DNA of 64,000 nt, from positions 1,433,035 through 1,497,034 of the forward strand of contig JAWQFM010000013.1 of NCBI GenBank assembly GCA_033442325.1. Reading direction: 5' to 3'. The notes under the pieces are model-generated. The model was given only the letters and a program-made list of their open reading frames with translations. It ran no database searches and was not told where the DNA came from. Numbering within the stretch: position 1 is the first letter of the stretch; each line of letters starts with the position of its first letter. Positions 1-64,000 of the stretch are shown here, piece after piece. A program made the position numbers and the translations under genes. This DNA is from Salpingoeca rosetta. Its lineage: Eukaryota; Protista; Choanoflagellata.

Positions 1-40
1 GTGTTGTTGTTGTGTTGTTGTTGTTGTTGTTGTTGTTGTC

Positions 41-134
<94 letters not shown>

Positions 135-2856
135 GGTTGCGCTCGATGCGCAGCTGCTCGATAATCTGCCTGCATGCCCACTTCCACCGCTGCACAGCCT
201 CGTGCTGCACGTAGATGTCATCGTAGCAGTACTTGAGCACCCACAGCACAAAGCCCGGGCTTGGCTGGCGACCTTTCATCACATTGCCATACGCTTGCAG
301 CAGCTTCTTCTCTGCCTGGAAGAGCTTCTGCCGTCGCCGCGCTCGCAGCATCACCTGCGATACCTCCTTCAATGGAACGTACACCACAAATGACGAATGA
401 TCATCCGCAATTTGCGCGCTTTCCTGGCTGCTCGTTCTGCTGCTCTCGTTGTTGTCATGTGCACAAATTCCGCTGTCGGCTCTCTGACTAGAGGGCGTAG
501 TTGCCATGCTTCTCTTGTCCGCCGCTTGGTTGGCGTCTCCGCCGTCTTTTTGCTCGCCTCGCGCACGACTGCCGCCTCGAGCACGAAGAAGTGGCGTGCG
601 GGACCCGCCACTTCCTCCGCTGTCGCCACAAACGCCGTGCTGAACACGATCTTCAAGATCATTGTCATCGTCTCGGGGTTGCACGGTGAAGGAAAACGTG
701 GTCACGAGCTTCCGCACTTCGTGCTCCTTCGAGTGCACGCGGTTGATGCGGAGAATGGCGCCGCGCGCCTTTGGCACGGCCTTGGCCAGGTCTTCCAGAC
801 GCAAGAACAGGTATGCGACGCCCAGGAACAGCAGCATAAAGCCGAAGATGGCCAGTTGAAATACGCCCACGGGGATGGTGTCAAAGCCAAAGTCCTCCAG
901 GTAGTAGGCGGGAGACCCAAGCATGCACGCAGCAGTCGGTAAGACGCCCGACTCTTTGTGGCAGTTGGAAGGCACGCCGTCCTGCGACACGCGCGCCAGC
1001 GAAGCAAACGTGTAGAAGAAGGGCGAGATGTAGTAGAACGCCTCCTGTGGCGGTGGCGCGTCCGCTGGGCCAACAAAGTAGCCGCTGAAGACGCCAGCCA
1101 TTCCAACAAATGCCGAGTACATGGTGAGCATGAAGTCGTTGCCCTGGTTGAAGTGGTACGCAACACCGGCCATGCCGCACATCCACGCCGCCGCGATTCC
1201 AAGCGTTTCCATCTGCAGCACCGCAATGGCGGTGAGGCGCGCGGCGCTCACGTGTCCTCCAAAGGCGCAGATGTAGATCACAACGATGGAGATGGTCGTC
1301 AGGGGGATGGCAACTGCGGCCAAGTAGCTGAAGGATGCAACGACCACCTGTGTCAATGTGCGGCAATGTGGTTGGTTGAGAAGTCACATACGCTTGTGTG
1401 CGAATGTGCGCTGGGGATGCATTGCACAAGGAGCACGTGCAAAACGTTTGTCAAGATAACGGCCTCACCATTCATACGAATGCACACTTGCACACCAACT
1501 ACTATTACCAGCAACAAGTACACATGCGCAAGCGCACACATGAACCAACCAACACACATGCAATCGCTTCACACATACACACACACACACACAGTCGCAC
1601 TCACACACGCAACGCAGTCTTTCACGCACACTCCCACAGGCACCCACGCACGCACGCTCATACACACACACGCGCGCGCGCCCTCAAGTGCAAGTACCTG
1701 AAGTGACGAGACAGTCTTGTGCTTCTTTTCCAGGCGGAATGCGTTGAATGTGTTAATGAGGCTGGCAGAGAACGTGAAGTTGACAAGGAGGGGAAACGTG
1801 TACATGATGCTGAAGTGGGTGCTTCCGAGTACAAACGCCGGGTTTGCATCAAAGTACAGCCAAGACATGTAGATCATGCTCAGCAGCAACTGCACCATCA
1901 GGTTTGAACGCAGCTGCCTCGCCATCTCCCGCTGGTATCTGCTGATGAGGGCACGGACACAAAACCACCAGCCCGTGGCGCCGTGCATGTTGTGGGTGAC
2001 AGCGATTGTGCTTCCACCGGTGCCCCCTTCGTGTGTGTTGCCCTGGCGCCAACCTTTGCGCAGCGTGAACTTCTTGCTCAGCCAGTTGTCTCCGCTGTGC
2101 TGTGAATCGGGCACACCCCGACCACCACCACGAGTGGTGCTGATGATGCCGTGGCTGCTGCCGTCGCCACCGCTGTTCGTGTGCTTGTTCTCACGGAACT
2201 GCTTCTTGGTTAGGTCGTTGCTGTTGCCGTAAACATCGCGCACACGCTTGCTGTGAGACTGAGGGGCTGGAACGGACAAGTGCGTGCCGCGTTTGCCTGT
2301 TGGTGATGTCGAAGACACGGGTGTCGAGGCCGACAGTGCGGGCGCGACCGTGTGCTTGCTGCTGATCAGTGCAGAGGAGGATGAGGATGAGGAAGCGGCT
2401 GTGCTTGGTGGCGCACTGTACTGCACCCGTGCCCGCGTCAGCCAAATCTCCCGCACGCGTGCCGCCGCCTTGCGAATGGCGCGCTCAACTCGCTTTCGCA
2501 CCCCCGTTGTTTCGAGGCTGGCCATGACTGCTTCCTCATTCTCCTCCCGCTGCATCTCGTCGAGAATGAGATCCGCCGGGTTCTGGTTCGCGCTCGAGGC
2601 TTCGGTACTGGATTTGCTGGCGTTGCTGGTGTCGCTGCGTGGCTGGACGCAGTCACGCCACTTGCCCGCCAGCTCAACCATCGCACTTGGTTCCCCAGTT
2701 CCAATCAGATGCCCGTTCTTCATGAGGATGACGCGGTGGAACATGTGGAACACCTCCGAGCGCGGCTGGTGAATGGAGATGATGACGGTGTTTCCGCGCT
2801 CAGCAAACGCCCGCAGCCACCGAATTAGGTCCAGTGTACCGGTTGAATCGAGGCCG

Positions 2857-2933
<77 letters not shown>

Positions 2934-4603
2934 TGTGGGTGTGTGGGTGTGTGTGGGTGTGTGTGGGTGTATTGAGAGATGAAAAGGGGAGAGTAGGTTA
3001 CATGCGCACAGCAATGAGTATGTGGCAAACTCAACGACACAAAACACACCCACAAGCCCACGACACATCAATCGCGCAACCACACATGCACAAAACCCGC
3101 CCACACCACCTTGTTGGCTCGTCCATGGCCAGGACAACCGGGTCTAGCAGGAGCTCCATTGCAACCGCCAATTTGCGTTTCTGCCGCGCAAAACGCACCA
3201 ACCATAGCATCGCGTCAATCCGATAACGTACGTCACACGTAGGCCGTGCGGGGCTCAACAAACATGTCCCACATGACATGATCACACACGAACGTGATCG
3301 ACCCAAGCAGCAACACACATCGGAATGCGCGCAAACACACACACACACACACACAAACCGAGCATGTTGTGATCCGATGCTCACACACACTCGCACTCGC
3401 ACACACACTCGCACTCGCACACACACTCGCACTCGCACACACACACACACACACACCTGTCCTCCGCTCAAACCGCCAGATGCTGCGTGCTTGTTGCCAA
3501 CGATCTTCACGCACAACAGGGCATGCGAAGGCACATTGTGCATAATGCAGCCCTTCAGTATACAATCACACTCACAGACCACACAGAGTACACACAGAGT
3601 GCACAAACGCACGCACGCACACACACACACACACGCCTCACCTTCTGCACACAGCACACAGCACACAACACGCACACATTCACGTGCACTCACCACCCTC
3701 ACACTCTCCCCAAAGCACGCACCGTGTCGAGGTGAGCACCGAGGCCGACGGTATGGAGGGTGGAGAGCGCCTTGGCCAGGCGTAACTTCAGTGGCATGGA
3801 GGCTGGCAGGCGCAGCAGGGCAGCGTACATCATGTTCTCCTTCACAGTCAGAGACGGGAAATATGCACCGCCATATTGCGGCACAAACCCCACGCGCACG
3901 CGAAGGCTTTTGTACTCATCGCTCGTCCGCAACAGCCGCCCATTCACGTACACCTTTAACAGCAAGAGGGACATGTACAGTTGGGCGGCGTGGTGGGAGG
4001 TGATGGAAGTGGTGCAAGTGGTGAGAAGTGGCGGTTCGAGTGAACATCATGGCGTGGGAACAACAGAGCAGTCAAGGCAACCGCATAGTTGTGCAGTCCT
4101 CAGTGGTACGTGCATGGTTGGTGCTCAGGTACCATACCATCAACACAGATACGACAAGAAACACACGCAAGAACCACACAAGAAACTCAGGCATGTGTGC
4201 ATATATGCAGACGCTCATATGTGCAGACACTCATGCAAACCAAGCGCTGTCACAAACCTGGCCGTTTCTGTTGTTGGACGGGATCAACCCTGCCATGGAT
4301 TTCAAGAGCGTGGTCTTTCCACAGCCAGATGGACCAAGAATCGCCGTCATTTCCCCTGCACAGATGAAAGCACACGAGCAAGCACGAGGCGACGTGAGTG
4401 CAACAGCAGCGATACAGACGCGTAGCTGTTCTTCGTCTTCAAAGCTACACTGCTGCTGCATGCGCACAATCAACCACAACACCTGATCACGCATGCACAT
4501 AAGCACACTCCAGTACAGCGGACCCACCCAGTGCGTGCATTTAAACACACACACGTACAGAGCCACACACACGCACACACACACACACTCACTCACTCAC
4601 TCC

Positions 4604-4634
<31 letters not shown>

Positions 4635-5637
4635 TCACTCCCCCCCCCCACACACACTCACACTCACACACTCACACACACGCATAGCCCCACTTAGACC
4701 CCCAACACACACGCACACACACACACACACACACAGATGCGCAAAGCGAAACGCACAAGGGTTGACAAAGGCGCTGATGTCATGAAGGAGCTGGCGCTTG
4801 TGCGTGTGCGTCCAGACGTTCAGTCCATACATTGCAATGCTGAGATGCTGTGCCTTCCAGGGATACAGCAGCACATCAGGGTCGGCATCGTACAGCTCAG
4901 CTGCCTCCAACGCTTCTAAATGCGGCGTGTGGATGGTATCCCGTGCCCCGCCTTGCTCGCTCGCGCTCTCGTGCACCAGCTGCTTAAGGAGGGTACGGTG
5001 CTGGCGAAACTTGTACCAAGCACACACGTTGCACATGAACAGCACGACAATGACAAGGATGAAGAAGGCCATGCAAAGGATCGGCAACAGGGAACCATCG
5101 GTCCATAGCCACTCGTCTTCGCTGGTGAGGATGCTGAGCACGGGCGGACACATGGGATCGCAGTCCACCCCTCGACACGCCGGGAAAGATGTGAGGTGCA
5201 AGTGCTGAGTGTCGGTGCTGCTGCTGTTGCTGTTGTTCGTGGTGGCGGGGCTGGTTGCCAGCCACCATCTGTTCACGAACGCGGGCATCGCCACATTGCC
5301 GTTGGCAAAGTATGTGTGCCACATGTCCAAGACGAAGGTGAACTGAAACATGCCATTCCTCACCACCCCGTCGTCTGCCTGCCTATCTCCAACCATGACG
5401 AGAAATCCGTGGTGGAAACAGGGCGACACAAACACGCTCAGAGCCGACACCTGCTGGATAGCCCGCTTGACCTGTGCCAAGGCAACACCGCCATACTCTT
5501 CCGCGAAACTCATCACCTCAGCCAATTCGCTCAGGCTTGGTTTGCTCTGAAGCAGCATTCTCTCGTACCGCTTCACCCCCTCAGCACCAGCATTGAATCC
5601 CTATTGTGTGTGCAAGTGTATGGGGAAAAGGGTAGGT

Positions 5638-5674
<37 letters not shown>

Positions 5675-7044
5675 TGAGTGTGTGTGTGCGAGTGTATGCG
5701 TCAGCAAGAGGGTGTACACGAATTCATGCGAGTGCGTGCATGAGTATGAGTTTGTGTGTTTGCGTGTTCGCATGCGTGTGTGCGCATACGACAACGCAAA
5801 CAGCATGACTGCAGTGCTGACCTGGCAACCACACAAACCACCCAGGGAGGCGCACCAACACCTGCACGCCCTCACCACAAATCCAGACAACCAAGAACGC
5901 GCACTCAAGCATGGCACACACGAACCAGAAACAGCGTGTAAGGGTCGTATTTAGACGTGAGGAGAAGAACCGGAAACGCTGGGTTGTGTGCGTGCAAAGC
6001 TCGCAGGCTGCACTGCACCTCGGCGCAGCAAGGAACAGGGTAGCCTTGGGACGACACTTGACCACACAAGTCGGCGAGCGCCGCAAAGTAGTCTCGCTGC
6101 CATGAGGAAGTGACGGATAAGCCCGTGGCGTTGCCGTTGGCTTGAGTGACGCTGGCAGCAAATGCGTCCAAGCTTGCGTGAACGCGACCGGGCGATGCAT
6201 AGAAGGACAGAAGGTCCTGATTTGTGAGCAGGGCCTCCTCCAAGATGCCATCCTGGTTCACAAACCAAGACGAGTCGACCAGCAGCTGCAGCTGAGCACC
6301 TCGCAGCCACACCATGGTGCTGTTGCTGTGTGAGCTGTTGGTGCCATGGGAGGGCTGCTGCGCCAGCGTGGACAACAGCGCATAAGCATGGGCCACAGCA
6401 GCAGTGCCACCAGCAGAGGTGCCGCTGAGCAGAACGCGCGTGGCTGGCGTGTTGGCGTGCGCGGAGTCGAGCCACTCAAGCGCGGCCATGATGTTAAGAG
6501 CGCCCCGAAACCGCAATGCAGCCAACTTCCTCGAGCTTTGAGTCGCTGTATCGCCATCACCGCCGCTTGATGGTTCAACGGGAATGTCGTCTGCCCGTGC
6601 ACCGAGAAACAGGTCTTGCGAGCAGTAGGGCAGGTACACTTTGTTGGCGTCGTGAAAGGCGGGGTTCAAGGCCGCGTCATGGGAGAAGAGGCCACCAAGA
6701 TCCCAAGCCTCGTACGCGGTCGGGGACTCCTTTGAGGACATGAGACGGGGGCTACTGCTGAAGCGCGTGCGTGCCTCGTCGATCGAGCGGGACAGGGCGC
6801 CTCCCTGCAGGAACAGGATCCAGATGCTTGAGTTGTCGCGTCGCTCCACGAAGAAGGTGTACGGGGTGCCATCCGCACAGCTGCTGGGATATGTCCGGGC
6901 GTCGCTGTCCTTCAGTTGCACCTTCTCCATTTGTACGCCGCCGGCGCACGCATGTTGCTGTTGCGTCAGCGCAAGGACCACGACGAGAGCGACAGCATGT
7001 CTCAGGAGCCCACGAGAAACGGTTCCTCGGCGTACTGTGTACAT
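1..7044 (-). CDS. Gene A: Notum/pectin-acetylesterase ectodomain fused to an ABCG half-transporter, catalytic triad intact; 3' end runs off the window
   Basis: Hand-spliced GT-AG exons: 7044-5926, 5600-4757, 4355-4258, 3953-3723, 3504-3457, 3180-3110, 2856-1698, 1347-<1. Signal peptide. PAE/Notum motifs CADGT, WILFLQGG, NP..ANKVYLPYCSQDLFLG, FRG, LLSGTSAGG, DSSWF, KYD, SPCFHH, CDPMCP. One TM helix. Walker [10 protein letters not shown]-loop FVPQ, signature LSGGQ, Walker B/D-loop LAMDEPTSGLD, H-loop IHQP. ABC2-type TMD (FSGYFV..YYISPFFY). Poly-Q at the window edge. Confidence 0.92.
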
Positions 7045-7637
<593 letters not shown>

Positions 7638-8268
7638 ATGCACACCAGGGCGAGAGGTCATGCGCAGATGGCTGCTTTCATCTTCACGGTGCTGTTGATC
7701 ATCATCAACAACAACGTGCAGTATGGGGCTCACGCGCAGCACGCGGGCAGCTCAGCATCAGTAACAACAACGGCAACATATCCGCTACCTGGCGCTGGTG
7801 CAAGCACAACAACGAGCATCAACAACACAAACGTCTCCCACACCTCCGGCCACATGCCGGCATCGGCAGAGGCAGGCCCAGTTGTTCCGGTACAAGTCCG
7901 CTCCATCATCAGTAACGCATCGGCCACAAACTGCAGGTGCTTCGACGGCAGTGCCTATCAGTATTGGTACGTGCCCGGTAACGCCAATGCAACGACCACT
8001 GCAAACTTGACGTGGGTACTGTACTTCCAAGGCGGACCCACCTTACAGTCCCTCCGTGATGTTGACCATATTGCGGATGAGTACTTGAGCGTGCCAGACT
8101 TGGAGGACGTGCTGCTTGACGGCGACTTTGGAGACGCATTGTCCAGCAACGAAGACATCAACCCACACCTCGCCAGCGCAACCAAAGCCGTCCTGCCGTA
8201 CTGTCATTTGGATGCATGGACAGGAGCAAGCGACGATGCACACAGCCCCAATGACACTGCCACAAGCA

Positions 8269-8333
<65 letters not shown>

Positions 8334-11300
8334 CCGCCACCTGCGGAACCTGTTTTCCAAGGGTTCACATGCACGCTTCGTGTGATTCAGGACATGCTTG
8401 CCCTCAACGAGCAGCCGCCGGAGCGGGTGGTCGTTGTGGCGCGTGGCTTCAATGGTGCAGGTGCGCTCGCACATGCGACTGCCTTGGCAAGTGCCCTGAA
8501 GCAGCCACCATGGAATGGTGCCACCCAACGGCTCTGGCTGGTGCTGGATGACGTTTGGTACACGGATCACGACAACATTTTGCAGGAGAGCCTGCTGTCT
8601 GTGGAAGACACCATCAGCTTCTACAACCCACCCAATCAAACCACAGCCCCTGTCAACATGCCTGCGTGGGAGGAAACGTACCGAAATGAGTTTGCGCGGC
8701 TGTGCCGCAACAACACGCTTCTCAGTGACAATCACGCCATTCTGCCCTGCTGCCTGGACCCGGCCTGTCTCTTGCAAGAACTTCACGCCGCCACAGACAA
8801 GGCGCGTGTGGCGCTGCTCTCCTCCAAATACAACCCCTACCCCATGTTCCTGGTATGTTCCTGGGCTGATTGCTTTAGTTGTTGCGGTGTGGTTGGGTTC
8901 CTGGTGGTGGGTGGGTGAGTGTGTGGGTGAGTGTGGTTTGTTCAAGTATGATGATGGCTTTCTAATGCCTTGTTTGGGCGCATGTTTGTACACCCGCATT
9001 ATGCGCCATGTGCACGCAATGCAACACACACAAACACAAACATGCACACACACAAATACACACAAACACAAACTGACACAATCATGCATACACGCAAGCA
9101 CACACACGCACACATACATGCCCGGACACAGAAATGCAAGTTCCTTGGGCTCTCCTGTCTGCTCACACCACATCTTTGACACTCCTCGACCCCCTCTCAA
9201 CTTGTGACATGCCGCTGTGTCCTTGCAGGGCTTGTTGAGGGGCGCAAGTGCCACTCAGGCGTTTGACTACCTGACAGAATCGCAGCTGTCCACCGTTCAG
9301 CAGCTGTCGGACCTCAGCAACTTCTTTGAGGAGCACGCCGGTCTTGTAGTGGAACAGCTCACCCAGGCCACAAACAACGCAAACGTGACCCTGCCACCAA
9401 TCATCACGCTTGCGTCCCCGTGCCTGACGTATGGCACCACGGCCCAGACGCAGCTTGATTTTCAGCCCGATGGCGTGCTGGACCCCTCCCTCCTCTCGAG
9501 CAGCGCCGTTGTCAGCTCGTGGAATGTTGTGTTTCCGGGCACGAACACGTCGACACGAGACACTGTCATGGACTGGCTTCTCCGACAGGACGCGCCCTCC
9601 GCCTTCCTCGCCCCTGCTTGCAAGGGTGTTGCGTGTGACCCAAGCTGCCCCAACATCATCGGTAGCGGCTTGACGGCAAGCCCAAGCCAGTGGCTGTCCG
9701 TGATTGACTTTGCCGTCATCGTGTTTGTCGGCACGCTGCTGGCTGCTGGCGTCATCACTGGTCAGATCGCCTGGCTGCGCACGCGCTTCCTCATGCGGAA
9801 GCTGACAAGACTCGAGCTCATGCCTCTGCTCACGGCCACCCACGCCCATAAGCGCAACTCCAAGCCGCATCGCATGTCGTCCCACGTGCGTCGCGTCTTC
9901 CGCAAGCGCCACCTCACCAAGCGATCAGAGGTCCTGCGCAACCAACTCTTTACGCGGCTGGAGCGGTCGCAGCGCATCGGCCTTGCAGCAGACGGCCTCA
10001 GCTACTGGACTCCCGGCGAAAACAGCAAGCAGATTCTTCACAACGTCTCCGTCTTTGCCAATCCCGGTGTGTGTGTGTATGTGTGTGACGGTGCGTGTGT
10101 GTGTGTGTGTGTGTGTGCGTCTTGTGCGTGTGGGTGTACGTGCGTACTTGTGTACTCGAGTGTGGTTGTACTCTTGAGTGCATACACTTTCTGGTGTACG
10201 TGCCTGCAAGAACCACCTTCATGTCTGTCGCTCAACATGTGTCTTTCTTCTTCATCCTCTGTTACCGGCGTGTTATCGCCTCTTGACGTCGGTTGTCTGC
10301 GCAACTGCCACCAGGCCAAATCACCGCCATCATGGGCCCGTCCGGTTGCGGAAAGACGACGCTCATGGACGTCTTAATTGGGCGGCGCAAAGTCGGCAAG
10401 ATACGCGGAAAGGTGGGGACATTTTGTGCGTGTGTGCTCGTGTGTATGTGTGTGTGTTGGTGTGTGTGTTTGTGCGTACATGCATGTGTGTGTGTGTGCA
10501 CCTGCATCGTTAGGAGCTCCCTGTCGTCGTTGCTTGTGTGTGTGCGTGTGTGGTTGTGTGTGCGTGTGTGCGTGTGTTTGCATCGTTGGGTCTGGGTGAA
10601 ACCAGCAAGTCACTTAGCGACGGCTCTCAAGTCACGTGCTTTCCTTGCCTTGCTATTGAACAGTGCATGATCAACGGCTGCGAACTGCACCACAAGTACG
10701 AGGAGCGGACGCTGAAGCATCGCGTGGCGTATGTCGAGCAGTTGTGTGGCGCCTATTTCAACGACATGACTGTCAGGGAAAACGCAATGTTCAACGCCAT
10801 GCTTCGTCTTCCATCGTCCATGCCAACAGAGGAGAAGCTCGTTCGTGCTCTCTCTGCCCTGAAGACAGTCAACCTCCTCCAGTTCGCAGACCAGGTACGC
10901 ACACATGGCCGTGTCGCAGTACCCATGCGTGCGGCGCTCTCTGTGCGTACTACTGTGACGAGTTGTGGGTGCTCGAGTGTGGCGTTGTGTTTGAGAATGT
11001 GTGTGAGGGTGGTGTGTGAGTGTGGCGTGAGTTCCTGCGGGACTGTTGGCGATGTACTACGAGCGCTTGTGCGGCACTGTGTGCACCCGTCACATGTATT
11101 CACAAATGCACTTGTTGTAGATCGTGGACACTGGTTCTGGGGGCCTCAGCGGTGGACAGGTGAGCTGATGGTGAAGTTGTCTGCGTCGACGTTGTTCCTG
11201 ACTGTCGCATATTCCCGTTGCCAACACTGACTATGTCGCTGTCGTGCCTGCGCTCCGCCTTCTTTGATCGCATGCATGCACACACTTGCATGAACACGCA

Positions 11301-14300
11301 TGTATGCGTTTGTCCGTTTGTGCTCCGTACCCGTGCACACGCACCAGCACGTTCGTGACCACACTCGTATGTTCATCACACCCAAATGCATTCTCATGCA
11401 TCCGCCCATACATGCACAGAAACGCCGCTTGGCCGTTGCAATGGAGCTCTTGCTTGACCCGGCTGTCCTGGCCATGGACGAGCCAACAAGGTACAGTGGG
11501 CGGGTCTTGTGCGTGCGTGCGTGTGTGTGTGTGTGGGTGAGTGTGTGTGTGTGTGTTGGTGTGTGTGTGTGTGCTGCTACTGCTGCTGGTTGGTGTGATT
11601 CGTGCCGTGGACTGCGTGGATAGTGTTTCGTTTACACTGTTGAAAACGAGTTGGTACAGATACAGGCGCACTTACATGTGTGGTTTGTACATGTCTACCA
11701 ACCCCCTCACCAAGTGTCAACAAACACACCACAACCACACAACCACATTCGTACATACATACGCGCACACACGCACGCGCACACACATACACGACTTGCA
11801 GCGGTCTTGATTCCAATGGCACGTGGGATTTTATGAACTGGCTGTGGGACTTTGCGCGGACAGGACGGACAATTGTTGTTTCCATCCACCAGCCACGCTC
11901 GGAGGTGTTCCACATGTTCCACCGCGTGATTCTCATGAAGAAAGGCCACGTTGCTGCCTTTGACAAGCCACAAAACCTCGTGAACCTTGCAAACGCGTGG
12001 CGTGCAAAGGCGGAACGCAAGCGCCTGCCCAAGATGGCAAGCTTGGCAGAGGGCCTCAATCCGGCGGACTTTGTGCTGGACCAAGTGAAGCGACCCGACC
12101 TCCACCACATTGTCATCAGCTCGTTCGACCGCACGCGCACACGTGCTCGTGTTGAACGCAGCATCCGGCGTGCCGTGAGCATGCTCAATGCAGCGCGGGA
12201 CACCCTTGCGTACCATCTGGGCGTGTTGCGCCACAGGAAGCACGAACTGAAGCGACTGCTGCACGGCAGCTCTCTGAGCATGAGCAACAGCAACGATCAG
12301 CAACAGCAGCAACACGGTCGGCAACCACATGACCAGCAGCAACATCAGGATTCACTCGATGGCGTCAAAGGGCCAAGGCACTCAGACGATCAGTCTGCAA
12401 GTGCTGCAGTCTGTGGTGATGGCGATGGCGGAAATGGCGATGATACTGAGGGGTTACACCGTTCACACCAGGACGAGGTCGTGGAACGCGTGGTGGACAG
12501 CAGTGATGTTGCAGACATTCTCGATCGAATCCGCGACAACCTGCATCGCTCCGAGAAAGACCTGTATCTGCCAAACGGGGAGGACATACTCACCACGGCG
12601 CATGCACCGCTGCGTGTGCTGTTGCTCACGGGCCGCTTCCTGAAACGCCTGCCGTCGTCTTTCTTCGTGGTGATGGCGCTGAAGGTCCTGGCGAACGCAC
12701 TTGGCTACTCGTGGCTGTACAGCAACGCGCAGGCTGCATACGTGGTGCTGTCATGTAACTTCTCTCTCATGTTTGGATTTCCCTTCCTCCTCGCCAACTC
12801 GTTTGGGTCTCGCATCATGACGTACCTCGAAGCATTTCGCCTCGAGGCCCAGATCGGCGTCGTCAACGCGTTTGAGGTGTGGTTGTTTGTGCGCTTGCGT
12901 GCGTGCGCGCACTTGCGTGTGTGTAAGTGTGCGTGTGTGTAAGCTGTGAGTGTGCGTGTGTGTTGTTTGCTTGTGGGCTGGCATGCGTTTGTACGTGGTG
13001 GTTTGCTTGCTTGCGCGTGAGTGTGTATGTATGCGTGTGAGCACGCGCATTTGCATGCAAGCTTGTTCCTTCGTTTACCTGTCTATACATGCGTTGGCTT
13101 GCTCGCTCTTGTGTGTGTGTGTGCGCAAACACCTTCCATGCTGAGCTTGAACCTTTGTGTTGAAGCTTCACTACTTGTCTTATTTGTCCTGCTCCCATGT
13201 GTGTGTGTACCGATGGATGCTCATCCCCGTTGTACACCGCGCCTGTACAACACCATTCTTGTAGGTGATTCTCGGCATGTTCATTGCAATGAGTGCCAGC
13301 GTGCTGCCCCTCTGTCTTGCGCTGTACACCGTTGTGTACGGCATTGTCTACTGGGACGCCTTTGAGCTTGAGCGTGTGCTGGGGACTTCCCTCATCCAGC
13401 TCCTCAACGTGCAGGTGCTCAACGCACTATTCCTTGCGCTGTGCGGTCTGTGCCACCGCAACAGCCTGAGCGCGCGCCATGCCCTTGCTTACTTCACCTC
13501 CATCGTGGGCGTGTTTGCTGCGCTGAGCGGGTTCCTTGTCTCCCCCGGCGACGCCACAGATCCGCAGCTGGTTCTCTACCACACGTCTCCGCTCTACTTT
13601 GTGTTCAGCGCAGCAGCCAAGATGGGGCTCAACGGCCTGAGCCTGGTGTCGTGCCAGGAAGAGGCTGGGGTGCTGGCCAGCTTCGTGTGCGAGGCGCAGT
13701 CGCCGTCGGGTGTGCTGTCGCTCCGAGGATACGACACGGTCAGTGTTGGCCTGATGCTGCTGGCGCTGCTTGGATGGAACATCTTGCTGCTGATTGTGGC
13801 AGCCATGGCCATCAGTGAATCCCCACTGCCTGCTCTGCGACTGTCACGCGATCACCCGTCTGTGTGGCGGAAAATGAGCAAACAGCGCATCGAGCAGCAC
13901 GGCCAGCGCTACCTCATCAGCTTCATTGCGTCGTCCGGCAATGGCAATGCGAATAACCCACCGGCAACCACATCAACATCGTCGTTATCGTCAACAACAA
14001 CAACAGCGCCATCGCCGCCAAGAGCTACAAGCAGTTTCAAGTCTTCCGCGCCCACGTCTGCAGAGCATCGCCCATCGCTCCCCGTGGTAGACGAGGACGA
14101 TGCAGGCCACGTGTTTGTGCTGCCCGCGGTGAAGCGGCTGACGCGCCCAAGGGGCTTCTTCTCACACTCCACCCAGTCCTCCATTCGCTTCAAGCATCAC
14201 CCGCAGCGTCACCACCATCACCACCATCACCACCACCAGCATGCAAGCCGCCGGTCCACGATGATGAGTGACGACCTGGTGTCCGTGCACCACAGACCCT

Positions 14301-15385
14301 CGATGCTGCTGCCTGTTGCCGAGGTGGCGGAGGAGGGTGAGGAGGAGGCGAAGGAGGAGGAGCAGCCGGGTGCTATGCAGCACGCCAGACAGGGCGAGCG
14401 CGAAGGGCTGATATTGGATGGCGGTGTCATGCCTGATGATACCGCGGCCCGCACATACCCAAAGTGGAGCAGCGTCGGCAGCAACGGCAGCAGCGTTGGC
14501 GGCTTTGACACTGGAGGCACAGCCACGCCCAGCCTGGCGCACGCGGACGGCACAACCCAGCTGGCAGCCACGCAATCCCACCGCAACCCGCGCCCGTCCA
14601 TTGCCGCGCCAGCAGCGGCAGCCGGGATGATGCAGGCGCGTGCAATGGGCAGCCTGTCGTCGATCGGAGCCGAGCTGCGCGGCCTGGCTACTCACGACGC
14701 CGGGTGGGAGGATGTGCGACGGGCAAGTGTGCTGGATCTGATGGACCTGCCAAGCTCGGACGATGAAGACGACGATGACGATGAGCAAGACCTGCAGACG
14801 GCGCAGAACGAGATGCTGATGGCCATCTCGGGCGTGCTCGGGCAGCACTCCACGCGCGCCGTGCACTCGTGGCTCACGCAGCGAGAGAAGAACACGTCGG
14901 CGTTGCTGGAGATGCTGGCAAACCCGCGGAACCGCTGGCAGCGGGCCGTGTACCAGCTGCTCAAGAAGGGCGCGCTGCAAGCGGGCGCACCACAACAACA
15001 AGAAGCAGAAGAAGAGGCGCAGCTACACCAGGCGCACCGTCAACAACAGCAAGAGCAGTGGCAACACGAGACACCAGCAGCGAGTGTGCCTGGTGTGCCG
15101 CCTCAGGACAGCGGCGTCTGCGGTGTGGATGATGTGCCCGCGCACCCCCGTGCATCAAAGAGAGTCGTGGACTTCTCGCTGCCCGCAACACACAGCATTG
15201 GCTCGTATGATGAGAATGATCGTGGAGACGGGCACAAGGCAGCCCACGCTGATAAAAACGACAACAGTGACAACAAGGAAGACGAAGGTGGCAGCGGTGT
15301 TCGACAAACGAGTGTGTCGGCCGTCCGCGGTCCAATGCGGAGGAGGAGGGCGCGGATGTATGGCCGTCGTGCCACGCAAGTGTGA
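7638..15385 (+). CDS. Gene B: catalytically dead Notum/PAE-like ectodomain fused to an ABCG half-transporter (paralog of gene A)
   Basis: Exons 7638 (or 7668)-8852, 9229-10066, 10315-10412, 10664-10894, 11121-11159, 11420-11490, 11802-12876, 13265-15385. Motifs [35 protein letters not shown]; TM; [32 protein letters not shown]; TMD ([14 protein letters not shown]); long low-complexity tail. Confidence 0.92.
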
Positions 15386-15418
15386 CGGGCGTGTGTGTGT
15401 GTGTGTGTTTTGCGTGTG

Positions 15419-15419
<1 letters not shown>

Positions 15420-15515
<96 letters not shown>

Positions 15516-15640
15516 CGCGGGGGGGGGGGGTGCGCGCGTGTGTGGATGTGTTTGCGTGTGATAATGTGTGTGTGTGTGTGTGTGTGATAGTGTGTGTGTG
15601 TGTGAATGTGTTTGCGTGTGATAATGTGTGTGTGTGTGAT
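15420..15640. repeat. (TG)n microsatellite 3' of gene B, representative of dozens of (TG)/(CA), (CATA), (GAT) and (CAA) tracts in the window
   Basis: Read directly from the sequence. Confidence 0.95.
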
Positions 15641-16115
15641 TGCATGACATGAACTTGGTTTTAGGGTGTTGAATGCACTGCTGGTCAGAGCACGTGGGAT
15701 GTTTCTTTGTGGTTGCTTCGCCTGATTAACTGAACGTATGCATGTTGTTGCTGGATCGCGTGCACATGAGAGTATTTTGATCATATCCTCTGTTGGTTCC
15801 CTCACATACACATTAGCTCTCCCTCGTGCAACTCACACCACCAAATATGTGTGTGTGTGTGTGTGTGGACTCACACAAAAGGACTGTCGTTCTGAGCCAT
15901 GGATGATTGAGGTTTGGAGTGTAGTAATTTGGCGTGGGCACGCCGTCACAACAAGTTGGTGGGAAAGCAGTGGACTGTAAACAGCGCAGTCACAGGAGCA
16001 CACACATCCATGCAGGCAACAGAAGCACGGGCACGGTGCCAGTCAGTGCAGGGAGAGAAAAAACAACATGGAAGGTGGTGGGTGGTGTGTGGAAAGTGGG
16101 TGGCAGGTGACGTGT

Positions 16116-18084
<1,969 letters not shown>

Positions 18085-19210
18085 CGTGGCTGGTGGGAGA
18101 GGGTGATGGTGGTGGCAAAGTTGGTTCTGGCTGTGGGAAAACAAGTGAGTGAGAGAGATTGTGGAGGAAGAAGACAAAACAAAAACAGGCAGGCCGTGTT
18201 TGGACTACACTTTATGTTGACGTTTTTAACAAGAGGCTAGACTGAATTCAGACTTACACACGTTTGGTCCGTTTTTCGTTTTGTTGGTTGGTGTTTCGTT
18301 TTGAGGGCACGAACGAAGGTTTTCGCACACAACCACCACCCCACGTGCCACTCTTCCTTCCTGTTCTGCCACTGCCCTGGAAGCCACAGCAGCCCAACCA
18401 AAGTCCTGCGGCGTTCCTTCTCCCTCATCATGGGCATGATGAAAGAGAGAACGCATGCGTGATGGCTGCAGCCACCAAGCAAGCCAAGCAGTGTGCCCCT
18501 TGCGTGAGCCTTGTCAGCCCTTGCGTTTCGTTGAGTTGGGCTGTCTGTTTCGCCACCCACACACTTCCAACTTCCAAGAACAACCACCTTTGCCAACCAA
18601 CCAAAGACTACTGCCAGGGTTTCATCAGACAAGCGTTTTCGCCTGCCAAAACTCGCACCAGCACAGCAGACAGACAGACAGACCATCCAGCAGCAGCAGC
18701 ATGAGCAAAGCGCCAGCGTGATGTCAATGCATTTATCACACCATACCACACACCACACCTCACCGCGCTCAATCTCGGCGTGCCAGGGCTTCCCAACACA
18801 CGCGCCCGCCGACAGTGGTTGATGTTTAGTTCTCCTGTGATCAGCCTGAACAACGAAGAGCAGCTGCCGTTCCACAACCAACACACACAACACAAGCGAC
18901 CGAGCAACCAACCCACCAACCCACCAAGCAAGCAGACAAGCAAACAACAGCGCACTCATTTCATCAACACGCTGACAGCTCCCTTGTACACCGAGGTGCT
19001 GGCCTTTCTCGGCGTGCTCTCTCAAACGCAGTCGCTCGCCCTTCGCTGCGCTCAACAGACCCGCTTCGACTCCATTGACAAAATCCCTTCCCCCCCCCCT
19101 CCCTTTCTGATTCACGTCATTCGATCGTGCTTCTCTCCCAGCTCTCCATCCGATCACCAAGCACAGCCAGCCGCGTTTCTTTCCCCCCCCCCCAGCTCTA
19201 TCGCACCGAA

Positions 19211-20526
19211 ATGCTTCGCCACGGCGGCATGAGCGAGATGGTGCAGCATCTTCCCCCGCCACCGAGCACGGAGCTCACCATGTTTGCAGAGGATTTGCCC
19301 CTGCAGCTCCACGCTCAGGTTGCTACAGCAGGCCAAGCCTTCAGCTTTGGCTTCGACGACGACGACGACGATGACCATGTTGATGATGACAGCAGCAGCA
19401 CAGACTCCTTTGACGTGCAGGATGAGATTAACCGGCAGCTACTCAAGCTGGAACAAATGAAGCGGTTTGCGATGCAGCCCCAACAACATGCCCTGAACCA
19501 TCATCATGATCAACGACAGCAGCTTAAACCACAACAGCTACAGCACCAACAATCACAACGGCAGCAGCAGCAACACGAACCAAACCATCAGCACCAGCAC
19601 CAGCACCAAGCGCCACCGCTGAGCGCGAATGCAAAGACTTGCCCAATTCTTGCTCGTGCTGACGAGGGTGCTGTATCTTGCTCATCAGGAACGTCATCGT
19701 CATCCTCCGCGCCGGCGACGGCAACGCCCCGGCTCCACCAGCAAGCGCACACTCAACCACCTCCCTCCTCCTCATCGCCGTTGAAGCCATTTCCCCAGAC
19801 CCACCGCCTCCAGCATCACGAGCAGCGCCAACAGTCGCCACGCCTGTCCCCGTTTTCGCGATTGCACGAACCAGATCCGCGGCAGCAGGATTCGGCCCCC
19901 CTGACAACAACCCCGCCCAACGCGCAAAGAAAACGGGGCACCACCGGCAGTGTGGAGGTTACCGCACGTGCAACCACGCACAACGGGTTCAGTCCACCGC
20001 CGACTACCTCACACATGCCAGCACAACACGCCCCGCTCCAGTTCCAGCCGTTTGCTGGAGCAACAAAGGGATCAGTGCTGCCTGCAAGCACGAGCAGCAG
20101 CGACCCCAGCGCGGCAGCCACAGCAGCACCTGCAACTGCGTGGCTGTCAACACGAGGTGGTGCTGAAAGCAACCAGCGACGCTCATCACTGCAGAAGGAG
20201 ATTGATCACTTTTTCTCCACACCAGACATCACAATGGAGCTCTCTGGTCTCGGGTCGCTGCCTCCGCTTGATAACTGCGGAAGCGTGTGGTGGTCGCCAG
20301 CACCGTCATCACCGCTACTGCCCCAGTCGTCGTCGCACGCGGCAGACGCAGGGACGGGGCTACCACAGCCCATGCTGTTGCAACAGCAACCACAGCAGCA
20401 ACAAGGCTTGCAACAACAACAACAACAACAACAACAACAACGACAGCAGCAACGACAGCAGCAACAAGACCTGCAGCATCAAGGCTTGCAACAACAACAA
20501 CGACAGCAGCAACAATGCCTCCTGCC

Positions 20527-20619
<93 letters not shown>

Positions 20620-21352
20620 GCAGCAGCAGCAGCACAGGTTGGTGTCAGAGCCAGTGCGTGCACGAATGTCGTCACCTCCAATTCCCGTCAACCACACTAG
20701 CACCATGCCAAAACCAGCAGCGGTGCCACCAGTAGCGACAACGCCAACAAACCTCGCGATGGATGCCGCTTTTGGCACTGCTGCCACTGCACTCAACCAA
20801 GACACGTTGAACGTGTCACCGTCTCCCCTCAGACCAATCGCGTCTCCTGTTCCAAGCCAGCAGCAGACACACCAACAGCGTGCCCACACACTGCACTTCC
20901 ACAACGGCAACATCAGCAACGACGTCAGCAGCAACAGCAATAACAGCAGCACTGCGAGTGCCGTTGCTTGCACTCTGCCGAAGCCACCACCTGCACGCGT
21001 GGTGCAGTGCCCCGTGTGCGGTGGCCGTGGCCGCAAGAGTCGTCACAAGGTGTGCGGCTGCTGCTACAGCGGCGTCTTCAACGACATCAACAAGTACCTT
21101 CGCCACAACGCGCACGTGGTTGCACAGGGTTCATTGACTGTGGATGAGCTGGCGGTTGGCCTCAAGGCCATGCCGCGTGGGTGCCGCAACGGCTACACAT
21201 GCACGCAGGCTGCATTCTCGGGACCCAAGGAAACACGATGCACACGCTGCCGCAGCGTATTTGCGTGCTCTGCTGTTCCAAAGTTTGCACACATGCTTCT
21301 GCGTCGCGCCATTCTCAACGCACGAAAGCAAGCTGCTCGCATGTCAACCTGA
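19211..21352 (+). CDS. Gene C: intronless Q/S/P-rich protein with C-terminal 8-Cys double zinc-finger (putative transcription factor)
   Basis: Single long ORF (first ATG 19211; start uncertain) with poly-Q tracts. C-terminal CPVC-x11-CGCC-x39-C-x5-C-x12-CTRCR, homologous to gene D. Confidence 0.85.
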
Positions 21353-21396
21353 ACTTTGCACTTTGGTGTGTGTGTGTATGTGTGTGTGTATGTGTG

Positions 21397-21427
<31 letters not shown>

Positions 21428-22361
21428 TGGGTGGTTGAGTTAGGTTTGGCTTGTGTCTGCTTCAGGATAGCATCGTTTCCTTTCTGCCTGTGCATTGCGC
21501 TACTTTGCGGTTTGTGCCTCCGCCGCGACCTTCTCCTCATTTCCCTCGTCCTCTTCCTCCTTCCCCCTCCTGTTCCGCACGTGTTTCTCTTTCTTCCTTT
21601 CCTCTTCTTCTTGACTGTGCATGGTCAGTGCTTTTGCTGTGCTGAAGCTGCATTGCGTGCTCTGATTGATTAAACCTTGTACAAAAACTACGACACACTG
21701 ACTGCTTGACCCGGAGCAATGCGACACAAACACACACAAACACAGACACAGACACACAGACACACACACACAGACACAAACACACAGACACAAACACACA
21801 GACACAGACACAGACACAGAGACACACACACGCACATCAATCATCAGTGCTTGGTGGTGGCATCAAGGACCGGCTATCCCTGGCATGCTCTCTTCCCACA
21901 CACAAGAGCAATTGTTCAGACAAGTGAATCTACTCTCCTTGGCTCCGTTCTTGTGCTTGCAAGCACCCGAGTACCCGTGTACCTGCAGTGCGCAGTAAAG
22001 ACACTGAAAGGCAATGCGTCGATGGCGTGGGGGGTTTGTTCTTCATTGTGGACCAGACTGTTGTTGCCTGAGGTGACACAACAATGCCGCCTCCATGCAC
22101 AGTGCGCATGCACAAGCCAATACGTGCATACGTGTTGAATACAGGGGCGGCGCAAGAATGGAACACACAGCCTACATGAAAACAAGTCCGCAAAGGCACA
22201 AGCTAACTTACAACAGGTCTAAGTTGTCATCACAATCGAGGAAACGGCTACAGCGCAAGTGCACACACGGGTATATAGTAGCAAAGTAGAAGGAAGGATA
22301 ACGAGGGGTGAGGAGAGTTGAGTATGGTCGTCGTCGTCGTCGTTATTGTTGTTGTTGTTGC

Positions 22362-22415
<54 letters not shown>

Positions 22416-22523
22416 GGTTGTTGTGGTTGCTGTTGTTGTTGCTGTTGTCGTCATCGAGACGCTGCGATGATGAGGCGCACGGGCCAATTGCGGTGCCCAT
22501 GCTGACGGAAAGGACGTGGCCGT

Positions 22524-23147
22524 TCAGTCTGACGTTGGAAGCACTTTCCGTTCGCGTTGTCGCTCAATCACTGTGCAGCAGCAAGCACACACACGCAGGA
22601 AGAAGAACGTGAGTTGAAGATCCATCACAGTTTTGGGGGCTGGCCTCGGCAGTGCAACGAAAGCGGGTCCACAACAAACAGATCTCACACACACACATAA
22701 TCACACATAATTATCATACACACACATACACACACACACACACGTTGCCGGACGAGTGCGGGGCATGTGCGGGTCAGGGCAATGGACCGACAGCGGGTGC
22801 ACTTGTTGTCCTCTGCGTGAGTTGTTGCGTTGCCATCCACCGAACAGTGACACACAGCAGAAGGGGCCTTTGTGAGCTAACAACGAGAAGCAGCAGCAGA
22901 GGCAGGCAATGTTTCCTGTGTCGAAGAGTCGAGGGCACAACCCAGCAACGTACATGTTTGCTTGTTTTGCTCACCATTGTCGTATTTGTATGCGTTGGGT
23001 GTACACCGGTAATTGTTGGTGCATCCGCGAGATACCGATTGTAAATCTGCACACGCACACATGTGGTTCATTGTGACATGGTCATGATGATACCCCACAT
23101 TAGCATCACAAGTCCGGAAGGACAAAGGGTAGCCACCAAGCGACTTT

Positions 23148-23185
<38 letters not shown>

Positions 23186-23195
23186 TGACATGTCT

Positions 23196-23229
<34 letters not shown>

Positions 23230-23269
23230 ACACGCACACGCACACACACGCACACATACTGACATGTCT

Positions 23270-23302
<33 letters not shown>

Positions 23303-23954
23303 TACTGACATGCCTGCCCACACACATGCCCATGCGGTCGCATGCATACCTCAGAGTGGGCATGTTTCGACACAACTCAGCACATCACAACAACACATCA
23401 CAACTCGCGTACGTACGTGATACGAAAGCTTGCAGGTCTGGGTCTGTGTCTGGTGTGTACTCGGGATGGTTTCGTAGCACTTTGCCAATGTCGTTGTAGA
23501 CACCCCTGAGATGACGATGCGCAGAGTTGCGACGTAGGTGTGAGTGAATGTGTGTGTGTGTGTGAATGTGTGTGTGTGAATGTGTGTGTGTGTGTGTAGC
23601 AAACACGGTAACGGTAAGGATTAAACATGAGTGAGCTGAGAGAGCGATGACGGCTGCTATAGTCGTGTCACAAACATGCATGTTGATGCAAACAACACTG
23701 CAAGCGTAACCCGTGGACAGCTCACAATCAATCAATCAATATCACTCGTGCTAAACTCACCCGTAGCAGAGACGACACACTCTGTGAAGGAGAAGGGTGG
23801 GCGTGGTGAAAAAGGAGAGGTTCGTTTTAACACGAGCGTGAGCTAACGTGAAGGATATCAGTGGCAGGCGTTGAAATCCGGCAAGATCGCATCCAGACCG
23901 AAACACGCATACACACACACACACATACACACACACGCACACGCACACACACAT

Positions 23955-24004
<50 letters not shown>

Positions 24005-25949
24005 GCGCGCGCACAGCTACATACCTGTTGTAGGAGCGCCTGCCGGGTCCTTGGCAGATGGGGCACTGCATGCGCTTGGACTGGTTCTTGTAGAACCAGC
24101 CTTCGCGAACTGTCCGTGCCCGCCCAACACCCGCGTGCTGCCGCCGTCGTTGCTGTGGCTGGTCACCATCAATATGCTCAACACCATCACCCTCACCAGT
24201 ACCCTCATCACCGTCTGTTGTGCCAGGCGTGTGGCGTGTGCTGCGTCTTCTAGGGCGCCTGCGCCTTCTTTGTTTTCTTTGCGTGTGGTTGTGGTGGTCT
24301 CCAGGACAATGCACGCCATCGTTGCACTCACCGCCATCCCCGACGCCGTCAATCCCATCAATGCCATCGATCCCATCAATGCCATCGATCCCATCAATGC
24401 CATCGATTCCATCAATGTGGTCGTCATAATCACCAATGCCATAATTGTCACCATCGCCACCACCACCACCACCACCAACATCACCACCGCCAACACCAAC
24501 ATCATCATCATTACCAACACGGCCTGCATTGCCGTCACCAACACCATCGTTCTGCTGCAGCATAAGCTCGCCATCCTCCAATGCATGCGCCAGACGCATG
24601 TTGTCGTCGCCGTCATCACCATCACCATCACCATCACCATCACCATCACCATCACCATCACCATCACCACCATCACCATCAAGCACACCCAGCCCTAGAG
24701 CACTGCCGATGCTGCCGTTGTTGTCAGTGTTGCCAGTCCTGGTGCCTTGGACATGATGGAATGCGTGTGCCAGGGCCTGCATCGTGTCAGTACGCCCTTC
24801 AGTCGGCGCTGACTGCGTGGGCGGTGTACTTGCTGCAACGCCAGCAAGCGTCGGTTCATGCAGCTGCTGGTGGAGCTGCCATGGGAAATGGAGCGGCAGG
24901 GGCAACGGAAGTTGTTGCTGGTGTTGCTGTGGCGGTGGAGCAATGTTGCCTTCGTCGAGATCAGCTTCAGCAAGGCTGCCGCGGGGCAACCCTTGTTCGT
25001 CAGCATCAGCTGCTGACAGGAATGCCGCTTTGGTGTCAGGCAGCCCGGCGCTTGTTGAGTGTATACGCCGCTTCCCCTGCTGCTTCCCCGCAAACCCGCT
25101 ACTGTTGGTGTTGTTGGTGTTGTTGGTGTTGCTGCTGCGGCCACTGGCGCTCGCAGTGCCTGCCGTATCCGTTGTTTGGTTCGATGGGCGGGGCTGCCTA
25201 CGCTGTGACCGTGTGGGCACAGCAGTAGCAGGCTGCGGCAGCGGTTCCATGGTGCTGGACAGATACGGCATGACGGGCGCGAGTGGTGTTGGTGCTGCAT
25301 TGGGGTGCGCCTGGGCTGAGGGTTGTGCAGGCACACCCACGTGCTGCGGCCACCCAACATGCTGTTGTTGCTGCTGTTCCAGCGTCTGTTGTGGGGAGAA
25401 AAACTGAAGAAGCGCAAGCAAGGCGTCGTTCGGCAGCTGGTCCTGACGATGGGCGTTGCCTGCAGGCACGGTGGATAGCGCAAGACCGCCCCCAACCAAC
25501 CCAGTTGCCGTTGACGGTGCAGGCGCTTGCTGTTGCTGCTGCTGCTGGTGCTGGTGCTGGTGCTGCCGTTGCTGGTACTGTTGTTGTGGTTGTTGTTGCG
25601 CTGTGGCAGGGGGGTTGACTAGTGAAGAGGGGGAGGATGATGACGGGTGCGGGGTGCGCACAGGCGCACTGCCATTGGTGCTCCACCGCACCAACGATGC
25701 AGCGGGTATCGGTGTCTGCTGCACCTGCGCATCAACCACAGCCGGAGCGGACGTGACAGCAACCGAGTTGGGCTGGTGCTGCTGGTGCTGGCGTTGTTGT
25801 TGGTGCTGCTTGTGCTGGTGCTGCTGGTGTTCTGGCAGGGATTGGATGAAGGAGACCAAGCTGGGCGTCGTCAGCGGCGGGTTTCCTTGTGCATCGGGCT
25901 CATGATGCACGTGTGGTGCAAGCAGTGCCTCCAACACCTGCTGCAGCTG

Positions 25950-25980
<31 letters not shown>

Positions 25981-25991
25981 TGTCGTCGTCG

Positions 25992-26026
<35 letters not shown>

Positions 26027-26954
26027 GCTGTTGTTGTTGTTGTTGTTGTTGTTGTTGAGTGATGTGGGTTGGCGCTGCTTGCACGCCGGCCACCACCTGT
26101 CCCTGGTGTGCAGGGGCGGTTGCGCTGCTGGCCTCCCCTTCGACAGGAGCTTGCTGGGTCTTGCTTGTGGTGTCGGCTGTGCGGTCGATGGTGGTATTGC
26201 CATTGACAACACTGCCAGCGGCACTCGTGGCGCTGCTGTGGTGGGCAGGTGCGGCATGGGCGTTGTGTTTGTTGACTGTGGCTGACGCAGGGGATGGTGT
26301 CACTGCCTGCTCTGGCGGGCGTCCGTGCTGCTGAGGATGCTGAGGCTGGGACGGCTGCTGCCATGCGAGAAATGGGGATGCATCGAACGATGGCATGCTG
26401 GCAACACCAACAGCACCGTGTGCCTGTGGGATCGGTTGCTGTGAGCTTGTGGCTCTGCCGGCTTGGCCAACTTGGGTGGAAGCCCTACTCGCAACTTTTG
26501 CGTTACCCTGCTGCTGCTGCTGCTGTTGCTGTTGGAGCGCGCCCTGCAAGATCGCCAGCTGTGACAGTTGCTGGCATGCAACCAGCGCAGCCTGCGGGCT
26601 GGGCCGATTGGCACTGGTCGGGGACATGAGCCATTGTGTGAGGGTGGCAAGTGCCTGCATGTGCTGGGCGTCCGCGCCATGCCCTGTCCGAATCGCTTGC
26701 GCCTGTTGTTGCGGGTGCTGTTGTGGGTGTTGTTGTGGGTGTTGTTGTGGGTGCTGTTGCTGAATGGGATGCAGCGCTTGCGGTTGCAGGGGATCAGAAG
26801 AATGTTGTTGTTGCTGCTGCTGCCGTTGTTGTCGTTGTGAGCGGAGGAGAGTACGAGCCGTCGTGCCCGGGTCGTCCACAGCTTCGGGGGGCAACCAGCC
26901 CGCTCGACGTCGCTGCGGCTGCCGCGGTGGCTGTGTTGGCGGCGGCTTGCCCAT
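22524..26954 (-). CDS. Gene D: Q-rich protein with the same C-terminal 8-Cys double zinc-finger (paralog of gene C)
   Basis: Exons 26954-24025, 23781-23761, 23505-23417, 23046-22975, 22812-22744, 22570-22524, all GT-AG and phase-consistent. They give ..[90 protein letters not shown]. Confidence 0.85.
24335..24690 (-). repeat. Coding acidic repeats (DGI)n and (GD)n in gene D
   Basis: 18-bp unit cccatcaatgccatcgat and (catcac)n on the + strand, translating as DGIDGI and GDGDGD. Confidence 0.85.
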
Positions 26955-28659
26955 GCTTCATGTATGTGTGCAGCGTTGTCCGAAGATCGGGCCCATGCAG
27001 AGATCAAAGCGAGTTGTTGAATGAGAACAAAGGCCGCCTTGTGGTGTGCAGGTTCACGCGCATGCGCGGACCACAATCCTGAGGCAGCCGGGCCAGCCAA
27101 ATACAGGTGCGAATCAAACGCTTGTTTGGTGATGAATGGGGATGTCCTTGGAGACTGTTGCCTGTACCAGGCACGTGTGGGCGGTGCTGGTGTGGAGATG
27201 GGGCGTTTGGTATCGCGGGGGTGTGGTGTGGTGTGGTGCGACCTTTGTGTGAGCTGTTAGAAAGTGCGCACCGCCCTCTGCTCGCGCATGTGCGTGTGTG
27301 CGTGAGTGTATCTTGGCTGCTGGGGGGGGGGGGTTGCTGTGGCCGGGGTTGCTGGAGGTTGCCTCCTTGGGTGGTGGTTAGAGCTGGTGGGGCAGGTATG
27401 CAAGCAGAGGCAATGATGAAGACGCACGAGTCTGCAATGACGTGCGTGTTATGTACAAACGCGTGGGGCCACACAAAAGAACGCTGGTGTTGTTGGTGTT
27501 GGTGTTGGTGTTGGTGTTGCTGGTGCTGGTGCCGTGAGGTGTGGGTTTGTAGCGGTTGTTGTGCTATTGCTGTATCGACCGCACACACCGAGACAGACAG
27601 CCAGCCACCCGCAGTCCTGTTGGTGCAACCTGAGCGGTGGTTGCTTTGCTGTGGAGGATGATGCAAACACGCGTGCGAGTCTTCCGCGAAGGGTGACGTG
27701 GACGCAACGCAAACGCCTTTTGGACAGGGGAATCAGACGCAATGTTGCACGCTGGCCAAGCAGACAGAGGGTGTGCTTGTTGCTTCTGCGTGGTGTGGCG
27801 TATGCTTGGTGTGCGTCACTTTGGGTGGGGTCGCAACCGGTTTGAAGCGCGTCTTAAGCAAGCTTGTTGGGGCGGTGGTGGGCGAAGGTGGACGCACACC
27901 AAGCAAGCAATCAATCACGTTCGCACACCAATCAAGCAAGCACAACAACCCAAAGCACGATCTCTCAAGTGGATTGGTAACGAGTGGGCGAACACGCGCG
28001 CGAGCACCTCACGAGGGTGGCCAAAACACAACCACAAGCAGGAGGAGGCGGACGAGGCAGAAAAGGCAATCACACACATGCCACACGCACAAACGCGAAC
28101 CACCAATCAATCAGACGCACGCACGCAAGCAAGCACGCGCGAGCAATCGACCCATGAAGATGGGAGTGGAAATAGCAAGAAACACCCTGCCGTTGGCAGA
28201 TGCGCAAGTTTGGCCCAGGCGCAAAGCAGCACAATAACGCAACGCTACCGCGAAGTGGAAATCCAAAACCCATCGCCCCAACGAACCAGGCCAGTCGCCC
28301 GTGATGATGATGATGATGTTTTGCAAGCATGCACCAGCTGCTGGCGTGTGTGTGTTTTCTTGGAAACTAAACGAAACGATTTTGCAATCCACTTCCAAGA
28401 ATCAGCGGGTTTGATGCGACTTTAATGTTGCAAAAAACGCTCACGAAGCAACGCAACGCGGGCGTGAGCAAGCAACAAACACACGCAACCCACCAAACAG
28501 GCACGAAAAACAAAGAGAGGCAACAACGTGTCAACGAAGAGAAGCAACAAGGCAAGAGCGGACAAGCCACATCTCACATCATCACATCAAGGCACGTCAT
28601 GTCTCATGCTGCAGGCAAAGCGCATCTTCCCGCCCCCCTGCCGCTGGCCGCCTTCAGCT

Positions 28660-28923
28660 TCAGGATGGCGGCACGCCAATGGTCGGGTAGACGTTGTCGA
28701 AGAGGATGCCGCAGGTGCCGCACACCTATGGCCAAAGCAGACAATAGCACGCGATGTGAATACATGAGCACTTAGGGTCACATCACTCAAGAATGGCATC
28801 GAGTCAAAGCGACGAGAGGTCTGGGGAGGAGGGAGAAGGGTGTTGCAAGCACAACCCAGCAAGCATAACCCCCTCCCGCTTTACATCTCTCCATCTGTCT
28901 CTGTTTCTGTCTCTGTCTCTCTG

Positions 28924-29020
<97 letters not shown>

Positions 29021-29180
29021 CGCGCACACACACGCACGCACCTTGACTTTGTCGGGGCCGCCCTTGCAGCCGCTGCCGTCCTGGGGAGTGATGTCCATGC
29101 CACAGCGACCACCCTGATGGGACAAGCGGGGCGAGGGGGCGAGGAGATAAGGAGGGGGGGGGAGTGAGGGGTGAGAAATG

Positions 29181-29238
<58 letters not shown>

Positions 29239-31177
29239 CCCGACCAATTGTGAGCTGATGAAACACTCAGTTTCACGTCAGACAAAAGCCTCAGACAACA
29301 AAACAACACATACACATACACATGTATATTGTAATCGCACGTACACATTCACACGCCCACAAAGGGGGAGCAAAACAACACACAGGCAGAAGCACACGCA
29401 GTGCAGTACGAATCACATGTCCTCCCTGCTCTTGCAAACACACACACACGCACGCGCGCGCGCGCGTACCTCGTTGGCGGTCCTGCGGATACGGATGTAC
29501 CCGCTCTCACCCCAGTGTGGGGTCCAGCTGTTACGCACGAGCCAATAGCCCTGGGAGTTGTCGTCACCGTAGCCAACAAGCTGCACGGCGTGGTCAATGT
29601 CCGGGTTGGTCTGGTTGCAGCCATCAAAGATGCCGCTCTCGTAGTTCTTCCACTGTCGCCCAGCAGACACGACAACACCGGCAGCAGCAGCAGCAGCAGC
29701 AGCAGCAACAAGAGGGCAGGACCGATGATAACGGCAGAGGTGAGACGGAGCAGCAAAGAAAATTAGCCAAGTGGCACAAGCCTCCAAAATCTCGCACACG
29801 GGCGACAGTCAGCCAAGGACCTTTCGTCGCACAAAGCGACAGCAAGGATGGACAAGGACAGCCGGTAACGGGCGACAGACAACTACGGCGACTCACGGCA
29901 ACGGCCTCGACGCTGATGGAGATGGGGCCCTTGTTGGCAATGGCGTCCATGAGGGGCTCGTACTGGTTGGAGGGAAGCTTGACGTACCCGGTCACGTTCA
30001 CAACGGACATCTGCGCGGGATGCGTGGAAATAGGTTGAGGACCGGGACAGCGGTGTCAGCGTGCGTGCATGTGGAGGCGAGGGAATTACTTTCAGTGAGT
30101 GTGTATGTGTGTGCGTGTGTGCGTGCACAAGAGCAAACTTGAGCAATGCGCGGCGTGCAAGCAGCAGACAACCACGAGCAAGCAAAAGGAATCAAGCACA
30201 CCTCCACAGCTCTGGCTACTCCCGCTCCCCTGGTCTACACCTCGAGCACACCTTCTCCTTGAAGTGGCACTTGTAGTTGTCGCCGTACCAGGACAGGTAG
30301 GGGTAGGTCCACTCGGTCTGGAGACCGCCGTGCTTGGCCATCTAGTCACGCAACGACAACAAACACACAACATGAGCAGCGGATTACAACTTGCTGCATG
30401 CGTGTTTCTTCTCCCTTGTGTACACACACGCTCACACAAAACCACAACCCTGCGAAAACGGATGCGCACGCGCCCACGTCCACAACATGGAACGCACGTG
30501 CTCGTATGCAATCTCGGCGGTGCCGCCCTGGCAGCCGCCAGTGCCGCCGCACTCCTCGGGGTTGGGCGTGCAGTCGAGGATGTTCTGCACAACCAAGGCA
30601 GCAAAGAAAAAGAATGAGAGTGTGTGTGTGTGAGAGAGAGAGTGTGTGTGTGTGTTTGTGTGTGTGAGAGAGAGTGTGAGTGAGTGAGTGAGTGAGAGAG
30701 TGAGAGAGAGAGTGTGTGTGTGTGTGCGACGTTGTTTGTGACAACAAGGTGCTGCTTTGTTTTGTGCAAGCACTTGAACGCGCACAACCGTGCATGACAT
30801 CATCACACGGTGGTGCGAAAAGCTATGCAGTGGAGAATGTGGCACCACCCATCAATGCGTGTTACCACTACGCAGTCAACACGGCTCACCTGCTCGGACA
30901 GAACCTCGAGGGTACCGGTCTGGACGGCGACGTGGCTCTCGAGCGTCTCCGCGGAACCAAACGACCTGCACAGTCACCGCACACACACACACACACATGT
31001 TGATGCGGACAGGGACCAAGTCGCGTGAGCAGATTGTGCGTGTGTGTTTGGGGGGGGGGCTAATTGAGCAGCGCCAAGATGTCAGGACCCACTGAAAACC
31101 AGAAGCAACGCACAAGGGATGCATGCATGCATGCATGCATACAGCAGCAGCAGCAGCAGCATCACCACCACCACAAG

Positions 31178-31228
<51 letters not shown>

Positions 31229-31454
31229 GTGCGCACCAGCAGGAGCCGCACTGGCCCTGGTCCTTGACGGCGGTGACGACGTGCTTGGTGCGCCAGTCGA
31301 CAGAGTCGGGGAGGCCGTTCACATCAACGTTGGCCTGCAGTACAGAAAGACGGAGCGGGAAAGAAAGGGGGGGGGGAACAAGAAAGTGTCGGTTTGCGGA
31401 TGAGCATGCGTACGTAGAAATACGGGTACACCCAACTGACGACAGCAGGCTCGC

Positions 31455-31513
<59 letters not shown>

Positions 31514-32388
31514 TGAAGCCAGGGGGAGTAGGGCGGTGCAGGCTGTAGCCGATGCCCTTGTCATAGCCGAGGAGACGCTTGAACTGCAGGAGGCACAAGC
31601 AAGCAAGGGAGCAAACAAGTGAGCAAGCAAATACAAAAGCAAACGAGTGGGCAGGGAAAGCCAGCCAGCATGCATGAGCGACTGGTTCTGCATTCACACA
31701 CACACACACACACATAGTGTTGTTGTCTCGTATCACGTCACATCATGCCACAACAGACGGAGCGCGCTACATCATACGGAGACGTCAATGTCATGTTGTG
31801 TCACACCTCGCCATCGGTCCAGTCGGACATGTGGTTGATGCCCTGCTTCCAGGTCTTGGTGGGGTCGCTGTTGTGGGCCTTGACAGATGCAAGGGTCTGC
31901 GCAGACAGGCGGTCAGCAGCCACTTGCACGTGAGAACCGCAGTTAAGCCGTGTACAAGGGAAGGGGGCTGGCAGCACTGAGCGCGCAGGTCAAGCAAGGC
32001 ACAGCGCAGATTTCAAAAAACGTACGCGCTCAAACACTTGACGGCGGAAGTCATGCTCCTCAGAAGAGAGGTAGCGCTTGCCGTACTCGGCCTTGAAGTG
32101 CTGTGAACCAAAGCCACACAACAAGCAACCAAGTCGTCCAGTGAGTCAGGAGGTGGTGGTCGCTGTTTGTTGACATTTCGCCACCTTCCTGTTTGCCCTA
32201 GGGTGTTTGCACTAAGCCAAAGCCTGATTGAAACACACACTGCAACACCCACTTTGCAACACGCATTGCTGCACAGGGCACACACGGACCTCAAAGGAGT
32301 AGCCATCGAGCTGGTGCCAGAGGGTCTTGGCAGAGACAGTGGTGGCCACAAGGGCGACCAGAGCCGCAACAACGACAACAGCACGCAT
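28660..32388 (-). CDS. Papain-family (C1A) cathepsin L-like cysteine protease with I29 propeptide
   Basis: About 12 exons. Signal peptide; propeptide [18 protein letters not shown]; [66 protein letters not shown]; stop at 28660. Confidence 0.95.
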
Positions 32389-32663
32389 CGTGTGGCGTAA
32401 GTTTGTCTTTCTCTCTTCCTCCAAATCAGATGTAAAATGAGGGTGAAGCAACAAATGGCCCATCCCTTACAATGAGAGGAAAATCCCATTTGGACAGCCT
32501 TCGACAAATGAGCACTTCTCTCCAATTTCGCGTTGGCCCTCTCGCACTGCAAGCAGACACGTGAGCCAAGGGAACAAGCATCTCCCACGTTGTCTGCCAG
32601 CGAAAGCACACAGACCAACCCCCCCCCCCAACACTCCCAACACACACACACATCATCGCCGCC

Positions 32664-32882
32664 ATGTCGATGACAGTGCTGTACGAGTCTGCGGTGGGCT
32701 TTGCCCTCTTCGACGTCGTGGAGACCGAGGAGATTGGCATCAGCCTCCCCTCCGTCCAGGTGTGGTGAATGAGAGCTTGTATCTGTGTATGTGTGTGTTT
32801 GACGTGTACGTGTGTGCGTGGTTGTGATTGTGCGTGGTTGTGATTATGTGTGGTTGTAATTGTGTGTGATTGTCGTGAATGG

Positions 32883-32913
<31 letters not shown>

Positions 32914-34347
32914 ATTGTCGCTCCTCGTGCTCTTGTCGTTCCTCTTGTCGTTCCTCGTCATCTTGTGGAGGGTGCGTGCTGTTTTGTGGATTCGTCATGT
33001 TCATTTGCTGCTGTGCCCCCTTCGCCTTCGTATTGCTCATCGTGCGACACTTGCCTACGGCGACACTTTTTCAGGATGCCGTCAACGACCTCTCCAAGTT
33101 TGGCAAAGTCGTCAAGTTCAAGGCCATCCAGCCATTCCGATCAGCACAGGTGCGCGCGCGCGTGTGTGTGCTTGAGCTGTTGTGTGTGCGTGTGCGTGCG
33201 TAGTGTGCTTGATCTGGTGTGCTTGTGTCGTTGGAGATGGAGGCAGAGCCAGCAGGATCACTTTCAGTGTTTGGAAACACTCGCACCAACGCACAAACCG
33301 CCCCACACCACCTCCATCACCAGCGACAACGCCAATCACGACAAACTCACCTTTGCCCATCACATGACGACCTCCGGGTCGGCTTTCTTTTGTTGTTCAC
33401 TGGCACGTGTTCTGGTGGCCAACAGGAAGCGTTGGAGAGCATCAACGCCGTGAGTGAGGGTGAAGTCCCCGACCTTCTGCAGGACTTCCTCGAGACCAAC
33501 GTCCTGCAAGCCCAGTCCAAGAAGAAGTCGAAGATGGTCCTCGGTGTTGCCGACTCAAAGTGCGTGTGTCTGCGTGTGTTCCGTGTCATGTGATTGATGC
33601 GTTTGATGGTCCACACCTCCTCGCTGATGACAGTAGTATGCGCGCGTCTTTTTGTGTGTGCACTTCTGCCGGCTCACATTGCTGTCATCGTCGTCATCAT
33701 TGCCACCACCCTGCTCACGTTCTGCGCACCACGCACTTCCTCACTCGCCCCACCCGCGGTTTGCTCATGCATCCCCCATCTTCGTCACATCAACAACAAC
33801 GATACAGGCTTGGCCAATCGATTGCACAGGCTGTCGGCTGCAAATGCGACCACACTGGCGTCGTGCCCGAGCTTCTCCGTGGCATCCGCCTCCACTTCAC
33901 CAAGCTGTACCCCAAGCTCTCCGAAGTTGGCCTGGACAAGGCCCAGCTTGGTCTCGGTCACAGCTACTCCCGTGCCAAGGTGCGGCTCCTTTGGCGCAGC
34001 AATCCACACACACGCCCACGCACGCACGGAATACCGTGGCTTTGTTGTGTTTTGCACGATAATCATCTCACCCCAGCTGTGCTTCCTTGGCCGTTGTTGT
34101 TGGGGCTGCAGGTGAAATTCAACGTGCACCGCGTGGACAACATGATCATCCAGGCCATTGCCCTCCTGGATCAGCTTGACAAGGACATCAACACATTCGG
34201 CATGCGCGTTCGGTGAGTCACGCACACGAACCTACACGCGAGATGCGACATTTCACGCGTTGCATTTTTGTCTCGGACTGCACACCTGCTCCGACACATC
34301 CTCCTTTACACCCATTTTCGCTCACGCACATTTCCATTGTCATGGCG

Positions 34348-34384
<37 letters not shown>

Positions 34385-35699
34385 ACCCAGCGAGTGGTAC
34401 GGCTACCACTTTCCGGAGCTGTCCAAGATTGTGACGGAGAACATCATTGTTGCGCGCCTTGCCAAGATGATTGGTCGCCGCTCCTCCCTCACAGAGGACA
34501 GCCTGGAGAAGATTGAGGAGATCACCATGGACTCGGCAAAGGCCGAGCAGATTATGGCTGCGGCCAAGTCGTCCATGGGTACGTCTTCGCCGATTGCTCG
34601 CTGCACTTCTCTCCTTGTTTGCTTCATCATCGCCTTGTGCTTACCATCCATCTTCAACACACATGGACACGCATCATGCCGCACACACACACACTCACAC
34701 ACACGCACTCACACTCACACTCACACTCGCACACATACACACACACACCTGTCTGTGGACTTGCAGGTATGGAGATTTCCGACATTGATCTTGAGCACGT
34801 GGAGTCGTTTGCAAATCGAGTCATCTCCCTCGCCGAGTACCGCGCCAGCCTGCAGGAGTACCTCCGCTCAAAGATGGCCTCCTGTGCTCCAAACCTTGCA
34901 AACCTCATTGGCGAACAGGTGCGCATCCTCCGCACAGAGGAAGTTGTGTGTGTGTGTTGTGCGCTCATGTTGTTTGTCTGTAGTGTGCCCATCTTGGTTT
35001 GTGTGTGTGTGTGTTGTGCGCTCATGTTGTTTGTGTGTGTGCACTCTTTTCGAACGCTCGTTTCAGCAAACTCACTGACACGAACCCCCCCCCCCCAACA
35101 CATTCACACACATTCTTTTGAAACGCGTACTCGTGTCCTCTCGTCGTTTGTGGTCTCAGGTTGGCGCTCGCCTCATCTCCCACGCGGGCTCCCTGACCAA
35201 CCTTGCTAAGTACCCGGCCTCCACCGTCCAGATTCTTGGCGCCGAGAAGGCTCTCTTCAGGTGCGAGCACAATCCCGGACACGCGCCCCGTCGTGTTGTG
35301 CATACATTTACATGTACACGTGAAGCAGTGTGTCGGCAGATGTGTGGTGTGCTGTGCGAGTTTGCCCACACGCTTCACTGTATCTGTTGGTACTGCTTGA
35401 ATGACGCCATCCCCTTCTCGTTCCCTCATAATTGTCGGGGGGGGGTTTTTTTTTTTGGTGCACACAGGGCCCTCAAGACCAAGGGCAACACTCCCAAGTA
35501 CGGCTTCCTCTACAACTCTTCCTTCATCTCCCGCGCTGGCGCCAAGAACAAGGGCCGCATCTCCAGGTAACACAAACTCATTTGACGAATGACGCTCCGT
35601 TGGCTCTGTTTTGACGTCATTTCGCCTCAGCCGCGTGCATGAGTTGCCGTGACGGGCAATGTGTACACCTGCGGCTGACGTTTCATCTTTGTGTTGTGC

Positions 35700-35734
<35 letters not shown>

Positions 35735-36555
35735 TTTTCAGGTATCTGGCGAACAAGTGCTCGATTGCGGCGCGAATTGACTGCTTCTCGGACACGATGA
35801 CGGGCAAGTTTGGCGATGAGATGCGCTCGCAGGTGGAGGAGCGCCTCCAGTTTTACGAGTCTGGCGACCCCCCGCGCAAGAACATCGACGTCATGCACAA
35901 GGTGCCCATCCCATGTGTGTGTGTGTGTATATGTGTGTGTGTATGTGGCTCTGTGTGGCTCTGTGTGGCTGTTTTCAGCTTTGTCATGCTGTCCGTATGT
36001 TGCTTACTTCTCTTCGCTGTGCATCTCACGGTTCATACGTGCCCATGTACTGTTTCGTGTGCTCTTGATCTAGGTGATGGAGACACTGCAAGGGGAGGAG
36101 AGCGCTGCTGAGGAGGAGCCCAAGGATATGGATGTCGATGCCAAGGTACATGCTTTTTTCCCCTTGTAACAACACAGATCGCGCATACTTTCAGTGACAC
36201 GCGTGTACATGGACACAACCTTTCCCCTCTCACACACTCACACACTCACACACGCGCGCGCGGGCGCGCGGGGGGGGGGGATGCCTTTCATCTTAATTCC
36301 ATTGTTTGTCGCTCACGGCACGTGCGCTGCGCCTGCTTTGCGCTTTAGACGCCGGAGAAGAAGAAGAAGGAGAAGAAGAAGAAGGCCAAGCGTACCGCTG
36401 CTGAGGCTGACGCAGACGAGGAGGAGGAGACTGTGGCGAAGACACCAAAGTCAGACAAGAAGAAGAAGAAGAAGAAGTCCAAGGACAAGGACGCCGAGAC
36501 GCCAAAGTCTGCAAAGAAGGACAAGAAGAAGAAGAAGCGAAAGAGCGAGGCCTAA
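32664..36555 (+). CDS. NOP56: Nucleolar protein 56 (box C/D snoRNP core)
   Basis: Multi-exon. [131 protein letters not shown]; lysine-rich tail. Confidence 0.97.
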
Positions 36556-37566
36556 TAACCGTTTTCCGTTGTTTGTTGCCTTGGTTTGTTGCCTGTGTTT
36601 GGGATCTGTCCCCCTCTGCTTCGTGTCCCTGTGCTGTGCTGTGTGTGTGTGTGTGTGTGTGTGTTCCTGTGTGGGCTTGATGCGGGTGGACTGTAATCGA
36701 TGATTTGCCTGCATGTGTGTGTTTGTGTTGTGTGGTTTTTGTGTGAGCAGCACAGTTGCTGGGACAGAAGTGTGCTTGCATCACATGCGGTTGTGTGCTT
36801 CAGCTGGTTCCTTCTTTCCTTTGTCGTTTCATACACAGTGTGCCCTCTTGACCATTGATGAGCGAGGGGGGTGGAGATATGAGAGGCAGCAGGAACAACG
36901 CGTGGGCGTGCACGTGTGATGAACGAACGGAACATGGGACAAGTTGTGGCAACAGAGCGCACGAACAACAGACAGCGGATGCTGTCGTTTGCGTTCTGCA
37001 TTTGCTGAGTCAGCACAAATCGTCTTGCGCAATTCTGTGAACGAAAAAAACGCAAGCAGCAATCGACAACAACAGCAGTGCACACACTTCGCTGACACAC
37101 AACGGCTAACCAGCAGCCAGCCTGTGCTCTTGTGTGCACTTCTTCCTTCATCTCTTCTTGCTTGCTTGCTTTGCTTCGCTTCGCTCCCTTGCTGACGTGC
37201 GTGCGTGTTCTCTGCCGCCAACCACAAGAGGTAACAGACCACCACATGTTCCACCACCAAGCAAGGTGCTTGGTGCTTGCATACCATGTTGTTGTTTTTT
37301 GAGCTGATCGTTGTCGTCCAACTGGCCGGCTTGTGCGTGAGCTTCATGCGCAAGCAGGCTGTCAAGCAAGCAAGCAAGTCATCATATTCGTGAGGCTGCT
37401 CTTGTTGTCTTTCTTTGCTTTGCAGACACCCACTTACCGCCGTATTTGTGCTTTGCTCCCTTGCTTGCGTGTGAACTCCTTCCTCAAACGGCACTGCTTC
37501 GCTCGTCGTCGTTCACTACCCTCCCATTCCAGCCAGATCCCACTCCTCCCAACGCCAACAACAACG

Positions 37567-39017
<1,451 letters not shown>

Positions 39018-39701
39018 ACGTGGAACTGCCCCTCGCCTCCCTCTCTCTCCCTCTCTGTCTCTGCTTTCAAAGCGTGCCTGCTTGCGCTTGCGTGCCTGCT
39101 TCCGGCAGCCTTCTCTAAGAGTGTGCGCACATGCACACGCACCTTCGCTTTCTCTCTTTGGGATTTCAGCCACGTGCGCATCCGGGTGTCTGCGTATCTG
39201 TGTATCTGTGTATCCGTGTGCGTATGTGTTTTGTTGCACTTGTAGTGATGCTGCTTACTGCATGCATGTCCTCAAACGCAGTAAAACCACTGTTTGCAAC
39301 CCCCCTCCCCCCATCGTCGCCACCGCGCTCTCATGTTGTCAGCGGTTTTATGGTGCAACATGCACGCACGCAAGCAATGCACGCTGCTTGCAAGGTGCAT
39401 CGAGACACCGCGATGTGCCACAACCAAACAACCAGAGAAGAAAAAGGAAAGCAGATAAGTTATGTCATCACGTGTCACGTGAGCATAGGTTAAAATCTCG
39501 CACATCAACAATACACACACATACAGCAAATAGCGCGCGGCACAGGTGAAATCTAACAGCATGCGAAGGGAAGCTCTTCTGATCGAACACACACACACAC
39601 ACATCCATACAACATCAGCGCATCAAAACACATCTTCTGTCTGGTCAAACAATACAATACAGCAAGTTCTCAAAGTCAGGCGCAAGGCACATGTGAATTG
39701 C

Positions 39702-42273
39702 TCAGTTCTCCGAGGCCTGGCTGTCGTCGTGATCAGTCGTCAGCAGCGACTGCGACGAATCAGCCTGGAGCACACACGCAAACACACACGCACACACACA
39801 CACAGAGGCATATGAATAACAACATCACATTCATCAGCCAATCTAGCAATTACACAAGGGCACATGCACACACACACACACACATACAAACAAACATCCA
39901 AACACACACATGCAACACACATTCATCAACATTCATACATACACAAACATCCAAACACACACACACACACAAAATCAAAAGCCACGCTCACAACACACCT
40001 TCCGACGATGTGCACTGGTGCCTGAGGTGGTGCGGTGCTTGGTCCGATCGTGATGATGTCCACGACGGTGGACGTGACCAGATGATGAGCGAGCATACCC
40101 AGCGTGGTTCATGGCATCACCGTCATCGACGTAATCGTCGTCGTCGTATTCGCCGTCGTCGTCATCGTCATCCTCGACATCATCGTCGTCGTCAGCACGG
40201 CGATGGTAGTCAGCGAGCTCGTACAGCGACGTTGGTGATCCCTGCACACCGCTGCCAGGGCCACCACGCATTTGACCCGTGGCTCCCCGTCGGTCGTCAA
40301 CGTGGTCCGGTGTGCCATGCAACATCGACGATGGCGGTGGCGGCAGCGCAGCAAGGTCGGCTGCAATCTCCAGATCACGATCGTAGGCAAGCGTGGCTTC
40401 AACAGCAGACCCACGCGTGCCCATGCGATTCAGCCCCTGTCGGAGGTACTCCTGCACCTCATCCTGCCCGCCTTCGTGCTGCGTGTGCCGAGCGCGGCTG
40501 CGGTGGCTGCGGTGGCTGCGGTGGGATGAGGCAACACTCTGCGCATCACCACCCCCGCTCCGTTGGCCAGAGGACGCCCCACCACTGCCGCTGCTGGCCT
40601 TCACGCGCCCTTCAAACCGCCGGCGCCGGCTGCTCCGCGCCACATCCGAGTCAGACGAGTTGCCGTCGCTGCCATCGTCATTGCTACTGCTGCTGTTACT
40701 GCTGCTACTGCTTGTGCTGTTGCGACGTGAGCGCACATGCTGGTCCGCGGCGCCATGCCCATCATTGTCGCCGTTGTCGGGGTGGCGGTGGCGACGACGC
40801 TGCGGCACGTTCGCACTTGTCACGGCGTGGGGTGTGCGCATGGGAGTGCGGCCCTTCGGCGTGGCGTAGCTCTGGATGGAATCCCGGTGCACGTGGTGCA
40901 ACCGCTCTCTGTTCAGCTCAAGCAGCCCGCGCGAGCTGCGGTTATCGTCCGTGTCCGTGGCCCGGGTTGGATCGACCGACTGGCGAAGCCGTGGCACTTC
41001 GTCCTGCCACGCAGAGTCTGGGCGGTCAGAGACTCGCGACACGCGGTGAGATGACGGCGGACGCTGGGACGGTGGGGGCGGCAGATGCACGGATGGGTGC
41101 CCGTGGTATGCTGGTGAGCGCGAGCGTGCACGGGACCGCGAGCGCGAACGCTGGCGCATGCGAACATGTTCGTTCTCATCAGCACCGTCGGCGCCATCAA
41201 CATCATCCAGCAAGGTTTGAACGTTCACCGCCGTTTGCGATGTCGGCGTGCGCACGCGCGATGGGGAGCGGCGTACCCCGCTGAACGGCCGTGCAGAGTG
41301 CGCTGGGCTCGGTGGCGGGCGGCTGTGCGGCGTCACGTCCCGTGTGGGCACTGCGCTGGCCACACGCGTGCCCTGGCGCTGCGACGCTCCGCTGCGAACT
41401 GACACGTGGTCATCAGTCTCCCGGCGAATGTTGGAGCTAGAGCGCACGCGGCCAGAGCCGGTGCCCTGGTCGGGAAACGCCTCCACAATCTCCCGGCGGC
41501 GGCGGCGTGGCGTGCGCGTGGGCGTCGTGTTCGCCGTGGCACCATGCGCTGCTGCTTCTGCTGCTGACATTGTCGTCGGCTCGTGGGTGCTGACGGCGCG
41601 GCTTGCTGTCGCTGCTGTTGGTGCCCGGCTTCGGCTTCGGCTTCGGCTTCGACTCCGGCTCGCATGACGGCTGCGGCTGGCTTGGCGGCTCAGCCTGCTT
41701 CGCGGGCGGTGGCCGTGATGGTGGTGGTGGTGGTGGTGGTGATAGTGGTCAGCGGCAGAATCTGGATGCAGGCGGTCCGTCATGTCCACGACCTGGTCGC
41801 CCTCAGGCAGCGGCTGCGCTGCAAACTCCTCGTCCGCACGATGCGCATCGACAATGGTGGGTGGCCCAGCGACCACGGCATACTCGTTCTCCTCCACCTC
41901 AGCACTGCCAGCGACGCTGCCGTGTGTGGACGCCATGTGGCGACTGGCGACGGAGCGTGGTGAAGGCTGGTGCGAGCGCGGTTGCAGCGGGCTGTGCTGT
42001 GGTGCCTGCTGGTCAGCAGGATTGCTGGGCGGATACATTGCCACGGGCTGTTGCGTTGTCACTGGTGGGTGCGCAAGGTGTGATTGTGGCGACGTTAAGT
42101 TTGAGGCGCCATGCCCGTGCTGCGGTGCCGGGGGATACATGCCCGTTGGTGCAAATGCACCGGCATTGTACTGCTGGTGCTGGTGTTGGTGCTGTGGTTG
42201 TGGAGCTGTTTGGTAATATTGCTGCGGCTGCTGTTGCTGTTGCTGATAGTGTTGCTGGTGTTGCTGCGGGTAG

Positions 42274-42317
<44 letters not shown>

Positions 42318-45300
42318 AGGGGCCGCAAATGCATGAGGTGGATGGTATGGCTGAGGTACAGCAATGTGACTGGGAGCATGACTGGGGGCATGGCTAGGGG
42401 CATGGCTAGGGGCATGGCTGTGAGCGTGGCTGGGGGCGTGGCTGTGAGCATGGCTGCGAGTGGACATGGGCGTCGTCGCTCCACCGCCGCGGCCCTGCGA
42501 AGGCATTGGACTCACGCCAGTGTCCCGGACACTTCGGGTGTGAGAGACATTGCCCCGTGCATCTTCACCGAGGGGATCACCCTCAACCGCCCCCGTCTGC
42601 AGGTCTTTGTCGTCAATCAGAAGCATCTGCTTGCTTGGTGTGGCGTGCGATGTGTGCTGATCGTGCTGGTGCGACGCACTTGGTCGGCGAGAGGTGGCAG
42701 CAGCCTCGCTCTCACCATGGCCATCCTTGTCACCGTCGCCATTGTGTGTGCTGGCGTTTGCATCGCTCTTGTTGTTGTCGCCTGCATCAGCAACGCTGCC
42801 ACCTTCGCCGTGCACGTCCACCATCTTGGCGTCCTCAGGATCAAACTTCTCACACGAGAACGAGGCATGCGAGAAGTCAAACCCACACAGACAGCGGTGG
42901 TGGCACTTGCACGTCGGGTGCTCGCACTTGCACTTGTGCCTACATCTGCAGTTGTGGTGCATCTTCCTGTGCATCTTCTTCTTCTTCTTCTTCTTCCTCT
43001 TCTCCTTCGCCTCAGCTTCGGCCTTGGCCTTGGCCTCTGCCTCCTCATCCGTTGTTGGTTCACCATCGTCAGAGGCCGTGCGAAGGCGGAGCGTCACGCC
43101 GTGACCGTTGCTCAAGTACACACGCTGCCGCTTGCGTCGTCGCTTCTCCTCGGCAAGCTTTGCCTCTTCCTCCTCCTTCTGCTTGCGCCTCTGAGCAGCA
43201 AGCCATGCTGCATACTTGAGACGCTTGCAGCGCCAGCAGCGGTTGCGGTCACGCAACGTCTCCGCAAGCAGCATGCGGAAGCCACCATTCAACAGGAACC
43301 CACCCCGCGCACTGCTCTCAGACTCCTCAGAATCATCACTGTCATCACTGTCATCACTGTCGCTGCTGCTGCTCTCACTGCCGCTTGACGAAGAAGACGA
43401 GGAGGAAGACGACTCATCGTCATCGTCCTCCTCATGGCAGTCACACATGCAGCAGTGCTCAGTGTCGCTGCTATCCCCGCTGGAAGTGCTGCCAGAGGAG
43501 CCCGTGGAGCTGCTGTTGGCGCTCTCCGAATCACCATCGTCACCATCCGAGCGAAGTTCAGGAAAGTACAGCTTGAGAATGTCGTACAGCGTGGCGGGGC
43601 GCGCCTTGTCTGCGGCCTTGCGCTTCTGACGACGACGACGACGGCGGCGGCGGCGGCGCTTTTCCTTCGCACGCTCCTCTGCTGCAGCCGCCTCGCGTTC
43701 TTGCTGCTCTTTCTCCAGCGCGCGACGGTACGAGTCAAGCAGGTGGTGGATGCGTGACGCAAGATAGTCCTCAGCCTCGCGGTCTAGCGTGATCTGCGGT
43801 GGAAAGCGCCCGTCAAACTCAACGATGTCGCGCAGAGGAGTTTTTCGCCCAACAAACGGACAGCCGTCACCCGGTTTGCCGTCATCATCCGAGCCATCAC
43901 CGTCGCCCTTGTCGTCTGTGGGCAAGGATTCCAGCACCCACTTCTTGTCGCCAATCTTCACCGTGAACAGCTCGGTGCCCTTCTGCACAGCCCGCGCTTC
44001 TTCCTCGCTGTCCTTCTTCTTGCTCTTCTTGGACTTCTTCTTGCTCTTCTTGGACTTCTTCTTGCCTCTTTTCTTCTTCTTGTCTCCCTCGTCGTTGTCA
44101 TCGTCGTCATTGTTGTTGCTGTTCATGATGAGACGAAAAGCCATCTTGCCTCCACGAGCAGGTCCCAGCTTCACCAGCCGCAGCTTCCCGCGGTCATCAG
44201 CCGTCTGCGAGGGTGTGTACACGTACAGCGCTGGCGTGAGCTTCTCCTCGTCCAGCAGCACAACGGCCTGCTGTTTCTTCACGGGCGACTCAAAGATCTC
44301 CACATCTGCAAGTGGCGGCACGTAGTCGTCCTCGCTCACAAAGATGAGCTCGCGCGCTGATCCTGGTGGCAGCGGCTTGCCGTCTTCACCGGGCATGGGC
44401 ATGGCAAACACCCGCCCCGGCGAGAAGCCAAGAAACCCCGCAGCATCGTCATCCCCATCGCCGCCTTGCTTCTTCTTGTCGCTCTTCTCATCATCCTTGT
44501 CCTTGTGCTTCTTGCTCTTCTTCTTGGGCTTCTTGCCCTTCTTCTTCTTCTTCTTATCATCCTCACCATCCACGACATCACAGATATTGCCGTTCTCGCC
44601 ACAGATCATCTGAAACACCAGCCCATTCCGCAGTCTGCGTCGTTCCTCTTCTTCCTTCTTCTTCTGCTCGGCAGCCACGTGCTTTTTCGCCTTGCGCTCC
44701 TTCTCACGTCGCTTCTTCTCACGCTCCATGTGCAGCTGAAACAGCTCTTCAAACGTGCGGGGCTCCTTCTCCTTTCCCTTCTTCTTCTTCTTCTTCGCCT
44801 TTTCCTTCTCCTCCTTGTCCTTCTTCAGCGGCACAATGCGGATGTGCCCATCAGAGTCAATCTTCACTGTCACTTCATCTCCGCCGTCATCGTCATCGGC
44901 ATCGCTGTCTGAATCGCTACTGCTACTGCTGCTGTCGTCACTGTCATCGCCACCTTGGTGTCCGCACAAGACCATTAGCTGTTCTTCGAGCGTGAGTGGC
45001 TTGTCCTTGTCTCCATGCTTGGATGCGTTCTTGGCCTTCTTGTCCTTCTTCTTCTTCTTCTTTTTCTTTTTCTTCTTCTTGTCCTCCTTGGCATCCGCGC
45101 GTGACTCGTCCACAATCTTGTATTCGTGTCCGTCGATGATGATGGAGGCGTTCCACTTGTCCGCGTCGTCATCCTCCTCCTCATCGTCATCCTTGTGCTT
45201 GTCCTTCTTCTTCTTCTTCTTCTTCTTCTTCGCCTTCTCTTTCTTCTTCTTCTCCCTCTCCGTCTTCTTCTTTTCCTCTTTTGCTGCCTTGAGCAAGTCT

Positions 45301-46836
45301 GCGCGGCTCATGAGCTCCAGCTTGCCGTTTCGCGTCGTAAACACAAACTCATTGGCCAGGCGGTCCTTCACAAACTCCTCCTCGTGCACCTGGTCGTAGC
45401 AGTTGCTGCAGAACAGGTCGCTGCACACAGTCAAGTTGAAGTCGTCGAGCGTGGACGTATCGGCCTGCGACTCCGACGAATCGTCATCAGACTCATCCTT
45501 GTCCTTCTTCAAGTTGTCGAGGTAGAAGGAGACCAGCTTGCACGGGCCAGAGCACGCCGTGGAGGTGGTCGAGTTTGCATCGCCTTCGCTCTCGCTCATG
45601 CAGGACGAGTCAATCGCCGCAAACACGAAGCGGCCCGTGTTGTCGTTGCGGTGGCACTTGGAGCACGATGCCTTCTCCCCGCGCCTCTGCAGTGAGCGGA
45701 ACAGTGCCTGGCGCAGGAGCTGTGGCGACTCGCGCGGAGGGCTGGGCAGTTCTGCAGCCACAAGCCTGGCAAGCTCTTCCTCATGAAGTCGGCACGCCTC
45801 CTTGAACGCTGCCGCTTGCTGCTTCGCCGCTCGCTCGGCGCGCTTCTTGTCCTCCTTGCGCTTCTTCTTGTCCTTCTGCTTGTCCTTCTCATCGTCATCC
45901 TTGGCTTCAATCACCTGCCGCACCAACGTGCCGGAGCGTGTGCGCCGAATCACGAGCTTCGGACGGCACTTTGCATCAGACCCTTCCTGTGCCTCCATCG
46001 ATGCGTTGGACGAGTCTTCAGCATCATCATCGTCAACATCCGTCTCGTGCATGCGTGAGTCCATCAGGCGGTCAAAAACGGCAAACGGATCCTCAAAGTC
46101 GCGCAGCAAATCACCAATGGTGTCCTTTGGCCGAATGCCTGCGGTCAATTGTTTGTGTGAGCGGGGCGTGTGAGTGTGTGATGTGATTGAGTGTGTGAGT
46201 GTGAGTGTGTGAGTGTGAGTGTGCGTTGGGAGTGTGTGAGTGTGAGTGTGTGAGTGTGAGTGTGCGTTGGGAGTGTGTGAGTGTGTGAGTGCGTGTGTGA
46301 GTGTGTAAGTGTGTAAGTGTGTGAGTGTGTGAGTGTGTGAGTGTGTGAGTGTGTGAGTGTGTGAATGCGTGAGTGCGTGAGTGCGTGAGAGAATGTGTGA
46401 GTGTGTGAGTGCGTGAGAGAGAATGTGTGAGTGTGTGAATGAGCCAGTCAGTCATGTGTGTGAGTGTGTGAGTGCGTGAGAGAGCATGTATGTGTGTGCA
46501 AAGTAGAGGCGGTGAAAGACACATGTGCCTGTGACGTACACTCGACTTGTGCACATCATGGTCAGTCGAGCATGCGATGAACACACTCTCCTAGAGATAG
46601 CTCTCCACACGTGAACATGGATATTTCCATAGAACCCTAACCTTGTCGCTTCTTGGTTTCCTTGTCGACCTTTTCTTTGCGTTTCTTGCGCTCTCGACGA
46701 TCGAGTGCATGCAGCGCTTCGAGCTGCTCAGCAGACTGCAAACACGAAACATAATGGCAGCATGCGGAAGTGTTCAGTGTGCATGTGCGTTGTATTTGTC
46801 GCGAGGGTGTTGCATGTTGCGTGTTGCGTGGTGTGC

Positions 46837-46882
<46 letters not shown>

Positions 46883-49800
46883 TGTGTGTGTGGGTGTGTG
46901 TGCTTTGTGTGTGTGTGTGTGCTTTGTGTGTGTGTGTGTGTGTGCTTTGTGTGTGTGTGTGTGTGTATGATGGGATTGGCAATGTACGGGAATACGAGTG
47001 CACGTCAAGTCAGAAGAACACAGACTCACGATACGTTAGGACACACACGCGCGCATGAACAAAGAACTTGCGAGTTGCACCTTTGCAGTTTTGTCATTGG
47101 CCTTTGCCACTTCTTGTTCAAGGTGCTTCTGTCGCACAGCGGCTGCATCGAGCTCCTTCTTGGCTTTCTGTTGTTGTGCAAAATGTGAGTGAAAGATGAG
47201 AGTGAATCGGTGACTTGTAGTCGAGGACACTGAAGACAGCTTTGCCGTTCAAGAACACTCAAGACAAGCTCTGCAGCTATCACGACTCGCAGAGTGCCAC
47301 GCTTGATCACACAAACACGCACACACGCACAGCCACATAAGGTCACACACTTGACACACATAAGGTCACACACCTGTGTTTCGGCCTCATGGGCCTGGTT
47401 TAAGCGGGCCTGCTCAGTCTTCGTCTCCTTGAGCTCCTTCTCAAGCTGTTGCCCGCATGCACACAACAACACGATATCCACGGCATCAGATACGAATCAA
47501 CATCGACCCTTGCATGATGAGATGATGTACTCACATGCGTGTGTCAGCGAGCAAATTGAGTGCAGGGGAGGGGATGTCGTGTTGTGCAATCACACCTTGA
47601 CGCGTTGATCCTCCTCACGGTGAAATTCCATGGAGCGACGCTCTCTCGCCTGCAGCAGAAACGAGCAATGACACGGCATATTGTGGGTGAGTATGCATTG
47701 GAAATGATACAGGAACAGGGAATGGCGTGCGTGCATGCGTGCATGCGTGCATGCGTGCATGCGTGCATGCATCCATCCGCACACATGTACACGTGTGCGC
47801 TTGCGTATGCACACAATTGTGTCGCTGCACGCCCATGCTCGCTATCAACGACAGCTCAGACAGCAGCGTGTTTCACACGGGTACAGTACAAGGCCTCACC
47901 TTGGACAATTTCTCGTTCTCGGCCTTGAGCTGCTCCACTTGCTTGGTGAGTTTCTCCACGTCTGCCCTGAGCGCTTTGTTCTCTGCTTCCAGGCTCTTCG
48001 TCCTCTCCTTCTCCGCGACCAGCTGCCCTTCCGTTGTGGCGAGCTGTAAGCACACGGTACGCACGGAGTGCACAAGAGACAAAAATAGGTTGTTAAAAGC
48101 AGGCGGGCGCAGGATGAGCCATATTGCGACATGCAACGTGACGCAAATGCAGTGCAGTGACGTCACACAAGCAAATATGAGGCGACAAAACTCGCACGCA
48201 CATGTGATCGCAACGCGCGCACACACACGCATGCACACGCGCATGCACACGCGCACACATGCGCACATACACGCATGCACACATGCACACGCACACGCAT
48301 GCACACACATGCACACTCAGGTACATACACCCCAAACACAGAGGTACACGCTCGTACCTTGTTCTCAAGTTGGCGGATGACTTTGCGCAAGTCGCCCTCC
48401 TTGGCCTGGCTGTTCTTGGCCACGTCGTTGTGCTGCTGTGACACCGCCTTCACATCATCGCGCAGGGTCTGAATGGTGTTGTCACGCTCCTCCAACGCAC
48501 GGTTAGCGGCCTGGCAAAACCGAAGCGACAGTTTGATCAGGGGCAGAGGTGCGAGTGAGAATTGCAGCAGACAATGACAAAGGTTGTGCATGCCCGCCCA
48601 AAGAAAACAACAAAAACTTGTATGCAAATGCGCGGCGAGTATGCTTGACCGTTGCACATGTCATCAAGGCCAACAAACAACACAACATGTCCAACCATAG
48701 CACACAGCTTTGGTGAAGCAGAATGCACCGACGACGCAACGAAACAGATTGTGCGTGATTGCATGTCATGGATGCGTGTGTACATGCGATGTGTGTGCGT
48801 GAGTGCATGCGCGACTTACATCCAATGCTTCCTGGAGATGACGAGCTTTGTTCTGCTCGTGCTTGAGCATGCTGCTCAGTGTGTGGTTTTCACCCTCTGC
48901 AAGTATACAAAGTAAGTGGGAGGAGAGAAAGGCGTCAGCATGCACGCACGCAAACATGACAGTTTGAAGGTCACAACTGTATCTCAAAGAAATATTGAGG
49001 ATGTGATAACATGCGTTGCTGATGACGATACAAATTGTTCAGCTTCGTGCATTTGTACGCGTGCATGCGTGCATGCGTGCATGCATCCCACAGTAACTTA
49101 CGCATGCGGTAGGTCTGCTGCTTCAGCATGCTGGCCTCCACTTCTTGCATGTTCCGGTCCGTCTGCATCGGTGGGGGAGGGGAAGGTGTGTTGGTTGGTT
49201 GGTGGTTTGTTTGCGCGTGCGAGTCAAGGATTTCGTGAGTATTTCGAACAACGGTGCTGGAATATGCAACCCTTGGCAGCGAAATAACCATTCGTGACAC
49301 CATACAAATGACGGAAACTCCACGTTACACACATGCACACATGCACACGTTGCACACGTTGCACACATGCACCCAAATAAACAGCAGCCACACAAACAAA
49401 GCAAGCACACACACACACACAAAGCACACGCGCATGTGCACACGAGGAAGCATGCAAACATCCACAATGTCACACGAGCCCACGCACATGTGCGCTCACC
49501 TTGAGGTCTTCAATTTCGCCGCCTGTGGACGAGAGCTTCAGCTCAAGCGCCTGTTTGTCCCTCTTCATGAGCGCAAGCGCCATCTTCAGGTCGGCAATCT
49601 CAGACTTTGCCTTCTCCAGTGCAAGCGCCTCGTCGCTCATGTCCTTCTTGTGTTTGTTCTTGCTCTTGCTCTTGTGCTTGCCTGGTGAAAGCTCCACAGC
49701 CACCTGCTTCTTGGAGGGTGACTTGATCTTGCTGCTCTTGTGTTTGGACTTGGACGTGGGTGATCGCTCCGTCATGTTGCTGAGCGAGAGCACGATTGTG

Positions 49801-50908
49801 GGCGGCGTGCCAACCGACGTGTTGTGCAGCTTGGCGTTGTGGTGGTGATGACGTGCCTTGTCCTGCTTGTCCTTCTTCTTGTGCTTCTTTGCCTTCTTCT
49901 TCAGTTCCTTCGCCAGAATGTTCTCGAGCTCCGTGTCGCGCTCTTCCTCCCGCTGCTCCTGCGCGTCCTGCGCTGTCAGGCGGCTCAACTGTGCAATTCA
50001 GGCAATGTGGTGAGGTGGCGACACATGTGTGTGCTTGTGTGTGAGCATTTTTGTGCTTGTGTGTGAGCATTTGTGTGCTTGTGTGTGATTGTGCTCGTGT
50101 ATGTTTATGTGTGATTGTGTGCTCGTGTGTGTGTGCTCGTGTGTGTGTGTGTGTGCGTATGTAGTGCGAAGGCTTGTGATGTGAAAGCGCAAAACTGTGG
50201 TAACATGTGTTGCGAGTGCGGCGTTCCCCGTACCTCAAGCATCAGTTCCTTAATGGAGTCCTTTGGTTTCCCGGGATGTGTCCTGCAGTCAGCATTGGAA
50301 TGCAAACGTGCACGTCAGCAGCGGGGACAACAACAACAAGAAGTCACAAGCGACTCTCCAATAGCACATGCATTGGACACACGAACGAGGACAGGAGCAG
50401 AAGAATACAAGTGGATTGTCGGGACTCTGGGAATGCCGCTTGCTTGAGGTTCGTACCTGTCTTCGACTTGCATGGGCGTTGGGTCGTGCTGTAGGAGGGA
50501 CTGCATGCTTGGGTCCTTGCGCCTGCTTGGTGTCTTGTATTCAGACTTTACCTGGACGTTGGGAGAAACCAGAGATAGTGCAGGTGTCATTGAGATTGTG
50601 CATGCTCAGTCATAGCGACCAGTTGGCAAGCCCTTCTCTTGCTTCACACAAACTCACTCACTCACTCACGCACTCAGACACATACACAAACACACACTCA
50701 CACACACACACACACAAACACTTACTCACTCACTCACTCACTCACTCAGACACACACACTCACACACACACACACACTCACACTCACACACACACTCACA
50801 CACTTCCTCACTCACACTTCCTCACTCAGACACACACTCACTCAGACACACGCACTCACACACCTTTGTCTGTTGCGGGCTGAGCAAGCTCCGCTCCGCG
50901 GTTGACAT
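39702..50908 (-). CDS. Gene E: ~2500-aa orphan with N-terminal coiled coil, K/D-rich middle with Cys/His clusters and disordered R/S/H/Q-rich tail
   Basis: ATG 50908 (MSTAERSLLSPQQTK), then about 12 small phase-consistent, mostly coiled-coil exons, then a ~6.1 kb exon from 46138. It ends either at 39975 or by splicing to a last small exon (ADSSQ..SEN*, stop 39702). Confidence 0.75.
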
Positions 50909-51538
50909 GGCTGGTTGTCACTGCCTGGAATCCTCTCCCAAGCGCACGTGAACTAAGCATGTTGATGGTGCAACACAGAACATGGGGGAAGGAAGTGGTT
51001 TGAGCACAGTGAGAGGCTACAAGAACAACACCGTGCACATAACATGCACATAACATGCATATGTAGCACGAGGCAAGTGCATGTGTGTGCAGTGCGGATG
51101 ATGCATGCCACTGCGTTCTATCCATTGTCCCCATGTGTGCCTCTCTGTGTGTCTCCTCCCTGAGCCACCCTCTTCTATCACATCTCCATTTCATTCGGGC
51201 AGATGCAGGAGGAGTCAACGCATCCTTATCATCATCAGCATCATCATCATCCATCGACCTTGTCGTCGCGGAGGAGGTGTGATGATGTGATGTAGGATGC
51301 GATGAAGTGCCGCTGGCTGTTGTTGTGGGTGGAAATGAGGGGCAACAGCAACAACAGCAACTTTTTTTTCGACTCGGCGGCGATTTGAAATTGGCGGTGC
51401 GAAAATTCATCTTTTACTGTGGCGACATCCCAAAGTTTTCACAACAGGGCAAACGAACAGCCCATTTCATCTACTAACACCACAAAATGCAGTGGAGAAA
51501 GCACGCTTGGCTGGCTGGGTGAATGCGAGCGCGCACAC

Positions 51539-51629
<91 letters not shown>

Positions 51630-51668
51630 CACGCACGCACACACACACACACACACACACTATCGGTG

Positions 51669-51932
51669 CTATGATGATGCGGGCTGCATGAGGCCCAACC
51701 ATCCTCGGGTGCGAGACGTCGTGGAGTGCAACACCTGCGATGACAACAACAGCAGCAGCGGAGACGGGTGAGGAGATGAGAAGCAATTGCAACTAGACAC
51801 AGATGCATTCGCGAGGATATGTACAGAAATGTGGGTGTTTCTGTTGGTGACGCGAACCTCTTCGTGCTCTTTTGGGGTGAACTGCAGTATCGTGGAAATG
51901 ACCTTGGCCAACTCCTACATGAGCACAAGTGA

Positions 51933-51973
<41 letters not shown>

Positions 51974-52702
51974 AGTGAGTGAGTGAATGTGCGTATGCGT
52001 GTGTGTGAGTGTGTGAGTGAGTGTGTTTGTGTGCAAGGAGTGGCTGCATCTGCGAGACAAAAAAAGTGTTGGGTGTTGGTTGGCATATGCACACACACGC
52101 GCATACGCATACATAACAAACACATACATAACACCACACACACACACACACCCAGCGCGTACCTCCTGGTGGGAGCCAAGCATGTATTGGTAAACGACGT
52201 TCTTGAGATACAGCAGTTGGTTATCGGTGTCGGACCTGTTGGAAGCAATGGAATCACACAGGAAAACGAAGAATGTGCGTGTGTGCGAGTGTGTGGGTGA
52301 GTGAGTGAGTGAGTGAGGGGTGGAGGTAAAGGGGGAGGTAAAGCCAGCATGCACGCACATAGCGACACACCCACGCACACCCACGCACACCCACGCGCAC
52401 ACACGCACACACTGAATAGTGTCACGAATAGCACGCACTTTTGCTGTTGGAGGACAGCGAGTCGATCCTTGAGGTCTTGGATGTGCTGCTGCTGCTGCTG
52501 CGTGGATAAGTCACTGCCAAGCGCAGTCTCGGGGCTGGCCTGCAGCGCAAGCTGATGCGTCTTCACATCCAGCTCGTGTTGCAGCTGTGTGATGTTGGTG
52601 CGATGGCAGGCATAGAGTACATGAGCAAGCCTCACAAACAGGGACACAACCACATTCTCGCATAACAAGACGCACACACACACGCACACACACACACACA
52701 CA

Positions 52703-52743
<41 letters not shown>

Positions 52744-54101
52744 GCATGCACGCATACGCATGCACGCACACACACGCATGCACACACACACGCACGCACA
52801 CGCATGCACACACACACACACCGCAGCGCAGGGCACCTGCTGGATTTCCTCGTCGCGGGCTGTTAGCGCATCATGGAGTTCGTCCACTTGCTGCTGTAGC
52901 TTTTGCAACGCGGCTTCCCGCTCTGTCGCCGCCTCTGTCAACTCAGCAATGTGTTGCTGCTGTTGTTCGACCTTCGCCTCGAGCGCCTGTGCTTGCTGCT
53001 CGTCGCGTTGCCTGTTCTCCTCATCATCATTCTCCTCGTCGTGTGCGGCTGCACTGACAACGAGATCAGCGACCATCGCCACAATGCGACGGGCGCGCGC
53101 CTGCAGCTGCATCTCACTGCCGGCACCACTGCCATCACCATCTTCTTCATCGGCTTCCTCCTCCTCCTCGTCGTCGTCTTTGATGGCGAGATGTTGTTCA
53201 AGATCAGCAAGCAGCGATTCAAACGAACGCCGAACACTCGCAGCAGCGCCTTCCTCAGCTGCCGCCCGATCCTGTTGATTGGTTGTTTGGGATGGGTTGT
53301 TGGCCTTATGTGAGCAAGCGAGTGTGTGTGTGTGTGTGTGTGTACGTGTACTTTGTGTGATGGTGCGAGCAGCGTACGCAGTGTCAACGCAATATGTGTG
53401 TATGTGCAGGGCAGAACCCACAACACCAAAGGTGCATGTGCAACAGCACGTGCTATAACCTGCATGGCGAGCTTCAGCTGCTTGATCTCCGCCTCGTGAT
53501 CATCACGTTCGCGTGTCAACGCTTCAACCCGCGCCTCCAGCTGTATCGTCGCACACATCCGCACAGTGCACGCACATGAAGTGAGCACGCCGACGCTCGT
53601 GCAACCATACACGCACGCGCGCACACACACGCACGGACACACATGCACGCACACTGTTGCACTGACTGCTTGCCCCTCAACCTTCCCTCTCCCAACGTGC
53701 CCTCTCCCAAATACACACTCACACACGTGTATGTGTTCACCTTCTGTGCGCGGTCGTCTGTCTCCTGTGCAGCGTGCTGCTTGTCCTCGTGTGCCCTGTC
53801 CGCCTCCTCCTTCGCCACCTGCAGCTCAAGCTTCACCTCGGCCAGTGCCGCTCGCTCCTCTTCAAGTGCACGTGCAATCTCCTCCGCTTCCGCCGTCTTG
53901 TGCTCAAGCTCGCTGCGCACTGCTACCAGCTGCGTGTCTCTCTCCGCCATCTCAGCCTTGAGCCGCTCCACCAGCACTTCCGTGTCCTCCAGTGCTTGCT
54001 GCATCTCGCCCATCTCCTCCTTCATCTCTGTTGTCGCTGCTGCTGATGACTCATCGCGCACCGCCAGCTGCGCCCGCACCGCATCCAGCTCCTGTGGCGG
54101 T

Positions 54102-54199
<98 letters not shown>

Positions 54200-56117
54200 G
54201 TGACCATCGTAGGGCAACATATACACATGCATGAGAGGTGTGCATGAGGATATGTAAATGGCTTGTCACGCATGCATGCTCAGACACACGCATAACCACA
54301 CACGCACACAAACACACACACACGTACCCGCGCACGCACACACACGCACACGCAAACACAAAGCAAATACACACACACCTGCTGGGCCTGTAGCAGCTCT
54401 TCCTTCTTCGCGTTGAGGGAAGTGATGACAGACTTTGCCTTTGAGCGCAGCTTGGCAATCAACGTTGCGTTGTTCTGTGCATCTTCCTCCAGCTGGGGCA
54501 CCTTCTCTGCCTCCTTTTTCGCCTCTCGCAGCTGCTCCTTCAGCTCGTCCATCTGTCTCGCTGCCGCGTCCTTGTCCTTCAGTTGCTCTCGAAGGTCAGA
54601 CAAGTGCTCGTTCAGCTCCTCTTGATTGCGCGCCTTACTCTCAAGCGCCTTCACTTCCTCCTTCAACGCCTGCATTTCCTCGGCGAGTGCCTCTGCCTGT
54701 TGTTCTTTCTCCTCCTTCGCTGCGGTCACTTCGTCTAGCGTGGCAGCCAACCGGGCCATCTCCTCCTTCGCCTGCTTTCCCTCCTCCTGTGCTGTCTCTA
54801 CTTCACCTTTCGCCGCTTCAAGCTGTGCCTGCAAGGATGCCTTCTCCGCCTGCACCGCCGCCACCTTCTCCTCCGCCTCCACCAACTGCTCCTGTGCGTG
54901 TGCATGTGCGCGTGCTTCTTCTTCCAGTGCGTCAATGCGCTGTGCCAGCTCGTCGCGCGCCTCACGCACCGCTGCAAGCTCACCCTCCAACGCGTCCACC
55001 TTCGCTTCAGCCGCCTCCTTGGCCTCTGTGGCAGCTGCAACCTCTCGTGCCAGGGCCTCTGTGCGCGCCTGCTGTGCCTCTGCTTCCTCCTTTGCAGCAG
55101 CGACAGCGGCGTCACGCTCATCCATTGCCTGCTTCACGCTGTCCATCTCCTTCTGCAGGGCGTCGCGTTCACCCTTGACCTCCTTCAGCTTGGCCTTAAA
55201 CTTGTCAAACAAGTTTGTCTTCTGCTTCGCCGCGTCTGTTGCTTCCTGCAACTGCGCGCGCTCGCTGCTCCACTCCTCAGCCTTCTTTTCCATCGCCTAC
55301 AGATGCAAAGGGAGGACGCAGGTGGATGGGTGAGGGAAGGTGGGAGGGAGAGGTATATTGAGGGAGTGAAGGGGGGAGGTGAAGGAGGAAATGTGTGAGG
55401 GCAGGCGCGTGTGATTGTAAAAGAGGGATGTGTGTGGAACTGTTTGTGCAGTGCATGTGTTCATGTGCACACACTCAGACATTCAAGCAAACAAAAGCAC
55501 ACAAAATAAAAGCACATTGACACGAGTTTCGTATCCCATGGCAACAGCACGTAACAATTAAGCTCCCCGGCCGCACCTGCTTTGCTTCCGTGGCCGTGTC
55601 CAACTCCTTGCTGAGCTGCTCACACTTCTCCTCCAGCTTCCGCGTTGCCTCCACGGCCGCGTTCATCTCCTGCTCGTACAGCTGCGCCCGGCTCTGTGCT
55701 TCCTCTTGCGCCTGCACAGCAGCAGCGCGTGCTGCCTCAAGCTTCTCAAGGTCGTCTGCCTTGGCTTCAAGCTGTTCCCGCAGCGCTGCCACGCCCTCCT
55801 CATTTGCGCGCACCTGCGATGCCAACTGTCCTTGAAGGTCTTCAATCGTCTTCTCCGCCTCTGCGTGCTGTGCCTGCACGGCATCAAGCTTCGCCGCTAG
55901 CTCCTGCGTCTGCTTCCCGCCATCCTCTTGCTCTGTGCGCAGGCGGTTGTTGTCCTCCAGCCAGGCCTTGGCTTTCTCCTTCAACTTTGACAGGCGAACC
56001 TAAATACAAGCGTGTGAGAGCACGGGGTGTGAACGTTACATGGTGTGATGACTCATGTGTATGGAGGGACATCAAACCCATAAAGATTGGGCCTCCCAGC
56101 ACGCACGCACGCACACG

Positions 56118-56163
<46 letters not shown>

Positions 56164-59100
56164 CGCTTTGCACATGCACGCTCAAGCAGACACGTACACT
56201 TACATCCACACATACGCACACAAGCATGTCCACAAGCATGTGCACGCCGCACAGTTCCACATGCACATGCACACGCACACGCACACGCACACGCACACGC
56301 ACACACACGCACGCACGCACGCGTACCTTCAAGGAGTTATTTTCCTCCTCAAGGGCGGTGTGATGCTCCTCCGTTTTCGCTTCAAGTGTGGCCTGCAACC
56401 CCTTCAAGTCGCTGCGCAGCGCCTGCAGCTGTGTCTCCTTCTCTTCAGCAACAGCGATGCTGGATTGCTCGCCGTCCTCCTTCGTTGCTGCCAGCGCTGC
56501 CTGCAGGCTTTCAACCTGTCCTTGAAGGTCCTCCACCTGCTCGCGGGCAGCCTGAGCGCCCTCCGTGGCCGTCGCCAGCTCCTCCTTCACCTCCGCCAGC
56601 TCTGCGGCGATGGCGTCGCGCTCCCTGCACGCCGCCGTCTCGCCCTCCGTCTGCTGCGCGTGCGCGTCTTCGAGCTTCCCCTGGGCGACCTCCAACTCCA
56701 GTGCCAGCTTCTGCACCTCCGCTGTCAGCTCGTCCACCTTGCCCGTCGCCGCCTCCGCTTCGCTCGCCTTCGATTGCAGCGCTTCCGTCAATTCAGCCAT
56801 GTCCTCCCCCAGTTCCTTGCGCGCATCCTGTGCAGCACGCAGCTGCTCCGCCCTCTCCTCCTTGTCCACTTGCAGCGCTGACAGCTGTGCTTGAAGGGAG
56901 GACCGCTCCTCCTCATGCTCGGCCTTCAGTTGTGCAATCTGCTCCTGTACGCCTGCGCTGGACTGCTGGTGCTCCTCGGCCTGCCTGGACGCGGCGTCGA
57001 CCTTCTCCCTGAGCGAGGCGACCTCCTCCCTCGCCGCTTGCAGCGCCGTCGTGGTCGCCTCGAGGTCAGCGCGTACCGCCTGCTCCTTCTCCATCGCAGC
57101 CCGCCCCTCCCGCAGCCACGTCTCCGCCTTGCCCTTGAGCTTCGTCAGGTGCACCTGCAACTCCTTGATCTTCCCCGCTTGCTCCTCCGACCGCTGTGTG
57201 GCTGCCGTGTGGGCTGCCTCTGCCTCACCGCGCACCCGCTGCACCTCCGCCTTCAACGCCGCCACCTCCTCTTCCTTCTGCTGCACAGCGCTCGCCTGTG
57301 CCTCCCTGTCTGCCTTCGCTGCTGCCACCTGGTCGGTCAGCGTTGCGGCACGTGCCTCTGCGTCCTCCTTTGCTGCTGTCAGCTCACGTGCGCGTGCGTC
57401 CAATGTATTTAGCTCCTCTTGCAGTGCATCTCGCTTGTCCTCTGCTTCCTTCAGCGCCGTTTGCAGCTGCTGCATTTGTGTTGTCGTCTCGGCAGCAAGC
57501 TTCTCTCGATCCTCCTCCCCCGCAGACTGTGCACTCTCCAGTGCCGCTTGCAGCTCGCTCACCTGCGCCTCTGCTGTGTCCGCACGATCGCTTGCTGCCT
57601 TCTCCTCCTCCTGTGCACTCTCCAGTGCCGCTTGCAGCTCGCTCACCTGCGCCTCTGCTGTGTCCGCACGATCGCTTGCTGCCTTCTCCTCCTCCTGTGC
57701 ACTCTCCAGTGCCGCTTGCAGCTCGCTCACCTGCGCCTCTGCTGTGTCCGCACGATCGCTTGCTGCCTTCTCCTCCTCCTGTGCACTCTCCAGTGCCGCT
57801 TGCAGCTCGCTCACCTGCGCCTCTGCTGTGTCCGCACGATCGCTTGCTGCCTTCTCCTCCTCCTGTGCACTCTCAAGTGCCGCTTGCAGCTCGCTCACCT
57901 GTCCCTGCATCTGCTGCTTCACTTGCTTGGCTGCCTCCTCGCTGCCCTCCTGCACAGATGCCTGCAGTTCGGCGAGCTGTGTGCGCAGGGCGTCTCGCTC
58001 CTTCTCCGCCGCGTCCACCGCCTGTCGGTGCTCCTGTGATTCCCGCAGCCACGACTGCGCCTGGCACAATGACAACACGTGGGCCGCGAAGCAGAGGTGT
58101 GTGTGTGTGTGTGTGTGTGTGCACAAGTTGACGTAAAGTTCCGTGGTGGCTGCTGTGTGCGAGGGTTGGTTGCGGCACGCCTTGCTTGCTTGCTTGCAAG
58201 CACCACACACTACACACCACACACCGAATGCATACACAGACCTTATCTTTCAGCTTTTGGTGCTTTTCCTGCAGAGACGACAGCGACGCTTCAACGCTCT
58301 CCTTCTGCATGCACAAATACACGCGAGCGCAAGAAAGTTGCAGCATAGGGTGAGCAATCAGCACACGCCTCATGCCTGAGATCACACACGCAAACAAACA
58401 CACAAGCAAACACATGCACGCATGTACGCGCACGCACTGCCAAGGAATCCCGATATTCAGCAAACCACCACCACCACCACCACCACCACGACATCATGTG
58501 TTCGTTTGCACCTGCTCCTGCGCCGCTGTGAGCGCGGCCTCTGCCTTCTCAGCGCGCGACTCCGCAGCAGCCTGCACCAGCGGGCACGTGTGTGTGTGTT
58601 GTGTATTGTGCATTGTGCGTGTGAGTGTGTGTGTGAGTGTGGGTGTGAGTCAGTGAGTGAGTGAGTGGAATCGATGAGTGTGTGATTGCACGAGTGCGAG
58701 AGAGACGCCGAAGGGCGACAACGACAAGGAAAATTGGCATCACACGCATTTGATTCAGGCGCAGGTGCTCGCAGGAACAAAATACCACTCACGAGCTTCT
58801 CATTCAGGCTGGCCATGTCCGCGTTTGAAGCAGCGGCAGCATCAAGAGCGCTTTGCTTCTCTGCCTCAAGTGCCTCCACCTGCTCCTGCGACGCAGCCAG
58901 CTCCTGGCCACGCATAGTCATGGTGATGCAAACACCCTCGTAAGCACGCGCGCTCACGCTTGCACACAGCGACAGCACTGCTGACAACAAAAGTTGTCGA
59001 TTGTGCCACAGCAACAGCACACACACACACACAGAGCCGCAACACACACCTGCTTCAGAGCGGCGATGGCATCATCGTGGCTGGTTTGCAGTTCCTGAGC

Positions 59101-59484
59101 GCTAGCCTCCAGCTCATCAACACGCGCACGCAGCGCTGAGCTTTCGGTCTGGCCCGCGTCTGACCAAGGGACGCGTGATGGTGGCGATGGTTTTGAGATA
59201 TGTGTGCATTGTGGGTGTGATAACGTGTGGATATTTGAGTGGATACGTGTGTGTTTAGGTATGTGTGCATTGTGGATGTGTGGATGATTCTGTCGGAGAT
59301 CAGGGGCTGACACGAACCGAGTTGTTGTTGAAGACCTTTCGCTTCTTCCTTCAGCTTTGCCAGCTCCTCCTATCATGCCATATGCAAGTGAGAACAGCAG
59401 TTAGAATGAGGTTAAAACCCGCATGTAAGGAAGACAGGGTCACAACCAAAACCCACGCCATACACGACGCAGGCACACAATGTG

Positions 59485-59530
<46 letters not shown>

Positions 59531-59791
59531 CTGCATGATTAGCAGTCCGTCTATCCACCGACACCCCCCCCCCCTAGCGGTTACCTGCTGTTGGGCCAAC
59601 TGCTCCTTGAGGGTTGAATTTTCTTGCATCATGTCGTCCATGCGGTGCATCATGCTCTGCTTTTCCTCTGTCACTGTGGCAGTGGCGCTGTCCTTCTGCT
59701 TGCGCATGCGTGCAATCTCATCCTCCAACTCGGCGATTTTCGCCACCTGGCGCGCATGCTCCTCGTCATCCGCATCAGCTGCGTGTGTGCA

Positions 59792-59844
<53 letters not shown>

Positions 59845-60320
59845 GTGTGTGTGTGTGTGTGCATGTGGTGTGTGTGTGTGCATGTGGTGTGTGTGTGTGT
59901 GTGTGTGTGTGCGTGTCAATGTATTGTTGTCTTGGTTGTAGGAGATCGCAGTTGGAAAAGCAGAGAGAACAACCATCCTGTTTCGTGTAAGCATGATAAC
60001 CACCACCACCACCACCACCACCACCATGACAACAATGCGTACATGAGAGCTTTGCGGCGTGTGCGGTGATGTACTGCTCCAGCTCCTGCAGATCAACCCG
60101 CCCGTCACCGTTGGCGTCAATTTCCGCCCAGAAGTCCTTGGGCGGATAAGTTGGAGGAGGAATGTTAGGGGTTGGTGGTGGTTGTTGGGTGAGCGGCAAA
60201 TTGGGAGTCAGGGGGGGGGGCGAATGCACGTGGCACGCGATCGATATCATGGCAGGCCTCCACACAAGACAACGCGCAAGACACAATACACATCACATCA
60301 CGCCACACTTCACACATCAC

Positions 60321-60375
<55 letters not shown>

Positions 60376-61010
60376 ACACACACACACAGATCAGACACCA
60401 GGACAGGACGGCATGTGCATGCGCGCACCTTCCACCTGCGGCCCGCGATTCCAAGCTCCCTGCGCATACTGTCATCGTCGTGGATGACGCGCTTGAGCTC
60501 ACGGTGGGAGAGAACGCCGTTGCCGTCGCGATCGGCGGCAGTGAACAGCTCGCGTGCGCGCTGTAGCACTCGTTCCTCTGAGGTGGTGGTGTGGCGGTGA
60601 TGGTGATGTGAACAAGGGTGCAGTATAGCAACAAGGCGGAATGAACACACACACATACATACATACATACATACATACATACATACATACATACATACAT
60701 ACATACATACATACATACATACATACATACATACATACATACACACGCGCACGAAACACAAGACACAAGGCCAATGCACCTGTTGGAGCGCTGAGTGTCT
60801 TCAGCTGCGACTTGAGTGTGTTCCTCACATACTCCGCCTCGCTCAAATTCTCCGAGAGCGATCGGTTCTGTTGCAACAGCTCATCAATGCGCGCGGCCAT
60901 CTCGCCCTCCTTCTCCTCCCACGCCGCTGCGGCCTTCGCGTGCTCATCAGCAGCCGCACGCAGCCTGTGTTGTGTTGTGTGTTGTGTTGTGTGTGTTGAG
61001 TTGTGTTGTT

Positions 61011-61090
<80 letters not shown>

Positions 61091-62325
61091 GCAGCAGGGA
61101 TGCACGCGCAACAGCTCACCCTTCTCGCATACGACCACAACCAACACAATCACCATCTTCTCCTCCTCCTCCATCACCAGTACCAGCACCACAACCATCC
61201 GCATCATCTGGGCACCAACGCACTCTGCGATGTCCTGTGCGTGTGTGTCTGCGGTGTCGGCTGCGGCCTTGAGTTCATCGCGCTCTTTCGTCAGCGACGC
61301 GACCTGCTCCTTGAACGACCTGCAAGGGCGTCACGTGATGGTGGTGGTGGCGGTGTTGAGTGAATGACGAGTGAGTGAGTGAGTGAGTGAGTGAGTGTGT
61401 GTGTGTGTGTGTGTACAGTGAGTGAGTGTGTGTGTGTGTGTGTACAGTGAGTGAGTGAGTGAGTGAGTGAGTGCGTGCATGAGTGAGTGTGTGTACAGTG
61501 AGTGAGTGAGTGAGTGTACAGTGAATGAGGGAGTGAGTGAGTGTGCGCGCACGCTCGAATGGCAGTGACAGCGGTGACGCAAATGCTCGAAACAGCTCAC
61601 ACACACATGCACATGCACATTCGCATGCATGCACGCGTCCGTACTTGATTGTTTCCTTGCATTTGGCCAGCAGCTTCTCGTGCCGTGCCAGCTTCGCCTT
61701 TGTTGCCTCCACGTCCTGCCCTTCCCTCTCCGCCTTAACCTTCGCCTGCTCCTCCCTGTCGGCCTGTGCGCCGGCTGCTGCGTTCGCCTGCTGCTGCAAC
61801 TCGACCTTAAGTGCCTCCACCTGCGACTGCAGCACTCGTCGCTCCTCCATCTTCTCCTCAGCACCCCCGAGCTCAACCCGCAGCGCTGCAACCTGAACAC
61901 ACACACACAACACACACACACAACACACACACACAGACATGAGTGGAAGGAAGGCGTGAATGGAAGCGGGACGTAAGCAGGCGTGTATTTGTGTGTGTGA
62001 ACACAAATAGTGCTATGTCGGATGCAGCCACTCCAAACAGCACACAACACGCTAAAATGATGTGTGTATGTGCGTGCATGTGTATGTGTGTATGTGTGTG
62101 TGTGTGTGCAATGCGCCACCTGGCTCTGCAGGACGCGGTTTTGCTCCTGCGCCTCCGCCATCTCGTTGTTCTGGATCTTCAGCGCTTGCACCTGACCGCG
62201 GACACGACGGGCGGTGCAAAGGGAAGGGAAGTGGAGCGTGTGAAGCAGGGTGTATGTGTGTGTGTGTGTGTGTGCGTGTGAGTGAGTGGGTGAGTGTGTG
62301 TGTGTGTGTGCGTGTGAGTGAGTGG

Positions 62326-62387
<62 letters not shown>

Positions 62388-62499
62388 TATGCACATCAAA
62401 CGCGCTTCAGCCATCCGACACACCACTACTCCGCCTTCGACGTTTCATGCCAGTGCATCACCACCACCACCACCACCACCACCATCATTACCCTCACCC

Positions 62500-62548
<49 letters not shown>

Positions 62549-62559
62549 TACCCTCACCC

Positions 62560-62643
<84 letters not shown>

Positions 62644-63888
62644 CCTGTGTCTGGAAGACGCGGACCTGCTCCTGCTGCTCCTCCAGCTGGTTGGCGAGCG
62701 CCTGTCTCTCTGCCTGCGCCTCAGCCAATCGCTGCTTGTACTTCTCAACCCGTTTCACCTGTCGCCACCACCACAACAGCAGCACGCATCGCCCCATCCA
62801 TGGCCCCGTGAAGGCGGTGATGAACCAATTTGGGCAAGAAGCACCGATACTGACATCACACAACAACGACACGCAGCTCTGCAATGTAATGTGTAATGCG
62901 CAAACGCACACACACACACACACATGTGCGTGCAAACACAAGTACACGTGCACATGGCCATCGCACGCAACGCACACACACACCTGCTTCTGGTACGCCT
63001 CTGCGGTGATGGCTCCCGGTGCAGCGGCCTTGTTGGAACCCGGCAGGCTCGTGTCAGAGCCCTGATACGTACGACGTGGGGGTGAGTGCGTGAAAGGACG
63101 GAAATGTGAATGTTGAAGCAAGGATAAGTGCTTGTGCTTGTCGTGTGAGTGGTTGATTCAACACCACATGTACCTGCTTCGGGAGGTCCTTTGGCTTGGT
63201 CGCATCCTGCAGGCAATCAAGCAAATGTGGTGAGAGTCGCATCCAGATATTTTGCTTTCACGTACACACACACACACACACACACACGAGACGGTAGTCA
63301 GTCATAGATACGCACTGCACGACGATGGTTGTGTGTACCTTCACGGCGCCCTCCATGCGCTTCTTCAAGGAGGAGAACATGCCGCCGGCCTTCTTTGGCT
63401 TGGGCGTCTTGTCAGTGGCACTGGCATCGCTGGTATCGGCCTATCGTCACACGAGCACGAGCAGGGCTCAGGGTGAGCGACAAAAGCCGGGCATTTGGGT
63501 GTTCTTGTTGAAGTATCACTCCCATGCATTCCAGCCACAAAACGCACGCACACATGCACGCACACACGCACACACACATGCACGCACACACGCACACACG
63601 CACAGGGACGCACGCACACACACACACAACCCACACGCTGGCAAACGTGTTTGCACACACCCCACATGCATGTGCTGTCACGCTTGCCTTGTTGGCTGAG
63701 GATGAAGATGCGGGTTCAGTGTCAGCGGTTGCGGGATCGGTGGTGGTTTGCGGTTGCTTTCCGTTTCCGGCCGGTTGCGCTTCCTTCTGCTTCGTGTCAG
63801 TGGCACCTGTGCTCGCGGAGGACTCTGTCTTTTCCTCCTCCTCCGCAGCCGTGCGTTCAATCACCTTCTTCTTCAGCCCAGCAAACAT
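51669..63888 (-). CDS. GRIP-domain trans-Golgi golgin (golgin-245/GOLGA4-like) with an internal EF-hand pair
   Basis: N-terminus [11 protein letters not shown] matches the golgin-97/245 vesicle-capture motif. [14 protein letters not shown] resembles the golgin-245 LLKRCKETI motif. Extensive coiled-coil exons. C-terminal [36 protein letters not shown]; stop at 51669. Confidence 0.88.
57528..57901 (-). repeat. Coding 84-bp tandem repeat, about 4.5 copies ([28 protein letters not shown])
   Basis: Near-identical 84-nt units, in frame within the golgin exon. Confidence 0.95.
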
Positions 63889-64000
63889 CGTCGTCGCTGG
63901 TGCTGGCTGTTGTGTTTGTGTTGTTGGTGTTGGTGTTGGTGTGCTGTGTTGTGCTGTGTTGGTTGTGCCGGCTTCTGCTGTGTATGTGGAGGTGAGACAA

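What the first reader, a model, noticed from the sequence alone, without database searches (positions are those of the whole stretch)
8420..9440. Enzyme/pseudoenzyme asymmetry: gene B has lost all three catalytic residues but keeps the fold and an intact ATPase
Seen: the nucleophile elbow SGTSAGG in A (Ser codon 6417-6415) aligns to VARGFNG in B; the acid SKYDPY (A) to SKYNPY (B); the base SPCFHHG (A) to SPCLTYG (B). Structural Cys, QGG, NP and PYC motifs are retained, and Walker A/B, LSGGQ, D-loop and H-loop are canonical in both genes. Inference: B's ectodomain is a selected non-catalytic binding, sensor or hand-off module. The asymmetry lies in the ectodomain, not the ATP sites as in ABCG5/G8.
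Basis: partly seen in the sequence, partly recalled or inferred. Interest (0 to 1): 0.85.

Follow-up and report, generated by a model that had tools for sequence, protein, structure and literature searches.

The report
Dead esterase domain on ABCG transporter
In the choanoflagellate Salpingoeca rosetta, two neighbouring transporter genes each carry a Notum-like esterase domain on the outside of the membrane, and one of the two has lost its whole catalytic site while staying expressed, a clean but functionally untested enzyme/pseudoenzyme pair.

Summary
The window is Salpingoeca rosetta DNA. Gene A (PTSG_05723, minus strand) and gene B (PTSG_05724, plus strand) lie head to head, about 590 bp apart. 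Each encodes a signal peptide, a PAE/Notum-like ectodomain, one TM helix and an ABCG-type NBD-TMD.

- **Catalytic site:** at the columns matching human Notum S232/D340/H389, A has S210/D367/H437. B has Gly (8445-8447), Asn (8832-8834) and Tyr (9430-9432). About 155 relatives were aligned. 106 show S-D-H and only B has lost all three.
- **Scaffold:** B keeps 10 of A's 11 cysteines, matches a family profile over its whole length and has all the ABC motifs.
- **Expression:** RNA reads show B spliced.
- **Origin and rate:** A and B are sister paralogs. B's ectodomain branch is about 3 times longer than A's. The NBD and TMD branches are symmetric.

So B is an expressed transporter with a pseudo-esterase domain that is relaxed but not decaying. 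A binding or hand-off role and an A/B heterodimer remain inference. The one complex prediction gave no answer.

The same fusion occurs in sponges, there with live triads. I found no paper on it. The scan's other note on this pair (s1-435885) covers this same window, not other DNA.

The parts
7638..8852 (+). Gene B (PTSG_05724) exon 1. It encodes the signal peptide (first in-frame ATG at 7638, second at 7668), a low-complexity N-terminal stretch, and the PAE/Notum-like ectodomain up to the acid motif SKYNPY. It also holds a poly-Ser insert at about 8259-8346.
   Evidence: Open frame. PF03283 match, 35.3 bits against a cut-off of 26.6. RNA depth runs along the whole exon with no internal joint. 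The AF2 model's best PDB matches are Notum.
8445..8447 (+). B codon GGC = Gly270, at the nucleophile position (Notum S232, A Ser210). The whole elbow G-x-S-A-G reads A-R-G-F-N.
8832..8834 (+). B codon AAC = Asn399, at the catalytic acid position (Notum D340, A Asp367).
8853..9228 (+). B intron 1 (GT..AG, phase 0). It sits at the same position as intron 1 of gene A.
   Evidence: The joint 8851/9228 is seen in raw RNA reads and in three runs' contigs. Sequence.
9229..10066 (+). B exon 2. It encodes the rest of the ectodomain (base motif SPCLTYG and the C-terminal Cys cluster [12 protein letters not shown]), the TM0 helix (about 9691-9777) and the cytosolic juxtamembrane stretch up to the start of the NBD.
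9430..9432 (+). B codon TAT = Tyr473, at the catalytic base position (Notum H389, A His437).
10315..15385 (+). B exons 3-8: 10315-10412 (Walker A), 10664-10894 (Q-loop), 11121-11159 (GLSGGQ), 11420-11490 (Walker B), 11802-12876 (D-loop, H-loop, linker, TMD start) and 13265-15385 (TMD and a long cytosolic tail).
   Evidence: Exon 3 and the start of exon 4 are supported by RNA contigs. The others were read from the sequence and agree with the annotated protein P0178.
7045..7637 (.). Shared intergenic region between the divergent start codons of A and B (about 590 bp). It holds a simple repeat at 7385-7486 and is presumed to be a bidirectional promoter.
   Evidence: Coordinates. That it acts as a promoter is inferred.
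5926..7044 (-). Gene A (PTSG_05723) exon 1. It encodes the signal peptide and the live PAE/Notum ectodomain, with Ser210 (6417-6415) and Asp367 (5946-5944).
   Evidence: PF03283 match at 90.8 bits. phmmer match to Notum structures at 3e-14, aligning the nucleophile. P0006 is 100% identical.
4757..5600 (-). Gene A exon 2. It encodes His437 (5411-5409), the C-terminal Cys cluster, TM0 and the juxtamembrane stretch.
   Evidence: The AF2 model of A residues 36-545 matches Notum with TM 0.79.
1..4420 (-). Gene A exons 3 onward (NBD, linker, TMD, tail). The gene runs off the start of the window.

Best explanation
Gene B (PTSG_05724) encodes a working ABCG-type half-transporter whose N-terminal extracellular Notum/PAE-fold domain is a pseudo-esterase. 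The nucleophile elbow, the acid and the base have all been replaced (Gly, Asn, Tyr), so serine-hydrolase chemistry at the canonical site is not possible.

B arose with gene A (PTSG_05723, intact Ser-Asp-His) by an inverted tandem duplication of an older esterase-ABCG fusion, in the lineage leading to S. rosetta. After the duplication B's ectodomain lost catalysis and sped up. It kept its disulfide scaffold. B's NBD and TMD went on evolving at the same pace as A's.

ABCG half-transporters work as dimers, and A and B are the only two such fusions in the genome, sharing a roughly 590-bp divergent promoter region. The arrangement I think most likely is therefore an A/B heterodimer with two competent ATP sites, one live ectodomain and one dead one. 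In it the dead domain would serve a non-catalytic role as a scaffold, or by holding a substrate or product.

- **Shown:** dead site, retained scaffold, expression and splicing, sister relationship, domain-specific acceleration.
- **Inferred:** heterodimer, and any binding or hand-off role.
For: - **Triad loss on Notum-anchored columns:**. It is unique among about 155 relatives.
- **Erasure focused on the active site:** A keeps 26 of 28 conserved family columns and B keeps 16. Six of B's ten own losses are the elbow plus Asp and His.
- **Scaffold kept:** 10 of A's 11 Cys are conserved at 30.4% overall identity. B matches a family profile built without it over positions 20-390 of 397, at 89.6 bits. 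The AF2 model of the exon-1 part (pLDDT 71.5) has Notum as its top PDB hit at E 1.7e-9. Language-model features match PAE clusters at 0.94.
- **Expression:** stranded raw RNA reads and contigs from four runs show the GT-AG intron 8853-9228 removed and exons 1-4 joined, with no sequence differences.
- **ATPase:** all the ABC motifs are canonical in both proteins.
- **Phylogeny:** A and B are sisters in the NBD tree (100/98), the ectodomain tree (93/74 and 93/82) and the TMD tree (91/93).
- **Branch lengths, A against B:** NBD 0.72 and 0.66. TMD 0.95 and 1.15. Ectodomain 0.71-0.76 and 2.13-2.41.
- **Relative-rate counts:** in the ectodomain B has 49-58 unique changes and A has 32-37 (p 0.02-0.1). 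No consistent asymmetry appears in NBD or TMD across the four outgroups (one NBD comparison, with P0288, leans towards A at p 0.039).
- **Only two fusions in the genome:** the three other PAE genes keep GxSAGG and have no ABC motifs within about 10 kb.
- **Precedent for co-expressed head-to-head ABCG partners:** ABCG5/ABCG8 (PMC7756502).
Against: - Nothing here tests dimer composition. Both NBDs are canonical, so A/A and B/B homodimers would work just as well.
- The TMDs are only 27% identical, which fits two separate transporters as well as it fits a specialised heterodimer.
- The faster evolution of B's ectodomain, its poly-Ser insert and its low-complexity N-terminus are what a decaying vestige would also show.
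- No ortholog of B was found, so there is no dN/dS.
- The related fusion genes whose flanks could be read have no adjacent partner, and their triads are intact: Sycon P0155 and the metagenome gene P0150.
- Co-expression of A is inferred only from the share of words held by RNA-derived runs.
- The model of B covers only the exon-1-encoded part of its ectodomain.
Confidence: 0.6

Rival explanations
1. B works apart from A, as a B/B homodimer or with another partner, and its ectodomain is a vestige. On this reading the domain is kept folded only because the signal peptide, ectodomain and TM0 module is needed for membrane insertion, quality control or trafficking. It has no ligand-related role.
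For: - B's ectodomain branch is about 3 times longer than A's, while NBD and TMD are symmetric.
- B carries a poly-Ser insert and a long low-complexity N-terminal stretch.
- The TMDs have diverged to 27% identity.
- Both NBDs are canonical, so homodimers would be competent.
Against: - 10 of 11 Cys and most structural family columns are kept, whereas the losses concentrate on the catalytic site. A domain that merely has to fold need not keep the PAE-specific motifs (QGG, NP, PYC..D..G).
- A and B are the only two fusions in the genome, and they share a divergent promoter region.
Confidence: 0.3
2. B's ectodomain is still a hydrolase and uses residues other than the canonical triad.
For: - A conserved sub-clade of related fusions (P0019, P0130) has Asp at the nucleophile position with Asp and His kept, so this family tolerates a non-Ser elbow.
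Against: - B has Gly at the nucleophile position, with no Ser, Cys, Thr or Asp anywhere in the elbow (A-R-G-F-N-G).
- The acid and the base are also gone, and the small residues that shape the elbow are replaced by Phe and Asn.
Confidence: 0.04
3. B is a decaying pseudogene, or the substitutions are assembly or annotation artefacts.
For: - The public gene model of B is wrong at its 5' end: the start codon and an internal 'intron' are misplaced.
- Low-complexity inserts are present.
Against: - The reading frame is intact across eight exons, about 1924 codons.
- Splicing is correct and transcription is strand-specific in independent runs, with no differing letters at the three codons.
- The ABC motifs are canonical, and NBD and TMD rates equal A's.
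Confidence: 0.03

Closest known systems
Notum (palmitoleoyl-protein carboxylesterase) and plant pectin acetylesterases: Pfam PF03283, CE13 alpha/beta-hydrolases
   Same: Both ectodomains match PF03283, and Notum structures are their best PDB matches. A keeps the Ser-Asp-His triad and the GG oxyanion loop at the Notum positions. Both keep most family cysteines and the NP and PYC..D..G motifs.
   Different: Known family members are secreted, soluble enzymes. Here the domain is tethered by a TM helix to an ABCG transporter. B lacks all three catalytic residues and the G-x-S-x-G elbow. A and B have both lost one family Cys pair. The substrate is unknown, and S. rosetta is not known to have Wnt (my own knowledge).
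ABCG5/ABCG8 obligate heterodimer
   Same: Two ABCG half-transporter paralogs are encoded head to head. [quoted passage not shown]
   Different: In G5/G8 the asymmetry lies in the ATP sites (degenerate signature in G5, degenerate Walker A in G8). Here both NBDs are canonical and the asymmetry lies in an added ectodomain. Heterodimerisation of A and B is not shown.
Non-catalytic alpha/beta-hydrolase-fold ectodomains (neuroligins, gliotactin, neurotactin, the thyroglobulin ChEL domain)
   Same: [quoted passage not shown]
   Different: They descend from the cholinesterase/carboxylesterase branch, not from PAE/Notum. None is fused to a transporter. No binding partner of B is known.
PAE-ABCG fusion proteins of sponges and an uncultured eukaryote (Sycon ciliatum XP_065192370, Oscarella lobularis XP_065833170 and XP_065837240, JGI metagenome protein P0150)
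   Same: They have the same architecture, PAE then ABC_tran then ABC2_membrane. With A and B they form one clade in the NBD tree (100/99) and the ectodomain tree (95/93).
   Different: All of these keep Ser-Asp-His. In the two loci whose flanks could be read, Sycon and the metagenome contig, no adjacent head-to-head partner is present. All are uncharacterised database entries.

Membership tests
PAE/Notum family (PF03283) | Significant match to the family profile | tested here: met
   A exon 1 scores 90.8 bits and B exon 1 scores 35.3 bits, against a cut-off of 26.6. B's full ectodomain matches a profile of 80 relatives built without it at 89.6 bits, over positions 20-390 of 397.
PAE/Notum family (PF03283) | Alpha/beta-hydrolase fold like Notum | tested here: met
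   A model: pLDDT 76.5, Notum TM 0.79 by target, E 7e-19. B: only the exon-1-encoded two-thirds could be folded, giving pLDDT 71.5 and Notum as top hit at E 1.7e-9 with TM 0.45-0.48. The last third of B rests on sequence alignment only.
PAE/Notum family (PF03283) | Ser-Asp-His catalytic triad with a G-x-S-x-G elbow | tested here: not met
   For B: Gly270, Asn399 and Tyr473, with the elbow reading A-R-G-F-N. For A the feature is met: S210, D367, H437.
PAE/Notum family (PF03283) | Carboxylesterase activity | not testable with these tools
   This needs purified ectodomains and ester substrates.
ABCG-type half-transporter (NBD before TMD) | ABC ATPase domain with canonical Walker A, Q-loop, signature, Walker B, D-loop and H-loop | tested here: met
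   PF00005 scores 91.5 bits for A and is on record for B. The motifs were read in both proteins.
ABCG-type half-transporter (NBD before TMD) | ABC-2 type membrane domain after the NBD | tested here: inconclusive
   PF01061 does not reach threshold in A, and it is not among the Pfam families on record for B. The hydrophobic regions of A and B do align with the PF01061-positive TMDs of P0029, P0288 and P0150 and form a clade with them.
ABCG5/G8-like obligate heterodimer | Head-to-head paralogous genes with a shared promoter region | tested here: met
   The start codons at 7044 (minus strand) and 7638 (plus strand) are about 590 bp apart. A and B are sisters in all three domain trees.
ABCG5/G8-like obligate heterodimer | One degenerate nucleotide-binding site | tested here: not met
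   Both NBDs carry consensus motifs.
ABCG5/G8-like obligate heterodimer | Physical heterodimerisation | not testable with these tools
   The one complex prediction, on the ectodomains, gave no answer.
Pseudoenzyme (dead paralog kept by selection) | Catalytic residues lost while the fold, the frame and expression are kept | tested here: met
Pseudoenzyme (dead paralog kept by selection) | Purifying selection on the dead domain | tested here: inconclusive
   For constraint: Cys 10 of 11 and structural columns kept. Against: the branch is about 3 times longer than A's and unique changes are about 1.6 times more. No orthologs were found, so there is no dN/dS.

The most novel reading that the evidence does not exclude
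A and B form an obligate heterodimer that couples hydrolysis to transport. A's live Notum-like domain would cut an acyl or acetyl ester on an extracellular lipid, glycan or protein. B's dead domain would keep the binding pocket and hold the substrate or the released product over the ABCG translocation path. Because the same fusion is found in sponges, it would be a pre-metazoan relative of the Notum system, one that linked extracellular deacylation to lipid transport before Wnt existed.
Probability: 0.12. Interest if true: 0.85.

Novelty: new variant of a known kind. Interest (0 to 1): 0.55.

Why it matters
Pseudoenzymes paired with live paralogs, and asymmetric ABCG heterodimers, are both known ideas. 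An ABCG pair whose asymmetry lies in a fused extracellular esterase or pseudo-esterase domain has not been described in the papers I could search.

The pair sits in S. rosetta, a model organism that can be genetically manipulated (my own knowledge). This makes the question of what a dead hydrolase domain does on a transporter directly testable.

The wider result may matter more. Notum-like esterase-ABCG fusions form one clade shared by a choanoflagellate, two sponge classes and an uncultured eukaryote. That gives a lead on what Notum-family enzymes did before Wnt signalling.

A practical point: the public model of PTSG_05724 hides its PAE domain, so this pair cannot be seen in domain databases.

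Tried and rejected
- **Complex prediction:** I ran A's ectodomain against B's ectodomain, with B given as its two exon-encoded chains. The result was 'no answer' (score 0.00), which is evidence neither for nor against binding.
- **Search for B orthologs or other live/dead pairs:**
  - The full-library search with A's ectodomain found only A itself below 1e-30.
  - Two word-indexed searches found only Notum-like proteins or A itself.
  - Two metagenome scans, one with B and one with the A+B alignment, found no relative.
- **Neighbours of related fusions:** no second copy lies beside the Sycon gene or the metagenome gene. P0130 could not be located.
- **A giant-virus origin for P0150, dropped:** its contig has 57% GC, there was no IMG/VR relative, and the small neighbouring ORFs have no Pfam match. 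They look like spurious calls on eukaryotic DNA.
- **Closest NBD relatives as Adp1-like half-transporters, dropped:** the fungal hits are full-size, two-NBD ABCGs picked out by the length filter.
- **Folding B's whole ectodomain:** not possible. The correct product spans an intron and the public model P0178 lacks 96 internal residues, so only the exon-1 part was folded.
Full report
**What is there**

The window is from Salpingoeca rosetta (GCA_000188695.1, scaffold GL832967.1). Two genes with introns lie head to head.

- **Gene A** is PTSG_05723 (P0006, 1587 aa). It is on the minus strand, starts at 7044 and runs off the start of the window.
- **Gene B** is PTSG_05724 (P0178 in the public model). 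It is on the plus strand and ends at 15385.
- **Architecture.** Both encode a signal peptide, a PAE/Notum-like ectodomain (PF03283), a single TM helix, an ABC ATPase domain and an ABCG-type membrane domain with a long tail.
- **Spacing.** The two start codons are about 590 bp apart.

**Gene model of B**

- Raw stranded RNA reads and transcript contigs from four runs show the GT-AG intron 8853-9228 removed. They show exon 2 ending at 10066, exon 3 at 10315-10412, and the next exon starting at 10664.
- Intron 1 sits at the same codon position in A and in B.
- The public model of B is wrong in two ways. It starts at the ATG at 7854, missing the in-frame ATGs at 7638 and 7668 that supply a signal peptide. 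It also splices out about 8103-8390, a stretch that reads and contigs cover with no joint.
- The removed stretch holds the PYC motif and the helix before the elbow. This is why databases list no PAE domain for B.

**The observation**

- A against B: SGTSAGG aligns with VARGFNG, SKYDPY with SKYNPY, and SPCFHHG with SPCLTYG.
- I built a profile from 80 relatives without B and aligned it to human Notum. The profile's Ser, Asp and His columns fall on chain residues 198, 306 and 355 of 4uyz_A. These are S232, D340 and H389, the published triad (PMC8172013).
- On those columns A has S210, D367 and H437. B has Gly (8445-8447), Asn (8832-8834) and Tyr (9430-9432).
- Among about 155 aligned relatives, 106 show S-D-H. 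A few have a single change. Only B has lost all three.
- Of the 28 family columns conserved at 80% or more, A keeps 26 and B keeps 16. The two that A lacks are a Cys pair that B lacks as well. Six of B's ten own losses are the elbow (G, S, A and G) plus Asp and His.
- The RNA data show no differing letters at these codons.
- Both proteins have consensus Walker A, Q-loop, GLSGGQ, Walker B, D-loop and H-loop.

**Is B's ectodomain still a folded domain?**

- A and B ectodomains are 30.4% identical over 454 columns, yet 10 of A's 11 cysteines are conserved in B.
- B matches the family profile over positions 20-390 of 397, at 89.6 bits.
- The AF2 model of the exon-1-encoded part (pLDDT 71.5, pTM 0.70) has Notum structures as its best PDB matches, at E 1.7e-9.
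- A's full ectodomain model (pLDDT 76.5, pTM 0.85) matches Notum with TM 0.79.
- Language-model features of B's exon-1 part match PAE clusters.
- The last third of B's domain could not be folded, because the correct product spans an intron.

**Origin and rates**

- The S. rosetta genome holds three other PAE genes. All have GxSAGG and none lies near ABC motifs, so A and B are its only PAE-ABCG fusions.
- The same architecture occurs in Sycon ciliatum, in Oscarella lobularis (two genes) and in a metagenome eukaryote, and as fragments elsewhere.
- The fusions form one clade in the NBD tree (100/99) and in the ectodomain tree (95/93). The NBD outgroups were only full-size ABCGs.
- A and B are sisters in the NBD, ectodomain and TMD trees.
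- A simple relative-rate count with four outgroups gives B 49-58 unique ectodomain changes and A 32-37 (p 0.02-0.1). NBD and TMD show no consistent asymmetry across the four outgroups, although one NBD comparison (outgroup P0288) leans towards A at p 0.039.

End branch lengths since the duplication:

| Domain | A | B |
|---|---|---|
| NBD | 0.72 | 0.66 |
| TMD | 0.95 | 1.15 |
| Ectodomain | 0.71-0.76 | 2.13-2.41 |

The acceleration is therefore specific to the dead domain. It is still modest next to what neutral drift would give over a span in which a conserved NBD changed at about 0.7 per site. That last comparison is my inference.

**Mechanism**

- **Shown:** B is an expressed ABCG half-transporter with an intact ATPase and a pseudo-esterase ectodomain whose scaffold is kept.
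- **Inferred:** ABCG half-transporters act as dimers. A and B are the only members of this kind in the genome and share a divergent promoter region, as ABCG5 and ABCG8 do (PMC7756502). An A/B heterodimer with one live and one dead ectodomain is therefore the arrangement I favour, at roughly even odds.
- **Precedent:** non-catalytic alpha/beta-hydrolase ectodomains used for binding are known, for example neuroligins (PMC5943944).
- **Not tested:** nothing here tests binding, hand-off or sensing. The complex prediction gave no answer.
- **Main rival:** B works on its own and its ectodomain is a folded vestige needed only for biogenesis.

**Limits**

- No ortholog of B was found, so there is no dN/dS.
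- A's expression is inferred only from the share of the stretch's words held by RNA-derived runs. That share is 0.70-0.78, while B's exons alone make up about 0.39 (my arithmetic).
- The related fusions whose flanks could be read (Sycon and the metagenome gene P0150) have live triads and no adjacent partner there, so the live/dead pair is so far unique to S. rosetta.

**Novelty**

Paper searches found nothing on these genes or on Notum/PAE-ABC fusions. I class the finding as a new variant of known kinds (pseudoenzyme paralog, asymmetric ABCG pair) and rate its interest as moderate.

Noticed in passing
window 7638-8400: The public model of PTSG_05724 (P0178, 1756 aa) starts at the ATG at 7854 and removes about 8103-8390 as an intron. 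RNA reads and contigs cover that stretch with no joint. An upstream in-frame ATG (7638 or 7668) supplies a signal peptide, so the true product is about 1924 aa. The error hides the PAE domain of gene B in domain databases.
   Followed up: yes
P0029/P0155 (locus L002), P0288, P0305, P0150 (locus L003): PAE-ABCG fusion proteins also exist in the sponges Sycon ciliatum and Oscarella lobularis (two genes) and in an uncultured eukaryote (an intronless gene on a 57% GC metagenome contig). With A and B they form one clade in the NBD and ectodomain trees, so the fusion looks older than the split between choanoflagellates and animals. I found no paper on it.
   Followed up: partly
P0019 (locus L020:338-2755) and P0130: A well-supported sub-clade of sponge-like PAE-ABC fusions has Asp in place of the nucleophile Ser (G-x-D-A-G) while keeping the Asp and His of the triad. 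It is conserved between two diverged sequences. This may be an Asp-nucleophile variant rather than a dead copy.
   Followed up: partly
window 8259-8346: An in-frame run of about 25 serines (a simple repeat) is inserted in B's ectodomain between the PYC strand and the helix before the elbow. A has an unrelated Gly/Asp/Thr-rich loop at the same place. The AF2 model gives this region low confidence.
   Followed up: no
G000:C22:235569-236945, G000:C36:138046-138956, G000:C1:2825305-2827476: S. rosetta has three further PAE/Notum-family genes. All have an intact GxSAGG elbow and none has ABC motifs within about 10 kb.
   Followed up: partly
window 1-16000, introns and intergenic DNA (e.g. 7385-7486, 10070-10130, 2800-2900): Most introns of both genes, and the shared intergenic region, are filled with (GT)n/(CA)n-type simple repeats. 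In six-frame translation these read as long runs of CVCV or HTHT and make spurious ORFs.
   Followed up: no
window 1-400 and 13900-15385: Both transporters end in long low-complexity tails that should be cytosolic (poly-Gln, poly-Thr and poly-Asn in A; poly-His and acidic runs in B). These tails have no family match.
   Followed up: no

What the first reader, a model, noticed from the sequence alone, without database searches (positions are those of the whole stretch)
21008..24070. Paralogous 8-Cys double zinc finger with nuclear-receptor-like spacing in an apparently non-animal genome
Seen: genes C and D share C-P-[VI]-C-x-G-x-GR-x-S-x3-V-C-x2-C-Y-x-GV-[FY]-NDI-x-K-x-LR ... RG-C-x-N-x-Y-x-C-T ... 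C-TR-C-RS, i.e. C-x2-C-x11-C-x2-C-x39-C-x5-C-x12/13-C-x2-C-R. The rest of each protein is a Q/P/acidic region resembling an activation domain. Known: the nuclear receptor DBD is C-x2-C-x13-C-x2-C-x15-C-x5-C-x9-C-x2-C-R with a recognition helix after Cys4, and is regarded as animal-specific. Here an amphipathic helix follows Cys4 and the C-x5-C and CxxCR elements match, but the linker is 24 aa longer, the FFRR motif is absent and there is no ligand-binding domain. Inference: an undescribed transcription factor family, possibly a distant relative of the NR DBD, or convergent.
Basis: partly seen in the sequence, partly recalled or inferred. Interest (0 to 1): 0.85.

Follow-up and report, generated by a model that had tools for sequence, protein, structure and literature searches.

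The report
Nuclear-receptor-like zinc domain in choanoflagellate genes
Two neighbouring, expressed genes of the choanoflagellate Salpingoeca rosetta belong to an unnamed choanoflagellate family whose only conserved part is an eight-cysteine domain predicted to fold like the DNA-binding domain of animal nuclear receptors, which bears on where that "animal" domain came from.

Summary
Gene C (+ strand, unspliced domain) and gene D (- strand, domain split over five exons) share C-x2-C-x11-C-x2-C-x39-C-x5-C-x12/13-C-x2-C-R. They are 40% identical (E 8e-19). RNA-seq confirms every gene D splice site, including a 21-base microexon that carries Cys3 and Cys4.

The genome is Salpingoeca rosetta, a choanoflagellate and not an animal. 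An exhaustive protein search found 26 relatives. Every named one is a craspedid choanoflagellate, and S. rosetta has at least six. None matches any Pfam family.

Two AlphaFold2 models of members only 21-27% identical to each other are confident (pLDDT 96 and 92). Foldseek ranks nuclear-receptor DNA-binding domains in 50/50 and 49/50 top places (prob up to 0.99, E 0.1-3). VIA-align gives Z 6.2-7.5 over 69-88 residues, which is nearly the whole receptor domain.

Sequence-level links to zf-C4 are not significant, so shared ancestry is unproven. The domain is basic (pI 8.8-10.2) and sits in Q-rich or acidic proteins. The most likely role is sequence-specific DNA binding in a transcription factor, but this is inferred.

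This scan reached the same reading earlier on other DNA of this genome (s1-431372, s1-442066). I found no paper on these genes.

The parts
19127..21352 (+). Gene C (PTSG_12352): 741-codon open frame ending in the eight-Cys domain. The public model is only 169 aa.
   Evidence: ORF list. P0001 is 99% identical and is named PTSG_12352. + strand RNA reads at low depth.
20996..21349 (+). Gene C eight-Cys domain (118 aa modelled). Zn module 1 spans Cys5-Cys23 (21008-21064), Zn module 2 spans Cys63-Cys85 (21182-21250), followed by a C-terminal basic helix.
   Evidence: Translation, alignment A1, AF2 pLDDT 96.4, NR DBD fold matches.
24025..26954 (-). Gene D large 5' coding exon: a Q-rich and D/G-rich low-complexity region, a basic stretch, then Cys1 (24065) and Cys2 (24056).
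   Evidence: No Pfam hit. RNA depth 168-189.
23761..23781 (-). Gene D 21-nt microexon encoding (R)VCRLCYG, which holds Cys3 and Cys4.
   Evidence: GT..AG flanks. Joint 23505|23761 has 736 reads. Loose ends joining 23781 to 24025 appear in 133 reads.
23417..23505 (-). Gene D exon encoding the rest of helix 1 ([11 protein letters not shown]) and the first part of the inter-module insert.
   Evidence: Joints have 736 and 673 reads.
22975..23046 (-). Gene D exon encoding the end of the insert plus Cys5 (23023) and Cys6 (23005).
   Evidence: Joints have 673 and 432 reads.
22685..22812 (-). Gene D last coding segment: Cys7 (22801), Cys8 (22792), CTRCRS, a short helix, a (VC)n tail encoded by a GT microsatellite, and stop TGA at 22687-22685.
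   Evidence: There is no further splice joint downstream.
22031..22684 (-). Gene D 3' UTR. It is unspliced, and transcripts end near 22031.
   Evidence: Stranded depth of 160-420 down to about 22010, and a pile-up of read ends at 22031.

Best explanation
Genes C and D are two old paralogues, placed tail to tail, of a family so far seen only in choanoflagellates. The family's single conserved module is a basic domain of about 105 residues with eight cysteines. The domain most likely binds two zinc ions in sequence: Cys1-4 hold the first and Cys5-8 hold the second. Each zinc module ends in a helix that starts between its last two cysteines, and the two helices pack across each other as in the nuclear receptor DNA-binding domain.

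Compared with the receptor domain there are two additions. A helical hairpin of 34-45 residues sits between the modules where receptors have 15-17 residues. A long basic C-terminal helix aligns with the C-terminal extension helix of thyroid and vitamin D receptors.

I infer that the proteins are sequence-specific DNA-binding transcription factors. The polar face of helix 1 (S25, N29, position 32, K33, R/K36) would read the major groove. Conserved R13, R61, K/R81, R84 and R86 would hold the phosphate backbone. Variable positions 21, 22 and 32 would differ between paralogues and so set different targets. The Q-rich and acidic remainder would act as an activation or scaffold region.

Shown: the sequence pattern, paralogy, expression and splicing, the taxonomic range of the named hits, and the predicted fold with its nearest neighbours. 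Inferred: zinc binding, DNA binding, nuclear role and common ancestry with nuclear receptors.
For: Pattern and paralogy. Expression and exact splicing. Family: 26 hits in an exhaustive phmmer search of 1.84 billion representatives, 13 of them at E<=1e-10. All named hits are Salpingoeca rosetta (PTSG_12352, 02264, 00329, 07689, 05628), S. infusionum, S. kvevrii, Microstomoeca roanoka, Choanoeca perplexa, Hartaetosiga balthica or H. gracilis.

Fold: AF2 pLDDT 96.4 / pTM 0.88 and pLDDT 92.5 / pTM 0.84 for two members 21-27% identical. All top 50 Foldseek PDB hits for model 1 are NR DBDs (prob to 0.98, TM by target 0.65-0.69), as are 49 of 50 for model 2 (prob 0.97-0.99). VIA-align against 48,161 representative chains puts NR DBDs in the first 8 places (Z 6.2-6.6, 69-88 residues aligned, rmsd 2.1-4.3, 17-20% identity). 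In the second look, 101 chains have Z>=5; all 50 rows shown are NR DBDs, the best at Z 7.5 with 78 of 80 residues aligned. The two nearest ESM Atlas clusters are zf-C4 (TM 0.52-0.53).

Sequential ligation: spacing is fixed within each half (x2, x10-12, x2 and x4-5, x11-14, x2), while all large indels fall between the halves (x34-45).

Nucleic-acid binding: every domain is basic (net +4 to +17, pI 8.8-10.2) with conserved basic columns. Eleven of 19 members have a K/R cluster just upstream.
Against: There is no significant sequence link to nuclear receptors. No member hits PF00105 even at E<=10. hhalign puts all 8 Cys in register but with P 0.04-0.16 and about 1% probability. hmmsearch in both directions gives 4 bits or less.

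Foldseek E-values are 0.1-3. VIA Z values are below 8, a range the tool itself calls common. MCM N-terminal and FF helical domains score Z 5.8-6.0, within 1 of the receptor hits.

The receptor residues that contact bases (the CEGCK.FFKR motif) are not conserved, and helix 1 carries an invariant Asp. I could not inspect model coordinates, so zinc-site geometry was not measured, and I do not know whether the inserted hairpin covers the face of helix 1 that would meet DNA. The AF2 network has seen many receptor DBDs and may favour that fold for a C4+C4 pattern. There is no experimental evidence for zinc, DNA binding or localisation.
Confidence: 0.6

Rival explanations
1. True distant homologue. 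The domain shares ancestry with the animal nuclear receptor DBD. A stand-alone two-zinc DNA-binding module would have existed in the common ancestor of choanoflagellates and animals, been fused to a ligand-binding domain on the animal stem, and diverged (with a hairpin insertion) in choanoflagellates. This adds a claim about origin to the best explanation rather than contradicting its mechanism.
For: Fold matches are specific to NR DBDs and cover the whole receptor domain, including the C-terminal extension helix. Foldseek homology probability is 0.97-0.99. All eight Cys align in order. In-register similarity at non-Cys columns exceeds column permutations (z 3.0, p 0.003), for example C-x-[VI]-C-G and [KR]-C-x-x-C-R. 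The family occurs in the sister group of animals. Pfam zf-C4 alone has been reported in some choanoflagellates (PMC6792448).
Against: Profile-profile and profile-sequence comparisons are not significant. My receptor profile was narrow: RXR-like fragments only, Neff 2.4. The permutation null is lenient, because Gly and basic residues next to zinc knuckles are common in many zinc fingers. Three of the four non-x2 inter-Cys spacings differ from receptors (x5 is kept). The receptor core motif FF[KR]R is absent.
Confidence: 0.4
2. Convergent zinc scaffold with another job. The domain independently arrived at a two-module C4+C4 architecture and acts in protein-protein or RNA binding, as LIM and MYND domains do, not as a sequence-specific DNA reader.
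For: The receptor's base-contacting residues are not conserved. Helix 1 has an invariant Asp30 and aromatic residues 24 and 28. Protein-language-model features point weakly to zf-MYND (0.88, below the 0.9 level the tool treats as meaningful). No DNA-binding evidence exists.
Against: No LIM, MYND, RING, PHD or FYVE structure appears among the top 50 matches of any fold search. The domains are uniformly basic with conserved Arg/Lys columns. The host proteins look like transcription factors: Q-rich or acidic low complexity and upstream basic clusters.
Confidence: 0.25
3. Modelling artefact. The receptor-like fold comes from AlphaFold2's familiarity with C4+C4 receptors. The real domain would be something else, for example two zinc ribbons like the N-terminus of ComF or ribosomal protein eS31.
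For: Nine of 19 members give weak Pfam DZR_2 matches over the first module (best E 0.0033; 12-16 bits in the ten members rescanned, against a cut-off of 27). The family profile weakly matches the eS31 zinc ribbon over the second module (E 0.05). ComF-type models are the next Atlas neighbours (TM 0.43). The alignment is shallow (19-22 sequences).
Against: All five models of both runs are confident (pLDDT 89.6-96.4). The predicted helices start exactly between Cys3/Cys4 and Cys7/Cys8, where conservation is strongest. Helical periodicity of conserved hydrophobic positions 24, 27/28 and 31 fits a helix rather than a ribbon strand. The ribbon matches are below threshold and each covers only one half.
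Confidence: 0.1

Closest known systems
Nuclear receptor DNA-binding domain (Pfam zf-C4, PF00105; e.g. RXR, ERR, TR4, GR, TR-beta DBD structures 4cn2, 8ifo, 7xv9, 3g6t, 3m9e)
   Same: Eight cysteines in two consecutive C4 groups. C-x2-C pairs, C-x5-C in the second module and C-x2-C-R at its end. Predicted helices start between Cys3/4 and Cys7/8. Predicted overall fold aligns over 69-88 residues at Z 6.2-7.5. A C-terminal helix aligns with the TR/VDR extension helix. The domain is basic.
   Different: No significant sequence-profile match. Spacing is x10-12 instead of x13, x34-45 (an extra helical hairpin) instead of x15-17, and x11-14 instead of x9. The CEGCK.FF[KR]R recognition/core motif is replaced by C..CYSG[LV]YND[IV].K. 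There is no ligand-binding domain. The domain usually lies at the C-terminus of a long low-complexity protein. Named members are found only in choanoflagellates.
Stand-alone zf-C4 proteins reported in choanoflagellates (Lopez-Escardo et al. 2019, PMC6792448)
   Same: A receptor-type DNA-binding domain without a ligand-binding domain, in the sister group of animals.
   Different: Those proteins were found because they match the Pfam zf-C4 model. None of the 19 family members scanned here does, even at E<=10. The species and sequences are not given in the text I could read, so I could not test whether they bridge the two families.
Double zinc ribbon of ComF-type proteins (Pfam DZR_2, PF18912)
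   Same: A C-x2-C-x(~11)-C-x2-C first module. Weak Pfam matches in 9 of 19 members. ComF-type models are the next structural neighbours in the ESM Atlas (TM 0.43).
   Different: Scores of 12-16 bits against a 27-bit cut-off, covering only residues 5-28. The fold match is weaker than to zf-C4 (0.43 against 0.52-0.53). ComF proteins are bacterial and carry a phosphoribosyltransferase domain.
LIM, GATA and cross-brace zinc domains (RING, PHD, FYVE, MYND)
   Same: Small cysteine-rich zinc modules. LIM also has two consecutive zinc sites.
   Different: None appears among the top 50 matches in any of four fold searches. Indels concentrated between the two halves argue against interleaved (cross-brace) ligation. 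MYND is suggested only by a sub-threshold language-model score.

Membership tests
Nuclear receptor DBD (zf-C4, PF00105) | Eight conserved cysteines forming two consecutive C4 zinc modules | tested here: met
   All eight Cys are invariant or nearly so in 19 aligned members and in gene D. Sequential ligation is inferred from the indel pattern and from alignment to NR DBDs. Zinc geometry was not measured.
Nuclear receptor DBD (zf-C4, PF00105) | Canonical spacing C-x2-C-x13-C-x2-C-x15-17-C-x5-C-x9-C-x2-C | tested here: not met
   The family has x2, x10-12, x2, x34-45, x4-5, x11-14, x2. Only the x2 pairs and x5 agree.
Nuclear receptor DBD (zf-C4, PF00105) | Significant match to the family's sequence profile | tested here: not met
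   No PF00105 hit in any of 19 members at E<=10, nor in full-length proteins. hhalign P 0.04-0.16. hmmsearch both ways gives 4 bits or less. Caveat: my own receptor profile was RXR-like only.
Nuclear receptor DBD (zf-C4, PF00105) | Fold: each zinc module followed by a helix, the two helices packed across each other | tested here: met
   Tested on predicted structures only. NR DBDs are the top Foldseek and VIA-align matches for two models, and zf-C4 clusters are the top Atlas matches. Scores are moderate: Z 6.2-7.5, Foldseek E 0.1-3, prob up to 0.99.
Nuclear receptor DBD (zf-C4, PF00105) | Recognition-helix and core motif C-E/G-G-C-K-x-F-F-K/R-R (P-box and FF core) | tested here: not met
   The family has C-x-x-C-Y-S-G-[LVI]-[YFW]-N-D-[IV]-x-K.
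Nuclear receptor superfamily (whole protein) | Ligand-binding domain (PF00104) C-terminal to the DBD | tested here: not met
   No Pfam domain besides the eight-Cys module in genes C and D or in 10 relatives. No other region is conserved between members.
Nuclear receptor DBD (zf-C4, PF00105) | Binds hexameric DNA half-sites through helix 1 | not testable with these tools
   Only indirect evidence: basic domain (pI 8.8-10.2) and conserved Arg/Lys columns.
Double zinc ribbon (DZR_2, PF18912) | Match above Pfam's gathering score over the whole domain | tested here: not met
   Best E 0.0033 among 19 members. In the ten members rescanned, 12-16 bits against a 27-bit cut-off, over residues 5-28 only.
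LIM / GATA / RING / PHD / FYVE / MYND zinc domains | Fold or profile match | tested here: not met
   Absent from the top 50 of all fold searches. No Pfam hit beyond one sub-threshold RING-model match (PF13920, E 0.64) in one member. MYND is seen only as a 0.88 language-model neighbour.

The most novel reading that the evidence does not exclude
The family is the choanoflagellate sister lineage of the animal nuclear receptor DNA-binding domain. On this reading the two-zinc receptor DBD arose before animals as a stand-alone DNA-binding module. It expanded independently in choanoflagellates (at least six genes in S. rosetta) and became a hormone receptor only after fusion to a ligand-binding domain on the animal stem.
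Probability: 0.35. Interest if true: 0.85.

Novelty: new variant of a known kind. Interest (0 to 1): 0.66.

Why it matters
Nuclear receptors are textbook animal-specific regulators, and how their two domains arose is an open question (PMC2950128, PMC8942334). [quoted passage not shown]

If the similarity reflects ancestry, it supports separate origins for the DBD and the LBD and gives a concrete pre-animal representative to study. If it is convergent, it is still an unrecognised candidate transcription-factor family in the main choanoflagellate model organism. Domain-based transcription-factor censuses would have missed it, because no Pfam model detects it and several gene models are truncated or mis-spliced.

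Either way the question can be tested in S. rosetta, for which several stranded RNA-seq data sets exist and, from general knowledge rather than anything checked here, genome editing is available.

Tried and rejected
1. Pfam on the domain, on both full proteins, on 10 relatives, and on all 19 aligned members at E<=10. Nothing appeared but sub-threshold zinc-knuckle patterns: DZR_2, RecR_ZnF, DnaJ CXXCXGXG.

2. Word-indexed protein search with the gene C domain region found nothing. The same search with the divergent P0020 branch found only itself and P0021.

3. Family profile against PDB sequences gave only an eS31 zinc-ribbon match at E 0.05 over the second module, and no receptor.

5. ESM Atlas search by language-model features gave sub-threshold zf-MYND and bacterial hypothetical proteins. 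I treated this as uninformative.

6. A search for a second conserved region outside the domain, by all-against-all BLAST of the N-terminal parts, found none except between the near-identical pair P0020/P0021.

7. A domain tree to see whether C and D are a local duplication was unresolved. C and D are not supported as sisters.

8. I tried to identify the organism behind P0020/P0021 from their contigs. The neighbours are uninformative, so it remains unknown.

9. The supplement of PMC6792448 held as text does not mention zf-C4, so I could not learn which choanoflagellates carry Pfam-detectable zf-C4.

10. Cross-brace ligation, LIM, GATA and FYVE were considered and rejected on the fold-search rankings and the indel pattern.


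Full report
**What is in the sequence**

The window is eukaryotic, with GT-AG introns, (CA)n-filled introns and long CAG/CAA runs. On the + strand a 741-codon open frame (19127-21352) ends in a cysteine-rich stretch. On the - strand a 976-codon open frame (26954-24025) ends at a GT donor just after [14 protein letters not shown].

Reading on through four GT..AG introns adds exons 23781-23761, 23505-23417, 23046-22975 and 22812-22685. This gives a 1079-residue protein, gene D, whose last 115 residues parallel the end of gene C.

The spliced D domain hits gene C at E 8e-19 with 40% identity over 90 residues in a tblastn of the window. No third copy lies in the window.

**Expression and splicing**

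Three stranded RNA-seq runs of the same species were laid on 20900-24200.

- Gene D is well expressed, with depth 60-230 on its domain exons and up to about 420 on its 3' UTR.
- Its joints 22812|22975, 23046|23417 and 23505|23761 are crossed by 432, 673 and 736 reads.
- The 21-nt microexon, which encodes Cys3 and Cys4, is joined to 24025 by 133 reads whose loose ends spell the end of the upstream exon.
- Downstream of 22812 there is no further joint, and transcripts end near 22031. Gene D therefore terminates in a (VC)n tail encoded by a GT microsatellite, with stop TGA at 22687-22685.
- Gene C is transcribed from the + strand at roughly a tenth of that depth.

The two genes are convergent, with their 3' ends about 350 bases apart.

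**Whose genome, and how wide the family is**

An exhaustive phmmer search of 1.84 billion representative proteins with the gene C domain returned 26 hits, 13 of them at E<=1e-10. The top hit, 99% identical, is Salpingoeca rosetta PTSG_12352. That public model is truncated to 169 aa and also removes 84 nt (20924-21007) as an intron.

Other named hits are:
- S. rosetta PTSG_02264, PTSG_00329, PTSG_07689 and PTSG_05628
- Salpingoeca infusionum (three genes)
- S. kvevrii (three)
- Microstomoeca roanoka
- Choanoeca perplexa
- Hartaetosiga balthica
- H. gracilis (two)

The rest are unnamed environmental or SRA-derived sequences. So the genome is a choanoflagellate, every named member is a craspedid choanoflagellate, and S. 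rosetta has at least six members counting gene D. No hit in the search corresponded to gene D's full domain, so its public model probably misses the microexon.

Outside the domain the proteins share nothing detectable. The domain is C-terminal in most members and N-terminal or central in five. A domain tree is unresolved and does not make C and D sisters, so they are old paralogues that happen to be neighbours.

**What the domain is not, by sequence**

- Pfam finds nothing in the domain, in the two full proteins, or in ten relatives.
- Scanning all 19 aligned members at E<=10 yields no zf-C4. It yields only sub-threshold zinc-knuckle patterns. The commonest is DZR_2 in nine members, at 12-16 bits (in the ten members rescanned) against a cut-off of 27, covering only the first C-x2-C...C-x2-C.
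- The family profile against all PDB sequences gives only an eS31 zinc-ribbon match at E 0.05 over the second module.

**Predicted fold**

With the 19-sequence alignment A1, AlphaFold2 models the gene C domain at mean pLDDT 96.4 and pTM 0.88; all five models are at or above 93.9. The model has these elements:
- a short beta bridge around Cys1/Cys2
- a 17-residue helix starting right after Cys3
- two short helices in the long linker
- a short helix between Cys6 and Cys7
- a helix starting right after Cys7
- a long C-terminal helix

Fold searches with this model gave:
- Foldseek against 350,542 PDB chains ranks nuclear receptor DNA-binding domains in all top 50 places. E is 0.4-3, probability reaches 0.98, and TM normalised by the target is 0.65-0.69 among the best rows.
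- VIA-align against 48,161 representative chains, which does not depend on Foldseek, puts receptor DBDs in the first eight places. Z is 6.2-6.6, with 69-88 residues aligned (nearly all of each DBD), rmsd 2.1-4.3 and 17-20% identity.
- The second look gives 101 chains at Z>=5; all 50 rows shown are receptor DBDs. The best is Z 7.5 with 78 of 80 residues aligned. TR-beta and VDR DBDs, including their C-terminal extension helix, align to model residues 2/3-118.
- The two nearest ESM Atlas clusters carry zf-C4 (TM 0.52-0.53). ComF-type double zinc ribbons follow at 0.43.

A second model, built for the most divergent branch (P0020, 21-27% identical to the other members, unknown organism), reaches pLDDT 92.5. 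Foldseek again returns receptor DBDs in 49 of the top 50 places, with probabilities of 0.97-0.99 for the best.

**How much weight this bears**

The ranking is highly specific and was reproduced with two query proteins and three search methods. No LIM, GATA, FYVE, RING, PHD or MYND structure appears in any top-50 list.

The absolute scores, however, are moderate:
- Foldseek E-values are not significant.
- VIA Z values are below the level of 8 that the tool's notes call common.
- Helical MCM N-terminal and FF domains score Z 5.8-6.0 on residues 18-118 at 5-8% identity. That is within one unit of the receptor hits.
- The models are predictions from a shallow alignment, made by a network that has seen many receptor DBDs.
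- I could not read coordinates. Zinc-site geometry and the position of the inserted hairpin relative to helix 1 are therefore untested.

**Homology or convergence**

I checked a typed RXR-alpha DBD against the PDB; it is 100% identical to 1ynw_B. I then used it to collect receptor DBD fragments.

- hhalign of the family against RXR alone aligns the second module in the right register (P 0.055).
- Against a 30-sequence RXR-like alignment it places all eight cysteines in register, but with P 0.04-0.16 and about 1% probability.
- hmmsearch in both directions gives 4 bits or less.
- With the cysteines used as anchors, similarity at the 55 non-Cys columns is higher in register than after column permutation (z 3.0, p 0.003). 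The signal comes from C-x-[VI]-C-G and [KR]-C-x-x-C-R. Such residues flank zinc knuckles in many families, and the absolute score is negative.

I conclude that ancestry with the receptor DBD is plausible (about 0.4) but unproven. My receptor profile was narrow, so a negative result here is weak.

**Likely mechanism (inferred)**

- Spacing is nearly fixed within each half (x2, x10-12, x2 and x4-5, x11-14, x2), while the linker varies from 34 to 45 residues. This fits two autonomous, sequentially ligated zinc sites and not a cross-brace.
- Conserved hydrophobic positions 24, 27/28 and 31 recur with helical periodicity. This leaves a polar face of S25, N29, position 32, K33 and R/K36.
- Positions 21, 22 and 32 vary between paralogues: G, C, N in gene C and R, L, G in gene D.
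- Every domain is basic (net +4 to +17, pI 8.8-10.2), with conserved basic columns at 13, 33, 36, 57, 61, 81, 84 and 86.
- Eleven of 19 members have a K/R cluster within 40 residues upstream.
- The host proteins are Q-rich or acidic low-complexity sequences.

The most economical reading is a family of sequence-specific DNA-binding transcription factors that use helix 1 as the reading head. Against it, the receptor's base-contacting residues are not kept and Asp30 is invariant. A protein- or RNA-binding role therefore remains a real alternative (about 0.25).

**Comparison with the literature**

Bridgham et al. 2010 state that nuclear receptors are absent from choanoflagellates (PMC2950128). Lopez-Escardo et al. 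2019 report the Pfam zf-C4 domain standing alone in some choanoflagellate proteins, and conclude that the DBD predates animals while the ligand-binding domain does not (PMC6792448; echoed in PMC8942334). The family here is different, because it is invisible to the zf-C4 model. No paper in the searchable library names PTSG_12352, 02264, 00329, 07689 or 05628.

Within this scan, two earlier notes on other DNA of the same genome describe the same kind of hidden receptor-like double zinc finger. One follow-up reached the same fold-level conclusion and counted at least 13 genes. I reproduced the fold result independently but could not test the gene count.

**Verdict**

I classify this as a new variant of a known kind: a receptor-DBD-like fold in a new sequence family, with an inserted hairpin, without a ligand-binding domain, and outside animals.

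Noticed in passing
window 22685-22760 (- strand): Gene D's reading frame runs into a GT/CA microsatellite, so the protein ends in a (VC)n-rich tail before TGA at 22687-22685. Changes in repeat length would alter or shift the C-terminus. In gene C and most relatives this region forms the long basic C-terminal helix.
   Followed up: partly
window 23761-23781 (- strand): A 21-nt microexon encodes exactly the Cys3-x2-Cys4 knuckle of gene D and is used constitutively in RNA-seq. Gene finders are likely to miss it. No public protein with gene D's complete domain turned up in the exhaustive search.
   Followed up: partly
window 20924-21007 (+ strand): The public model PTSG_12352 removes these 84 nt (GT..AG, in frame, 28 codons just before Cys1) as an intron, and starts at an internal Met although the frame is open for 741 codons. 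No splice joint was seen here in RNA-seq, but depth was only 3-13.
   Followed up: partly
window 20480-20660 (+ strand) and 24300-24700 (- strand): Gene C has a run of more than 50 glutamines. Gene D has repeated DGI and GD units and several poly-Q tracts. These are extreme low-complexity regions typical of the family's non-domain parts.
   Followed up: no
L001 2970-4319 and L003 115-1452: The most divergent branch of the family (P0020, P0021) comes from SRA and metagenome contigs of an unidentified organism, in single unspliced ORFs with the domain near the N-terminus. Its taxon would set the age of the family.
   Followed up: partly
window 21360-21840, 22318-22457, 23120-23340, 23900-24010: Long (CA)n/(GT)n microsatellites fill the intergenic region and gene D's introns. 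The read-laying tool skipped them as repeats, so depth there is uninformative.
   Followed up: no
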